A stretch of DNA of 64,000 nucleotides, taken from Sporopachydermia quercuum (lineage: Eukaryota). Below, one piece after another: positions 1 through 64,000 of the stretch. Numbering within the stretch: position 1 is the first letter of the stretch; each line of letters opens with the position of its first letter. The position numbers and the translations under genes were made by a program. The stretch spans positions 992,001-1,056,000 of the forward strand of contig BCGN01000003.1 of the NCBI GenBank assembly GCA_001599295.1, read 5' to 3'. A model generated the notes under the pieces. It saw nothing but the letters and a program-made list of their open reading frames with translations, did not search any database and was not told where the DNA came from.

Positions 1-1560
1 AAGACTCATCTGATACATGGAACTAGGACATGGGGGTATCCTTTAGTTTATATACTTTAACAGAGCAAAATTCGAGGTTCTTCAAGAATTCAAGTTTAGA
101 AACTTGGTAAGACGTTTCTAAGACGCAATTTCAATTCTTATTTGTTAGAGTCCGATCAAGGTCAATCTACAATAGATCGGTGTCGAAACAGGTATTTAAT
201 CTTATCAGCATTTAAGTTATCCGACAGTAGTTACCAAAAAGATATTCTTAGAAGCCAAATCTAAATAGAGTTCAGAAAGCTTAAACATAGTGTAATGAGA
301 GTGATGCAGAAGATAGAACGAGATTTGGGGTTGAGAATTACCGCCCAATAATGAATAGAATAATTCAGCTTCCAATTGAATAATTGAAGTTAAATAGCAA
401 ACTGTCTGAGTTAGATTGGAATCAGTATATTCCATAAACGTTCTGCTTCTCGCTTGTGGCAGTCAAGTTGAAGTTTACAATCTTTTGCCGAAGTGCTTTC
501 CCAGTTTGGAATATAGCTACTTTTTAGGCGAACTTTAACCTATCTTGTCAAAGAAGGCCAGAGGCTGTGACCTTCTACATTTTCTGCTTGGTGATAATGA
601 ATGAAAAAGGATCGTTTAATTATAATATTACTTTGACGTTTATATCTCTTTTTTGCTGTTTTGAAATCATCTTCTAGAAAAGAGCACTGATGATCATCCT
701 TATTAGACAGGCAGACTTATTGCAAAGATTTAGAGTTCTAAAATACACTATTCCTTAAATTTAAGTGTATCAGCGGATACCCTAATCGGGAAAATAACGG
801 TGTTTATTGAAACCTTATCAGTATCCACTTCCATTGCTCTTCTTTGAGATTGATTCTCTGCTTACTGAAAACCGAGAATCAAGATATAAAGAGTTATCAG
901 CAAAACTGTATTTTTGAATATCTGGTATTTAAAATGTATGAGAAACTAGAGAAATGTGACGGCTGTTAGGGATTCCAATATAAAGTTAATATTATTCCCA
1001 TAATAGGGGTACATATTGGCAAATGGAAGAAGCGCCAATACGATATCGAAACTCCCCTTCTGCCAGATGGATCAATGAACCATCTGAAAACTTTGCTTCT
1101 CCCGACCAAATGATGATGCTTTTCTGATCTTACGTTTTTCAAGTGACAATCTACTGTATCCAATAGAATTCCAGACTAATATGTGAGGACAGTAAATCAT
1201 TACTAATGGGATAGGCACTTACTTGTGAATTGACACAGCACCTTCAGACTCTCAGCAACCTAGTTCAACCCATTTTGTACTCCTATAAATAATTTCTTGA
1301 TTAATTATCTTCCAACCATTCCAAGAAAACATACAAGAAGACCATCCAAAGCTGCATCGCTAATATGCTGACATGACAATTCATGGTAGGAATATTGCTG
1401 CAACCTCATCCTGAAAACCTTTTTATCTTTCATTCAATTTCACTTCTCATCCCAACCTTATTTCCAACCTTGCATAATTATCACATCAACTCGCATATCT
1501 GATCTCTTCCTTTTAGCATTACATAATCAGTTTATTTTTTTCTCATTTCAGATCGTAAAT

Positions 1561-1600
1561 GTAAACACAAACAATATCACCGTTTCATTCTAGTGTTTAC
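1561..1600. promoter_or_regulatory. Pair of forkhead-type GTAAACA sites upstream of the coiled-coil gene
   Basis: GTAAACA at 1561-1567 and the inverted TGTTTAC at 1594-1600, about 175-215 nt upstream of ATG 1775. Confidence 0.4.
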
Positions 1601-1774
1601 AAAAATAAAACAATTGTCCACCCGGTACTAATCACCAGTTGTTCAACAAGGTAAAACTAATTATCTTTGTATCATACCTCTGACAGCACCTTTTTTACAC
1701 TTTTATACCACCCTACCCATCTTCTACAGCATAAGCTGTTACATACCAGAAGCTCATCTCTCAAAACACCACCA

Positions 1775-4047
1775 ATGCTTAGGAGATCCACTTCGTCCAA
1801 ATCTCTAAACAAGCTTGCTCAAGGTATACCTATGTAAGTTGAATGGAAATCTAATTGTCCATTAAGACTGTTTGTGTTTACTTCGTACCCTCTTAGTTTC
1901 TCTAATTATTATAGCTTACTAACAGCTGTTTTACTGGCAGGTGGGACTCTTCTGATCCTTCGCGAAATCCACCGCCAATACCTCCAAATCCTAACTCGAA
2001 TTTTGAGCAACCAACTGTACTGGCTTCAAATTTACAACTAAAATCTATATCCTCTTCTAACTTCAGTCCTAGAAAACCAGATAACATGCATTTGAAAAGC
2101 ACGACGACCGCGAGCGACGCGCGAGATGCCAATGCAGCAGATAAATCCAGTGCCAGTATCTTACCAGACTCTGAAAGTATCGAGAAAAGGGTTGATTTCA
2201 TCATTGATATTTCAACAAATATAAAAGATATAGTTCAACAAGTGAACCAAAAGGTCAAGAAAAGCCAAGTGGAATTCCAGAACCTTAGTAACCGATCTCG
2301 AGATAATGCATCACATTTGAAAGTATTGACTAACTGTGTAGAAAAAGCAGAATCTATTTCCAAGCAATCGGAAGAGCTTCTGAAGCAAGCTAATGATAGC
2401 TTGAAAGAGAATACTACTGTCAATCAACATCTAACAGAATCAGTTGATGATCTGGCCAACTCATTGAAAGCAGGCTTTGCGAAGGCGGGGAACGAACAGC
2501 ATGACGTAATCGACTCGCTGAAGTCAAGTTTAGAATCAATAGTTATTAACGAGTTACGGAAATTACAAGAAAAAATCTCTGAAAGTACGCAGGTAGTAGT
2601 TGATCGTGTTGAAGACAAGACAGATCTATCTAGCATTCATGAAAAACTTTCAGTTTTGAATAACATTGAGAACTTGGTTGTCTCTGGAAACTCAAAAATG
2701 AGAGAACAATTGGAAGATACTATCAACTCACAACTACAAAAGAATACAGCACCTTACACTAAATTGGAATCAAGTCTTCAAGCGTTAGAGCAATCAAATC
2801 AAGATAACCTCTCAACCCTTTCTTCTGTTCTGAGTGCTTTGAAAGATGGATCATCCAACAATTCTGCAAGTCAAATTCAAGAGATTCAAACAGGATTCCA
2901 AAATGTCAACGAACATATTAACAGAAAACTTGCTGACTTTGCATCTCAAAGCATTAAATCGGCGGCCCTTGAAGAAAAATTGAAAAATTATATTTCAGAT
3001 CTTTTGGCTAAGCAACTAGAGTTGAATACTACCTCTCAGATTGAGATATACAATAATTTGGTGCAGGGGAACACTAAGAAAATAACCAATACGATAGATA
3101 TTGCCAAAGAAATCATAACTGAAGCAGTGAAATCTAATCTTGGCCAGATCTGCGAAAGTTCACATTCCAACCAGCAACAATCAACACAAGAATTGAAAGA
3201 TTTTGTTTCAGAAAGATTTTTGTTAGTCACAGAACAAATAAATCAATCAATATACGACAACAACAAAGGCGATGTAGATGTATTAAAAAAAATACTCTCC
3301 GAGAATCTCAATACACAAACAAAACAATTTTCTGAACTGTTCTCAACTCATCATAAACAAATAATCTCTCAGTATTCCGAAATAAAAAATCAGAATGAGG
3401 AAGATAGGAAGCTATACGAAGAAGGAAATGAGAAGAGCAATCAAATTTCACAACTGAAGGAGCAATTATCATCTAAAGATTCTAGAATACAAGTATTGGA
3501 AGCGCAATTGGCTCAGTTGACTGAAAGGTTAGAGGTACAAGAGTCTTTAGCAGAATTGAAAGAAAAAGAACAGAAAACCCTAACGAATGTGGAAAAACTG
3601 AGAACAGCCTATGAAGTGAGATTGGAACATTTTGAAAAGCTAGAGGTTAGATATAATACACTTCAAGCTAAACTGAATGACGAGCTAATAAGTAAATACA
3701 AAACATTATTAGGAAGTTCGACAAATATTCTTGAGAACATGAATTCAAATAACACACTCAGCCTTAAGAAAAAGAATAAGAAGAACCTGAGATCTGTATC
3801 ATCATTTATTCCATCGAGTCCTTTAGCTGATTTACAAGCTAGAAAGGGATTCACAATTAGGGAAGAACCAATTGATTTATCACGCTACAATAGTGATGAT
3901 GAAGGAGATATTTCAGTTAACAAGGAAAACGTTCAAGATGATATTTATGTGACTAAACGTCCAGCTTCTTCAAAGCTCAATGCCCTGGAGAGTAGTAGTC
4001 CTTCTGGATCAGAAAGTGTTCAAACTCAAACCAGTGAACAATCATAA
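1775..4047 (+). CDS. Uncharacterised long coiled-coil protein, 2 exons: join(1775..1833,1941..4047)
   Basis: ATG at 1775 (MLRRSTSSKSLNKLAQGIP), 5'SS GTAAGT at 1834, branch TACTAAC 1917-1923, CAG ending 1940. Splicing joins in frame to the 653-aa ORF and gives IPMWDSSDPSRNPPPIP. The body is rich in Q/E/K/L/N heptads. Function not assignable. Confidence 0.8.
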
Positions 4048-4630
4048 ACAACCAACTGAGAGTGACAGAAATATAACCAACTGTTGGCCTGGGACTCATT
4101 TCCTATAGTTGATTATTCATTGTGCAACTGCTTGATCATTCTACCCTTATCTACCTAAACCCAATCCCCTTTCATTGCTTCACTAGTTTCAAACCGCTTT
4201 TCTTTTATTGTTGCTTTCAATGAAATTGATAGACTATACCAACTGATGTACTCAAGTGCATCAATCCTTTGTGATTCCCTACGTTAATATTCTTACAAAT
4301 ATCATTACAAGCAGTAAAACGTATACTTTACACACAATAAGGACTCATTAACAACCATTTAGGATCTTTATACAAAATCTGCCTTCAATATGTTCATATG
4401 AAGAAAAAAACTATTATACATTTTGATTAGAATAACGAATTATCACTAGTAAACTAGAAAAGTGCCTTTCCTAGTTATTCTAGCTGTCTTTTTTTCCACT
4501 GCAGGTTCTCAACAGGTACACGTTCTTTTTGCTTAGATAATCAAAATAAACAAACCCTCCACTTCACGTCTCATTCCAAAGAACTAATTTTCTGTAGGCT
4601 TATGCATGAAGTGCGTTGCAATGCATTAAA

Positions 4631-4638
4631 TCACGTGA
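4631..4638. promoter_or_regulatory. Cbf1-type E-box TCACGTGA upstream of UGO1
   Basis: Perfect palindrome about 290 nt upstream of the UGO1 ATG. Confidence 0.4.
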
Positions 4639-4926
4639 GTTGCCATCCCATTTTCTATCTCACAACAAATAAAGAAATTTGATTATATCACCATCATCAA
4701 CCATTATAATTACTTACTACAAGCTTATCATATTAATCATTCATTCAAAAGGAAGAATTATTTTGACCACTACAACTATTGACTGGATGCAATTACAGCT
4801 TTGTTTAGTGATAATTATATCTATCACCATAAACCAGCTAACTAGTACTAAGCATAGCTTGTCTCATTTAACCTATTTCAACGCACCCACATCCACATTT
4901 GATATCATTATCATTACTAGTTAGGA

Positions 4927-6687
4927 ATGTCTCCCATCGGTCAATCGACAGACCCCGTCGGTCTCAATGCAAGACCCTATTACAATCCAGGCACATTTGA
5001 TGGTGGTTACAACCTTGTATATAGACCAGGTGTTGGTGTAGTGACAGCTTCTGGTGACACTCTCGGTAATATGGTCACCAACAATGTGAGTGCTTCTATC
5101 AATAGTTATGATTCCTCAGCTACAATATCAAATACTTTACACAGCGCTGTAGCATCAGCAGGGTCAGCATTCAAGCGCGGTGCTGTTGGTGGAATGAACA
5201 AATATAGGGAATCTGTAGGTGATGATTCAATTGTCGCTAGAAATGTATTTGCAGATTTGGAATTCCAAGAATATTTAGATTTCTCGAATGCTACGGATAT
5301 TGCAAATGGATTATGTCAATCTTTTTTCAGAGTTTACACTAGAACATTAGTTTCACAACCTTTTGATGTAACTAGACTATTATTGCAAGTAGGAGAATTC
5401 TGCACAGGATATGTGGAGCCTGAAACAGGGTATGAGATAGATGAATGGAATGGTGATCTTGATAATGAAAACAAAGGTACAAGCTCTGGAAAGTTAAGGA
5501 AGAGAGTTAAAAGCCCTGTTAGAGATATAACTGTTGATAACGACTCTTCTGACGAAGATATTGAAAATTACTTCAAAGCGTCTTTTGCTGATGAAGGAAA
5601 GATTATCGGTTCTAATTTCGACTCACAAACTAGTCCAACAACAAAGTCTACAAGAAAACAAAGAAGGGCAAGTTCTACAGCTAGAATGAGACGCCGGTCT
5701 GTTAATAGAAGGAACTCGGCGAAACCATTAAGAAATTTCAATGTGTCCGTTGTGAGAAGGAACAATAGAATCATTAGACCTTTGAGTTTACATACCATTG
5801 ATATTATGTCCGCAGTGTTTGCTAAAGAAGGTTTCAGAGGTCTATGGAGAGCTTTGAATGTATCAGTTATTCAGCTAACTCTTACGTCAACTTTAGAAGC
5901 CTGGATTTCTGGATTTCTATCGCCTTTGTTCAAAGTGCCTGATCCTTTTTTCATTGACCCTGTACATTCTCCTGATCCGACGAAAACTCTTATACTATCA
6001 GTGCTAGCCTCCGTGCTTACAACCATTGCATTAGCGCCTATTGATCTCATCAGAACTAGGCTTATAGTTACTTCCACTTCAGTATCACCGAGATCATTAA
6101 GGACTCTACTCAACTCTATGAAATCTTTAACTATACCTTTGCCTTTACTATTTCCAACGTTGTTATATGCAATCTCTTCAAAAGTGATATCCAAATCTGC
6201 TCCTTATTTCTTTCAATTAAGGCTTGGAATTGACCCTTTCTCATATCCTGTTACCTGCAATTTTCTGAAACTGATTTCAAGCTGTGTTGAACTTTTTGTT
6301 AAGCTACCTTTTGAAACAATACTACGCAGAGCTCAAGTCGAGTATTTATTACACGGAGTTCCACAACCTAATAAACCAAAGATTGAAGAACTAGATAGTG
6401 ATGGAAATCCTATACCAGTAGCACCTAAAGTCACGTTAGCCATCAAGGAGTCTCAAATGATCGTCACAGCTCCCAAATACTCTGGAGTGTTTGGTACTAT
6501 GTATGGTATAATAAGAGGATTCAGAAGAGTATCAGTAGATGATAACGAGCTACCTAATGAGAACATTGGGTTTGAAGCTTTGTTCAGAGGGTTTAGAGTT
6601 GGATTAATAGGAATACTAGGTTCTTGGGGTATGGGAGTAATTGGTGGTGTTTTTGAAGACGATCAAATGAAAGAGCAGAACTTCTAG
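4927..6687 (+). CDS. UGO1: Mitochondrial fusion protein Ugo1 (degenerate mitochondrial carrier family, outer membrane)
   Basis: N-terminal RPYY motif. Carrier-like signatures QPFDVTRLLLQVG, APIDLIRTRL and LPFETILRRAQV, plus EGFRGLWRA. Confidence 0.9.
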   Translation: MSPIGQSTDPVGLNARPYYNPGTFDGGYNLVYRPGVGVVTASGDTLGNMVTNNVSASINSYDSSATISNTLHSAVASAGSAFKRGAVGGMNKYRESVGDDSIVARNVFADLEFQEYLDFSNATDIANGLCQSFFRVYTRTLVSQPFDVTRLLLQVGEFCTGYVEPETGYEIDEWNGDLDNENKGTSSGKLRKRVKSPVRDITVDNDSSDEDIENYFKASFADEGKIIGSNFDSQTSPTTKSTRKQRRASSTARMRRRSVNRRNSAKPLRNFNVSVVRRNNRIIRPLSLHTIDIMSAVFAKEGFRGLWRALNVSVIQLTLTSTLEAWISGFLSPLFKVPDPFFIDPVHSPDPTKTLILSVLASVLTTIALAPIDLIRTRLIVTSTSVSPRSLRTLLNSMKSLTIPLPLLFPTLLYAISSKVISKSAPYFFQLRLGIDPFSYPVTCNFLKLISSCVELFVKLPFETILRRAQVEYLLHGVPQPNKPKIEELDSDGNPIPVAPKVTLAIKESQMIVTAPKYSGVFGTMYGIIRGFRRVSVDDNELPNENIGFEALFRGFRVGLIGILGSWGMGVIGGVFEDDQMKEQNF

Positions 6688-7227
6688 TGAATAGAAGAAT
6701 GCTTTTTGCGGAAGCTAACAGAGATTTAGTTATTCTAGCTGTATGTATATAATAAGTTAATAAAGTGTTATGATGGCTATATGTGTTAATAAATCTATAA
6801 CTAGATAGTGATGTTTAAGTTGTTCATCATTTGACACTTGCTCTCTAAGAACCTTTCAACTTTAGTATCATGTTTGGTGTTGCTTTATCATTGAGCTCAT
6901 TAACGATTTTCGAAGGTTAATGTGAAGGCGTCTTCTACCAGATGCAAAGAAGGCTTGGCTACTTAAACAAGTTTTCACCAATTTTTGTTCTCTGAAGAAT
7001 CAATCAATACTTCCATAATAAAATAAATTGATGTAGAAGCTACGATCTATGCAACTTACACTGAAAGCATCAAATCCCTACTAATTGTATCTATTGACCC
7101 ATAGAAGAATCAAACTTTCCATACATAATGGAAGGCTCATATTACTAAAGAAACCATTATGAACATTCATTGATAAATAAATCATGTAATGTAATAACAC
7201 TTCAAATAAAGCAAGGGCTCGAATTAT

Positions 7228-8625
7228 CTAATCAAAAGTAATCTTCTTACCTTGAAATTGCACACTGCCAATAGATATATTCTGCTTCTTCTTTGCTTCC
7301 CATGAAGGATGCATCTTTTCGTTAGCTTCCCCTGAACTATTCTTATCAGCATTATCAACATTACCTCCTTTATTATTATTGAACCCATTTCTATTTCCAC
7401 TGCCTCTAGTACCCAAAGGAGCACTATTACTACTTGTAGCATTCCTTGCAGCAGCAATTCTCTGTTCTTTCCTATCCCACTTCTGTTTCCGCACTTCTCG
7501 CTCTTTCTTAATGTGATTAGCATTCTCACCATATTTCATTTCCCATAACTTTTGTCTTGCTCTTTGACCTCGTCTATTTTTCCTTTTCTCAACAACTTCT
7601 TTCACAACGAGATCATTATCGTAGTCATAGTTGTCTTCATCATCTGAACCACCGGAAATATAACCTGTTGCTAGTTGAGGGAGATCAAAATAGTTATCAT
7701 TGCTGTTATTGCCATCATCGCTGTCATCATCGTCATCACTATGTTCATCATCAACGAAGAAATCATCTTTTTCTTCTGACTTGGATATCAAGCCTGACTC
7801 AGAAGAGCCCGATAGCTTGCCTTTACTATTCCTACCATTATCAATAATACAACCACCATTCAGAGTTTCTAGTACTTCTGTCGGTTCTTCGTCCTTGTTT
7901 GGTTTTATATTTCCTTCATTTTCATTCGGTTTTTCTGATCCTGTGGCTTTAACTGAGAGATCCTCAACTTGCATTCCTAAAGCTTTACTTATACTCTTTC
8001 TACTTTCTTCAACAGCAATTTTAACCGAAATAGTATTTAGAAGTCTGGAAACCACATTTTTCATCCCATCAGTAGAACTAGTATAAAAATAACTATAATG
8101 CAATTCATTCTCTTTATTAGATAATGCTTCAGTAATCCAAATTGGTAGCCAGCTTTCATACTTTTCTCTCTCTTCACTATCAATGGGTTTCAATATCTGT
8201 TGAGATACTAGCTTAACTACTCTTTGTTTAGCAATTGTTTCATACTTAACAGCTTCCAATTCAGCTAATTCATTAGTGAGTTGTTCAACTTTGGCTTTTG
8301 ATTTCTCGTTTTCACTCGAGCTCGCCATTTTCTTTGCTGACTTCAGACCTTTAGATATTTTTGCTTTTACTTGAGGCCTTTCTTTACGTAGACACCTTTC
8401 GATCAAACTATGGCTATGATGTACCTTTCTTTCAATCAGTTGCTTTCTAAATACTGAAATTTCGTCATCGATTGCTAAGATTTTGGCCTTGCTATCCTCG
8501 TCAAGTTCATCATTATCTGGTCTTTTCCTAGCTTCAAATTTTTCTTGTATTCTAGTTTTTTGACTTTCTAGCTGTGAGATTTTGAAAGCTATGTTGTCTT
8601 TACGGACTGCTATATCGGAACTCAT
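7228..8625 (-). CDS. BUD22: Bud22 ribosome-biogenesis factor (SRFBP1 family)
   Basis: C-terminal LPQLATGYISGG, RKNRRGQRARQKLWEMKYG, HPSWEAKK and FQGKKITFD. The first ATG is at 8625; the ORF-track start at 8640 is TTG. Confidence 0.92.
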   Translation of the reverse strand: MSSDIAVRKDNIAFKISQLESQKTRIQEKFEARKRPDNDELDEDSKAKILAIDDEISVFRKQLIERKVHHSHSLIERCLRKERPQVKAKISKGLKSAKKMASSSENEKSKAKVEQLTNELAELEAVKYETIAKQRVVKLVSQQILKPIDSEEREKYESWLPIWITEALSNKENELHYSYFYTSSTDGMKNVVSRLLNTISVKIAVEESRKSISKALGMQVEDLSVKATGSEKPNENEGNIKPNKDEEPTEVLETLNGGCIIDNGRNSKGKLSGSSESGLISKSEEKDDFFVDDEHSDDDDDSDDGNNSNDNYFDLPQLATGYISGGSDDEDNYDYDNDLVVKEVVEKRKNRRGQRARQKLWEMKYGENANHIKKEREVRKQKWDRKEQRIAAARNATSSNSAPLGTRGSGNRNGFNNNKGGNVDNADKNSSGEANEKMHPSWEAKKKQNISIGSVQFQGKKITFD

Positions 8626-9008
8626 TGTACGAATAAACAAGCATATATGTGTATATGCAAGTAATATGCTTTAGATGCCAAAAATTACAATACCGTTGAA
8701 TAACAAAATTCTATTCGCGCAGCTATTTTATTTGGTTAGCGGATTCTGAATAAATCAGATAAGTTGAGCTGTGGTAGTTGAATTATGGCGACAATCAGCC
8801 AAGGAGACAGAGGAAATGCGTCTTCTTGTCAGTGAAAGCATATAAGCAAATAGAAGCCCGTTAAACCAACAGTCTAAAATTCTAGTCAAAAACAAGTTAG
8901 CTTTGAAAACTAAACTCAATAGAAATCTAAAAAAATAAAAGGAATTCTAAGAGTTTTATCGGAAGCTGTAATAAGAATTAAAAGAATGTCCTGCTTCACA
9001 TAGTAAAT

Positions 9009-9049
9009 AATTTTTTTCTTAACTGAGGTGAGCCATGGGCGGTCACGTG
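9009..9049. promoter_or_regulatory. BUD22 upstream elements: T-tract/RRPE-like AATTTTTTTC and Cbf1-type GTCACGTG
   Basis: AATTTTTTTC at 9009-9018 and GTCACGTG at 9042-9049, about 385-425 nt upstream of the BUD22 ATG. Confidence 0.35.
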
Positions 9050-9466
9050 CGAGAATGGAAATCAGAGTCTCGAGATTTTTGCGAGAATTGGATAATCTAT
9101 AAAACAAGCGGAACAGTCAGTAAAGTAAAAGGGGAAATAAAATAAAGTAGAATATACCGATAAACAAACAATGAGTTAGTCGATAGAAACTGCTATATAT
9201 TGGAAAAGTGGATCAGGGATTTAGAGCTCAATTTGCTGATCTCCAGGCTGGTAGGTTATTAGTTGGCGAGGATAATACTGCTCAGATCACACAAGAACAA
9301 TCCAATATACTATATACTATTGAAATATTAATATCATAAAGCCAAAAAATTTATTTATTTCGTTCAATTAATCATCATTGACATGTTTAATTTATATACA
9401 GAGAATCAATGATCTGAGCTGATGAGAACAATCTCATGTGATTGTACACTTCTTTCTTTACTACCT

Positions 9467-10060
9467 CTATTTCTTCTTCTTAGTTGTTGGTGCGACAGCA
9501 TTTAGATAATTCCACGCTTCATCAGGAGGTGTTTCAGTAGGAATTCTTAACTCAATATCATACAATTTACCTCTTTCTACCTTATTGGCAGCGGCAAATA
9601 ATTCAGGACTGGTATCTTTCAAATCTTCGCATGCATTCTGTATAGATTCAAATTGAGCTTTTAGTGAATTGATTCTTTTTTCCCTTATCTTCTTTTGATG
9701 AATGGACCATGCCTTGTTTATCGAATCATGTCGGATTCTATCCTCCAAACTCAGCTTGATCATTTTAGGAATCTTACCACTGGATCCTATAACGGACATC
9801 ATAGTAACTAGACAATATAGTTAGTATCTCATTGCAAGAAAGGACATCAGTCTCTACCAAAACAGTTGAGTAACGCTCAAATTTCATCACATACTTAATT
9901 TGGAAGCACTATCAGAGCCCTTCTTCTTCTTTCTAGCAAATCGGACTTGCTGCACTGTAGATACTGCTTTGAGGATATTTGGTGTATTTAACAAACTAGT
10001 TGACCCCATGATTGTGGAGTCTTTGATACTGGCTCTCACCAGTAACTGTCGAAAACTCAT
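9467..10060 (-). CDS. MRPL28: Mitochondrial ribosomal large-subunit protein mL40, 2 exons: complement(join(9467..9807,9895..10060))
   Basis: Exon 1 is a presequence-like MSFRQLLVRAS...QQVRFARKKKK. Intron 9808-9894 has GTATGT, TACTAAC and TAG and splices in frame. Exon 2 has LSLEDRIRHDSINKAW and LRIPTETPP. Lies near TFB3 as in S. cerevisiae. Confidence 0.88.
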
Positions 10061-10596
10061 TTTGCGATTGCGACGGACAACTACTACTTAAGAATTTCAA
10101 AGCAGTAGTTTTGAGGACTAAAAAACAGATAATCAATTGTAATATCACTACTTGTTGTCTCTAGTTGATATGAATGTTGATAACCATTTATTCTCTCACT
10201 GAGAGAAAGGTTCTAGTTTTCATTTGCTTTCAAAATTGAAGATGTTTGGGTGGTAAATTTTTCACTTTTAACCTCACGTCTCAGTTCATTCTACATATAA
10301 TTACATATTAACAGATTACATAATCATTTAAATCCATTTTAACGTTGACCGAGACATGATGTTAAGAGATAACAATTGGGAGAAGTGTCGGAATGGAACG
10401 GAACTAAAGCGGAGCTCTTGCTCAATATAGTAAGACTTAATTGAACAGTAGAACATAAAAATATATCCAGTGATTAGAGTAGCATAGTAAAGCAGAACAC
10501 CTGATGACACTCTGAGAACTACATGTCACACTTCCAGAGCGAGAATCAACACAACAATATTATACACTATTCGATCTCCTATCCAAGGTCTGGCTA

Positions 10597-13500
10597 TCAT
10601 TTCTTCAGAGGCATTAAAACAGGGAAATCTGACGAATATGCAGCAGATGGTGACAGTGTTACGTTACCAGAAAACGACCCTCTCGTAGGTTTCACAGTGA
10701 TACCTGAAGCAACTGCATGATGTAACTCTGAGTGATCTTCAATTGGAGATGCAAAACTACCAAACTCATCGTCTTCATCAACAGAATTGCTCAAAGATTC
10801 GCTCGTAGAATTACCTGTAACTGTAGATGCACTTTTGGCGCCACCAGTAAGACTCCCAGGTTCATTTTGATCTAATGAGGTTGTTCTACTATGTGATTTT
10901 ATAACTCTATTACTCGTGAAACTGTTCGGCCGCATGATTTCTGTTTTTAGCTCCAAATTATCTTCAAATTCACCCCAATCATCGTCTCCGTTGCTATCAG
11001 AGAGTTTCTCAGCCCGAATATCCAAAGAAACTGTATGCGAGCTGTTATTTCCGGTAGTACTGTCTCTAGAAAGACTATTTCTGTTATAGCTGTCTCCATT
11101 AGCATTTTTCCTAGGTGACAATACGCTGCTCTCATCATTGAGCTTTTTTCTATGAGTCTCTGTTATCGAGATTCCCTGAAAACTCAAAGGCAATTGCGGT
11201 AAAGGATCAACCAGGTGTTCAGAGCTTGCATCGATATGCCTAACATCATGACCTTTCAAGGATGTATTCCTCGGCTGGATTGTACTGTCGGAAGTGAAAA
11301 ATGCAGCAAAATCTTTCAGCTGAGGGTTTGACAATCTCTGGTTTCCAGACACATTGGTAGAAGCGCTTATAATAACTGGACTAGTGATATGACTCTTTTG
11401 ATGCTGCTGATGCTGTTGGATAGAAGAAGTCGACTGTAATAAGTTTGATGAAGCACCAAGTACTGAAGGATTTAACGAGCCGCTGTTAAAAGAGGTTGAG
11501 GAGGAGATATCATGAGCAGGTGTTGATAGATCTTCAGAACCTGGAATGATGCTACTATTAGCAATGGCACTAATACCGGTGGAATTCACGTTGGAATTAG
11601 TTGTGTTAATACTGATTCCACTATCACTTTCCTTATCATTTACCAAGCTATTACTGCATATCTTCTTCGAGGAATTCGCTTTTTGGGGAACTAAAAGGTC
11701 AAATGAGAATACTCCATTGCTTTGTACTGGCGATGTAGCAGAACTGAAATTATTAATATTACTACTAGTATTACTATTACTATTAGTAGAATTAGCAGTA
11801 ATAGACGTAGATGTCATATCTAATAATGATTCTCCGCTGGCTACATTGAAAGACCTAGGAACAGGTCGGACAGGATTAGTCCAAGCAGTAGAAGCAGATG
11901 CAGAATTAACATTGGAGTTACTACTATTGACAGTATTGCTGTTGACTCCAACGCTTTCTTCGGCGTTTCTACTTGAATTGAAATCTCCCCATTCATTATC
12001 GTTATCATTATCATACTCATTAGCATCAATATCGCTATCATAACGTATATCTGAAACGTTTGTTGGTACACTGTAGATTCCAGCATCTCCTAATGCTTTG
12101 CTAGTGTCAAACACATCAAGATCATCATCATAAACTACAGATTTGTTGTAATCATACTCAGAGGGAGTCTTCGTGTTGTTACTACTAACAGTAGGATCGG
12201 TATTCTTCGCATAATTATTCCTACCTGCTGTATTCGGTCTTATTGTGTTGCTTGATGGTCCTGTATCAGGGGTAAGTGTTTCATTTACTCTTGCTTTTAT
12301 TCTTTCAGCATACGGTGCTGTTCTATCTTTCACTGCGCTAACAGAATTATTCCATGTCTGAGTGATTGACTCCATATTGGCTGATTTACTATTAGTTTGG
12401 GATGCTTCATTGTTGCTAATCTGTTGATTCTCAACATTGGTATTAGCATTGCTACTCGTACCGCTCGATGTAAACCTAGCAAAAAAGCCTGTTGATTTAG
12501 GAGGGCAAGTTGTAATATTACTAGTATCAGTAGGAGCATTGGCAACACTACTACTGACACTCTTATTGGTATTACTATCAACAGTCTGCTTCCTAGAACC
12601 CCAAGAAAAGAAAGATTTCCGCTTTTCGGAATCACCTGATCTTGTTTCAGCAACAGCATTCGTTACTACTTCTTTAGCATTCTTTTGATTCACTGACCCA
12701 GTAACTTGCGAAGTAATTCTATTCCTTGCTTGTCCTATGTTGCTTGCTTCTTTCTTAATTCTATCACTAGTCTTTTTCAGCTTATAAGCAGCCTGAGCAG
12801 CATTATAATAATCTTTCATAGAAACATTACCACCGCCGGAGCCAGAAGCATTTTTTGACACTTTAGCCAGTGATTGAAGCTGAGACACAAAACCATTGTT
12901 ACCTAAGTTTCTAGCCTCAGTGGTCATGCTGGAAACAGAATTCCCAATATTCGATACCTCTTTGTTAACTGAATTAATTGACGGTTGTAATTGCTTTTTG
13001 ATGGAAGACCCTGTTTGGGATATAAAAGATGTAAATTGCTGGTTATTACTTGTTGGGGCTCCCCATTGCAGCTCACGTGATCCCACACTGGTGTTTAAAT
13101 TTGTTTGTCTTGGGGAACTGGATCTAGCGCGGAGATTTTCTATGACATCATTATTATTTCCAATAGTTTGATTCTGAGGGCGCGCTGTTCTTGGTATTTT
13201 ATGCCGTTGTTCATTGAATGATCTCCGTTCTAGATCAGGTAGAGGTGCTTCATTATTGACATTGACTCCGTTATTGTCATCAAAGTCGTTATCAATGCTG
13301 GTTTTACTACCACTACTATTGTTATTGCTGATACTTCCCCTAGTTGCGAAAGCTGGGGTTGCAAACTGGGATTTACTAGGATCAATGTTGAATGGGAGTC
13401 CCATTGATGTTGTTCTTTTAGCCGCTGTGTCTATACTACTTGGTGATTTTTTACCATACATCATTGGCGAAGCTCTTCCGGATGATGATATTGGACTAGG

Positions 13501-14859
13501 ACTGAACCTATCTCTTTCTCGTTCTTTTTCTCTTTCATTCTGCGGATGTGATGACCATGAGAACGAGTACTCATCTGAAGTGTTTGCTTTAGTAGGCATT
13601 GACAAGTTTCTCCAGTTTTTAATTTGATTATCGGTTTGTCTATGTATGCTAAGCATATCCCATCTTAGTAGTATTTTGTTACTATATGAATTAGATTCGT
13701 TAGAGGTGAAATAAAATTGACGGGAGGGCCTCTGAAGTGAATTGTAGTATTTTCTTGCCTTTCCTATAAATATTTGGTTAGAATCTAGGTCTTCGAGCGT
13801 TATGTGTAAAGCAGAAAATATAGGAGGCAATGATTGAGTGGAAGGAGAGTCATTGGGAGTTTGGGAATCAGTGCTAGAGTCTTTTTCATTTTGCTGCTCC
13901 TTTAGTTCAATAGATTTCTTCTTCTCAAGATCGGTTTCATTGTCTCGTGCTTCATTTGCACTATCTTTAACATTATGGTCCCCACTATTATCAACTTTCT
14001 TTTCCGTATTTCTTTCATTGGCTTCACTATTCCCCCCTATTTCTTCTTTAGTGTTATATTTCTCTACTATAGTCGCTGAATTTGAGAATAAATCATTAAT
14101 TAAAGTGTCTAAAGGTGTCTTAAGAACAAACTCAGTTTCCACAGGTAAGACAGTTTCTTCATCTTGTTCAATTTCATTGTCGGTCTCATCAGGATCAACC
14201 AAATCATCATTCTCTTCAAAATTACCAAAATCATCAGAATCATCATCATCTATTTGTTGCATAGTGACATCGGCATCAGAGTCCGGATCTTCATCAGAGT
14301 CATTCGTTGAGTCACTATTTGTATCATCATTACAGGTCAATTTACTTATATCACTATCTTCGCCTTGTTTGATTGTAGCTTCATCTGTCGTATCAGTTGA
14401 CCCAGAATTGATATCTTTCATGCTATCTATTGTCCTACTGCTGCCAGGCAGGTCTGACTCAGGCTTTTCCACCGCCGCCCAAACGTTACTTTCTGAATCA
14501 ACCTCTGGTTCAGTAAGTACTCCAGGGGTCGCTGTCCCCGTATGCTTACTCTGAGTTTTCTTATTTGACAGTGAGAGCTTGAATAAAGAGCTGGTAGGAT
14601 TTGCAAACAAGCTTGATGATTTAGTCGCTTTCTTGGCGCTCTTATTATCACCATCGTTATCATCTTGCCATATAGACTCATCAAGAGGAGCATAGCCATA
14701 ATCCTCAACGTCAGAGTCAGACTGAGACTCTAATGCATCAACGTTAGATTCATTGTCGGAACGACCACCACCAGACTTAAAATTTGATAAAATTTGCTGT
14801 TGATTTGAAGTTTGAACATTTGCCCATGGAGATTCCTCCTCTGTTGGATGTCCGCTCAT
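10597..14859 (-). CDS. Large low-complexity (S/N/D-rich) protein with repeated acidic [FW]Gx F motifs; candidate clathrin-adaptor accessory protein
   Basis: 1420-aa uninterrupted ORF with DDFGNF, NEWGDF, DDWGEF and DEFGSF. One short non-repetitive island (KARKYYNSLQRPSRQF...LLRWDMLSIHRQ...KNWR). Confidence 0.75.
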   Translation of the reverse strand: MSGHPTEEESPWANVQTSNQQQILSNFKSGGGRSDNESNVDALESQSDSDVEDYGYAPLDESIWQDDNDGDNKSAKKATKSSSLFANPTSSLFKLSLSNKKTQSKHTGTATPGVLTEPEVDSESNVWAAVEKPESDLPGSSRTIDSMKDINSGSTDTTDEATIKQGEDSDISKLTCNDDTNSDSTNDSDEDPDSDADVTMQQIDDDDSDDFGNFEENDDLVDPDETDNEIEQDEETVLPVETEFVLKTPLDTLINDLFSNSATIVEKYNTKEEIGGNSEANERNTEKKVDNSGDHNVKDSANEARDNETDLEKKKSIELKEQQNEKDSSTDSQTPNDSPSTQSLPPIFSALHITLEDLDSNQIFIGKARKYYNSLQRPSRQFYFTSNESNSYSNKILLRWDMLSIHRQTDNQIKNWRNLSMPTKANTSDEYSFSWSSHPQNEREKERERDRFSPSPISSSGRASPMMYGKKSPSSIDTAAKRTTSMGLPFNIDPSKSQFATPAFATRGSISNNNSSGSKTSIDNDFDDNNGVNVNNEAPLPDLERRSFNEQRHKIPRTARPQNQTIGNNNDVIENLRARSSSPRQTNLNTSVGSRELQWGAPTSNNQQFTSFISQTGSSIKKQLQPSINSVNKEVSNIGNSVSSMTTEARNLGNNGFVSQLQSLAKVSKNASGSGGGNVSMKDYYNAAQAAYKLKKTSDRIKKEASNIGQARNRITSQVTGSVNQKNAKEVVTNAVAETRSGDSEKRKSFFSWGSRKQTVDSNTNKSVSSSVANAPTDTSNITTCPPKSTGFFARFTSSGTSSNANTNVENQQISNNEASQTNSKSANMESITQTWNNSVSAVKDRTAPYAERIKARVNETLTPDTGPSSNTIRPNTAGRNNYAKNTDPTVSSNNTKTPSEYDYNKSVVYDDDLDVFDTSKALGDAGIYSVPTNVSDIRYDSDIDANEYDNDNDNEWGDFNSSRNAEESVGVNSNTVNSSNSNVNSASASTAWTNPVRPVPRSFNVASGESLLDMTSTSITANSTNSNSNTSSNINNFSSATSPVQSNGVFSFDLLVPQKANSSKKICSNSLVNDKESDSGISINTTNSNVNSTGISAIANSSIIPGSEDLSTPAHDISSSTSFNSGSLNPSVLGASSNLLQSTSSIQQHQQHQKSHITSPVIISASTNVSGNQRLSNPQLKDFAAFFTSDSTIQPRNTSLKGHDVRHIDASSEHLVDPLPQLPLSFQGISITETHRKKLNDESSVLSPRKNANGDSYNRNSLSRDSTTGNNSSHTVSLDIRAEKLSDSNGDDDWGEFEDNLELKTEIMRPNSFTSNRVIKSHSRTTSLDQNEPGSLTGGAKSASTVTGNSTSESLSNSVDEDDEFGSFASPIEDHSELHHAVASGITVKPTRGSFSGNVTLSPSAAYSSDFPVLMPLKK

Positions 14860-15837
14860 TATAGATTATGCTGCATAATAGTAAAGATATGTGTATATGG
14901 GTACTACAATTGGACTGTGAGATGCTAGGAGGTGACTGGTGAAATAAGGAATCCGAAAAAAGTGAAAGTATGAACAACAGGAACATATATTTGCGAGTCC
15001 TTTAGAAGTAGTAGAGTATCAGGATTATTACTCAACATGCAACGGGGAAGCAATAGTTAATAATTAGATTATCAATGCTGTCTCTGTGATGATCAGTTAC
15101 TCCAGCAATATCAACTACCAGAACAGAATGAATGATGGCATAAATTTCGCGTACTTTCAATCCATATCTATTCGGAGTAAGACTATGACAAGTCGTTTAT
15201 GTCAATTCTCATAATCANGCATACTAATTTGCTTGGGAAAGTGCTATATCTAATGAAATACTGCTGATAGTGTTGTTATACTTGATATGAGTCGAAATGC
15301 TCCAGAACTGGGATAAGTATCGGATATTATACAAAGAGTATTATTTCCGGAATTGCTGTTGGGACTTCTGTATATTATCTCCGTATTTATGGAGCTCCGG
15401 AAACTATATCGGTCAGTGAAGAGTGAAACGAGTAGGAAGAAGTACCAATTAGCTGCTCTCGCCAGTTAGAGAAGAATTGCAAACAAAAACTGAGTATACT
15501 GAGCGTCTAAAGAAATGTGTCATACTTTCAATAGAACCAAGTTTGCAAATCAATACCTATCCAATAGTAAGACTCCTATCCCTCTGTTTTTGATCTCTAT
15601 ATCTTCAGAAGCGCCCTCCACCATCTGATAGCATCTACCATTTACTCTATTAAATATGACATAATCATATATCTGTTCCCCATGCAAATTCAATCTTTTC
15701 ACATGAATTTGTCTTTCCTATAGACATTTCTTTCTATCCTCTTCTTGTTTTCATTTATCTAATGAACATTGACTTATATAACTGAATCCTTTTATACCGT
15801 TATGTTTTAGTGGTGCTACTCTACAGACTAATACACA

Positions 15838-16906
15838 ATGACGATAATTACCAGTTCACAGAATTACACAGTTTTGGGGTTTCCACAATTCTCTGATGAT
15901 GTCCTTTACATCAGTCTTATGAATAATGTAGACAATGCAAGTAGTATTCGAGAGAATGTTTTACGCGGCAATAAAAAGTACGATTTCAGCTTTATATCAA
16001 CAAAAAGTGTAAGTGAAGAAGGTGGTTAAACTTTGGTTATTTAAAACAGTGGTTTGTAGTAGTTGACTGTTCAAAGACTGCTGGTCAGTATGGTACTATG
16101 ATAATATTATACCTTGTTCACTGTATCTATACCTAGCATTGTATTATCAAATCTGCAGTTCTGAATCATGCAGCTGCAACTATCAGCTACCTCTATATCA
16201 CTTTTTACTGCAATGATACTTTATCACAGTACATGAAAATATTCAAAGTATACTAACTATTTAGATTTACTCTATAAACCATTTGCTCTCTGGTTTGTAT
16301 AGAGGAGTGCTGGATTGTCATAACAATCAAATGCGAACTCGAACTGTGCACTCTCAATTGATATTTTCTTTTTCTCCTAATCAGAATGTATGTGAATCCT
16401 ATTTAAATCAATTGACGACTGCAAGAAAAGATTATATTCCTTACTAACATTTCAGATCATGGAATCATTGAAGAAATTTGGTATAGCTGATGATTCAGAA
16501 TCAGTTATTATTGTTCGTGCTGCCAAGAAAGCCGAGATAGAATCAATTGAAAAGTTTACTAGTGACTGCTATAATGATTTGAAAGAGATTGTGAAAGGTG
16601 ATTTTGTTCAATTGAGCGATGAAAATATAAAGCAGCATTCAGACGTAAACTCTATAAAGAAGGTATGTATTAGAACTTGGAGAAATGCATGCATGAAGAG
16701 AGAGAAAGTAAAGGAACCATACGTTGTACATCTACAAATCTATGACTCTCCTCAATGTTGTCAATAGAGAGATGAGAGAATCATGGAAGAGTAATATTGA
16801 TACTAACTAAAATAACTAGAATTATAAACTTCAGTCGTTTAATCTACAGGATGAAGAGAGCATTTCAAATGCAATAATAGGCCTAATAAGTTTACGAGGT
16901 TATTAA
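15838..16906 (+). CDS. CGI121: EKC/KEOPS complex subunit Cgi121, 4 exons: join(15838..16008,16265..16387,16456..16662,16820..16906), 195 aa
   Basis: Three phase-0 introns (GTAAGT, GTATGT, GTATGT), each with TACTAAC and YAG. The spliced product has FPQF, [29 protein letters not shown] and IKKNYKL, typical of Cgi121/TPRKB. Confidence 0.92.
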
Positions 16907-17792
16907 TGAGATTGGAGCTCGTTTGACTCAATGGATTTGTTACTTTCATCCAATGTGTTCTTCATATTGCATTTATTATATAATTGGTCTGATTCTACAT
17001 TCAATCATTCAACAGAGTATCAATAATATGAGGTACCTTATCAGATCCTGCAATGGCAGCTGCGATTACGAATATATATATATATAAACATGTTTTGATT
17101 GTGGTTGATGATACTCAGTTCAATATATGCAAGCGTTGAATGGTTTGAGACGTTTGTTAGTAATTGACTGGCAGCTTATTAGTCCCAGAACAAATCTCAG
17201 GTCCATGATCATAAAATACCATATGCGTTGCAGAATGTTTACGATGATCTGTTGATCTTCACACTGAAAAATTGTGAAGGTTTATTAATGCATGGTGCAA
17301 CATTAATAGTTAAGTAGCCGGTAACAATATTTGGTCTTTGTTACCTGCCCCTTTGGTTCATTTAGTATCGCTGCTGCCATATACAGTTTGAACAACAGCA
17401 GCTATCTCTTTTGAAGATTGTTGTCGTAATGAAACATTACACCAACAATTTACTATCTCAACTTACAACTATGCAATGCAAGCTTGGCAAACCATTGTCA
17501 AGATGAATTCAAATCTTCCTTTGCAAGACATCAATAGAACATACAGTCAATCAAGATTAAGGACGTGGGAAAGGCACATTGAATTCTCAGTATGCTATAT
17601 AATACTAGCACATTTAGAATGATTTAGAAGAAGTATATATGGTAGAGTATCCATACATCTGTTGCTGAACAGTCAATGGATATCATCAGGATCAAGCAAT
17701 CTGATATAATAAACGAACGAAACATCAAAGCGATGATAGAATTTTACTTTACAACACATTCTCTTGTCATCTCATATAAATATACTTTAAGA

Positions 17793-18833
17793 TTATGTTG
17801 ATACACTCACATTCTTACTATTAGTAACAATATTATTCATGATATTTGTATTATCACTGTTATTCTCACCATTGGCCTTTTCTTCCTCAACAATACATCC
17901 TAATCCGAAAAACGCTTCAATCAAAGCATGTTTATATTCTTCCTCCACTTTGAATCCTGATGCAATGTACTGCTTATCCTTTGCTAATTCATCCATAAAT
18001 GGATCATAATAATCGTTTCCAACATTGAATAAATACTCTGATGGCCTATCACCATTGAAAGGTGTGAAAGGTGTGTTATCTTCCGCCACAGTTTTCCTAC
18101 CACCAAATCTGCTATTAAAGAACTGTTGTTTCTTTAATTCCAACTGTCTTCTTCTCGCTGACGTTTTCTTTAATGCACTGCTATGAACTGTTTTCGCTAT
18201 GGCATTGGCATCTTGATCACTAGTCATAAGCCGATTAACTAGTTCCTTCTTGGCCTGTGCTTTGATCTCAGACTCTTCCTGAGCCTCTTGAACTGCTAAT
18301 AATCTATTCTGTTTCCTCATTTCCTGTTCAAATGCTTTCTGTTGTTCAAACTGAGCATCTTCTTGCTTCATTCTTAAGGAATTCCGTAGAATGTTGCTCT
18401 TATTTTCTAGTTCATAATTCTGTAGTTTTTTTTCCATCTTTTCCACATCTATCTTATGGGTAAGATTAAACACTATCTGTTCAATTTCCTCTAGATAAGC
18501 ATTATAATCTTCTAAAGTATCAAAATCTGCTTCTCTTTTATTATATATTTGACAAACTCTTTTCCTTATATCTACTTCTCTTTCTACATTTACATCTTCA
18601 AACACCTGTGATTTGAATCTGTTCTTTCTAAGCATAATACCACAACCAGGATAAGGGCAAGGAGCAGGACCCAAGGAAAATATTCTGTCCACACAGGACT
18701 CGCACATTTTATGATAGCACTCAGGGTTTACTAAAAATTTCATGTCGGGGCTTAAATACTTATCTGTTTTGCAGATGGGACAGAATTCTGCTCCCCCCGA
18801 GGATTCTGATGTCTCTGACTCGTTGTCACTCAT
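17793..18833 (-). CDS. TFB3: TFIIH/CAK assembly factor Tfb3 (MAT1), RING finger
   Basis: CPICKTDKYLSPDMKFLVNPECYHKMCESCVDRIFSLGPAPCPYPGC and EREVDIRKRV. First ATG at 18833. Confidence 0.96.
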   Translation of the reverse strand: MSDNESETSESSGGAEFCPICKTDKYLSPDMKFLVNPECYHKMCESCVDRIFSLGPAPCPYPGCGIMLRKNRFKSQVFEDVNVEREVDIRKRVCQIYNKREADFDTLEDYNAYLEEIEQIVFNLTHKIDVEKMEKKLQNYELENKSNILRNSLRMKQEDAQFEQQKAFEQEMRKQNRLLAVQEAQEESEIKAQAKKELVNRLMTSDQDANAIAKTVHSSALKKTSARRRQLELKKQQFFNSRFGGRKTVAEDNTPFTPFNGDRPSEYLFNVGNDYYDPFMDELAKDKQYIASGFKVEEEYKHALIEAFFGLGCIVEEEKANGENNSDNTNIMNNIVTNSKNVSVST

Positions 18834-20418
18834 TATGCATCGGGTGCTGGGTAATGCGACGTTTAAGAAATGTAGTTGGTTTGAAGTGTGTTGACAGAGA
18901 GAAATATCACCACCTGGTTCCCTTTTAATCAGCTGGACTGTGCTATGCAAAAATGATATAATGTGATTGTTGCACAGTTTAATTAATTACTAAGACATGA
19001 GCCTGACGAATATGATCGATGTGAGGTTAGATTGTTTAGATCTAATGCAGATTATAGCCAATAGAATCTAATAGAATTAGAAAGTGTTCCGATATATAAC
19101 AGAGGTTGCTCCTTGGATTGAATAAAGGATAACGCCATTTTTCGTTCTAGATAGTTGCTGTGTAACGAAAGAGATAACAACAATAATCCATCAGCAGAGC
19201 AGAAGAATGGTTAATTGATAGGAAGACATATGAAGACAGGGCCTAAGAATGGCAATTTCGGAGATTATGAAGGGATAAAATTTCGGAGATGATCTCTTGG
19301 TGATTGCGCCACATTACTCCATTATGAGCCTAAAATCGAAATGTAGTAATAATAAGGTTTGCAGGGGTGCTGAAACATTTAATGTGGCTTGGTGAGACAA
19401 TGACAGTTGATACAAGAACAAAGAGTTACAGGTAGAACAGGTAGTGCAGACAAAGCTACTGCGATAACATCCGTACCGAAAAGTAGTTGAAAGTTTGCTT
19501 TGAATATTTAGATTTGATCATTTACCTTGTTTCTCAAGCTCTTATTCATTAAGCAAATAAACTCGGTAGTAGATAGCACCAGGTGTTCACTCGCAGAAAT
19601 GTGCATACCTGTGCATAATAACCTGATCTTATGATTATATGATCATCATTACACTAGAGACTTCCGTTGATCATCTTCTTGTAGTATCTCTATTGTAAAA
19701 TATTTAGAAATAATGAACCTCGACAATTGAAGAATCTCTATCAATATATGTTACAGTAATTTCTCTCTTTGTCAATCTAACTATCTCTAATGTAAGTGTC
19801 TCCGATACTGTCTTCAAAGTGGATTCTCCACTTGCACTTCAGGTTTTGAAGTTCCTGTGCATATTGAATTCAGCTTTCAGCCTTAACTCCTTCCTCCAAA
19901 ATTTGAATCAACCCGACATTCCAGTTACCAGCGAACAACTCCAAATACTTTAATTAAGAAATGCTTTTCACTATTCTCTCCAGCAACTACTAATAGAAAT
20001 ATCTTCACTATTTATCTCACTTTTCACCCACCAGCTACTCTTATATGTTTCTTCACACCTTCACCGTCTCATGCGCCTTCCTGCAACATTTTTCTTGCCA
20101 CTTCACATGTTCATAGCTAGCATTCTCCTTCCCAAGCAACTAACCCCAAAAGCTATTCCCTTATTATATAATCAAGCATCATTCGCACCTCTATTCGTAG
20201 TATTTCCTTATTACACACTTTTATATCATATAATACAGCATGTAATTGAATAAATGCTCCATAAGTAATTCAGATATTGATAGTGCATTGAATTAATGAT
20301 TGATTGAGCAGTTGCCTGGAATTTAAGATTCAGCCTGTCCGTCTAATCATTTTCTTCTTCTAATAAGGAACAGTAGAGAATCAAATCATTGAATAAATTT
20401 ATAAATCAAGATTTCGCA

Positions 20419-21057
20419 ATGGATACGCCAGAATTGCCTCAAGTAATCTGTCAATTACTACGATCGTCTCAATTTCTTCATCTAGGTACATGCTACCAAG
20501 ACATCCCCCACGTTTCTCTGATGAATTACACATTTGTAGATAGCGGGGAAGCAACTGAAGTTGATGAAGAAGATCCTGTAATTGTTCTAACGACTTATAA
20601 GGATACTCAAAAGTATAATAACATTGTTCGTAATCCAAATGTCAGTTTGCTTGTTCATGATTGGGTAACTGCTAAGAATCTAAGCGATGCCACCCTAGGA
20701 ACTCGTACAGGTCCTGCAGGTACAAGTGTTGGTGATTCTGCAAATGCTACTTCTACCACAGGTGAACTATCGCCATTATTAAAGCTTTTAAAGAGCTTAA
20801 ATCAAGCAGAAATCTCAAATGTCAGTGCTACATTAAGTGGAACGGCTGAAATTTTACTTGAAGGACCAAAACAAGAGTTTTTCAAGGAGTTACATTTGAA
20901 ATCAAATACAAGTAGTGATGCTACAGCTACTGAGAACACTATGGCCAAAGTATTTATAGATGTTGATGAGGTTGTTGTCATTCTAGTTAGAATTGATTCT
21001 GCAAGGTTGACTGATTATGAGAACAATGTTTCTAACTGGAAGAGTCTTGCTGATTAG
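20419..21057 (+). CDS. Pyridoxamine 5'-phosphate oxidase-like FMN-binding protein (YPR172W/YLR456W family)
   Basis: FLHLGTC...PHVSLMNYT and KYNNIVRNPNVSLLVHDW. Convergent with VPS4, like YPR172W-VPS4(YPR173C). First ATG at 20419. Confidence 0.88.
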   Translation: MDTPELPQVICQLLRSSQFLHLGTCYQDIPHVSLMNYTFVDSGEATEVDEEDPVIVLTTYKDTQKYNNIVRNPNVSLLVHDWVTAKNLSDATLGTRTGPAGTSVGDSANATSTTGELSPLLKLLKSLNQAEISNVSATLSGTAEILLEGPKQEFFKELHLKSNTSSDATATENTMAKVFIDVDEVVVILVRIDSARLTDYENNVSNWKSLAD

Positions 21058-21301
21058 AGTGAATGATGATGGATGATGGATGATTAGAAAGGATTTAAAG
21101 AGACGATGAAGCTAAAGAAGGATTGATAGTGTTGTATAGTATTTAATGCTCGTTATAATCTATATTTATATCAATAGTTTTTCTAGCACTTTAGACTGTA
21201 GAAGACTACTACTACTTTAATCAATAACAATGCACTGACTCTTTATTATCTGCTCATTGTTTCTTCTATACAACATCCACCTCTCTAATCTCATCCATAC
21301 A

Positions 21302-21334
21302 TACACTACACTACACTACACTACACTACACTAC
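21302..21334. repeat. (TACAC)6.6 pentanucleotide microsatellite just downstream of the VPS4 stop
   Basis: Read directly: tacactacactacactacactacactacactac. Confidence 0.95.
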
Positions 21335-21349
21335 GCTTGAACCAATATT

Positions 21350-22675
21350 TTAATTACCCTCTTGACCAAAATCATTAGTAAAGGCTTCTTGCTTCTTGAT
21401 ATCTTCTTGATTAACAGTTGGTCTGGTGCTTTTGATAGCCTTAATAAAATCCTTGACTGTCAACTCAGGTTCCTGTAGCTCATCAGTACCCAATTGCATC
21501 CAGTTCATTTCCTTTGCTCCTTCATCGCCGGGGGAGCACGGAGTGTATTTCTGCTTCATTGTAGTTTCACCGTTCTCATCGGTTGATTCAATTATCACAG
21601 GTTTGAAATGAGTAGCCATTTGAATCTTACGAATAGGTTGCATTAAGGCATCTCTGACAGCAACAGCAACATCATGACCAGAATAGCCATCAGTCATTTC
21701 TGCCAACATTCTATAGTCCTTCTGAGTCAACGTACAAGGTGTATTTCCAACATTCAATTCAAACATACGGGTTCTTGCCTCAACGTCCGGTAATGAGATG
21801 TAAATACGTTTTTCAAATCTACGTCTAATAGCAGCGTCTAACTGCCAGGGGATATTGGTGGCCCCAAGTACCAAAACTCCTGATGAATCATTACCGACAC
21901 CATTCATTTGAACTAGCAATTCTGTTTTGATTCTTCTTGAAGCTTCAGATTCTCCTTCTCCACGAGGACCACACAATGCATCAACTTCGTCAATAAATAT
22001 AATGCTCGGTTTATTTTGACGAGCCATAGTGAATAGTTGTTTCACGAGTCTTTCTGATTCACCCATCCATTTAGAAACAAGGTCTGAAGAAGAAACAGAG
22101 AAAAACGTTGAATTGGCCTCAGTGGCAACAGCCTTAGCTAAATACGATTTACCAGTACCAGGAGGTCCATAGAGCAAGATACCAGATAGAGGTTTACGTT
22201 TGCCAGTAAAAAGATGAGGAAATTTTACGGGAAGAATCACAGCTTCTTTCAATGCGTCTTTAGCTGCATCTAAACCAGCAATATCTTCCCATCGGACATT
22301 TGGTTTTTCAGTAAGAATAGCTCCAGCTAAAGCACCTCTAAGTTTTTTAGTGTCTGCATCCTCGTCGCCGTCATCGCCATCACCACCTTCTTCACCATTG
22401 GCTTTCGCCTTTGCTGGTCCTTTACCATTAGTTTCTTTGGCCTTTTGGGCATCTAGATGTGTTTTCAACTGTTCAGCACGAGCGAGATATTCTGTTAGCT
22501 TTGATTTGATCAATTCTTTATTCCTAGCGTTCTTTTCGTATTTGACTGCCATCATGAAATAATCAAGACCATTGTAGTACCATTTATATGCTTCTTCATA
22601 TCTTGTTGCTGTATCAGCCTCAATGGCCTTTTGGACAAGTTCAATGCCTTTCGACAGAAAATCTGTGCTAGCCAT
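21350..22675 (-). CDS. VPS4: Vps4 AAA+ ATPase (ESCRT-III disassembly), MIT domain
   Basis: N-terminal MIT domain, Walker A GPPGTGKS, Walker [19 protein letters not shown] and C-terminal [10 protein letters not shown]. Confidence 0.98.
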
Positions 22676-24047
22676 TGCTATTTCATTATAAGGTTACACT
22701 GGATAATTCTCAATTGGTTATTGTTTCAGTTTATTAACAGTTCTAGAAAAATTCTGCGATGAGTCCTTTATGAAGCACTATCAATAAGGAAGTATATTCT
22801 TATTGATCAATGGGGGACAGAGACTGCTGTAGTATTGATGTGTACAGGTCAACCGTATTTATATGTTTCTTTGCCGGTATAAATAGCTCAAACTAAGTCA
22901 AGAAAGTTACCAGCAATAAGCAAAGATGGAAATAATTGATCAACTAGTTGGATTGTTATCCTAAAGGTTGATGATAAGTAGGAAGATAGAAGTAATGAAG
23001 GATCAGAAGATGGATAGAGCGTTATTGTTTGTGATTGCTTTTCGATAAGGAAGTGAGGGACCCTTGAGCTTTTGTGAGTACATGTGAATCTAAAGAAATA
23101 AGGTTCGGAAGATGCATTACGGCGCAGGAAGATGCAGAGGAAGCAGAGAGACATTGTTTGGAAAAGGGATTGATTAGTTAGGCTATAACTGGGTTCGAAG
23201 GTTGGATATTAAAAGTGTTTATTATAGCTAATCAATGTTTCTAAATAAAATCTGGGGAGATATCAGAAGTCGGACCGCTAGGAAGGAAAAATAGGAAAGC
23301 AGAAATATAACAACATTATATCTCTCTTCACCCTCCCCTTTGGAAAAATTAAAGTTAGCAAATTTGCTTGAGATCATCTTATCCGTTTTAGGAAGCATCA
23401 TTTCCATCAATTCCGGATAATATTCAAGCTTCCTTCAAATAACGGAAAGGATGGTTTGAACAGGTTGAAATGTAATAAAAGTGAATGAAATACTGCATTT
23501 AGCAATAAATTGTTTCTAATATTGTTGGAAATAAATACATAACATTTTTGTATACAAAAAGTAATTATACTCTGTAGCGTGTTTCTTATTATCTACGTTA
23601 TTCATTTATGCTCTACTTCATCAAATGCGTGCGTGTCTCACTCTAATCTATGTTATACTACTTATAGGCTTCAAAGAATCACTTCCATCTTTGACGATGA
23701 GATAAATGATGTAGATAGATATTTATTCATGACAAAATGTTGGTATTCCACATTAGTGATGAACAAAACACCAAAGACATAAACAGTCTCTCATAAATGA
23801 GTAGAAATAAACCCATTTTCCATATACTCACTAACTTCATGCCTTATCGGTTAACCTATTGACCTTATAATCTCCAGCTATTACCACAATCTGTCATAAC
23901 ATAGTCATCGTTATACTCTCATTAATTTTCCCTGCATTCTCATAAAATAATACATACTCATAAGTAACCTCACAATGAGTCCTCTACAAGATAAATCTTA
24001 CACAATGAATTTCCATAATCTGTTATCATCAGATACTGAATCCTCAG

Positions 24048-27000
24048 CTAAAGATTCAATTGAGACAATAATTGACCTGCCAACGTTTTATACATCCAAG
24101 TATTACCTGTAACTTTCTTCAACTGGATACCATAAAGTCCTAACACTGGAATCTTTACAATATAAAGTTCAAACTTCACGGGTGTTTTGTGAAGAACAGG
24201 AAGGGTCTGAGCAGGTGAAGTAATAACACTAGCTCCACCAATGGATAGTTTTCTTTCGTGCCCGGATAATTGTTGTTGTTCAATTCTACTGGACACCAAC
24301 ATGTCTGACCCTCCGATACCTGTGACAAGTTCTGTGCTTTGATCAACATCAGAGTCTGTAGCATTTAATGATAAATGAGCGTCGTCACTTGTAGAACCTG
24401 AAACTGAACCATTATTAGTCTTCTTTCTGGATAGGAATAGTCCAGACCCAAGAGAGAATTTCCTTCTATGAGAGTTCGTTTTACCTGCTGGTGATAGTAA
24501 TTCAAAATTATCATCGTCGTCAGGATTCATACCTTTCTGAGGATTCAAAGGTGGTGTTGAAGGTGGCTGACCAGTGGGGGCTCCAGTAGTTGAATGAGAT
24601 GTTGTGTCAATACTAGGTACATGATAACAGACAAATCCACCTTTAACTTCTTTATAATGCACATTTAACCTATTCAATACCCTAATAATGTTACTTCGAA
24701 TAACTGGTAAAGGTTTAGTAGATGTATTCTGTACAGAGAAAAACCCTTTGAGATAAACCTGCTTAGGATATTCAATAGAAGGCATAGATCCAGGTACGAT
24801 TTGTTCTGAATCTGCAAATGTGTCTTCTGTCGCTTCGCCGGTGGTTTTTCTATGTGATAAAGCGTTATTATTATCGGTGCCGTTGGTATTATTAGTATAG
24901 TTATTATTATTTCCAAGATCAATCTCATCAAACCGTGAATCAGCGTCACCGTGGTCATTATTTGCCCTAATAAGACGGAACTCATCATTGTCTCTACTTT
25001 TGCCAGAACCTGCGGCACTCAAAGAAACCCCTTTATTATCATACGCATTGCTAACAGAGTCCTTCTTTTTAAAGTTCAGTGACTCTCTTCTTATATGACC
25101 AACAGACTTAGCTCTCACAGACGAATGGCCTTTACCGTTATTATATTTAGTATCCGTATCATCTCTAGGTGGTTTTTGAGCTGAAATGGAAACAGTACGG
25201 AAATGAAACTGATCATCATCTTTATAATCAGGTCTTTTCTTCATAGGTGTCTCAAACGAAGATTTCTGGTTGAGGCTTAGAACCTTTAAGTCGAGATCTG
25301 CTGGTTCATGATTGTTATTGTTGATAGCAGCAGTGGTTGATCCTGTATTGGTACTGGCAGTGTTCAAGCTGTCTGTAGCAGTTCCTCCCGAGGGTCCAGT
25401 ATTACTTGGCTGTTTTCTGATTTGAGGCTTGGCAGTAGCAAAATTAGGGGTAACTATATAATCGCTCAGATCTGGTACCGGTGGTGATTCGTCCTCAGGA
25501 ATGAACTGTCTGCGAGAGGTTTCATGAGCAGCTGGCGTAGGTGAATTAGGATCTGCAAAAGGACTTTGACCAGAGGAGGAAACAGCTCCCGAGAAGGAAT
25601 GGAAATGTGTTCTTGATCTGTGACCGCTCTTCTTTTTCGAACTGAGTTTTCTTAAAAGATTAAAAGCAAATCCAGTCGAGGGTGCACTATTAGATGTGGG
25701 ATTTTCTTGAATCACGATTTGAGGAGACAGAGGCTGTTGTGGCTGTTGCATGGCATCTGTAGGTAGTTCTATTTGGATATGAGGTGACTCAACTACTGGC
25801 TGGGATTGGGGTTGTGCCTGAGGTTGCGACTGAACTTGAGATATGTTTCTAGGAGTTCCTGGTTGATATGGTTCTGGAGACCTACCAGATGTGTTTGATG
25901 ATGAGGTTTCACCGGCTCCAGCTCCTTTAGCTGGGACGTATCCTTGTTGATATGAAGGATCTAAAGTAGGAGTTCTTCTAGTAGGAGTTGGAAGTGAAGA
26001 GGGGCCAGATTTAGTGTGAACTGCTTGAGGAAACGGTATCTCTGCAGGTTCTGTAGGAAGCACTTGAATTTGTTGAGGTTGCTGCAGTTGCTGTTGTTGA
26101 CGAGGAAGAGTCTGAGGATACTGTATTGCAGAGGGTTGAGACTTACTTGATGGATTGCTATCATTAACATCTTTTCTTGAATCTGTTGCAGATTTGGTTC
26201 TACGAAGAGCCAATCTACTACGCTTTTCCATCACCAAATAGTAAATAGATACTAATGGATGAAACCCTTGCGTGGGATCCCGGTCCAAGGGAGGCAACAA
26301 ATCAGCTGCAGAAGCTGATTCAGAGGCTTTTCTTCTCCGATGGATTTCCAGTCCATAAGTTCTAAATGACTGAGGTTCAACAGTTGTTTCTAGCTGCTTC
26401 TGACGAGCATACCATTCTCTAGAAGCAGTCAAATACGTGTCTGATTGAATTATATTTGATAATAAATGCTCGATTTGATCTTCGGTACCGAAATCAAACC
26501 CTGACATGCCTTTGATCACAGACCTATCTAATGGTAGTGATAATGGAACTCTCGGTGGAACAAATGATGCTGGAGGTCCATCATAACCTTTTGTCATCCA
26601 AGGATGGGAGAGAATATCAAACATTCGAGCTCTTTGTTTAGGATGAACAACAAGCATTCTTGATAGTAAATCCTGACACTCAGGGCTCAAATAACTTGGA
26701 TATTCAACTTTGCCTTCCTTGATTTTAGCATGTAGCGCTGGAACTACTTTGTCGTCAAATGGAACTTGTCCGCATACTAGAACGTATATCACAACAGCAA
26801 AACTCCATATGTCAACTTCAGGTCCAATATATGGATTAGCTGATAGTAACTCTGGAGCGGCAAAGTAAAGAGATCCACAGAATGTTTTCAATAGTGATGT
26901 AGGTGCATATAAATTAGAAAGGCCGAAATCAATCAACTTGATATCACCGGTGTCTGTAATTAAGATGTTCTCGATTTTCAAATCCCGATGAACAATAGAG

Positions 27001-27521
27001 TTCTTATGAAGATAATCCAACGCGCTTGCAATACTCCTAGCAAATTTCCTCGCTTGTTTTTCCTTTAATTTCCCATGAGATGTGATATAATCAAGTAACT
27101 GACCTCCAGAAACATAGTCAAACAGCATATAGAAATGATTAGTCATTGATGCCATATCAATGAATTCACATATATAAGGATGTCTAATTAGAGAGCCAAT
27201 GGCTGCTTCACGAAGAGTTCTTCTATCTCTTGATTCTTCCTTTTCAAGTTCCTTTTGACGTTTTTCCATTTCTGTTTGAGACTCAGGCATTGATGGATGA
27301 GAATGAAGATAGGCGTGAACTGCCTTTGGGACGATTTTAATGGCACAATAAGCACCTGATTTTCGATTCCTAGCAAGCTTCACTTTCCCCATTGATCCTG
27401 CGCCAACCGTTTTAACAAAATCCCAATCGCCAATCGATTGACGGTGGAAACCTGTTCTCTCTGGTTTACTTACATGTTTGGCGTCATTCTCTTGACGTAC
27501 ATTAGGACTTGTTGTGCTCAT
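24048..27521 (-). CDS. KIN1: Kin1/Kin2 (Par-1/MARK) Ser/Thr kinase with C-terminal KA1 domain
   Basis: FHRQSIGDWDFVKTVGAGSMGKVK, HRDLKIEN, DFG, TFCGSLYFAAPE, FHPLVSIYYLV, YLKGFFSVQNTSTKP and a KA1 tail. Confidence 0.95.
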   Translation of the reverse strand: MSTTSPNVRQENDAKHVSKPERTGFHRQSIGDWDFVKTVGAGSMGKVKLARNRKSGAYCAIKIVPKAVHAYLHSHPSMPESQTEMEKRQKELEKEESRDRRTLREAAIGSLIRHPYICEFIDMASMTNHFYMLFDYVSGGQLLDYITSHGKLKEKQARKFARSIASALDYLHKNSIVHRDLKIENILITDTGDIKLIDFGLSNLYAPTSLLKTFCGSLYFAAPELLSANPYIGPEVDIWSFAVVIYVLVCGQVPFDDKVVPALHAKIKEGKVEYPSYLSPECQDLLSRMLVVHPKQRARMFDILSHPWMTKGYDGPPASFVPPRVPLSLPLDRSVIKGMSGFDFGTEDQIEHLLSNIIQSDTYLTASREWYARQKQLETTVEPQSFRTYGLEIHRRRKASESASAADLLPPLDRDPTQGFHPLVSIYYLVMEKRSRLALRRTKSATDSRKDVNDSNPSSKSQPSAIQYPQTLPRQQQQLQQPQQIQVLPTEPAEIPFPQAVHTKSGPSSLPTPTRRTPTLDPSYQQGYVPAKGAGAGETSSSNTSGRSPEPYQPGTPRNISQVQSQPQAQPQSQPVVESPHIQIELPTDAMQQPQQPLSPQIVIQENPTSNSAPSTGFAFNLLRKLSSKKKSGHRSRTHFHSFSGAVSSSGQSPFADPNSPTPAAHETSRRQFIPEDESPPVPDLSDYIVTPNFATAKPQIRKQPSNTGPSGGTATDSLNTASTNTGSTTAAINNNNHEPADLDLKVLSLNQKSSFETPMKKRPDYKDDDQFHFRTVSISAQKPPRDDTDTKYNNGKGHSSVRAKSVGHIRRESLNFKKKDSVSNAYDNKGVSLSAAGSGKSRDNDEFRLIRANNDHGDADSRFDEIDLGNNNNYTNNTNGTDNNNALSHRKTTGEATEDTFADSEQIVPGSMPSIEYPKQVYLKGFFSVQNTSTKPLPVIRSNIIRVLNRLNVHYKEVKGGFVCYHVPSIDTTSHSTTGAPTGQPPSTPPLNPQKGMNPDDDDNFELLSPAGKTNSHRRKFSLGSGLFLSRKKTNNGSVSGSTSDDAHLSLNATDSDVDQSTELVTGIGGSDMLVSSRIEQQQLSGHERKLSIGGASVITSPAQTLPVLHKTPVKFELYIVKIPVLGLYGIQLKKVTGNTWMYKTLAGQLLSQLNL

Positions 27522-30500
27522 GGTGTAATATAGCTGTGATAGTAATTAAGTAAAGAAGAAGGAGAATACTGTGCGTGCGTATGCAGATCTCAGAGTAGAA
27601 GAACAGTATGCAAAAGCTATCGATGAGAGTTCTCTTCATAGAATACGAGATACAATTATAATCATTCAAATGCACATTTAAACTATTACAGCTGAAGATA
27701 CTCTTAAGGTCTAATAAATGATTGCTCGCAATCTGCAATCTGTTGATAATTAGACGTAGAGACAAATATCAGTTATCTACACCCACATATACATAACAGT
27801 GTCCGCTTGCGGTATCATAAAAAGATACAACTGCTGCTGTTTGTAACTGGGATAGTTATTATTGTAATAGAAACTAGAGGTTCAAGTTAATAATTCCAAC
27901 TATCAATTTGATCTCTAGACTATTTCTAAACTGTTTAATAGAAGGATTAAATGATTGATCTGATGATAAGAAATAGAGATGTGCAAATGAGATAGTGATG
28001 TATGAACGGTGATGGAAGCAAACATGTCTGAAGGCTAATTTGTAATAGTGGATTGGTACAATTTTGGTGGAGGACAAGGATTAAAAGATTATGTAATCTT
28101 AGCTCCAGTTAAGATGAGCAGAACAGTGCGTGGGTTGTGCATGAAGATTGTGGGGAAGAATTGGAGAAGATAATAGGAATCATAGAGAAAGGAAAAGATG
28201 TAGAAATTGTATATAGCTAGTGGAATTTGGAAGCGGAAACTGCGAGTTTATGAAGGGTGGTTTGGTGTCACAGGTCAAGTAAGCCGCGATATTGGTCAGT
28301 GAGTATGTTGATTTATCAGTCTGGGGTTCTTTGACAGGAGATCTAAGGTTGTCTTTGCATCTCCCAGGGTTCTGTAAAGTAGTAATTAGATGAAGAAAAA
28401 CTGATAATTAGATATTAATATTAAAAACATTTCATTTATCTGGAGACTTTCAACAGCCGATATATAATAACTTGTGAGCTGAAAAGTACTACCTTGGATC
28501 ATTGTTTCCCAAGCAAACCCGATGACCGATAAGCTAAGGCGTCTCTGGATAACTAGAAGGGCATTGAAACCGGAAACGATGTGATATTTAGACTTTAGTG
28601 TTCTCCAAAATATGAAACATGAAACATGCGCCACATGACGCGAGCTTTTATGTTATCGCTGGTAGAACAACTGAAATCAAATGACAGAAAAGTATCAGTC
28701 AGAAGTCAAAAGGGTGTTAATAATGAAATTCAATTGAGTCATCAATTGATAATTATTCACTGATTTGCATGATATAGATTTGGACTTCCTAGATCAATAA
28801 GTAGATAAGATTTGAAAGATATTATTATCTCCGGCTTGAAATAAATAGAATTATGCAAGCTCATGCATAGATCTGTAAGGTACTGAACAACTTTAGTTAT
28901 TGAACAACTGTTGGCCACGAGCAATAATTTCCCCAAATAATGAAAGAATGAAAGAATAGCATAATTTGTCTACGCATTATAATCTGGAATTTGAATTACT
29001 ATCATCAGGAATACTAGGATTTTCAAATTGAAGTTGAATCGGTTCTTCAAGACAACTACTCGTTCATTTGCCTACAAGTAACACTCGTTAAATTTATTGA
29101 TGAGACAAAAAGGATGACAAATCAAAGCCTAAGTAGCAATGATTAGCATCACTACTATTGAAACCGTCCCCCATTTGATCTCTGTCTGCCCAGAGACTAT
29201 TTTTGATTGTTATATAACATATAAATGCATGAGGAAGAATACTCGTGACTATCGTCATATCATCTTTCATCAAACAACGGATCTCTCACAGATCACTTAT
29301 CTCATCGTCATGTTGAACTTTCCAACCAAGGCATGACCTTTCCTTATTCAAAGTATGAATAAAATTTTTTCCTTATTCGTTCAAAAAGGATAAACTTTTA
29401 TTTATACTTATTTTTCCAATTACCAATACGAAGGTATCAAATCAAAATCTAGGGAGATATTGTTCTCTGATATAAGTATGATATATTTTCAATTCAGCCG
29501 TTTCTTCCGATCGTTATCTACTCAAAGAAGAAAGCATGACATGACTAAACTGGAAATTGTGAATCACGACCGCCATTGTGCATATTCTAACATGATTTTA
29601 TACTATAAAGTGAGGCATGATAATGCTGATTGCTTCATTGTTGCGTTGCATTACCTTATCTTTGATGAAACAAATCATCTTCAGTGATGAATATTACACA
29701 CAGCGTATTATACAGTCTTGAAGATTTTTCCTCGTAGAACGAGCCAGTCTATCAGTTGAGGAGTACTAATGAACGAAGGGCAGGAATTTAGTATGAAATT
29801 GGTAGCAAAAAGGGAGTTCAGAACACTTTCTTTACTTGACAAAAACTTTTTCTTAATACAATGATCAAGAAGCTGAATATTGATCTCAAAAGGAATTTAG
29901 TAGTGTACATTCATCATATTTCTCTGACTTTTATCAAATCGTTTCCCTGTTCGCATGACCCACTACAACAGCACTTTACCTTCCTCCTCCCCCACCCCGA
30001 CTCACTCTTGTCCCCCACTCTTGGTACCAAACCCCTCCAGACCCCGTGCCACCGCCAATTTTTCTACCTTCTTGACAATCTGGTGAAGATAAATTTCATA
30101 GCGTAGTCTAATTATCAATAACAATACAGCAGCGACAACGATTCTTTTTTCTCTCCTGTTCAGTTTCCTTATATTTCAAACATAAGGAAATCTTAACTTT
30201 TTATTCAGAAAAACGGTTATTCCAGTTGAAACATACTGCATAAAGAAAACACTAAGTTTTCATAATACATTTGATTTTACTTGAGCTTTACTGCTTTTGT
30301 TTCATTACCTCCCAACTCCTGAAACAAAGTATTTGCTCCTGTCTCCAGTGTTATTTGTATTCTCTTATAATCCGTAAAATAAGAGAGAAATTACTTCTTG
30401 TTGTTGTTGTTGTTTTCTTCATATACGACATTACGGAGCAAATTTTACTCAAATTAATATACTTGACAATACAAACAACATATCAAGGACCAAATCAACA

Positions 30501-30552
30501 ATTCCCTGATCAAGGTCACTCATTCACTCTTACACGTCGCATACATTTCTTC

Positions 30553-31488
30553 ATGAGCTCGTCATCAAACGGAGAATCAAGAAGGCGATCAACTATTGTT
30601 GCAGCAGATCAAGCGCCTTCAGGAGCTGCCACACCTTTGACCACCTCAGCTTGTGGTATACTTTCTTCTACCACTGATGGCTCCTCATCTACACTGTCAA
30701 GAAGCCCTCCAGAGTATTCAATCAGACTAACACCTTATATCGATCATGATTCTTCGACTCCTGCTCTCTATTTCACATCCATAGAGAGAAAATGCAAGCC
30801 AGGTGCACATATCAAAGTTGGTAGACATAATGATAAAAACCTACCGCCAGATACTCCTCTAGAACAAATGCCAATCACATTTAAATCAAAAGTCGTTTCA
30901 AGAGTTCATGCTGAGCTCTTCGTCAACGAAAGTGGATCTTGGTTTATTACTGATACCAAGTCATCATCTGGTACTTTTTTGAACTATACAAGGCTATCAC
31001 CAGCTGGAGAAACATCAGATCCTCATTTACTAAGAGATGGTGATCTATTACAGCTGGGAATGGATTTCCGTGGGGGAACGGAAGATATTTATAGATGCGT
31101 CAGAATGAGAGTTGAAATTAATCGCTCATGGCAAAGAAAAGTTAATAAGTTCAACGTTTCAGCATTGAAAAAACTAAGAAAGATTACAACTAAACCTATT
31201 GAGGAATGTACTATTTGCTTACTTGATATTACACCATGTCAGCCTCTATTTGTTGCTCCATGTTCACATTTATGGCACTACAAATGTGTAAGACCTTTAA
31301 TAATTCGATCCTATCCTCAATTTCTATGTCCTAATTGTAGAGCAATGTGTGATCTGGAAGCAGATATTGAAGAAGTTGATCATGATATCATTTTCTCAGA
31401 GGAGGAACTGCAAACTAGTGATAGGAATAATAAAATGACTGTGAATGAAGCTGTGATGTCTTTAGATGAGCTGGGTACTTCATTATAA
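30553..31488 (+). CDS. DMA2: FHA-RING E3 ubiquitin ligase Dma1/Dma2
   Basis: FHA domain (VGR, FKSKVVSRVHA, SSSGTFLN, LQLGMDFRGG) plus RING (CTICL...CSHLWHYKC...CPNCR). First ATG at 30553. Named DMA2 because its neighbour is the YNL115C-like gene. Confidence 0.93.
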   Translation: MSSSSNGESRRRSTIVAADQAPSGAATPLTTSACGILSSTTDGSSSTLSRSPPEYSIRLTPYIDHDSSTPALYFTSIERKCKPGAHIKVGRHNDKNLPPDTPLEQMPITFKSKVVSRVHAELFVNESGSWFITDTKSSSGTFLNYTRLSPAGETSDPHLLRDGDLLQLGMDFRGGTEDIYRCVRMRVEINRSWQRKVNKFNVSALKKLRKITTKPIEECTICLLDITPCQPLFVAPCSHLWHYKCVRPLIIRSYPQFLCPNCRAMCDLEADIEEVDHDIIFSEEELQTSDRNNKMTVNEAVMSLDELGTSL

Positions 31489-31714
31489 TAGGATGAAATT
31501 GAATATGGTGTTATGAAATGAATTAAACAATTGCATGAGGTCTACTTTTGGTTTAGTAGTTAATAAAATATAACTCAAAGTGCTCGTAATACGTCAATAC
31601 GTTACTATTAGTGAAATTATTATTACCACTACTTTTACTATTTTTACTGACTATTTAGCTTACGGCCTTGTTAATAATTAAATATTTACCCACTTTCGCG
31701 CTCAACTGCAATAT

Positions 31715-33457
31715 TTAACCAAACAAAAGCTCATCCAAAACATCTTGAAGATCATGTAAACCCGAAGCAGAATCCCACACATTATGAGGAGCTTTGCTTA
31801 CCAACCATCTTACGCAGGAAGAACTCTGAGCTATGCTTCTTTGCCATGCTCCCCATACTTTGCTATAATCAATCATATTACCACTAGACACAACAGCACT
31901 AGGAATTCGGGCTATAGCTGTGTCAGCTACTTGATTCTCACTGTATGACACACCAGAACTAAGCTGTTCTTGAAGGCGATAATAATGATACGAAGCACTT
32001 GATGACCATCCTTTTCCCCAGGTTCTATCTTCAGCGCCCCATCCCCAAATAATCCAACTAATGAATCTTAGTCGTTCCAGGCCAAGAGTACTGAACAATC
32101 CTAGAACCCATTGGCGGAGACCTTCGCCAGCAGTTAAAGCCCTCACGGGAAATTTTCTATTGGCGTGAGGTATTTTATCTCCTGTTCTACTGGTAGCNGT
32201 AACAATTCCTGTTAGAAGATCAGCATGGTAAGGGTCAACAAACATAATTGATTTCGTAATATCAGGATACATTGAAGCAAACACTTTAGCATATAGGCCA
32301 CCAAGTCCATGGCCAATAAGAATAAATTCACGATCTCTTGATGGTGTTGCTGCTTCTGATGATGATGATGATGATAAGCTATTATCGAAATCAGCTGTAT
32401 TAGTAGTACCAGTAGAACCAATTATGTTGACATTATCATCAAACGTATCTTCGTTTTCACTAGTACTTTTCCCCGTAGAATTATGAAAAGCTCCAGTATC
32501 ATCTAACGCCTTGTATAAATACTCAGCAGCAGAACTCATAGGAAAAGGAGAAGGTGCTGTTTGAGAAAAAGCCACTCCAGGTAAATCCCATATACAATAA
32601 CCAGGAATTTTAGCATTATGGTATAAATCTTCAACCCACGAAGCAAACTCTTCATTGGACGTTTCACCAGCAAATAGTAGTAATGTCACATTTGAATCTT
32701 CCAATCCCTGGCAGCTAATATGAAAGTCAAATGGGGTATCATTCTTCTTTAATGTAACAAGAGAACCCCATGGTTTCAATGTAGAATCGTATAGATCCAC
32801 AAATGTGTTCCAAGTGATTAAACCTATGAGAGCAGCTATAAGGGCTCTGAAAGTCATTCGCAATGATAGTTGGCCCCACTCAGCACAGGTCCTTCTTGGT
32901 TCAGGACGACCTGTCAAACGAATTTCCTCCTCTGTTTTCGCTTCGTCCACAATGTAATCAGCCAAAGCACTGTAAGCGGTAGCAAAGCAAGTGATACCTA
33001 AGGCAATTGCTAATTGAGCAGATCTCAATTGGTGCCTTGAAACGATTATGATGAAATCAAGAACTAGTAATGCTAGTGCTATGAAAGTTAATCCTCTTTC
33101 AACTTGAGATGGCACGTCAAAGAACATTGCTGACACTGTGAAAGTGATCAGAGTTAATGAGACGTACAGTAAAGTGGAGAATGGTGATGTAGACGAGTGA
33201 AGGAAAGGAATAGAGATAAACGTAGAAAGGAAAACTCCTAACCAATAAATAATTGAAAGAGCAATGAAAATCGAGTTGAGAGTTCTGAGAATCCGAACTG
33301 AAAGCCTGTTGAAAGGTGTAACAGCAGGATCATCAGGAGATAGCAATGGCATTCGCTCTGATGCTTGTCTTTGCCTATTGTAAGACTGTTGAGAAGCACT
33401 TTGCGGAGCTTGAGGAGCTCTGCTGTTAGTGTTGGCTTCAGCTTCAATGTCAGACAT
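31715..33457 (-). CDS. Multi-pass membrane protein with C-terminal alpha/beta-hydrolase-like domain (YNL115C-like)
   Basis: ERMPLL, LSPDDPAVTPFN, about 5 hydrophobic segments, EEEIRLTGRPE, YCIWDLPG and LIGHGLGGLY. Convergent with DMA2, like YNL116W-YNL115C. Confidence 0.82.
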   Translation of the reverse strand: MSDIEAEANTNSRAPQAPQSASQQSYNRQRQASERMPLLSPDDPAVTPFNRLSVRILRTLNSIFIALSIIYWLGVFLSTFISIPFLHSSTSPFSTLLYVSLTLITFTVSAMFFDVPSQVERGLTFIALALLVLDFIIIVSRHQLRSAQLAIALGITCFATAYSALADYIVDEAKTEEEIRLTGRPEPRRTCAEWGQLSLRMTFRALIAALIGLITWNTFVDLYDSTLKPWGSLVTLKKNDTPFDFHISCQGLEDSNVTLLLFAGETSNEEFASWVEDLYHNAKIPGYCIWDLPGVAFSQTAPSPFPMSSAAEYLYKALDDTGAFHNSTGKSTSENEDTFDDNVNIIGSTGTTNTADFDNSLSSSSSSEAATPSRDREFILIGHGLGGLYAKVFASMYPDITKSIMFVDPYHADLLTGIVXATSRTGDKIPHANRKFPVRALTAGEGLRQWVLGLFSTLGLERLRFISWIIWGWGAEDRTWGKGWSSSASYHYYRLQEQLSSGVSYSENQVADTAIARIPSAVVSSGNMIDYSKVWGAWQRSIAQSSSCVRWLVSKAPHNVWDSASGLHDLQDVLDELLFG

Positions 33458-34927
33458 TGTAAAGGATTATTGTTTTAGCTGAATTTTAACTGTTTATTGC
33501 TTTATTAATTTTGTTCCTTGTAGATGAGAAGTTGATCAATGATTGTGTCTGATTGATAAGCACTATTTATGGATACAGTGAAGTTTAATAGTGGTCTAGA
33601 GAAAACCTGTAAATACATATAAAACCTGTGCAGAAGAAACAATTGAATTAAAGCCATAAACTCCTTCATTATATGTTTTCAAATTTATAGCATTTTTAAA
33701 ATACTTCTTAAGAATTTAAGAAAAAACAGGGGAACATGTATGAGAAAATAATGACGTAAATATATAGTAAGTAGATAAGCCAGTTTGAAAGATGATGTTA
33801 TGTATGTATAAGGCAATGAAGGTTAACTGTTTCAGTATTAGGCCTAAGATTATGAAATGAAAGTAACATTAAATTACTTTCTTCCGAGGAATCTTGATCT
33901 AGATTTGATATTCCAGTATATTTAATTCTTTGATATAAAAGCTGGATTTTAAATCGAAGATAGGAGAAAGGTAGAGAATTTGGGGTAAAAACGTGTATGA
34001 ATAGTGTCAATAAGGTTTACATGTTTATGCGATGACCGGTGTTCATGCATAAAGAAGAATATAGATGCATATACATGTGACATTGTGGGGACTGGCATGA
34101 AGAGATAGCAAGACAAGCAAGAAAAAGAGAAGAGGTCTAAACATTGAATAATATTTCACACTTTTGGATTTATAATAAAGATAATTTATTAGTTTCATTA
34201 CAATAAATTTAAAAACCGCCGCCAGTGTTGTTTGTTCTACAATTAATGTGTTATATTCCGTAAGTTAAGTTCGCTGCCAGTGATACAATGCACTAAACTT
34301 CGTTCCTTATTTGATGACATAATTAAAAATAACCATCCCATTCGCCTATAGGAGAGAATGGACAAGTTCTACTTGATATAACAAATCCTTATGTATTCTA
34401 TTCGGCAAGCAGTCAGTCAGCTTTTAGATATCTTCTAATATAAAAAAACCTCTTAAAAATTGTCCCATAATTCAATTGAATGAATGTTCCTCTTTCGATT
34501 TGACATTAGTCCCAAAACTCCTCTCCTACCTTCTTCATCTTCACCCTCCCCCTCACATAATTTATGATTATGTATACAACCAAATACTGCTTCCATTTTA
34601 CAAAAATGATGAAAAAGGAACAGAGCTCAACAATGGAAACAACCTTTTCAGCAATAAAAGAATGAATGGTTAGAAATATTTGCAAAAAGTCGCAATTCTG
34701 ACAACAAAGAACACACAGCAACGTTTTGACACCTTCCAATTGGATATTCTTACCTCACAAGTCAGTTTAGCACATATTTTGGGCTCTATCACATCCCAGG
34801 AGCAGCACGTCCACACGGTGCCTAGAGTACGGTACACTAAAACAAAAAATACATACCTTTTATATTAATCCTGATTGAAGATCAGCAGTTGATTGATTAA
34901 ACTTTGGGAAACATATCTGGAGGAAAT

Positions 34928-37900
34928 ATGGATTTTTCTATTCCATCAGATGCACCACCTGAACTGGTGTCAGCTTTACAGGTGCTAATAGACGAATACT
35001 CGGAAGGTGATTTAACAGAGAAAGGCTACTTTAAGAAAAGAGATGCATTGTTATCGAGCTTCTCATCGGCGATTAAGAACTTGTCACCACAGGTATCAGG
35101 CAGGGAGTCGTACAATGGGTCAAACTCAGGCGGTGAAAGCTTCAATCATTCTTTTTCAACTGATAATAATATCAGAGCAGATTCTATCACATCATCAGTA
35201 ACGTCGTCAGGTCGCGATGGGTCATATTTTTTAGCGCGACCGCAGTTTGGACATGCTCGGGGTTTTTCCTCGGGCTCTTATATTGAATATACTGGAATGA
35301 CAGACTCTGATGATAATTATCGCACACCACCAGCAAGGTCATTGGCTTCACCACATCGAGAACCTGTAGCACATTTTCTACCTCCACCTCCTCCTACAAT
35401 TCCATTACAGAAACCATTACTTCCACGAAAGATTCCCAAGCCAAAGGTTGAGACGTTCGACAATCTTCCTTTATTACTGCGGTTCAGAGGTAAAGCATAT
35501 GCAAGAGAACAAGCATTAACTGTACTAGATGCTAAAGGTAAAGATGTCGCTTCGATTACATGGGACAAACTACATTTGAAAGCAGAGAAAGTTGCACAAT
35601 TAATTAAAGCTCAACGGCAACTTCCACCCGGTGCTTGCACTACTTTACTTTATCGTGATAGTGATATAATAGATTTTGCAATTGCGCTTTTTGGTTGCTT
35701 TTTAGCTGGGGTTATTGCTGTTCCAATTGCACCTGATTTCCAACCAGAAGATATCCTCCAAATTCTATCGGCAGCAAACTGTAAATTAATTCTCACAACT
35801 GAAGCTATACATAAGCAGTTTCAGAAGGCTACGCAAGAATCGGGGAACTCAGTGACATGGCCTAAAAGTGTGATTTGGTGGAAAACAGATGAATTTGGTA
35901 CCTACAAAGCTCCATCTAGAGATGCAGATCTACCACCATTGCAAGTACCAGATATTGCTTATATAGAATACTCAAGATCACCAATAGGTGAATTAAGAGG
36001 TATTGTTTTGTCACATCGAACTCTGCTTCATCAAATGAGTCTTTTGGCGGATGTTCTTCAATCCCGTGATGGTAAATCTTACCGCCGAAACGCCACAAAG
36101 TTTTCCGCCAATCGTCACGTGTTTTTATCGTTCTTAGAACCTCGGCAATCAACGGGTCTCATATTGGGGTTACTTTTCTCGGTATATTCTGGAAACCCTC
36201 TACTTTGGGTTCCGAGAGACGCCTTAACAGTATCAGGACTTTATGCTCACATAATCACTAAATGGAGTGTAGCAGTGCTTTTAGCTGATTATAATGGCCT
36301 AACAAAAGTAGCATTTGACTATCAACAAAGACCAGCGTTAACTACTAAGAAGAAAAGAATAGATTTTAGTTCCTTGCGATGGTGCCTAATCAATTCTCTT
36401 ACTATCCGATCAGATACACATGAATTGTTAGCTGATCGCTGGCTCAAACCTTTAGGTTGTCCTAGAGCGCGTGATGTGTTGGCGCCAATGCTTACCTTAT
36501 ATGAATATGGCGGGATGGTGATATCAATGCGAGACTGGCTAGGCCATAGTGAAACTCTCGAAGGACCTGACAGTGGAAATGGATCTCAGGGAGAAATCGG
36601 ATTCGATTCAATGTCAATAGCGCGAAATGATAATGACTCTGATGATGATTCAGGGCCTAATCCTGCTGCTTTGACAGAACTGCTGATTGATAAAAAAGCA
36701 TTGACAGTAAACGCCATTAAAATCATGTCAGAAACTGGCCAGAAACCTGATTTGGCCTGCTATATTAGAGTAGGTTCTTTTGGTTTCCCTATTTACGATG
36801 CGACTCTAGTTATTGTCAATCCTGAGACTAAACAGTTAAGCGCCGAGATGGAAGTAGGGGAAATCTGGGTCGATTCCCCTTGTATTTCGGGTGGATTTTG
36901 GAACTTGAAGTCGGAAACTGAAGCTATCTTTAGAGCTAAATGTACTGGTGATCCATCAATTGAAGATTTGAATTTCTTACGTACTGGACTAATGGGATTC
37001 TTGTACCGCGGTAAAGTATATGTTCTTGGTTTATATGAAGATCGTATAGTACAAGAAGCCAGATTGATTCCTCCTGATACTGATGTTGATGTCAGAGAAT
37101 TTTCTTATACGACTCAAGGATTATCTGTTAGATATCATTATTCTGAGCATTTATTCAAAACATTGGATTTAAACCTTGGAATGATGAAAGGATCCAATAC
37201 TATGCATGATTTTGCTGTGTTTAATATAACATTGAATGATCAAACGTTACCAGTAATAGTAATAGAAACGCCGGCTGCTATTCCCGAGACTAGTCCAAAG
37301 GACCCTACTCGGGAATTTATCAATCTCGATACGCTAGAAAAAATAGCTGCTCAGGCAATGAGATGTTTGCAAGATTCCCATCATTTATATGTATATTGTG
37401 TTCAAATGGTCCCTCCGAAAACTCTACCAAGAACTTATAAATGCGGTAGAAAGGAGATTGCCAATTTGATTTGCCGAAGAAGGTTCACTCAAGGCCGTTT
37501 ACCAGCTATGTATGTCAAATTTGGTATAGAAAAGGCTGTGGCTGATATCCCATGTGGTGCGGATCTTTCCGGTGGCGTTTGGTCCCGGTATATTTCCAAT
37601 TTGAGAACTGAAGGCTTAGTACCGGCCGAGGAACAACTATCAGGCATTAATATGGTTGCTGTAACACGGGACGATAGAACTCAAACTGATATCAGCCGTT
37701 TTGGAAATCTGTTGGAAATTCTACTATGGAGAATTGAAAAATCTCCTGATGAATTAGCGTTCTGTCGTCTTGATGAAAAACTTAAAGATGATAAAGGAGT
37801 ATCATGGAAACGATTTGATTTGAGAGTAGGTGGAATGTGTCAACAATTGCTGAATAAATATAAAATAGCCCCAGGATCCAAAGTCTTACTTGTGTATACC

Positions 37901-39601
37901 TTAAGTGAGGATTTTGTTGTTGCTTTATATGCTTGTTGGCTGGCAGGTTTGGTTCCTGTACCTTTTTATCCTTTAGATCCTATTCGAGCTGAAGAAGAAT
38001 CTGATAGGTACCTGAAAGCATTGAAGACATTGAATATTAAAGCAGTGTTTGTTAACCATGAAGTAGAACAAACAATGAAACATGGTGACCTTTCGACAAA
38101 GCTTAAGAAGCAGGCCAGTAAATGGAAGGTTATTCTTCAGAAACCGCATAATACCAGCAAATATAAAGGCGTGACAACTAAAGGTCTGAAATCAAGATTA
38201 GTTGAAGCTCAGCATAAAGCTCAAATGAAATCTCCAGGCACGGCTCTAATATGGCTTGTATATACACCTGATGGAGCACGTATAGATGTTACGTTATCAC
38301 ATCAGGCGTTATTAAGGATCTGTAAAGTTATGAAGGAAACATGTCAATTATCTGCTACCAGACCATTACTTGGCTGTGTTAGGCATACTTCAGGTATTGG
38401 CTTTTTGCAAGCTACAGTGTTAGGGGTGTTTGTAGGTGCATCAACATATCTTATACCAACAGCAACGTTTTCAGCTGATCCTCGATGTTTTTTCAAAGCT
38501 ATTTCACTGTTTAAAATCAAGGATACCTATGTTACACCTAATATGCTTATACATGCTATGCAGAAGCTGAAAAGTGAGTTATCTCTTGAAAACATGGAAA
38601 ATCTAATGATTGCATATGATGGCAGATTCCATGCTCAGCTACAATCGCGAGTTCGACAATTTTTACTCTCGTTGAAAATGCCTAAATGGTCGTTATCGAA
38701 TATCTATGAACATTTCTTTAATCCTTTCATTACAACTCGTTCATATATGGGATTTGAACCTGTTACCTTATGGTTAGATCCTATTGCATTACGTCAAGGA
38801 TATGTATCAGTGGTTAACCCCGAGAATGACTCAACAGCAGTAGCCGTTCAAGATTCAGGAATGGTCCCTGTTTGCACTCAAGTAGCCATTGTTAACCCTG
38901 AAACATGCAGACTGTGTCGTGCAGGAGAATACGGTGAAATATGGGTTTGTTCTGAAGGATCAGCTACAGGGTTTGTTCATGAGCTTTATAGAGATAAAAT
39001 TCTTGTTCAGGAACAAATGGATGGTAGAATTGTTGGTGAGAACCCAGATGTTGAGTATTTCCGCACTGGAGATGTTGGATTTTTGCATACAATAAGTAAG
39101 ACTTCAGGAACAGGAGGATTTGTAGTTGATATGCAAATGTTATTTGTATTAGGAAGTATCGCCGACACTTTTGAAGTTATGGGATTATTACATTTTGCAG
39201 CAGATGTTGAAAGAACGGTTGAGAAATGTCATTCAAATATTTGTTCTGGTGGAGCATGTGTTATACAGATTGGTGGTTATGTAGTCATATTATGTGAGGT
39301 TCAACGAAGAAAGTTTATTGCATCTTTAGTACCCTTGATTGTTACCGAGCTTTTGAATAAACATCAGCTTGTAGTTGATGTTGTGGCTTTTATTGATAAA
39401 GATAAGCTACCAAGATCACCACTTGGAGAAAAACAGAGAAGAAAGACAATCCAGATGTGGGTGGAGAAGAAGTTCAATCCTATCAATAAGTATGGTGTAT
39501 GTGCAGGAGAGCAAGCTTTATTGAATCGCTTGGTGATGCGTGGTGAGCTTTCCGGAGATTATGAAGTAGCTGTTTCGAGTCAAGCTCCAGTGAGGAAATG
39601 A
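34928..39601 (+). CDS. CMR2: DIP2/Cmr2 family protein: DMAP1-binding domain plus two FAAL-like adenylation domains
   Basis: EYSEGDLTEKGYFKKR (DMAP-binding), IAYIEYSRSPIGELRGIVLSH, VGEIWVDSP, FLRTGLMGF, QDSGMVPV, YGEIWV and YFRTGDVGFLH. First ATG at 34928. Confidence 0.93.
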   Translation: MDFSIPSDAPPELVSALQVLIDEYSEGDLTEKGYFKKRDALLSSFSSAIKNLSPQVSGRESYNGSNSGGESFNHSFSTDNNIRADSITSSVTSSGRDGSYFLARPQFGHARGFSSGSYIEYTGMTDSDDNYRTPPARSLASPHREPVAHFLPPPPPTIPLQKPLLPRKIPKPKVETFDNLPLLLRFRGKAYAREQALTVLDAKGKDVASITWDKLHLKAEKVAQLIKAQRQLPPGACTTLLYRDSDIIDFAIALFGCFLAGVIAVPIAPDFQPEDILQILSAANCKLILTTEAIHKQFQKATQESGNSVTWPKSVIWWKTDEFGTYKAPSRDADLPPLQVPDIAYIEYSRSPIGELRGIVLSHRTLLHQMSLLADVLQSRDGKSYRRNATKFSANRHVFLSFLEPRQSTGLILGLLFSVYSGNPLLWVPRDALTVSGLYAHIITKWSVAVLLADYNGLTKVAFDYQQRPALTTKKKRIDFSSLRWCLINSLTIRSDTHELLADRWLKPLGCPRARDVLAPMLTLYEYGGMVISMRDWLGHSETLEGPDSGNGSQGEIGFDSMSIARNDNDSDDDSGPNPAALTELLIDKKALTVNAIKIMSETGQKPDLACYIRVGSFGFPIYDATLVIVNPETKQLSAEMEVGEIWVDSPCISGGFWNLKSETEAIFRAKCTGDPSIEDLNFLRTGLMGFLYRGKVYVLGLYEDRIVQEARLIPPDTDVDVREFSYTTQGLSVRYHYSEHLFKTLDLNLGMMKGSNTMHDFAVFNITLNDQTLPVIVIETPAAIPETSPKDPTREFINLDTLEKIAAQAMRCLQDSHHLYVYCVQMVPPKTLPRTYKCGRKEIANLICRRRFTQGRLPAMYVKFGIEKAVADIPCGADLSGGVWSRYISNLRTEGLVPAEEQLSGINMVAVTRDDRTQTDISRFGNLLEILLWRIEKSPDELAFCRLDEKLKDDKGVSWKRFDLRVGGMCQQLLNKYKIAPGSKVLLVYTLSEDFVVALYACWLAGLVPVPFYPLDPIRAEEESDRYLKALKTLNIKAVFVNHEVEQTMKHGDLSTKLKKQASKWKVILQKPHNTSKYKGVTTKGLKSRLVEAQHKAQMKSPGTALIWLVYTPDGARIDVTLSHQALLRICKVMKETCQLSATRPLLGCVRHTSGIGFLQATVLGVFVGASTYLIPTATFSADPRCFFKAISLFKIKDTYVTPNMLIHAMQKLKSELSLENMENLMIAYDGRFHAQLQSRVRQFLLSLKMPKWSLSNIYEHFFNPFITTRSYMGFEPVTLWLDPIALRQGYVSVVNPENDSTAVAVQDSGMVPVCTQVAIVNPETCRLCRAGEYGEIWVCSEGSATGFVHELYRDKILVQEQMDGRIVGENPDVEYFRTGDVGFLHTISKTSGTGGFVVDMQMLFVLGSIADTFEVMGLLHFAADVERTVEKCHSNICSGGACVIQIGGYVVILCEVQRRKFIASLVPLIVTELLNKHQLVVDVVAFIDKDKLPRSPLGEKQRRKTIQMWVEKKFNPINKYGVCAGEQALLNRLVMRGELSGDYEVAVSSQAPVRK

Positions 39602-40577
39602 TGACATGAGAAAGGAGGTAGGTAATGAGTTGACGAGGGGGATGCTTTTGGAGATCCATTAGTAGAGTTTAACTTATCAATGCAGGTACCAAATCTATGC
39701 ATAAGATCTGGAACTTTATTTCATGAGCTTTATTTCGTTCGTTTCATGAGGACAGGGAATCGGAAGAAGGCCTAATGGGAAACCAAATATATTCTATAGT
39801 GGTGTGGGATGTAATAGTAGTGTATCATTATAATAATATTTTTGAAATATTGTGCTTGAAGTTACTTCCCTTATACAAAAAGGATATCCTTTGTAGGAAG
39901 GAGGGAATTTAAAGGACAGATTGTAGGGTTGATGAATATAGGTAGTAAAGTAAAGTACTGGAATGACCCTGATTGTTTTTACTGGAGAAAGCTGTTTCAT
40001 TTTCTCAGCAGATAGTCTTCTTGATAGATAAGATAAAGGGTGAGAAAGATCTTACTAATCATCACATTTCGTAGTATCTCTTCAAAGTCATTTTTATTTT
40101 GAGAACATTTCCGAGATCTCCCGGACATCTCATCTCATTTGATGGACTAACTAGAGCCTTGCTCCCCTGACCATAATCATCTTTTTTGACCATTCTCTCT
40201 TATATAACTTATGAAGCAGCAATTACAAACTCAGTGAATCCTTGTAGCAAGTTATCATTCATACATTCAGTTGCCACTATTAATGTAACATTTTCCCTAG
40301 TACCCCGTGAAATACCTAGTCCCATCAACCAATGATAACTGTCCCTTGACACTCTGTCCGGTGTTTTCTCTTTAACAAATCCTCCAAAATTCTTCCAAAT
40401 AATAAACTGGCAATCACTTCACTACTCTCGATAGCAATGTATATCTCATAGTACTTATAGCACTAACTTTTTATACCTTATTTGTTGATAAGGTATTCAT
40501 TAGTGGGAATCTGTTGTTATAAAGTTGTCTTTTGGTGGAATTACATTGAAATCGTAATATCAACAGTCTCTGTAAAA

Positions 40578-40985
40578 ATGTTTGCGAAAGCATCAAGAAA
40601 TGGGATATTCGTCAGTAGGCAAGCAAGCCAATCTATTCGATCATTCACATCAACAGGAGCCAAGATGATCCAAGAGATTAAAGCTATGAAAGATTTCCAA
40701 TCCTCTATTGAAAAGCCCAAACTGAGTGTTGTTGATTTCTATGCTACCTGGTGTGGACCTTGTAGAGCTATTGAGCCAGTGTTCTTGAATTTTGAGAAAC
40801 AATTCCCAGATGCTTCTTTCCTCAGAGTAGATGTTGATGAAGCCAATGATATTGCTATGGAATATGGTGTGACTGCCATGCCTACATTTATGTTATTTAA
40901 AGATGGTGCCAAGTTGACAACTATTGTTGGTGCTAATCCTGCTGCTTTACAAAAAGCTATTACACAGTTTGTTAAAGATGAATAG
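40578..40985 (+). CDS. TRX3: Mitochondrial thioredoxin with N-terminal presequence
   Basis: VVDFYATWCGPC active site and AMPTF. Leader MFAKASRNG...IRSF is rich in R/S/A and has no acidic residues. Adjacent to the AHC2-like gene, like YCR082W-YCR083W. Confidence 0.9.
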   Translation: MFAKASRNGIFVSRQASQSIRSFTSTGAKMIQEIKAMKDFQSSIEKPKLSVVDFYATWCGPCRAIEPVFLNFEKQFPDASFLRVDVDEANDIAMEYGVTAMPTFMLFKDGAKLTTIVGANPAALQKAITQFVKDE

Positions 40986-41229
40986 ATGAGAAGGGTTGTG
41001 CGCTCTCCTGGTGCTGGTTGAAGACGGTTATTTACGACATTATGAGTAGGACATACAAGACTGGAATACTTGAGAATTATAAATCACAATATGCTACATT
41101 GAAATAGATATCTACGGTGAAGTTTCGTTTAATATTGACTAATCAAGGCCCTTGTTATTCTTACTATACTACATACTCATCCTAACAACCGATTTCATCA
41201 AATTTTGATTACAAGTCCGATGATTTATT

Positions 41230-41709
41230 TCACTGCTTACCATCAAATAACCTAGTTGCAGCAAAAGGTGCCTGATGCTTCAATAAATCTTGGCTAATAC
41301 CTTCGTCGAAAGCTGTGGCGTTTTCATTCTCGAGTAGCTTGTATTTATTCCAATCTATAACTGGAGGTTGAACTATGTTTTGACTTTTTACTTGTTTTAA
41401 TTCACTTATTCCACCTGTAGCCATAAGTTCTTGTACAACTGACTCTGGTTCACTTGATTTTTTGCTCTTCAAGTCCTGTAGTATCCTTATATCTGATTCT
41501 GCCTTTTCTTTCTGGCTTTTCAGCAGTGACAGCGTAGAACATAGTGCTATGTAATCTGCGTTAGACTCTAAAGGTTCTATATTTTGTTGATCGGTATTTG
41601 TTGTATTCTTGTCCTCATTGGAAGATGAGCTATTTATTTCAAGCAATTTTTCAGTGCCTTTATTATCTAATTCCCCGTTCTTTGTCTCTTGATCATAATT
41701 CTCTGCCAT
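41230..41709 (-). CDS. AHC2: Small protein resembling Ahc2 (ADA HAT complex) and the ZZZ3 helical region
   Basis: NADYIALCSTLSLLKSQKEKAESDI and QNIVQPPVIDWNKY. Next to TRX3, as AHC2 is in S. cerevisiae. First ATG at 41709. Confidence 0.6.
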   Translation of the reverse strand: MAENYDQETKNGELDNKGTEKLLEINSSSSNEDKNTTNTDQQNIEPLESNADYIALCSTLSLLKSQKEKAESDIRILQDLKSKKSSEPESVVQELMATGGISELKQVKSQNIVQPPVIDWNKYKLLENENATAFDEGISQDLLKHQAPFAATRLFDGKQ

Positions 41710-42267
41710 TTTGTTCAATTGATGTGTTTGTTCACCTCTCTGCCATACACATGTCCCCTACCACACGAGCCAAACTTACAGATCAAATAGTATGCCACTA
41801 GTAAAGAGTTAAAGCTTGATTATAATTTATTTGGAATTAATAACAACCGCCATGATAATATCAACTATGAATGTTCAATAACACACAGCTCATTGCTCCG
41901 TCCTGTCTGTGGTAGCTCATTATGTATCACAATGTTTATCGGACAGAATCTAATGGAATGCCAATATATTGGAGATGTTTTCTCCAACTTCAGTTTCCGA
42001 TGTTCTGGAATATTATCATCTCCATTATTTCTAATTTTCATTCACTCAGACCCTTTTGGAAATCTGCTCAATAGAGTTGAAACTTTTGAGGCCCTTTCAG
42101 CTATTTTATAATTCTCGTGACAGGATACTACTTACTTATGAGCTCTACTCATCGATCGTTATTAATTGATTGGTAGACTTTTAAAAGCATTTATCATCAA
42201 TTGATGATCAATTGGTCGATTTACTATATAAACTGGTTGCTCTTCCTTCATAGATATATTAAACACG

Positions 42268-42652
42268 ATGTCAATTCATCTAGGTATGTATGACATTATT
42301 GTTGCTCTGCTTGTAGATACTTCTATTCAGCATTCGAAGTCATCGTATTTATTCATTATGGTAATGACAAGAACATGGAATCATGTACATGCAAATAACT
42401 ATTAACAATATATTCTGACCACTAACATAGCACAATATTTGTTTAGCTAATTTGCCCAATGTTTCAAGAGACTACATATCAAACCTGCTGATTGCATTTG
42501 GGCCTTTGATAGATGTCACAGTCGGTCAATCAGCCAAAGGAACTTTTGCTGAAGCTACATTTCAAGATACTGAGGACAGTGAAGAAGCTATAAAGAATTT
42601 GGATTATAGCGAGATTGAAGGAAAGGTGATAAGGGTGACCAAAAGAGGGTGA
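42268..42652 (+). CDS. 73-aa single-RRM microprotein (cyclophilin E/PPIE RRM-like), 2 exons: join(42268..42283,42447..42652)
   Basis: ATG 42268, GTATGT 42284, CACTAAC 42420-42426, TAG ending 42446. Product: MSIHLANLPNVSRDYISNLLIAFGPLIDVTVGQSAKGTFAEATFQDTEDSEEAIKNLDYSEIEGKVIRVTKRG. Confidence 0.78.
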
Positions 42653-43766
42653 AATGGCTGTTTTATGTGTTTTGATGCTTTTAATGTATTTTGATGAGTG
42701 AAAGGTGCTGGTAGCATAAATATATGAAGTGGGGTCAACAGAGAATCAACGAACGCAATATCTCCAGTAGACCTGTTGCTAAAAGCAGCAACAGCTTTAA
42801 CTCTGCTTATATTTAATCCTGTCTCAAAATAGCCATATGACACGTATTGGTCAGGATCATCATTCTTAAAAGTATATTTCAATGACAGGCATACAGGGTA
42901 CAAAGATATTATTACCTTCTGTATGGTGATTTCACATAATACCAGCTATTTGGAAGGTTGATGTGATTGAAAAATGTATCATTATCAACTATCTTCATAC
43001 AACATCATATAAATATGTTGATTATGCTCTGATATAATAAGTAATGAAAAGATATCATGTTTATTTGATGCATTGCTAGTCTACTATTAAGTTAATTCTC
43101 TAGTAAGCAAAAGAATGATGGTCATTATCGTATGATCTCGTATAATAAAACTACTATAGTAACAATAAGTTACATTCAATATATAAATAATTCTTTAAAT
43201 TAACATATACAACCATAATATCAAAGTAAACTAAACGAAAGTAAAATCAAAAGAAATATGTATATCCTGTAATCGATAGAAATAAAGATAAAAGAAATAG
43301 CTGTACAGCCAAGTAAATGAATNAATAAATAAATAAAGCCAATGCTACCCCTTTTTTCTCTCCTTTTCTCTCCTTTTCTCGGTTCCCCTTCTCCCCAATT
43401 AGCAATAGAACGAATCAAATAATAAACGGGTATAAAGAAAAATAAACATAGGTTAAAGTGAAAAAAAGTATTGATGATTGAGTATGAAAATTGATACCAT
43501 ATAGGAACAATGTATGATATAGATAATAGGAAACTCATGAACAAGTGAATAATAGAAGGAAAAAATATAAAGAAATTGAACCCCCAATAATGCCGAAAAT
43601 ATATGGTAATGCAATTATTTCAGTCAAATGAAAAAGTACTAAATGTTTATATGCGTATCCTGCATACAAATTTTATTCCATATCAACAGTAGTACTTTAC
43701 TTTTACCACAGTAGATAGTAGATAGTAGATGATGATTGAACGTTGATGCCATTAAATGTAATTTCA

Positions 43767-45330
43767 TCACTCATCATCTTCGTCCTCGTCTTTTAGAGAT
43801 CTATTATAATGCATAACCCTTTTAGCCCATTGTCTAGATAATATACTCACTTTCATAAACTTCTTAGATGCGTATTTCTTGAAAAAACCTTCATTTTGTA
43901 TAGGCGCAACTAAGTAATCCATAATCAATTCAACAACGGGCAATATGTCCTCCTCTTCATATCCACCAGAGTAATGAACTAGATTTGCATTCCATTCATC
44001 TTTGTCAAGCATTCGTCTTGCTAGATACATAGACGCTGCGCATACAATTGAAGGTTTCATTCCAATGAATCTAGAATCGACAATAGATATCTCTAATAAG
44101 TATTTCCCAATGGTTCTTGTTTGAACGTCATAGTTATCGGCTTTTGATATTCTACGGAGGAAATTCATAGGATTTGGATAGGCAAGATTGAATTCCAATA
44201 CTTGTAAAATGAACTTCTCGCCTTCAAGTATATCTTCTTCCGAAAATCCATTATCTGTAACGTAAGCGTAATGATCAACAGATGGAGAGAATACTTCTTC
44301 ATATTTGGCAGCAATGAATAATGAGGATGTAGCTAACAGTTGGAGTCTGTCAACTTCAATCGATTGTACTGATAAGAATCTATCCATTATATTCACAGCA
44401 AGGAACAATGTTTCTGGTAGTAATCTAAATTTTGAATGGACTTCAACCAGCCAATCAACAAGAATTCCTCGCATTTCGCTTTTAATGTGTCGTTGCCATC
44501 TAAAATAGTCTTTCGATGGTAATGTCGTCAGTTCTAGTTTATGTAGATAGTCGAATATTTCAGTTACGTATTCAGAAACCATCAAGGGATCATCACAGTC
44601 TTCTTGGTCTAGATCTTCCCAATCTTGGGCAACAGCGATAGCGGTAAATGTGGTGGTAGTGTTAGTATTTGCTGTGGTAGCAGAGTTACTTTGTATAATA
44701 TTTGCAGTAGAAGTTGAACCTGTATCATTTATTGACTCTAGTTGATCTGTTCTTATGCGTTTGTTATTGATAGTATTGGGTTGAGTAAAAGGTCTTTTCC
44801 CGTTCTCATTTGCATCTTCAATATTGGAATGATGACTATTACTTGATATTTCGCCCAAGGCCCTTCTGTCTTGATGATCCGATATCTTATCATAAGTACT
44901 AGAATTAACATGATTCGTATTAGTATTAGTATTGAGACTATTCCCAAACTTTCGACCTGAAGCAATTGTGTTCTCATTAGCAGATTGTTGAGCAATTGAG
45001 CTGGCTGATGGTTTTCCTGCCCTTGTATGTTCTACATTGGCATTGACAGCATTGATTAGTTCACCTAAGACAGGTCGCTGTTTCGAAGATTGCTTTCCTT
45101 GTAGTGTAGCGTTTTCTTTATTGTCAACATTTAATCCAAGAGCATACGCTTTTGCACGTGTAACTCTTCCTGTTGCCATTGAGTTTTCATCTCCTTGATG
45201 AGAAGACATTCGTAAATTCTAATACGATGATGTTAGTTGATGATCACGTAGTAAAAGAGCACATTACATAGTACTCTTTAAGTATGATAATCCAAGTTAG
45301 CAATTGTAAAATACTTACATGGCCAGCCAT
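43767..45330 (-). CDS. CLB2: G2/M B-type cyclin (Clb1/Clb2 type), probably 2 exons: complement(join(43767..45218,45319..45330))
   Basis: Cyclin box MRGILVDWLVEVHSKFRLLPETLFL, DPLMVSEYV, KEN box and D-boxes RPVLGEL and RRALGEISS. A candidate 4-codon exon (ATG GCT GGC CAT) and intron 45219-45318 (GTAAGT, AACTAAC, TAG) splice in frame to ATG 45209. Confidence 0.93.
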
Positions 45331-46375
45331 TTATGAATTATTTGTTTGACAAAGGTTGTTTCCTTAATTACTTTTGCTTTCCTTTCAAGTCGAAAGAGAG
45401 CTAGATGCAGGAGGAAATAATGAGTATGTGTGATGACCTTTCTATATGTGAATCGAGTATGTATGTGTAATAAAGCGATGGTGCCGTTTAGTATATCAAA
45501 CTATGCAAGAAGTACCTGTGTTTAACCGTTAAATCTCAATTTGAGCCTTTTCACTTGTTAAACGTGTTCTTATGATATTGTTTTGCTTTGATTACTCTTT
45601 TGATCCAGTTTATCAATCACCATTCAACCTTTCAGACGCCAACTCTTCCCTAGTAGCAAACGTGTTCGTGATGAAGTAACAATAAACCTGTTGGCTTTTT
45701 ATCCTAGATGTTAAAATCAATATCAATCATTAACCTATCTAGTCCAACAATGATATTTCACCGTAATCTCTAGCAACGAGGCTTCAATGATCAATGAAAA
45801 TGAAACATTGATGTAATAGTACTTTCTTTGGTTGAGAACCAGCAGAAAGATCAATAAATTTTATTGTGATGCCTGATGTTAACTGAGGAGTCTCAAGGGA
45901 GATAGTGTAAAGGGCCTAGAGATGTATGAATAAGTAGTAAGGAATCAGCGAAAGATATAAGGGGATATTGTTGTAGCAACCAGAGGGTCTTGAAAAGGAC
46001 TAGGGAGCCTTTCGAAAGTAAAGAGGGTGATGCATTCGGAAGTATGTAAATATGGCAGGGTTTGTCATTGCTAGAAACACTTTAAATATAAACCACTGTG
46101 ATCTTTGGCCAGGGTGCATACTAGGGTGTTAAAGTAAACTGATTATGTGATCAGTATAAGAGGGGGGTTAGGAAGATCCGGAGTTTTGCAATGAGATGCG
46201 ATGTTAAAATCAGGGGTCAAGTTGAAGTTTGATTAATAAAGGTAAGAGGAGGATTTGATAAGTTGAGTAGTATTATCCTTCCGATAAATATCTGGAAGAA
46301 AACGCTACCGAAGTGACAAAGTATATGGTACGGAAGCGTAGGTCCACAATTGAAGAGAATCAGAATTTCAGAATC

Positions 46376-47059
46376 ATGGCAGAACAGGCAGCTAAAGAGA
46401 GAATCATCTCTCACATGAATAAAGATCATGGTGTCTCAATTATGGATTATGTGGCGGTAGACTTGAAGATTTCTCGAAACTCAATTCAATCCGCAGCAAT
46501 GACTGATATTTTCAATGAAGGAATGAATATAACTTACACTTTATCATCAGGAGAGAAGAAAGACACAGTTCTAAAGTTTGAACCACCGATGAAGAGCTTG
46601 GGTGAAGCTAGAGAAGTATTGGTAACTAAGGCCAAGGAGAGTGCCAAAAAGCTAGGGTTCTCACCATTCACTATTAAGAAATATGTTTTCCCAAACACAA
46701 CCTTCAGTATTGCTATTCTCTCATTGGTGATCTTATTACATGTTGTTGCTATCTTCAGACAATTCCTTTTCACAAATACTACTTCGCCGTTGGTTCAAGT
46801 TGCTTCCTTAGTATTTGGAAATAACGCAGTTGAAATCCTACGAGAAGCATTCGTTTACAAGTACTCACCACAATTGTTACTTGTCATGTACTTGATACAT
46901 CTTGTGGAGTTACCTTTTATCTGGAAAGCCGTTGTGAAGTATAGAACCCCTTCACCTATCAAATTTTACTGGCTTTGCTCTTTTTTAATTGAAGGAATAG
47001 GTGCCATCACTAGATATAAGAAGCTCGTTGATGATATCGAAAATCCAAAGAAACACTGA
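46376..47059 (+). CDS. DUF2470-domain membrane protein
   Basis: KERIISHMNKDH and FEPPMKSLGEAREVLV, followed by 2-3 hydrophobic helices (IHLVE, YWLCSFLIEG). An upstream in-frame ATG at 46325 is also possible. Confidence 0.8.
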   Translation: MAEQAAKERIISHMNKDHGVSIMDYVAVDLKISRNSIQSAAMTDIFNEGMNITYTLSSGEKKDTVLKFEPPMKSLGEAREVLVTKAKESAKKLGFSPFTIKKYVFPNTTFSIAILSLVILLHVVAIFRQFLFTNTTSPLVQVASLVFGNNAVEILREAFVYKYSPQLLLVMYLIHLVELPFIWKAVVKYRTPSPIKFYWLCSFLIEGIGAITRYKKLVDDIENPKKH

Positions 47060-47314
47060 ACATGAATATAAGATACTCAAGTCTGTCGGAGCTCTTTATG
47101 GATATGCCTACATAGACATCAGATGTCTGTATGAATAGTTTTCGCTGTTATATGTTCATGCAATATCTCTTTTGAGTTATTATGCCCAACAATACAAACC
47201 ATTTTTCAACTTTTATAATGTTATCATCCTTATCACTTATTACAGTTTAATGCTTCCTGATTTTGAATAATAAACAAAAATATATTGATGAAAAGATTAA
47301 ATTTTAAAAAAGTA

Positions 47315-47327
47315 AAAAAGAAAAAAA
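47315..47327 (-). terminator. Pol III oligo-dT terminator of tRNA-Val
   Basis: A-runs on + (T7 then T-rich on -) begin 3 nt after the tRNA 3' end. Confidence 0.75.
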
Positions 47328-47330
47328 GAA

Positions 47331-47404
47331 TGATTCGACCCAGGATCGAACTGGGGACGTTCTGCGTGTTAAGCAGATGCCATGACCAACTAGACCATCG
47401 AACC
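47331..47404 (-). tRNA. tRNA-Val(AAC), intronless
   Basis: Reverse complement GGTTCGATGGTCTAGTTGGTCATGGCATCTGCTTAACACGCAGAACGTCCCCAGTTCGATCCTGGGTCGAATCA has a 7-bp acceptor stem, anticodon stem TCTGC/GCAGA around TTAACAC, and T-loop GTTCGATC. Confidence 0.97.
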
Positions 47405-48010
47405 ATCTTAAATGCTTGTGTGATCCTTACATCTTTCTGAAGATATTTTCACATTACAACTTTACACCTCTTCGCCTACTNTGGGTCAAAATTTAGCACA
47501 CAAAAAACGAAAACACGAAACTTATATTACTGTAATTATTCAATTCCCAAACCTTTTACTTACTTCTTAACAAGAACAATTAATCTAAAAATCTATTTCT
47601 ATGCCGTTTTTCTTTTGTTAGGCACTTAACTTGTCAATCATTTATAGATACATTCATGTATTCATTTGTATGTGTATAGGCATTTCAACAGATTTCCTTC
47701 CTGCCTTTCTTTGTTGGAATTGTGAATCGTGTTGTATTGACAGTACACAAGAATTATCATATATAGCTGTGGTTTGCCTCCTAGAATAGCATATAAGACA
47801 AAACGACTGAACTGAACAGCTATACGTATGTTCTTGAGGCTTAGTTGAAGAGTTAGGGAACTGATGTTCAAAGGGGATAATTGGTTATATGAATCATATG
47901 ATTGCTTGCCTTGTCTTTATTGAGCTATTGTGATCAGAAGCGAGATATTATAGGAAGCAAAGCTAACACATTGCTAGCTTATTCTAATTGCCTGTAAATA
48001 AAGATACAAC

Positions 48011-51000
48011 ATGTCAGAAAATACAAATAGACAGTTCGTGGAGCAACGGGCGGAATTTTCGGAGAAGGGACATAATCCAAGGGGAAGTTCTTTACAACAG
48101 TTGGAAGAACCGAAGACGTCTTCATCCGCCCATGCTCAAATTGAACTCCAACAAACAAATGTATCTAATGCAGAATCGGCTTCTACTTCGGAAGAACCAA
48201 GAGAAACTTCAGAATCAAGACAAGACAAAGAGGACCAGGAGAATAAGTTATCCTCACCGCAAGCCCATAATCAACACAATGGTAGTACCGTTCTTGTTTT
48301 TTCTAATAAACCAGGCAAAAAGCCCTTCAGAATCCCCACATATAAATACAATGTGAATGAAAAGCTGAAACCTGTATTAGAGTCGGTTTACTCTCTGCGG
48401 GATGAAACGGGTACTCGGCAAGCGGCTGAAGTTTTCCAAGTTTTACCGCCTCGAAATTTAGTCGACTACTTTCGGGTCATCCGACGTCCGCTATCACTAC
48501 ATTTGATCCGGACTAATCTGAACAATTACCGATATAATAATGTTCAGCAGTTTGTTCATGATATGACTCAGATCACGTGGAATGCTCGGTTNTATAACCA
48601 AAGGGGAAGTTCTATTTATTCTGATGCTGACACCTTAGATAAACATATTCATGATTACATAATTCCAACCTTGAAAGCAGACCCAGAATTTGCTGGGGAA
48701 GATATCCATTACCCTGATTTAGGACCTTTACCAGACGGTTCAGAGGATGCCGAAGGAGAAGGAGATGTTTCCCTAGCGGATGATCTCGGAGATGATGACG
48801 GAAGAAGCTCAAGAGGACGGTCAACAAGCCATGTGGACTCAACCCGAGAAATCACTGACGACGACGAAGAAATAGAATCAGATGGTGAAGATTCAGAAGC
48901 AGATACTTATCATGAAAATGAATATGAAGATTTCTCGACTCGGAAGAAGTATAAACCTTCAAAACGGCCTTTAGAGGAATCAGAATCGGCTCGACTTAAA
49001 CGGAAAAGACCTCCAATTGTCGATAGACCTTTTGAACAAAGAATCAAGAACATTCTACGAAACCTACGTAAAACAAGACGACCAGAAGACAGGGAATTGA
49101 TTTGTAAAAACTTCGAAAAACTCCCTGATCCAAAAGCATTCCCTCAATACTATGAAGTTGTTCAACAACCTATCTCAATTGATACTATTCGGAAAAGCAT
49201 AAAACGGAAAACGTATCATTCGGTGGAAGAATTTGAGCGCGATATTCATTTACTTGTTAACAATGCAAAACTGGTATCTTTACCAGAATCCCAAATCTCA
49301 CGTGATGCTGATCTACTGTTGTCCCGATTCAAATATATTCATGCTGAGGAAATGAAAAACCCAGAGTCAAACTATCTGGACCCGGAATCCAGACGCCAGG
49401 GTAAAGTTCCTTTAGACGAATTCGAAGCTCATGGTGATGTGTATCGAATTGGTGATTGGGTTCATATTTCCAATCCTAATCCTGGATCCAAACCTATCAT
49501 TGGTCAAATATTCAGAATCTGGCAAGCTGTGGATGGATCTCGATGGTTCAATGCTTGTTGGTATTATCGACCAGAGCAAACAGTGCATAAATATGATAAA
49601 GTGTTCTATGAGAATGAAGTATTTAAATCAGGTCAGTATAGAGATCACTTGATTTCAGAAGTCATTGAAAAATGCTATGTTATGTTCTTTACAAAGTATC
49701 AAAGAGGTAGACCTGAAGGATGGGAAACTAGCGATAAGGTATACTGTTGTGAGAGTAGATATAATGATGTTGAGAAGTCATTCAATAGGATTCGAACTTG
49801 GAAGGCATGCTTACCAGATGAAATGCGAAATCCTGATTATAGAATGGTAATGTTTGATAAGCTTCATCCTTTGAGAAAATTGGCGTCACCTTTGAAAAGT
49901 TACTTGCCGCAAAACGCTTCGGAACATGATCCTATTCCTGAACCTATCATGGGCGCAGAAAATGCTCCTCCTATTCGTGGAGCTGTTTATATGAGGCCAT
50001 ATGATCCTAATGATCCTCCTGACAAGCCTACACCAGATAATGTCGCACCAGAGCCAGTTAGATTTGTACGGAATTCACGTTCTAGTCATAAATCTCCTGC
50101 TCCAGGAACTCCCGCGGCGAACACTCCTGGTTCCACAGGTGCTGCTAGAGCTCCTACAGCACTAGGGACCCCAGGAACTCCAGGTGCGTCTGCGGGTCCT
50201 GGAACTCCTACAGGAAATGTGGCTTCCACTAGACTTCAAAACCTACCCAGCTTGCAGAACAATGTTCCAATACCACCTGCTTCTGGGGGAGACTTGGTGT
50301 TTGGTAGAAGCACTTTCAACGCTTATCCTCCTAATAGTAATTCACATCCCCCAGCTGCTCCTGTTCAGACATATGTTCGCGGAGGTCAAACAGTTAGTTT
50401 TACTACTCCTATAGTGCCTCCAGGTCCTGGCAACATTCCAAGCAGTATCCCTAATTCAATGCCTAACACATTTCCAGGAACATTATCTGGTACAGTTCCT
50501 GGTACAGTTCCCGGTGGAATACCTAATACCATGCCAAATGTCCCTCATATGCAGGGGTATAACTATCCTATGTACCAATACCACATGCCAGGAATTACAC
50601 CAGGATCTCATATGCAATCTCCGGTACCGGTGCCAACTTCAAGCTCATCTTCTTCAACAAGACTGTCTCANTATGGATATCCAACAAATAATGCCACCGT
50701 TGCTACGCCTTTAAACATTCATAGTAGTATCAACAGTCATCAATCAACACCTAATAGTTTTTCAAACTCTGTATCTCTAGCACCTCCTTCCAGGTACTTA
50801 TTACCTGATTTCTATGAACAGGAGATCCTTTTTGATGGTATAAAAGGTCTATTGACTGTCAATCAACCCATAAAAACTACTGAAGATAACAGTACTAGTG
50901 GAATTGGAAGCAGCGGCAGTAATACTGGCTCTATTGGCAATGACACTAGTAATGCTGGGGATGTCAGATATCCTATATTATGGATTAGCGCCCCACCGCT

Positions 51001-51415
51001 ATATATTGCTAATAGGAACTATAAACCAGATGTTTATAATCTAATAAGCACAAAGGTTGATATGGGTGAAAATAATAGGGATGCAACAGAAGAAGATGCC
51101 GAAGAAGACAAGAAAGTTAAGAATGGCAATGGATTTTCAACATTTGGCCATAGCGCCAAATATCTAGCATGGAAATATAGAAGTATTGTTAAGGATTTCG
51201 GTAAGTTCGAGAAAGATAGTAAAACCGTTGATGAAAATAAGGAGAGCGATGAGAATAGCAATGATGATGAGAACGGTAATGATGGTGCTTCTGATGAAGA
51301 AGCAGAAAGATCCATTGACCATGTGTCTAATAAACAAGGAGAAGACGATGAAGAAAAAATTACGGCGAAAGAAGAATTGAAAGAGGAAAGTATTTCGATG
51401 GAAGTTGGTGCTTAG
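48011..51415 (+). CDS. RSC2: RSC chromatin-remodelling subunit Rsc1/Rsc2 (two bromodomains plus BAH)
   Basis: BD1 (DYFRVIRRPLSL...ITWNARxYN), BD2 (YYEVVQQPISI), BAH (IGDWVHISNPN...KPIIGQIFRIW...WYYRPEQTVH...YENEVFKSGQYRDH) and C-terminal GHSAKYLAW. Confidence 0.94.
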   Translation: MSENTNRQFVEQRAEFSEKGHNPRGSSLQQLEEPKTSSSAHAQIELQQTNVSNAESASTSEEPRETSESRQDKEDQENKLSSPQAHNQHNGSTVLVFSNKPGKKPFRIPTYKYNVNEKLKPVLESVYSLRDETGTRQAAEVFQVLPPRNLVDYFRVIRRPLSLHLIRTNLNNYRYNNVQQFVHDMTQITWNARXYNQRGSSIYSDADTLDKHIHDYIIPTLKADPEFAGEDIHYPDLGPLPDGSEDAEGEGDVSLADDLGDDDGRSSRGRSTSHVDSTREITDDDEEIESDGEDSEADTYHENEYEDFSTRKKYKPSKRPLEESESARLKRKRPPIVDRPFEQRIKNILRNLRKTRRPEDRELICKNFEKLPDPKAFPQYYEVVQQPISIDTIRKSIKRKTYHSVEEFERDIHLLVNNAKLVSLPESQISRDADLLLSRFKYIHAEEMKNPESNYLDPESRRQGKVPLDEFEAHGDVYRIGDWVHISNPNPGSKPIIGQIFRIWQAVDGSRWFNACWYYRPEQTVHKYDKVFYENEVFKSGQYRDHLISEVIEKCYVMFFTKYQRGRPEGWETSDKVYCCESRYNDVEKSFNRIRTWKACLPDEMRNPDYRMVMFDKLHPLRKLASPLKSYLPQNASEHDPIPEPIMGAENAPPIRGAVYMRPYDPNDPPDKPTPDNVAPEPVRFVRNSRSSHKSPAPGTPAANTPGSTGAARAPTALGTPGTPGASAGPGTPTGNVASTRLQNLPSLQNNVPIPPASGGDLVFGRSTFNAYPPNSNSHPPAAPVQTYVRGGQTVSFTTPIVPPGPGNIPSSIPNSMPNTFPGTLSGTVPGTVPGGIPNTMPNVPHMQGYNYPMYQYHMPGITPGSHMQSPVPVPTSSSSSSTRLSXYGYPTNNATVATPLNIHSSINSHQSTPNSFSNSVSLAPPSRYLLPDFYEQEILFDGIKGLLTVNQPIKTTEDNSTSGIGSSGSNTGSIGNDTSNAGDVRYPILWISAPPLYIANRNYKPDVYNLISTKVDMGENNRDATEEDAEEDKKVKNGNGFSTFGHSAKYLAWKYRSIVKDFGKFEKDSKTVDENKESDENSNDDENGNDGASDEEAERSIDHVSNKQGEDDEEKITAKEELKEESISMEVGA

Positions 51416-51917
51416 TCATATGTACTTAGTGATTAATACTTAAACAATCATATACTTGAACGTGTATGATTGTTTATGACTGTATTTTATTAGCCTTCTG
51501 TTTAGTAGCATTCTATCCATTTTATATAAGATGTCTGTTCATTAGGACTTCGGGTTACGTCAAGTATATATGTGTATACATATATATAGAAATATGTATT
51601 ACTAGTGTTATTTTTGTTTGTTACTTGGAATTTTTGTAATAGGAGAAAAACTATTGCTGATTCATTTGTTGCCTTTAGAGAAAAGAGCATTGGACAACCT
51701 GCACCTTGGCTTAAGTTAAGCGAGAGAAGTTGATTTGTATGATGTTTTTCACGTGTTAATGGCTATGCATATTTGTTGCAGACTAGCGTAACTTTACTTC
51801 AATTCGTTATTAGTGTCTGTCGAATACTTATTGAGATTTATAATGACTTACAACTCTACGGCGACAAAACTCGGTCTATCTAGAAGTACATTCATAATCC
51901 TTTCCTATTCCTAAATT

Positions 51918-53189
51918 CTAATTACCAAAAATACCAAAAGATTGTTCAACGCCATAAGAACCTGGATCCTTCCATGGATCATCATAAGCAGTGAACAATA
52001 ATGTCTGACTACCACAGCTTGAAACAATTGAACTGACTGCAGATCTTTCGTTAGCAACACTTGGTACTGCAACACCATTAGTATTTCCTGCATGAGGCCA
52101 ACCACTCTCTGTAATTAGAACAGAATCTTGAGAGCATTGGCAAGTATTTGCTACTCTGCTGATTTGTTCAGATAGCCATTCGCCTGCTTGATCGGCAGTA
52201 ACTCCGCCATCAAAATATGCATGGGCATTGACAGCAAGGTAGTCAGACAATGAGCATAAACCGGGGTTATTGATTACTGCAATAAAAGTATCAACACTCA
52301 CAATTTTACCGCTGTAGCCATAAGATTCTAGAATAGTTCTTGCCGAACTCACAGCACTGGAAATATCATCAACTGTGGCTTCTCCATTATTTACTAACTC
52401 GTTACCAATAGAAATGGTATGGATTCTATTCCAGTTACCATCAATTGACATAACTGCGCTGTTAATTGTTTCTAATCCTGCTGCTATTTGAGTGATGTCA
52501 AAGATTCCCAAGAATAATTTCTGACTAGAGGAAATAGCAGACAACACATTCTCTACCTGAGAGCAATCAACACCGTAGATTCTGATTATTTCAAATTGAG
52601 ATAACTGGCTGATCTCTTGTTTGACTTGGTCGGCTGATTTACAGGATCCTACTGCGTAAGGGCTGTATGAGATACCTTTAGCACCGGAGTACTCACCATC
52701 TGGAAGTGATTCTGAGGATGAAGAGGTAGCAGACTCAGCAGAGGTAGATGTGCTATCGGTAGATGATTGAATGGATGATGGCTCAGTTGATTGTGGAGNT
52801 TCGGTTGAAGATGCTGCAGCGACTGATTCAGTTTCCGACTGTGTTTCGGAAGACGTTTCTGGAGCTTGTGATTGAGATTCAGATTCAGATTCAGATTCAG
52901 ATTGAACTTCTTGCTGCACATTTGCAACAGATTCTTGACCATAGTTCACAGTGCTCCAGTCTATATCATACGAAGAATAAACCGTTGCCAATGTGGTAGG
53001 AACATACTCATCGGTGCCTGCTGCTGCTGCTGCTATCTGACCAGCGGTAACTGTGACTGTGACTACAACTTGACCCCCTCCATTTTCCTCTTGTCTTTTA
53101 TTATGAGCATGATGTTTATGTTGAATTGGCTGTGCAATTGAGTGACCTACTAGCCCAAGAGCTAATAAAAAACACGCTGAGAACTTCAT
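51918..53189 (-). CDS. SCW4: Secreted cell-wall GH17 glucanase/transglycosylase (Scw4/Scw10/MP65 family)
   Basis: Signal peptide, His-rich pro-region ending in a Kex2 KR site, S/T/E-rich linker, GISYSPY, and both catalytic glutamates (SIGNELVN, ITESGWP). Confidence 0.92.
   Translation of the reverse strand: MKFSACFLLALGLVGHSIAQPIQHKHHAHNKRQEENGGGQVVVTVTVTAGQIAAAAAGTDEYVPTTLATVYSSYDIDWSTVNYGQESVANVQQEVQSESESESESQSQAPETSSETQSETESVAAASSTEXPQSTEPSSIQSSTDSTSTSAESATSSSSESLPDGEYSGAKGISYSPYAVGSCKSADQVKQEISQLSQFEIIRIYGVDCSQVENVLSAISSSQKLFLGIFDITQIAAGLETINSAVMSIDGNWNRIHTISIGNELVNNGEATVDDISSAVSSARTILESYGYSGKIVSVDTFIAVINNPGLCSLSDYLAVNAHAYFDGGVTADQAGEWLSEQISRVANTCQCSQDSVLITESGWPHAGNTNGVAVPSVANERSAVSSIVSSCGSQTLLFTAYDDPWKDPGSYGVEQSFGIFGN
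52875..52903. repeat. (AGATTC)4.8 coding microsatellite giving SESESESES in SCW4
   Basis: Read directly. The hexamer unit preserves the frame. Confidence 0.9.
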
Positions 53190-53267
53190 GGTGTCTATAT
53201 GTATGAGTTTAGGTCTAAAGGAGTGGAAATGACTCTCCGAACAGAACCAGCTGACAGACAGATATAT

Positions 53268-53289
53268 AATGAATGAATGAATGAATGAA
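53268..53289. repeat. (AATG)5.5 microsatellite upstream of SCW4
   Basis: Read directly: aatgaatgaatgaatgaatgaa. Confidence 0.9.
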
Positions 53290-55745
53290 CGATTATATTG
53301 TCAAAGGATAGAAAAAAGAAAATTAAAACCAAAACCAAAGTGAGATGGAAATTTAACGAGAAAATGGAGGATGGAAACTTGTTATTATATATTGAACGAT
53401 AGTCGACCGAAAGACTTGGTAGAAATGCAATCTCAGGGAGTGACAAGGTTACAAAGAGTAAAATGAATTTAACCTTTGATCAAAATTGCGCTAAATGAGA
53501 TTAAAACCGTTTACAATACTGAATCTCTTATTCTTTTTTGAGTAAATTCCGATTCTTTCAAATTTGACATTTTCGATAGCTAAACTGTGGGTTAAAAGAA
53601 CTTGGTAATAGAGTTAGTATGAAGAAAAGTAGATGAGATAGCAATAAACTTTGGCGTTTTACGTTAAGCTCAGCAATATGGGAATTTCTGGATCTTAGGC
53701 GAATTACTTGAAATGGAAATTTCGACTTTACGTTTGAGCTAAATAATTTTCAGTTACTTCATTCGGTGTTACATAGTTACTATTTTTGAAACTTTGCCAA
53801 GTTGAGATTTAAATTAAATATCTGACTTTAGAATTAAGGTTTAATAGACGATACAATTGCAATGCTTTATTTTTATCGAAGAGTCAATGCTTGCTACTTC
53901 TATGTGATGTGCTTTGTATGTACGATTAATAATTGTAAGAAGGATGTAACGACGGAATTGACTATTTAATATAGATTTATCGTATGGACATTAAATGTCC
54001 TTCCAGAGATATAAAATCCTTGTCCAAAATTGCAGGAAGAACCAAGGTGTCAGCTAATGAAGTACTTTTGAATTGTCTATTTCCTTTGCCAATGGTTCAT
54101 ACCGCGTTCTAAGAATCTCATGGAGAGAATAAGGTACGGTATTTTCATTCCTTGGTACTCTTCATACTTCCGGTTAGGAGTAGTAAACAAGAAGCTTAGT
54201 TGAGTTGTGATACGATATAGACTCTCATTAGACACTTGGTGAAACACATTCTAAAGTATTTATATATAAAGTAGCCGGCCAAGGATAGCCCTGTAACANC
54301 TAGCAATGGATTTTGGTATTACAGTGGTTTCACATCATTAGTTTTATGGTGTGCCTAGCTATTCCAAGCGCGATGTGATTGATTCGCGGTGTTGGATACG
54401 TTACGAGTTATAGTGCATGTTATATTAGACGTGGCTATGGCTGCTGTCAATGTAATGTTCTGCGCTTTGACGTCATTTAAAAAAGAGCATCTGAATAATA
54501 TGCAAGTGTATGGTATGAATTTTTCTCTTGGTTACGCATAATTGTTAAGTTCCTATGTAAAAGAATTTGTTTGGCATTACTTTTTGATATTTGTCTGGCA
54601 TTGTTATTGGCATGATATGGCATGCCATGGCAATGGCATGGAATGTATATTTATTCCATTAAACAAAACATGAAAATTACTATGAGTCTTACTTACATAG
54701 GTCTTCTACAGCTATCTGGTAGTTTTATCAAGGACACCATTACTACTAATTGCTGCAATTCTCAAGACCTTATCCTATTTTGACCCAATATTGTTTAAAA
54801 CGAGACATCTTTATTATATGATTTGCACTTATCTCTCTTTCATGTCTTGCTACTGCTCTCAGCTCCAAAAAGAATCGAGTGTTTTATTTATAACGATATA
54901 CCCCCATTTGTAAGTCATTGATTGCTTCTTAAGTGAATAAGGTTTAACTGGTGCCAAACAATAAGGTTCGACCTGGCTCAAAACCAGCTGAAGTAGCAAG
55001 GTGCGACGACTACCCTCATCTCCTGTTTGCTGATGAGGCTATTCCATAAAAAAAAGAATAGAAAGTCAGATAGAAATGTACATGTTTAAATGTTTTTATA
55101 TGATGCTCTTAACTATGATATATTATTACCAGCATTTTGTTTTCTGCGTGTGGTAACACCTAACAGAAAATTGCTGAGCTGATTTTTTTATTGGCTTCAG
55201 AAATAAATGAGAAAGTACGAATAAGGTTGGTTTTATTTAAACTTTTAGTCGGATTCAACAATTATCTCCTAATTAGGTAATAGTAGATTACTCAAAATAG
55301 CGGAAATATTTAGTCAAGCGAATTCTATTATTTCCGAAATTCCATTTTACTTCTGCAGGATGATTTAAGTCTAGTCATTAATTCTCTGTTTATTACTACT
55401 AGTAGCATATTAATATTACACACCATCTTCGAATGNTTTCTTCCATGACCTTATTTCTTATCCCATAAATCAGTCTTTCGTCCTCTACCACTATTGCTAC
55501 ATTTCAAATCGTTTCAAGTCGCTATTCTTTATGCTGCTTATCTTTCCGGAACTAACTTGCATTGATTGGAAAATGTCCAAAAAGGTTCAATGCATTCATA
55601 CCAAATTATTGACCCATAAAATAACTCAATTCCTTTTCCTACCAGTCAACAACTCTATAACCAATCTTTGTTTCATTGACTCTCTAGCTTCGCATAAGTC
55701 AGGCATTAGAATGACCACCAGTCAAACTCCAATTCTGTTGCAACT

Positions 55746-56808
55746 CTATCGGAACCATTTCAAAATATAATAAAAGCAAACAAATGTGAAGATTATGCAT
55801 CCATAGAATATCCATTTATCTTGTTTTGCTCTTCTTTCTACCATGCGAATGGTGTCATTGGATATGCCCAAAGTGTTAGCAACACTATATATTTTTCGTT
55901 GAGCATTTTTCATGATTTCTTTCTGTTCATTCAAATCCCCTAACACCAGCTTTCCTCTAGCAATGAATTCATCTATTTGTAAGCTTGCTGTGCTCAAGAC
56001 GTTCGATTCTTTATGTAATCCTGCTTCCAACGACAGGCCTGAGCTTGTTCTAGCCTGCGAGTTCTGCTGTATTCCATTAAGATTTGCTGATCCATTCATA
56101 TTGTATCCGTAGGGATTATCTGGAGTTGGTGCCTCAAATCCTCTTCTGCCTAGTAATTCACTTCGATTGTTGGCATTTATCTGTGATCTGTTAATACAAA
56201 TGATGATTATGATTCGGCGTCAAGAATTGAACAGTGGCTTAATCATCAGGCACGCCAGATCACCAGGAGACAATTGAGCAAAAAGCAGATATTTTCTCTG
56301 TTCTATTCCTCTGAATTCAAATATAAACACTTACAGCTTCTTCTCTCGCAGCTTTGACCTTACTCAATCGCTCTCTAGAATCAACAACTTCTTTCCGAAA
56401 CGTAATTATTCTATCCAATGCTTTATCTTTCTTCTCTCGGTCAAGCTCACTCTTTGCCAAATCATTATAATCGTCTACTGCTCTAACAAATGCAGAAATA
56501 CTAGCAGATATTTGGCCAATCAAAGCAGGAGGAGAGCTGCTTGGTGTCCTCTCTACCACCTCCAGGTCTCGTTTTAGACCTTGTGATAGCTTATTAGCAT
56601 GGTTAAACAAGGCATTCTAAACAACGTGGTAATCAGTTAGAAATCAGTCTATATGAAAAGATATAATCAAATCAAATAGAAAACAGTCTTTATAGAGCTT
56701 GCTCCAATTGAAGCCAGTGACTGCAAATGTTGTACAGATCAAATGAATTGTGCTTAATGCTTTAGACACAGAGCATCCATTGCACATAAACAGCAGATTA
56801 CATACCAT
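55746..56808 (-). CDS. BOS1: ER-Golgi Qb-SNARE Bos1, 3 exons: complement(join(55746..56180,56335..56616,56806..56808)), 239 aa
   Basis: Exon 1 is the ATG alone, followed by GTATGT. Intron 56617-56805 has TTCTAAC and TAG. Intron 56181-56334 has GTAAGT, TATTAAC and CAG. Product: MNALFNHA...PPALIGQISAS...RSELLGRR...PDNPY...TLGISNDTIRMVERRAKQDKWIF plus a C-terminal TM. Confidence 0.94.
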
Positions 56809-57188
56809 TGCTAACGGTTGTTTCTAATAGTATTGATACCAATGTTATAAATTTCCTAGTTTGATATCAAACATATAGAATAGTTACATCTTCAATATGT
56901 GAAAAAAGAAAATTATAAGTAGAGGATACAACACATAGAAATATAACTGCTATGTTGTTCAAAGTAGCCTTAGAATATTTTAAGAGGGATCATTGGGGTT
57001 AGTCACGAGATTGAGTAGTTCATCCTGCTGACCGCCGAACTGACATAACATGTAAAAAAGAGGTACTGCACATGCACGCAATTCAATGTTAAAGTTTAAA
57101 CCTTAGTTTTACCTATTACCATCAGAATAATTATCTTTATTTCATTCATTAAACAGAATCTTCATTAATATATACATAAATACCGCTA

Positions 57189-59138
57189 TTATTTTTTATA
57201 AAATAAAACAGTGTTATCACCAGAAGCTACAATTTCCTGGCTAACATGCTCCTTTCTACTTGAATTACCAACTGGGAACTCAATTGTAGCATCTAGTAGC
57301 TGTAAACGAGTATTGAACTCGTCGTTGAACTCGTTGTTGAACTCTTCCACACTATCAATAAATACAGGTCTCACCTCTTTCCCTTTATTCGTATCTTCTT
57401 TAGCAGCTTTCTTAGATTTATTGGGATTCAAGGGTGCGATTGATGTTTTTGCCAAAGGCTCATTCAAATATAACTCTTCATCTTTATTGGGCAATCGTTG
57501 AACCATCTTAGGCAGAGCAACATTGCTCCTTTTACCATTACCTAATTGGCCTAGGGTATTGCCTCCCCAAGCATACACATCTTTACCAAAAGCTCCATTT
57601 TGAGTGTTATTTGCCATACTAACAACTGTATGTTTATCGCCCACAGTTAAGCTTTGAATAGGTACTTGTTTATAACTGTTGTTCACGTACTCCTTGACCT
57701 TCATAAGATCCTTTATTCTGGCAGGTTCTGTTTGAACATGAGTGAATTTTCCTGTACCTAGTTGTCCTAATAGGCCTTTACCGAATGCTAAGTATAATGT
57801 ATCAGTTGGTGAACTGCTATTTGTTTCAGAATAGCCCATGAATTGTCGTAAGTTAACTGGATTCACTATGGCGAACGTGCTATCACCGCCTGCGTATATT
57901 TTCTCAACTTTAGGGAAAAAGTTCTTTGCAAATGCATTTTTGAACTCAACTTCAATGGGATAAGGAATTGTTTCTGTCTCATAACTGAATGGTATACCCA
58001 ATTGCCCGTAAGTGTTACTGCCAAAAGTCCATAATCTACCAGAAGTATCAAGAGCAGCAGAATGATGATTACCAGCAGCAATTTCTTTTATTTGCCTAGG
58101 CTTGAAATTAACTTTACCATCTGTTACACTTTTATAGGCATTAAGAAGAGATACTTCATGAACTTCATTAGGTGCTGGTGCTTCTTCAAAATGAGGGTAA
58201 TTCAAAAGTCCGAACTGACCTTTATGTTCTTTCAATTGAGACAGTCCTGTAGCAGCAGTGAACACTTTTCCTTTATTATCAAGAATTAATATGTGTTCAG
58301 CACCGCCTACGATATCAACTGCCTTTGATGGAACTGCTAGCTTTCCTGGCTCATTGGCCTTCTTCCAAGGAAGAAGCTTATTACTTAAATTGTTTGCGGT
58401 CTCCTTCTTGAACTTTTCCTGAGCATCGAAAGCAACCGGCATATAATAAATATTACCACTCTTAGCTAAAGAGTAAATACAACCATTGCTGATAATAGCT
58501 TTCAAAAGATCTTTATCCTTCAAAGTTACTGTAGGCGCATCTATGCTACTTGAAAAGTCATCACCCCATTGGACAAGATCGCCATTTTCCAAAATGGCAG
58601 CAGCAGATTTGCCAGAAAATACAACATTTCTTAATAGTTTAGAGTCAAAGTACTCCATTCTAACTGGACGACGTACACCCACTTCTGGTAAATCTTTTGC
58701 TATAACGTGGCCTTCGTTACTACCCCATACATACAGGCCAGGCACCTCAGGACCATATCCACTATTTGGTAGTTTAATCAAAGGCTCTTTTTCAGATTTC
58801 AATGCTTTGTAATCAACTTGGGTTTCTAATAACGAAGATTTGTGTCTTCTTTGTTTCCACTCCTCAAAACTTTTCTGTTCAGGTGTTTTTGTTAACGACT
58901 TGTATGCGAAAAATGCCCCAAGTACTAAGGCAGATAATCCACCAAACAGCAGTAGGCTCTTAGGGCTGGGACTGTCATTATTGCTATTGTCTTTTCTATC
59001 TGAGATATCATTCTCGGGAGTTCCAGCAGAAGAGTAACTTCTCGCTGAAAATGGAAGATAAGGTGTAGCAGGAACTACTCGCCTGATGCTGTTCCAGCAT
59101 AGTCTTGTTGCGGTGTTACTCTGCCATCTAACTACCAT
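57189..59138 (-). CDS. FMP25: Mitochondrial inner-membrane RCC1-repeat protein Fmp25 (Bca1)
   Basis: Presequence, single TM, and RCC1 repeats (GLYVWGSN, LWTFGSNTYGQLG, VYAWGGNTLGQLGNG). Adjacent to BOS1, like YLR077W-YLR078C. Confidence 0.88.
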   Translation of the reverse strand: MVVRWQSNTATRLCWNSIRRVVPATPYLPFSARSYSSAGTPENDISDRKDNSNNDSPSPKSLLLFGGLSALVLGAFFAYKSLTKTPEQKSFEEWKQRRHKSSLLETQVDYKALKSEKEPLIKLPNSGYGPEVPGLYVWGSNEGHVIAKDLPEVGVRRPVRMEYFDSKLLRNVVFSGKSAAAILENGDLVQWGDDFSSSIDAPTVTLKDKDLLKAIISNGCIYSLAKSGNIYYMPVAFDAQEKFKKETANNLSNKLLPWKKANEPGKLAVPSKAVDIVGGAEHILILDNKGKVFTAATGLSQLKEHKGQFGLLNYPHFEEAPAPNEVHEVSLLNAYKSVTDGKVNFKPRQIKEIAAGNHHSAALDTSGRLWTFGSNTYGQLGIPFSYETETIPYPIEVEFKNAFAKNFFPKVEKIYAGGDSTFAIVNPVNLRQFMGYSETNSSSPTDTLYLAFGKGLLGQLGTGKFTHVQTEPARIKDLMKVKEYVNNSYKQVPIQSLTVGDKHTVVSMANNTQNGAFGKDVYAWGGNTLGQLGNGKRSNVALPKMVQRLPNKDEELYLNEPLAKTSIAPLNPNKSKKAAKEDTNKGKEVRPVFIDSVEEFNNEFNDEFNTRLQLLDATIEFPVGNSSRKEHVSQEIVASGDNTVLFYKK

Positions 59139-60055
59139 TGTGGGAAACCTAGTATCTTGGATATGGAGGACAAATCAATGAATATGAATTGCGCCAACAG
59201 CAAAGAAAAATTGAGAAAAAGGTCTCTTAATTTTGCATTTCACAACTGAAATATACAGGACATTAATAAATTGTACGATATACCTTTACGTTGTGTGTCT
59301 CAGTAGTTGAGATGAAGCAGAAATTAGTAATTTTTGTAGCAATTAAAAACCTCTCAGATGAATGACAAATGTTAGATTGTTGATTTGTGTGATGAACTTT
59401 CGGCATGGGATCTCAGCCCGGAAATAGAGGTGGAATAATGTCATGTTTCATATGCATAAACATGCATAAACTCTAATAACTATAGAAGTATCTTGGTTAT
59501 TGTAATAGTTACCATCCAATTGTTGCTATATACATATACACATTTAATAGAGCGCACTCAATGCAAATAAGATTTAGAACTATTTTGAATTAATCTTAGA
59601 TTATTGGAAAACTCTCTTTTTGGCGGCTTTCATTTTCGTATGAAATCAAGTTCCTACACTCGCATTTGCAATTTTGAATTTTAAGTAACGTATGCAATAG
59701 TTTCCAGGTCTTGTCTAGACAACTTTTCTCATTGGTATCCCATCCTAGTAACCCAGACCACACATACAATGATACCCTAGTGTACTATCACAAAAATATN
59801 ACATTTGTCATGTAATGAGACTCAATGTCACATATTTCCAGGTATTCTANGCTATTCATATTAGTAGATGTCTAATGAGCTCTCAACTTTTTCTATCTTT
59901 TATAGTTACATGCTTTTTTTCTTCTATTCAAAAGCATCCTTCGGCTTCAGCTTGCGAGGTATATACACATTTGATTACTGAATTGCTCACTCCGTTTAGC
60001 ACTCGAAATTATCCAATATTACTCAGAGATTACTTTCCTGTAGCATATCACAATC

Positions 60056-60691
60056 ATGACATGGCCTAGATTCAATTCTAAAAGCCTACTCGTTCTTAAG
60101 CAATTCTCATCGGTACGATCTCCTATAATTCAAACAAGATACAACCATACAAGATATCATTTTGATACCAGGAAGTTTGTTCAAGAACTGCAGAATAATG
60201 GGTTTGATCTTAAACAATCAGAAGCAATCCTCACATCACTATCAAACGTGATTGAAGATAGCGTAAACAATCTATCATCAACATTAGTCAGTAAAGAATC
60301 ATTATCTCGCTTGACTTACCAACATAAAGTGGATTTTGCGAAACTGAAAGGTGAACTGCAATCGATTGATAAAGGAGAGTTTTCTCAAATTCGTATTGAG
60401 CAAGAAAGACTCCAGAATGACATTGAAAAGCTGCGACAGAAATTGAAAGAAGATATAACTAAAACACAAGCCAGTGTGCGGTTGGATTTGAATTTGGAGA
60501 AAGGAAGAATTAGGGAAGAATCCAGTATTCATGATAGTAAGATCAAAGAGACCGACGCCCGTATTGATCAAGAATTAGCCAATATGAGAATGCAGATTGA
60601 CTCAGTTAAGACCCAAGTAATGCAATGGCTGATAGGCGTGTGTACTGGTGCATTTGCACTGGTATTGGCATACATTAGATTACTCACGTAA
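60056..60691 (+). CDS. FMP32: Mitochondrial DUF1640/CCDC90/MCUR1-family coiled-coil protein Fmp32
   Basis: HFDTRKFVQEL...GF, VDFAKLK, RLDLNLEKGRIREESS and QVMQWLIGVCTG...LAYIRLLT. Convergent with SEC53, like YFL046W-YFL045C. Confidence 0.93.
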   Translation: MTWPRFNSKSLLVLKQFSSVRSPIIQTRYNHTRYHFDTRKFVQELQNNGFDLKQSEAILTSLSNVIEDSVNNLSSTLVSKESLSRLTYQHKVDFAKLKGELQSIDKGEFSQIRIEQERLQNDIEKLRQKLKEDITKTQASVRLDLNLEKGRIREESSIHDSKIKETDARIDQELANMRMQIDSVKTQVMQWLIGVCTGAFALVLAYIRLLT

Positions 60692-61240
60692 CAGTTTATG
60701 GTAAGTAAGGGGCAATTGAAATTGGTCAGTATACGGTCGTGGTTGCATGCCCATTTTATATGATACCACTANATGATACTGTTGCACAGAGATTCTGCGA
60801 AGGAAATTGATATGGAAGGTTACTATTCAATTATACCTATTGTTTTGTACTTTCACTACATCGTCAAGAAGTTCAGAATACGCCGGTTGTGTTTCAAATA
60901 CTNAATGTGTCCCACATCAATGCATCATTGACACCGTTACCATTTACATTGATCTATTCAGACTGCTTCTTGTCGCTATCCGAATATCTCAATGATCGTA
61001 TCACCAATAGTAATTGGAACTGAAATATATACAAACTAACAATACAATTGACACATATACTATAATTTATTCTACATTGTTACTGTTATTCATTGTTTTC
61101 AATATCATGTAATGCATCACACTAAATAATACAGCTTTAGAATCGTTCCAGTAGCTTTGACTATCAACTCCTATACTCTAATCACTTATCAACGATCCCT
61201 GAATGTCAACGAGAATAACATCACAAGTTAACTGACACAC

Positions 61241-62172
61241 TTAGAAGAACAACTCTTTAAGAATTCTCAAAGTATCATCAGGAGACTTAACAGAGTGTCC
61301 AACGGTTCGATCATCAATGTAAATTTCCCAATCATTGCCTCCTTTATATGCCTTATCACCAAAGAAGTGAATAACATCGAAATGCTCATCAGCAACGTGT
61401 TGAAGACAGTATGTCTTATCCCAGCCAGTGGGGAAAACATCGAAAGAAATTTGTCCTCCGATAGAATAGGTCAATCCAAAATCAGGGAATTCTTTCTTTA
61501 AAGCTTCCACCATATCAGCACGTACGTTATTAGCAAGATCAAACTTTTCATAGTCATTTCTTTCTTCAGTGGAAGCATTTCTTCCAATAGGAGAAATGTT
61601 GATCATACCATTTCTGAACTCAACGAAAGTGCCTCTTCTAATTGGCAGATCTAAGTTGGCCAAGTAGATTAAAATCCACTTAATGAGCTTATTGTATTTC
61701 TCTTCACCAATCCAATTGATGAAACTTTGACCAGCAAATTTCTTCCCTAGCTTATAGGCGGTCAAACCGTTTTCAGAGAAGCAGTAGTCAAACATTTCCA
61801 AGACTGTTGATGTTAGTTATTCATATTTGCATACAGGTCCCTCATAATCAAAAGCTATTCTCAATTTTACAGATACTTACCATCATCACCTAATTGTTGC
61901 CTTTGCTTGCTTAAATCACTACCCCCAACAAAACCAATAACAACCTTTTTTCTCAATTCTGCTAAAGTCTTTTTCATCTCATCAGAAATGTGCTATCATA
62001 GCAATGTTAATACATCTAGGCCTCTTGCTTAAAGTATCAATACAACATGAATATGCTACTTCCCATAATCAATTCTACTTACAAGTCTAGCAGGAGTCAA
62101 GGTTCCGTCAACATCGAATAAAACCAATACCTTCTTTTCTCCCCTTTGATCAAATGGTAAAACTACACTCAT
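61241..62172 (-). CDS. SEC53: Phosphomannomutase, 3 exons: complement(join(61241..61803,61881..61992,62083..62172)), 254 aa
   Basis: Exon 1 has the HAD motif [12 protein letters not shown], exon 2 has GFVGGSD, exon 3 has [29 protein letters not shown] and FFGDK. Introns are 61993-62082 (GTAAGT, TATTAAC, TAG) and 61804-61880 (GTAAGT, AACTAAC, CAG). Confidence 0.96.
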
Positions 62173-62442
62173 TTTCCCTATTCTTTAGCTAATTGAACAA
62201 TATATTATACCTCGTGGTAAATGTACTACTTCTTGACACGACTATTGTTTCCAACGCTTTAGCTAATATTACTAGCTTAATACAACCTGTAACAATCAAT
62301 CTCTTTGTAAAGAATATAGCAGCCTGATACGACTAATAAACAGATTATACTATACTCTATTTACTACTTCAATTGGAGATATGTATAAACAAGCTGTACG
62401 TGCTTTCATTCCCTCATACTTGTCATTTTGTTATTCTTGACC

Positions 62443-62492
62443 ACGCGCGCAAAGTTCAGGACGGAAAACGCTTAAGTGTCAAACGCGTTTTT
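62443..62492. promoter_or_regulatory. MCB/CGCG-type elements upstream of SEC53
   Basis: ACGCGCGCAAA at 62443 and a perfect ACGCGT at 62483-62488 followed by a T-tract, about 270-315 nt upstream of the SEC53 ATG. Confidence 0.4.
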
Positions 62493-63319
62493 TTGTCCTT
62501 GATTTTCCGGACAAACAGGAAAAAGCTTAGCGGACAGTTTACGGTATGCATGCGATCGAATATGGTCGTTTGTGTAGCATACATGATGTGTGTAAAGATA
62601 TATTCGTTAAAGGAAAACACGNTTTATATATTAAATCCTGGTCTACTTTGTGTGAATAAAAGTTGTTTTGGAGCGATTAGGTGTTGTTCTGGTTATGCGT
62701 TAGTGCTATGTCAGGTACGTTTTTCTATCAACGGTTGCGTTTCATGCATTCTTCTGCATTAATTGAAATCGTCCGAGACTTAAAAGTGAAAAATCAATGC
62801 AGAGCAAGGCATTATTATAACGAACGAGAAATTTATGGGACGGCAGGAAAGGAAATTTAACAGTATATGTTCTTATGGTTATATATGTAGATATGGATGT
62901 TACTTCGAATCTAATTGATAATAATGCAAATTGAAAAGTTGAAGACAATTCTCAATATGCATCAAATACCACTTGCAATTTGAAAAAGTANGGGGTAAGG
63001 GAGAAATGAGACATTCATTATTGCATAATACAACTCCAGGCAAAGAATCAGCAGGTCCACATTGTGAACTCGGCGATTGATACTTACGGAAAAGATATTA
63101 ACAGCTAAAGCCAGAGTATAAAAGATATTATTCAGCACNAGTAAGCTTTATTATACGTAGGCATCTCTCAATACTAGCCTTTATTATATATAAGTCCTAC
63201 ACTACAATCTTGAAATGCTTTGAAATTATTACATTAAAGAGCTTCCTTATCATATTAATACCTAGTAAACTATATAGTAATATAATTTATAATCCTGATA
63301 CAACCACCTGATTAACCGC

Positions 63320-63982
63320 TTAAGCAGAGAATTCGTAATCAGGGAAAGCCTTCAAGTTTTCTTCAAGAGGACCCTTCTTGGTCAAGAACTTAACGAAAGC
63401 ACCGTCATCCTTGACTTCACCAGCGTTTCTCTTTTCAATGTATTGCTCACGGTCGAGATTGGTGAAACCCCATTTCTTGGAGATAATAATCTTTTGTTGA
63501 CCAGGGAACTTATATCTGGATCTTCTTAAAGCTTCAATACAAACATCTTTGTTGGCATCCTTGGTACGGACAGACATGATGATTTGGCCAATGTTGACAC
63601 GAGCAGCAAGACCTTGAGGCTTACCGAAGGCACCTCTCATACCTTGTTGCAATCTATCAGCACCGGCACATGACAACATCTTGTTGATACGCAAAACGTG
63701 GAAAGGATGAACTCTGATTCTTAAATGGAAAGAATCTCTTCCGGAAATCTTGGTGATGTACTTGTTAGCACAGATACGAGCAGCTTCAAGAGCTTCAGAA
63801 GAAAGTTGTTCCAACTCGTTAGAAACCAAGTGGATACATAAGGGGAAATCGTCGACAGAGGCCTTCTTTCTACCTAAATCATAGATTCTAATCTTGGGGT
63901 CTGGGACACCACGATTGTATCTAGACTTGGGGTAGGGCTTGTTCTTACAGTATCTGTAGCATCTAGCGGGACGTCTGGCCAT
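63320..63982 (-). CDS. RPL10: 60S ribosomal protein uL16 (L10/QM)
   Basis: [35 protein letters not shown] and [21 protein letters not shown]. Intronless, with strongly biased codons. Confidence 0.99.
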
Positions 63983-64000
63983 TTTTGATAAACCTGCAGT

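Follow-up and report, generated by a model that had tools for sequence, protein, structure and literature searches.

The 64,000-nucleotide stretch of DNA analysed here (the window) carries on its reverse strand, at positions 41230..41709, an open reading frame for a protein of 159 aa that begins with an ATG and ends in a stop codon at 41230-41232. This frame is our AHC2-like candidate, and the protein core quoted in the original prediction is indeed present in its translation. A Pfam scan of the 159-aa protein reached no family; a match to PF22511 (PBP2) at E 0.01 scored 16 bits against a cut-off of 27 and was dismissed. The neighbouring gene, at 40578..40985 on the forward strand, encodes a TRX3-like thioredoxin of 135 aa (PF00085, E 1.3e-27) that serves as a synteny anchor. 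The genes run towards each other, and their stop codons are 244 bp apart. In the thioredoxin the Pfam domain starts at residue 37 of 135, following an R/S-rich N-terminal extension of about 30 residues whose composition fits a mitochondrial form. The claim that TRX3 is the neighbour of the ORF is thus borne out by a thioredoxin with an N-terminal extension at this distance.

The remainder of the window has a number of features that we record for completeness. A 1557-aa DIP2-like protein is encoded at 34928..39601 on the forward strand and contains DMAP1-binding, AMP-binding, Mug62 and DIP2-like AMP domains. Two other long frames, at 10597..14859 on the reverse strand (1420 aa) and at 2086..4047 on the forward strand (653 aa), match no Pfam family at E<=1e-5. 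For the phosphomannomutase ORF at 61241..61795 on the reverse strand, the match to the Pfam profile begins only at position 38 of 221; a first exon further upstream, set off by an intron, is probable. The only tRNA gene found in the window is a tRNA-Val with anticodon AAC at 47330..47405 on the reverse strand. The GC content of the window is 36.8%. Single N bases occur at 15218, 32198, 43323, 47481, 48592 and no fewer than five further positions, and one of them gives rise to an X in a spurious 105-aa frame at 43221..43538.

With the 159-aa protein as query, phmmer run exhaustively over 1.84 billion cluster representatives returned 79 proteins at E<=1e-3, nine of them at E<=1e-10, and every one of the 79 matches through query residues ~45-157. 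A word-indexed search with the single protein gave 49 candidates, none at E<=0.01. We scanned all 79 relatives against Pfam at E<=1e-3. In nine of them (P0033, P0048, P0050, P0059, P0068, P0071, P0072, P0076 and P0080) a Myb/SANT domain follows the matched stretch, and five of the nine (P0048, P0059, P0071, P0072 and P0076) have a ZZ finger in addition; no Pfam family besides these two was found in the 79 proteins. Five more relatives (P0040, P0049, P0054, P0067 and P0074) are ZZZ3-type fragments in which an F-E-[TS]-D motif precedes the domain. Altogether 14 relatives are of ZZZ3 type, with library-wide phmmer E values from 1.5e-6 to 9.6e-4, and the other 65 are free of SANT and ZZ. Fifty-one of these 65 are compact, and in 14 the domain is split in two by an insert.

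The split-domain proteins (P0039, P0041, P0043, P0056, P0060-P0064, P0066, P0069 and P0077-P0079) form one branch of the domain tree described below (SH-aLRT 98). Their insert measures roughly 35-90 residues and lies between the helices and the P-x-x-Q...W...Y segment, and in the four members checked (P0039, P0056, P0060 and P0062) the two halves score separately. As to names, a profile search of a set of 5.8 billion proteins returned the SANT-free family without any, and in the ESM Atlas the nearest entries to the 159-aa protein are unnamed Ascomycota clusters with scores of 0.85-0.89.

The relatives that carry SANT and ZZ domains could be assigned more readily. In metazoans, ZZZ3/Atac1 belongs to the core of ATAC, an Ada2a-Gcn5 acetyltransferase complex in which it is a stable subunit together with YEATS2, MBIP, KAT14, WDR5 and NC2beta. 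In the PDB, P0048 is matched best by the SANT domain of human ZZZ3 (2yum, E 2.2e-22) and by the ZZ structures 2fc7 and 6e83 of ZZZ3, and for P0071 the best SANT match is again 2yum (E 1.5e-17). A profile built from the 14 ZZZ3-type relatives (alignment A2) retrieved 208 proteins at E<=1e-3. Among the best 120 of these 208 matches about 44 are named ZZZ3 or "ada2a-containing complex component 1", and the proteins so named span molluscs and arthropods, a cnidarian and a sponge, as well as one vertebrate, Ambystoma, whose protein P0121 has 910 aa. Judged by their sequences, the SANT/ZZ-bearing relatives are ZZZ3/Atac1.

The original prediction held that the 159-aa protein follows, residue class by residue class, a segment that lies upstream of the SANT and ZZ domains of ZZZ3. 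Such a segment is real: in Ambystoma P0121 the domain spans residues 497-591, ahead of SANT at 662-710 and ZZ at 825-871. A short hairpin RNA sequence for human ZZZ3, printed in the part of PMC6138639 available to us, translates to I-V-W-D-Q-Y. Aligning A1, an alignment of 52 SANT-free sequences that includes the 159-aa protein, with the 14 sequences of A2 in hhalign gave a probability of 99.4% and E 5e-21 over 90 columns, figures that are inflated because both alignments were picked by one query. A comparison free of this same-query bias is provided by the 118 ZZZ3-type proteins newly brought in by the A2 profile (P0083-P0200). The A1 HMM recognised 114 of these 118 at E<=1e-3 and 111 at E<=1e-10, missing P0146, P0183, P0192 and P0198; its scores on ZZZ3-type proteins were 31-81 bits, and 236 shuffled or reversed decoys gave no match at E<=10. 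A profile search that starts from the domain does recover ZZZ3.

The reciprocal HMM was built on 39 ZZZ3-type proteins absent from the search results of the 159-aa protein itself, using their pre-SANT region only. It matched exactly one of the 307 stop-to-stop frames of the window, and that frame is the 159-aa ORF (45 bits, E 1.3e-13). All 68 SANT-free family members were matched at E<=1e-3 and none of 136 decoys was, and in each of three related metagenome loci the same HMM picked exactly one frame (three of 399 frames in all). Column by column, 27 of the 88 core columns are common to both groups, either in residue (at least 60% in each) or in residue class (at least 80% in each). In the numbering of the 159-aa protein the common residues include N50, D52, Y53, L56, L63, Q66, A70, D73, L77, P88, L95, Q110, P116, W120 and Y123, the column numbering beyond residue 103 having been adjusted by hand for a two-residue insert. 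The shared columns, the profile matches in both directions and the absence of decoy matches uphold the proposed resemblance, and they support the conclusion, at the level of sequence, that the domain of about 85 residues in the 159-aa protein and the pre-SANT region of ZZZ3/Atac1 are homologous.

The protein can be divided into three parts. Residues 1-42 (41584..41709, reverse strand, as are all coordinates in this paragraph) are polar, of low complexity, predicted to be disordered and not conserved; the first four 10-residue blocks have a mean pLDDT of 51-54 and there is no family consensus there. The domain common to ZZZ3/Atac1, which aligns upstream of SANT, comprises residues ~43-130 (41320..41583). 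It opens with a predicted long helix of 36 residues, 51-86 (41452..41559; pLDDT >90), followed by a predicted second helix, residues 88-98 (41416..41448), that starts from the conserved P88. Beyond the helices lies a conserved extended segment, residues 105-123 (41341..41397), of the form (P)-x-x-Q-x-hydrophobic-x-x-x-P-x-hydrophobic-x-W-x-x-Y, in which the 159-aa protein has V107 against the consensus P. The C-terminal tail, residues 131-159 (41233..41319), ends in R-L-F-D, a motif of the form R-[LIVM]-F-[DG] that is common in the SANT-free family: R-[LIVMF]-[FY] occurs within the last 30 residues in 28 of 52 SANT-free members. The idea that this tail corresponds to the V-R-G-R-x-x-D motif just before the ZZZ3 SANT domain was not supported. 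Of 122 ZZZ3-type proteins, just 27 have the literal pattern at a constant offset, and in a PSSM test 16 of 120 proteins had their best position within the pre-SANT window, where 11 would be expected.

The AlphaFold2 model of the 159-aa protein, computed with A1 as the alignment, places helices at residues 51-86 and 88-98, then an extended stretch and a short helix at 120-123, with pLDDT >90 over residues ~50-100. For comparison we modelled P0106, the named ZZZ3 of Solenopsis, from an alignment of 45 sequences (pTM 0.33); SANT and ZZ are modelled separately. This model has helices at 29-64 and 66-75, the equivalents of the two helices above, followed by an extended stretch and a helical turn at 95-97 (DSSP), with pLDDT >90. 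In these predicted structures the helix-helix-extended pattern is common to the two proteins. Pfam has no model for the domain, either in ZZZ3 or in the fungal proteins. A sequence search of the PDB gave two chance rows (E >1) for the single 159-aa protein and no match at E<=1 for the A1 profile, Foldseek found nothing in the PDB at E<=0.001, and the VIA wide structure search reached a best Z of 5.5, with all matches being generic helical hairpins.

The likeness between the 159-aa protein and ZZZ3/Atac1 thus concerns one domain of some 85-90 residues upstream of SANT, alike in predicted secondary structure and in the lengths of its elements, with a conserved N-x-D-Y, L, Q, A, D, L and P and then Q, P, W and Y. 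In other respects the proteins differ. The 159-aa protein lacks the SANT/Myb and ZZ domains and is far shorter than ZZZ3 proteins, which have 320-910 aa. The F-E-[TS]-D motif of the animal proteins is missing from it, and it falls on the opposite side of a split in the domain tree (SH-aLRT 97). That SANT and ZZ are missing, as originally predicted, was seen in the Pfam scan of the protein, which found neither Myb nor ZZ, and in searches with ZZZ3 SANT and ZZ profiles, which matched none of the 307 frames in the 64-kb window. The same two profiles matched none of the 399 frames in the three related loci.

The tree in question, built by maximum likelihood with a quick search, covers 98 core domains and only 88 columns (P0062 was dropped from the 99 rows for low coverage). 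It took in 17 of the 118 ZZZ3-type proteins retrieved with A2, hand-picked for named and diverse taxa, and its root is unknown. The split separates 29 animal-type ZZZ3 rows from the other 69, and two proteins with both SANT and ZZ, P0071 and P0072, fall on the SANT-free, fungal-type side. These two have the same domain, located at the N-terminus and without the animal F-E-[TS]-D motif, and on the tree they join the SANT-free proteins, not the animal proteins named ZZZ3; unlike the 159-aa protein, they have kept SANT and ZZ. P0071 is found identically in the Atlas, where its nearest cluster, of 88 members, is labelled "putative ZZ-type zinc finger-containing protein 3" and has Myb in 99% of its members, ZZ in 91%, and Zoopagomycota as its commonest phylum. 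By this one cluster label, a full-length ZZZ3-like protein seems to exist in early-diverging fungi. The position of P0071 and P0072 on the fungal-type side, the Zoopagomycota cluster and the Ascomycota clusters nearest the 159-aa protein together offer a weak lead, drawn from sequence comparison, that an ancestral SANT+ZZ protein may have lost both domains within fungi.

The Ahc2 protein of S. cerevisiae has 128 aa. AHC2 is YCR082W, and its product is described, in the portion of PMC3159981 at hand, as a subunit found only in the ADA complex, one that co-purifies with Gcn5, Ada2, Ada3, Sgf29 and Ahc1 and with nothing else; TRX3 is YCR083W and encodes a mitochondrial thioredoxin (from an extract of PMC4971067). 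By this numbering AHC2 and TRX3 are consecutive ORFs in S. cerevisiae, which agrees with the original prediction that Ahc2 is the TRX3 neighbour. The 159-aa protein resembles Ahc2 in being a small protein with no other recognised domain, encoded beside TRX3 or a TRX3-like gene; Ahc2, like ZZZ3, belongs to a Gcn5-Ada2 complex. It differs in gene orientation: both S. cerevisiae genes are W-named, whereas the AHC2-like and TRX3-like genes of the window are convergent. A further point against orthology is that no other gene in the window is known to match the chromosome III neighbourhood of S. cerevisiae. The likeness rests on gene context. The TRX3-like neighbour, combined with membership of a family whose animal members serve another Gcn5-Ada2 complex, makes orthology likely, and on this adjacency and the role in Gcn5 complexes, rather than on sequence, we regard the 159-aa protein as very probably the orthologue of S. 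cerevisiae Ahc2. Adjacency to TRX3 is not a general property of the family, since the three related metagenome loci have no thioredoxin neighbour (0 of 3); no wider synteny and no S. cerevisiae-like locus was seen at these loci.

The same observations can be read differently. The 159-aa protein might be a genuine relative of the ZZZ3 domain and still not be the Ahc2 orthologue, with Ahc2 itself unrelated and the protein here serving another SANT partner or acting as a lone regulator. This would accord with the want of a thioredoxin gene at the three related loci, with a gene orientation unlike that implied by the S. cerevisiae names, with the return of the SANT-free family without names from the 5.8-billion-protein set, and with the fact that the connection to Ahc2 was made from gene context and not from the Ahc2 sequence. 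However, it needs two independent coincidences, namely that the gene happens to have a TRX3-like neighbour and that ZZZ3 and Ahc2 both happen to be complex-specific subunits of Gcn5-Ada2 complexes, and it is met by a ZZZ3 pre-SANT profile that picks exactly one frame in the window and one per related locus. We consider this reading unlikely.

Two further explanations were already disfavoured and are much less probable still. Because a single long amphipathic helix makes up about half of the domain and structure searches yield only generic helical hairpins, the similarity to ZZZ3 could be put down to convergence, or to the compositional bias of a coiled-coil-like helix, instead of homology. None of the 236 and none of the 136 shuffled or reversed decoys was matched, however, and conservation extends into the non-helical segment (P116, W120, Y123), which scores separately in the split-domain subfamily. 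With 27 columns whose residue or class is common to both groups, and with no Pfam domain other than SANT and ZZ found beside this one in any of the 79 relatives, we judge convergence to be highly improbable. A chance open frame, or a fragment of a spliced gene with its SANT and ZZ exons elsewhere, might be suspected of an ORF that is short and has a low-complexity N-terminus, but such a frame would not be expected to have 79 relatives with conserved positions, the 244 bp up to the convergent thioredoxin gene leave little space, no SANT or ZZ frame occurs in the 64-kb window, and the genes at the three other loci are equally stand-alone. This explanation can hardly be credited at all.

Taken as a whole, the evidence makes it likely that the gene encodes a small nuclear adaptor that has neither SANT nor ZZ, in which the only conserved part is the ZZZ3-homologous domain of about 85 residues; this adaptor is most probably the Ahc2 orthologue. 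What such an adaptor may do is suggested by work on both complexes. According to the part of PMC3159981 available to us, Ada2-TAP from an ahc2 deletion strain loses Ahc1 together with Ahc2, whereas Gcn5, Ada2, Ada3 and Sgf29 stay, and the two-hybrid pairs Ahc1-Ahc2 and Ahc2-Gcn5 are cited there. On the animal side, an extract of PMC10591836 reports that YEATS2 and ZZZ3 assemble co-translationally through N-terminal regions that are unmapped. By analogy with these systems, the conserved domain would be a docking module that fits the protein into the HAT module of Gcn5, Ada2, Ada3 and Sgf29 and holds a partner particular to each complex, which would be Ahc1 in yeast and YEATS2 in animals. ZZ acts in ZZZ3 as a reader of the histone H3 tail, as stated in the accessible text of PMC6138639; with ZZ and SANT both lost, the chromatin-reading functions would be gone from the fungal form, and the SANT/ZZ-free protein would keep the role of a scaffold. 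The Ahc2 orthology, the docking role, the binding partners and the direction of domain loss are what we infer from these observations, the docking by analogy from two papers.

The original prediction went further and proposed that the yeast ADA complex is the fungal counterpart of the ATAC core. It noted that ATAC is usually called metazoan-specific, and the complex is indeed described as exclusive to metazoans in the available parts of PMC8430043, PMC8194025 and PMC13631227. No ATAC structure is said to be available. In the section of PMC6468242 at hand, BLAST is reported to give no Drosophila orthologues of Ahc1 and Ahc2, and the excerpt of PMC6138639 describes ZZZ3 as having two conserved domains, SANT and ZZ. 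We found no statement of an Ahc2-ZZZ3 or an ADA-ATAC link in a literature from which subscription journals were mostly absent, and InterPro, PANTHER or OrthoDB may already group the proteins. The SANT proteins Aaf1 and Aaf2 of Yarrowia, as presented in a part of PMC12482196, are unrelated.

To equate ADA with the ATAC core exceeds the evidence, since only one subunit has been linked. The presence of a ZZZ3 domain in a yeast protein nevertheless suggests a stripped-down fungal relative of a histone-acetylating complex supposed to be confined to animals. A broader reading, which we put forward tentatively and to which, taken whole, we give somewhat less than an even chance, is that both ADA and ATAC go back to a single Gcn5-Ada2 complex of ancestral opisthokonts, with an adaptor resembling ZZZ3 at its centre. 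Under such common ancestry the pre-SANT domain would be an old docking element by which the HAT module is connected to the subunits particular to each complex; the complete form with SANT and ZZ would persist in fungi that diverged early, and ascomycete yeasts would keep only the docking domain, as Ahc2.

The homology itself defines a third conserved domain in ZZZ3 and connects it with a protein of yeast whose known role is to hold Ahc1 on the HAT module. The domain is thereby a testable candidate for an assembly interface of ATAC and for an evolutionary link between ADA and ATAC. If the common-ancestor reading is true, ATAC would not have originated in metazoans, and in yeast Ahc2 there would be a minimal and genetically tractable model for the incorporation of ZZZ3 into ATAC.
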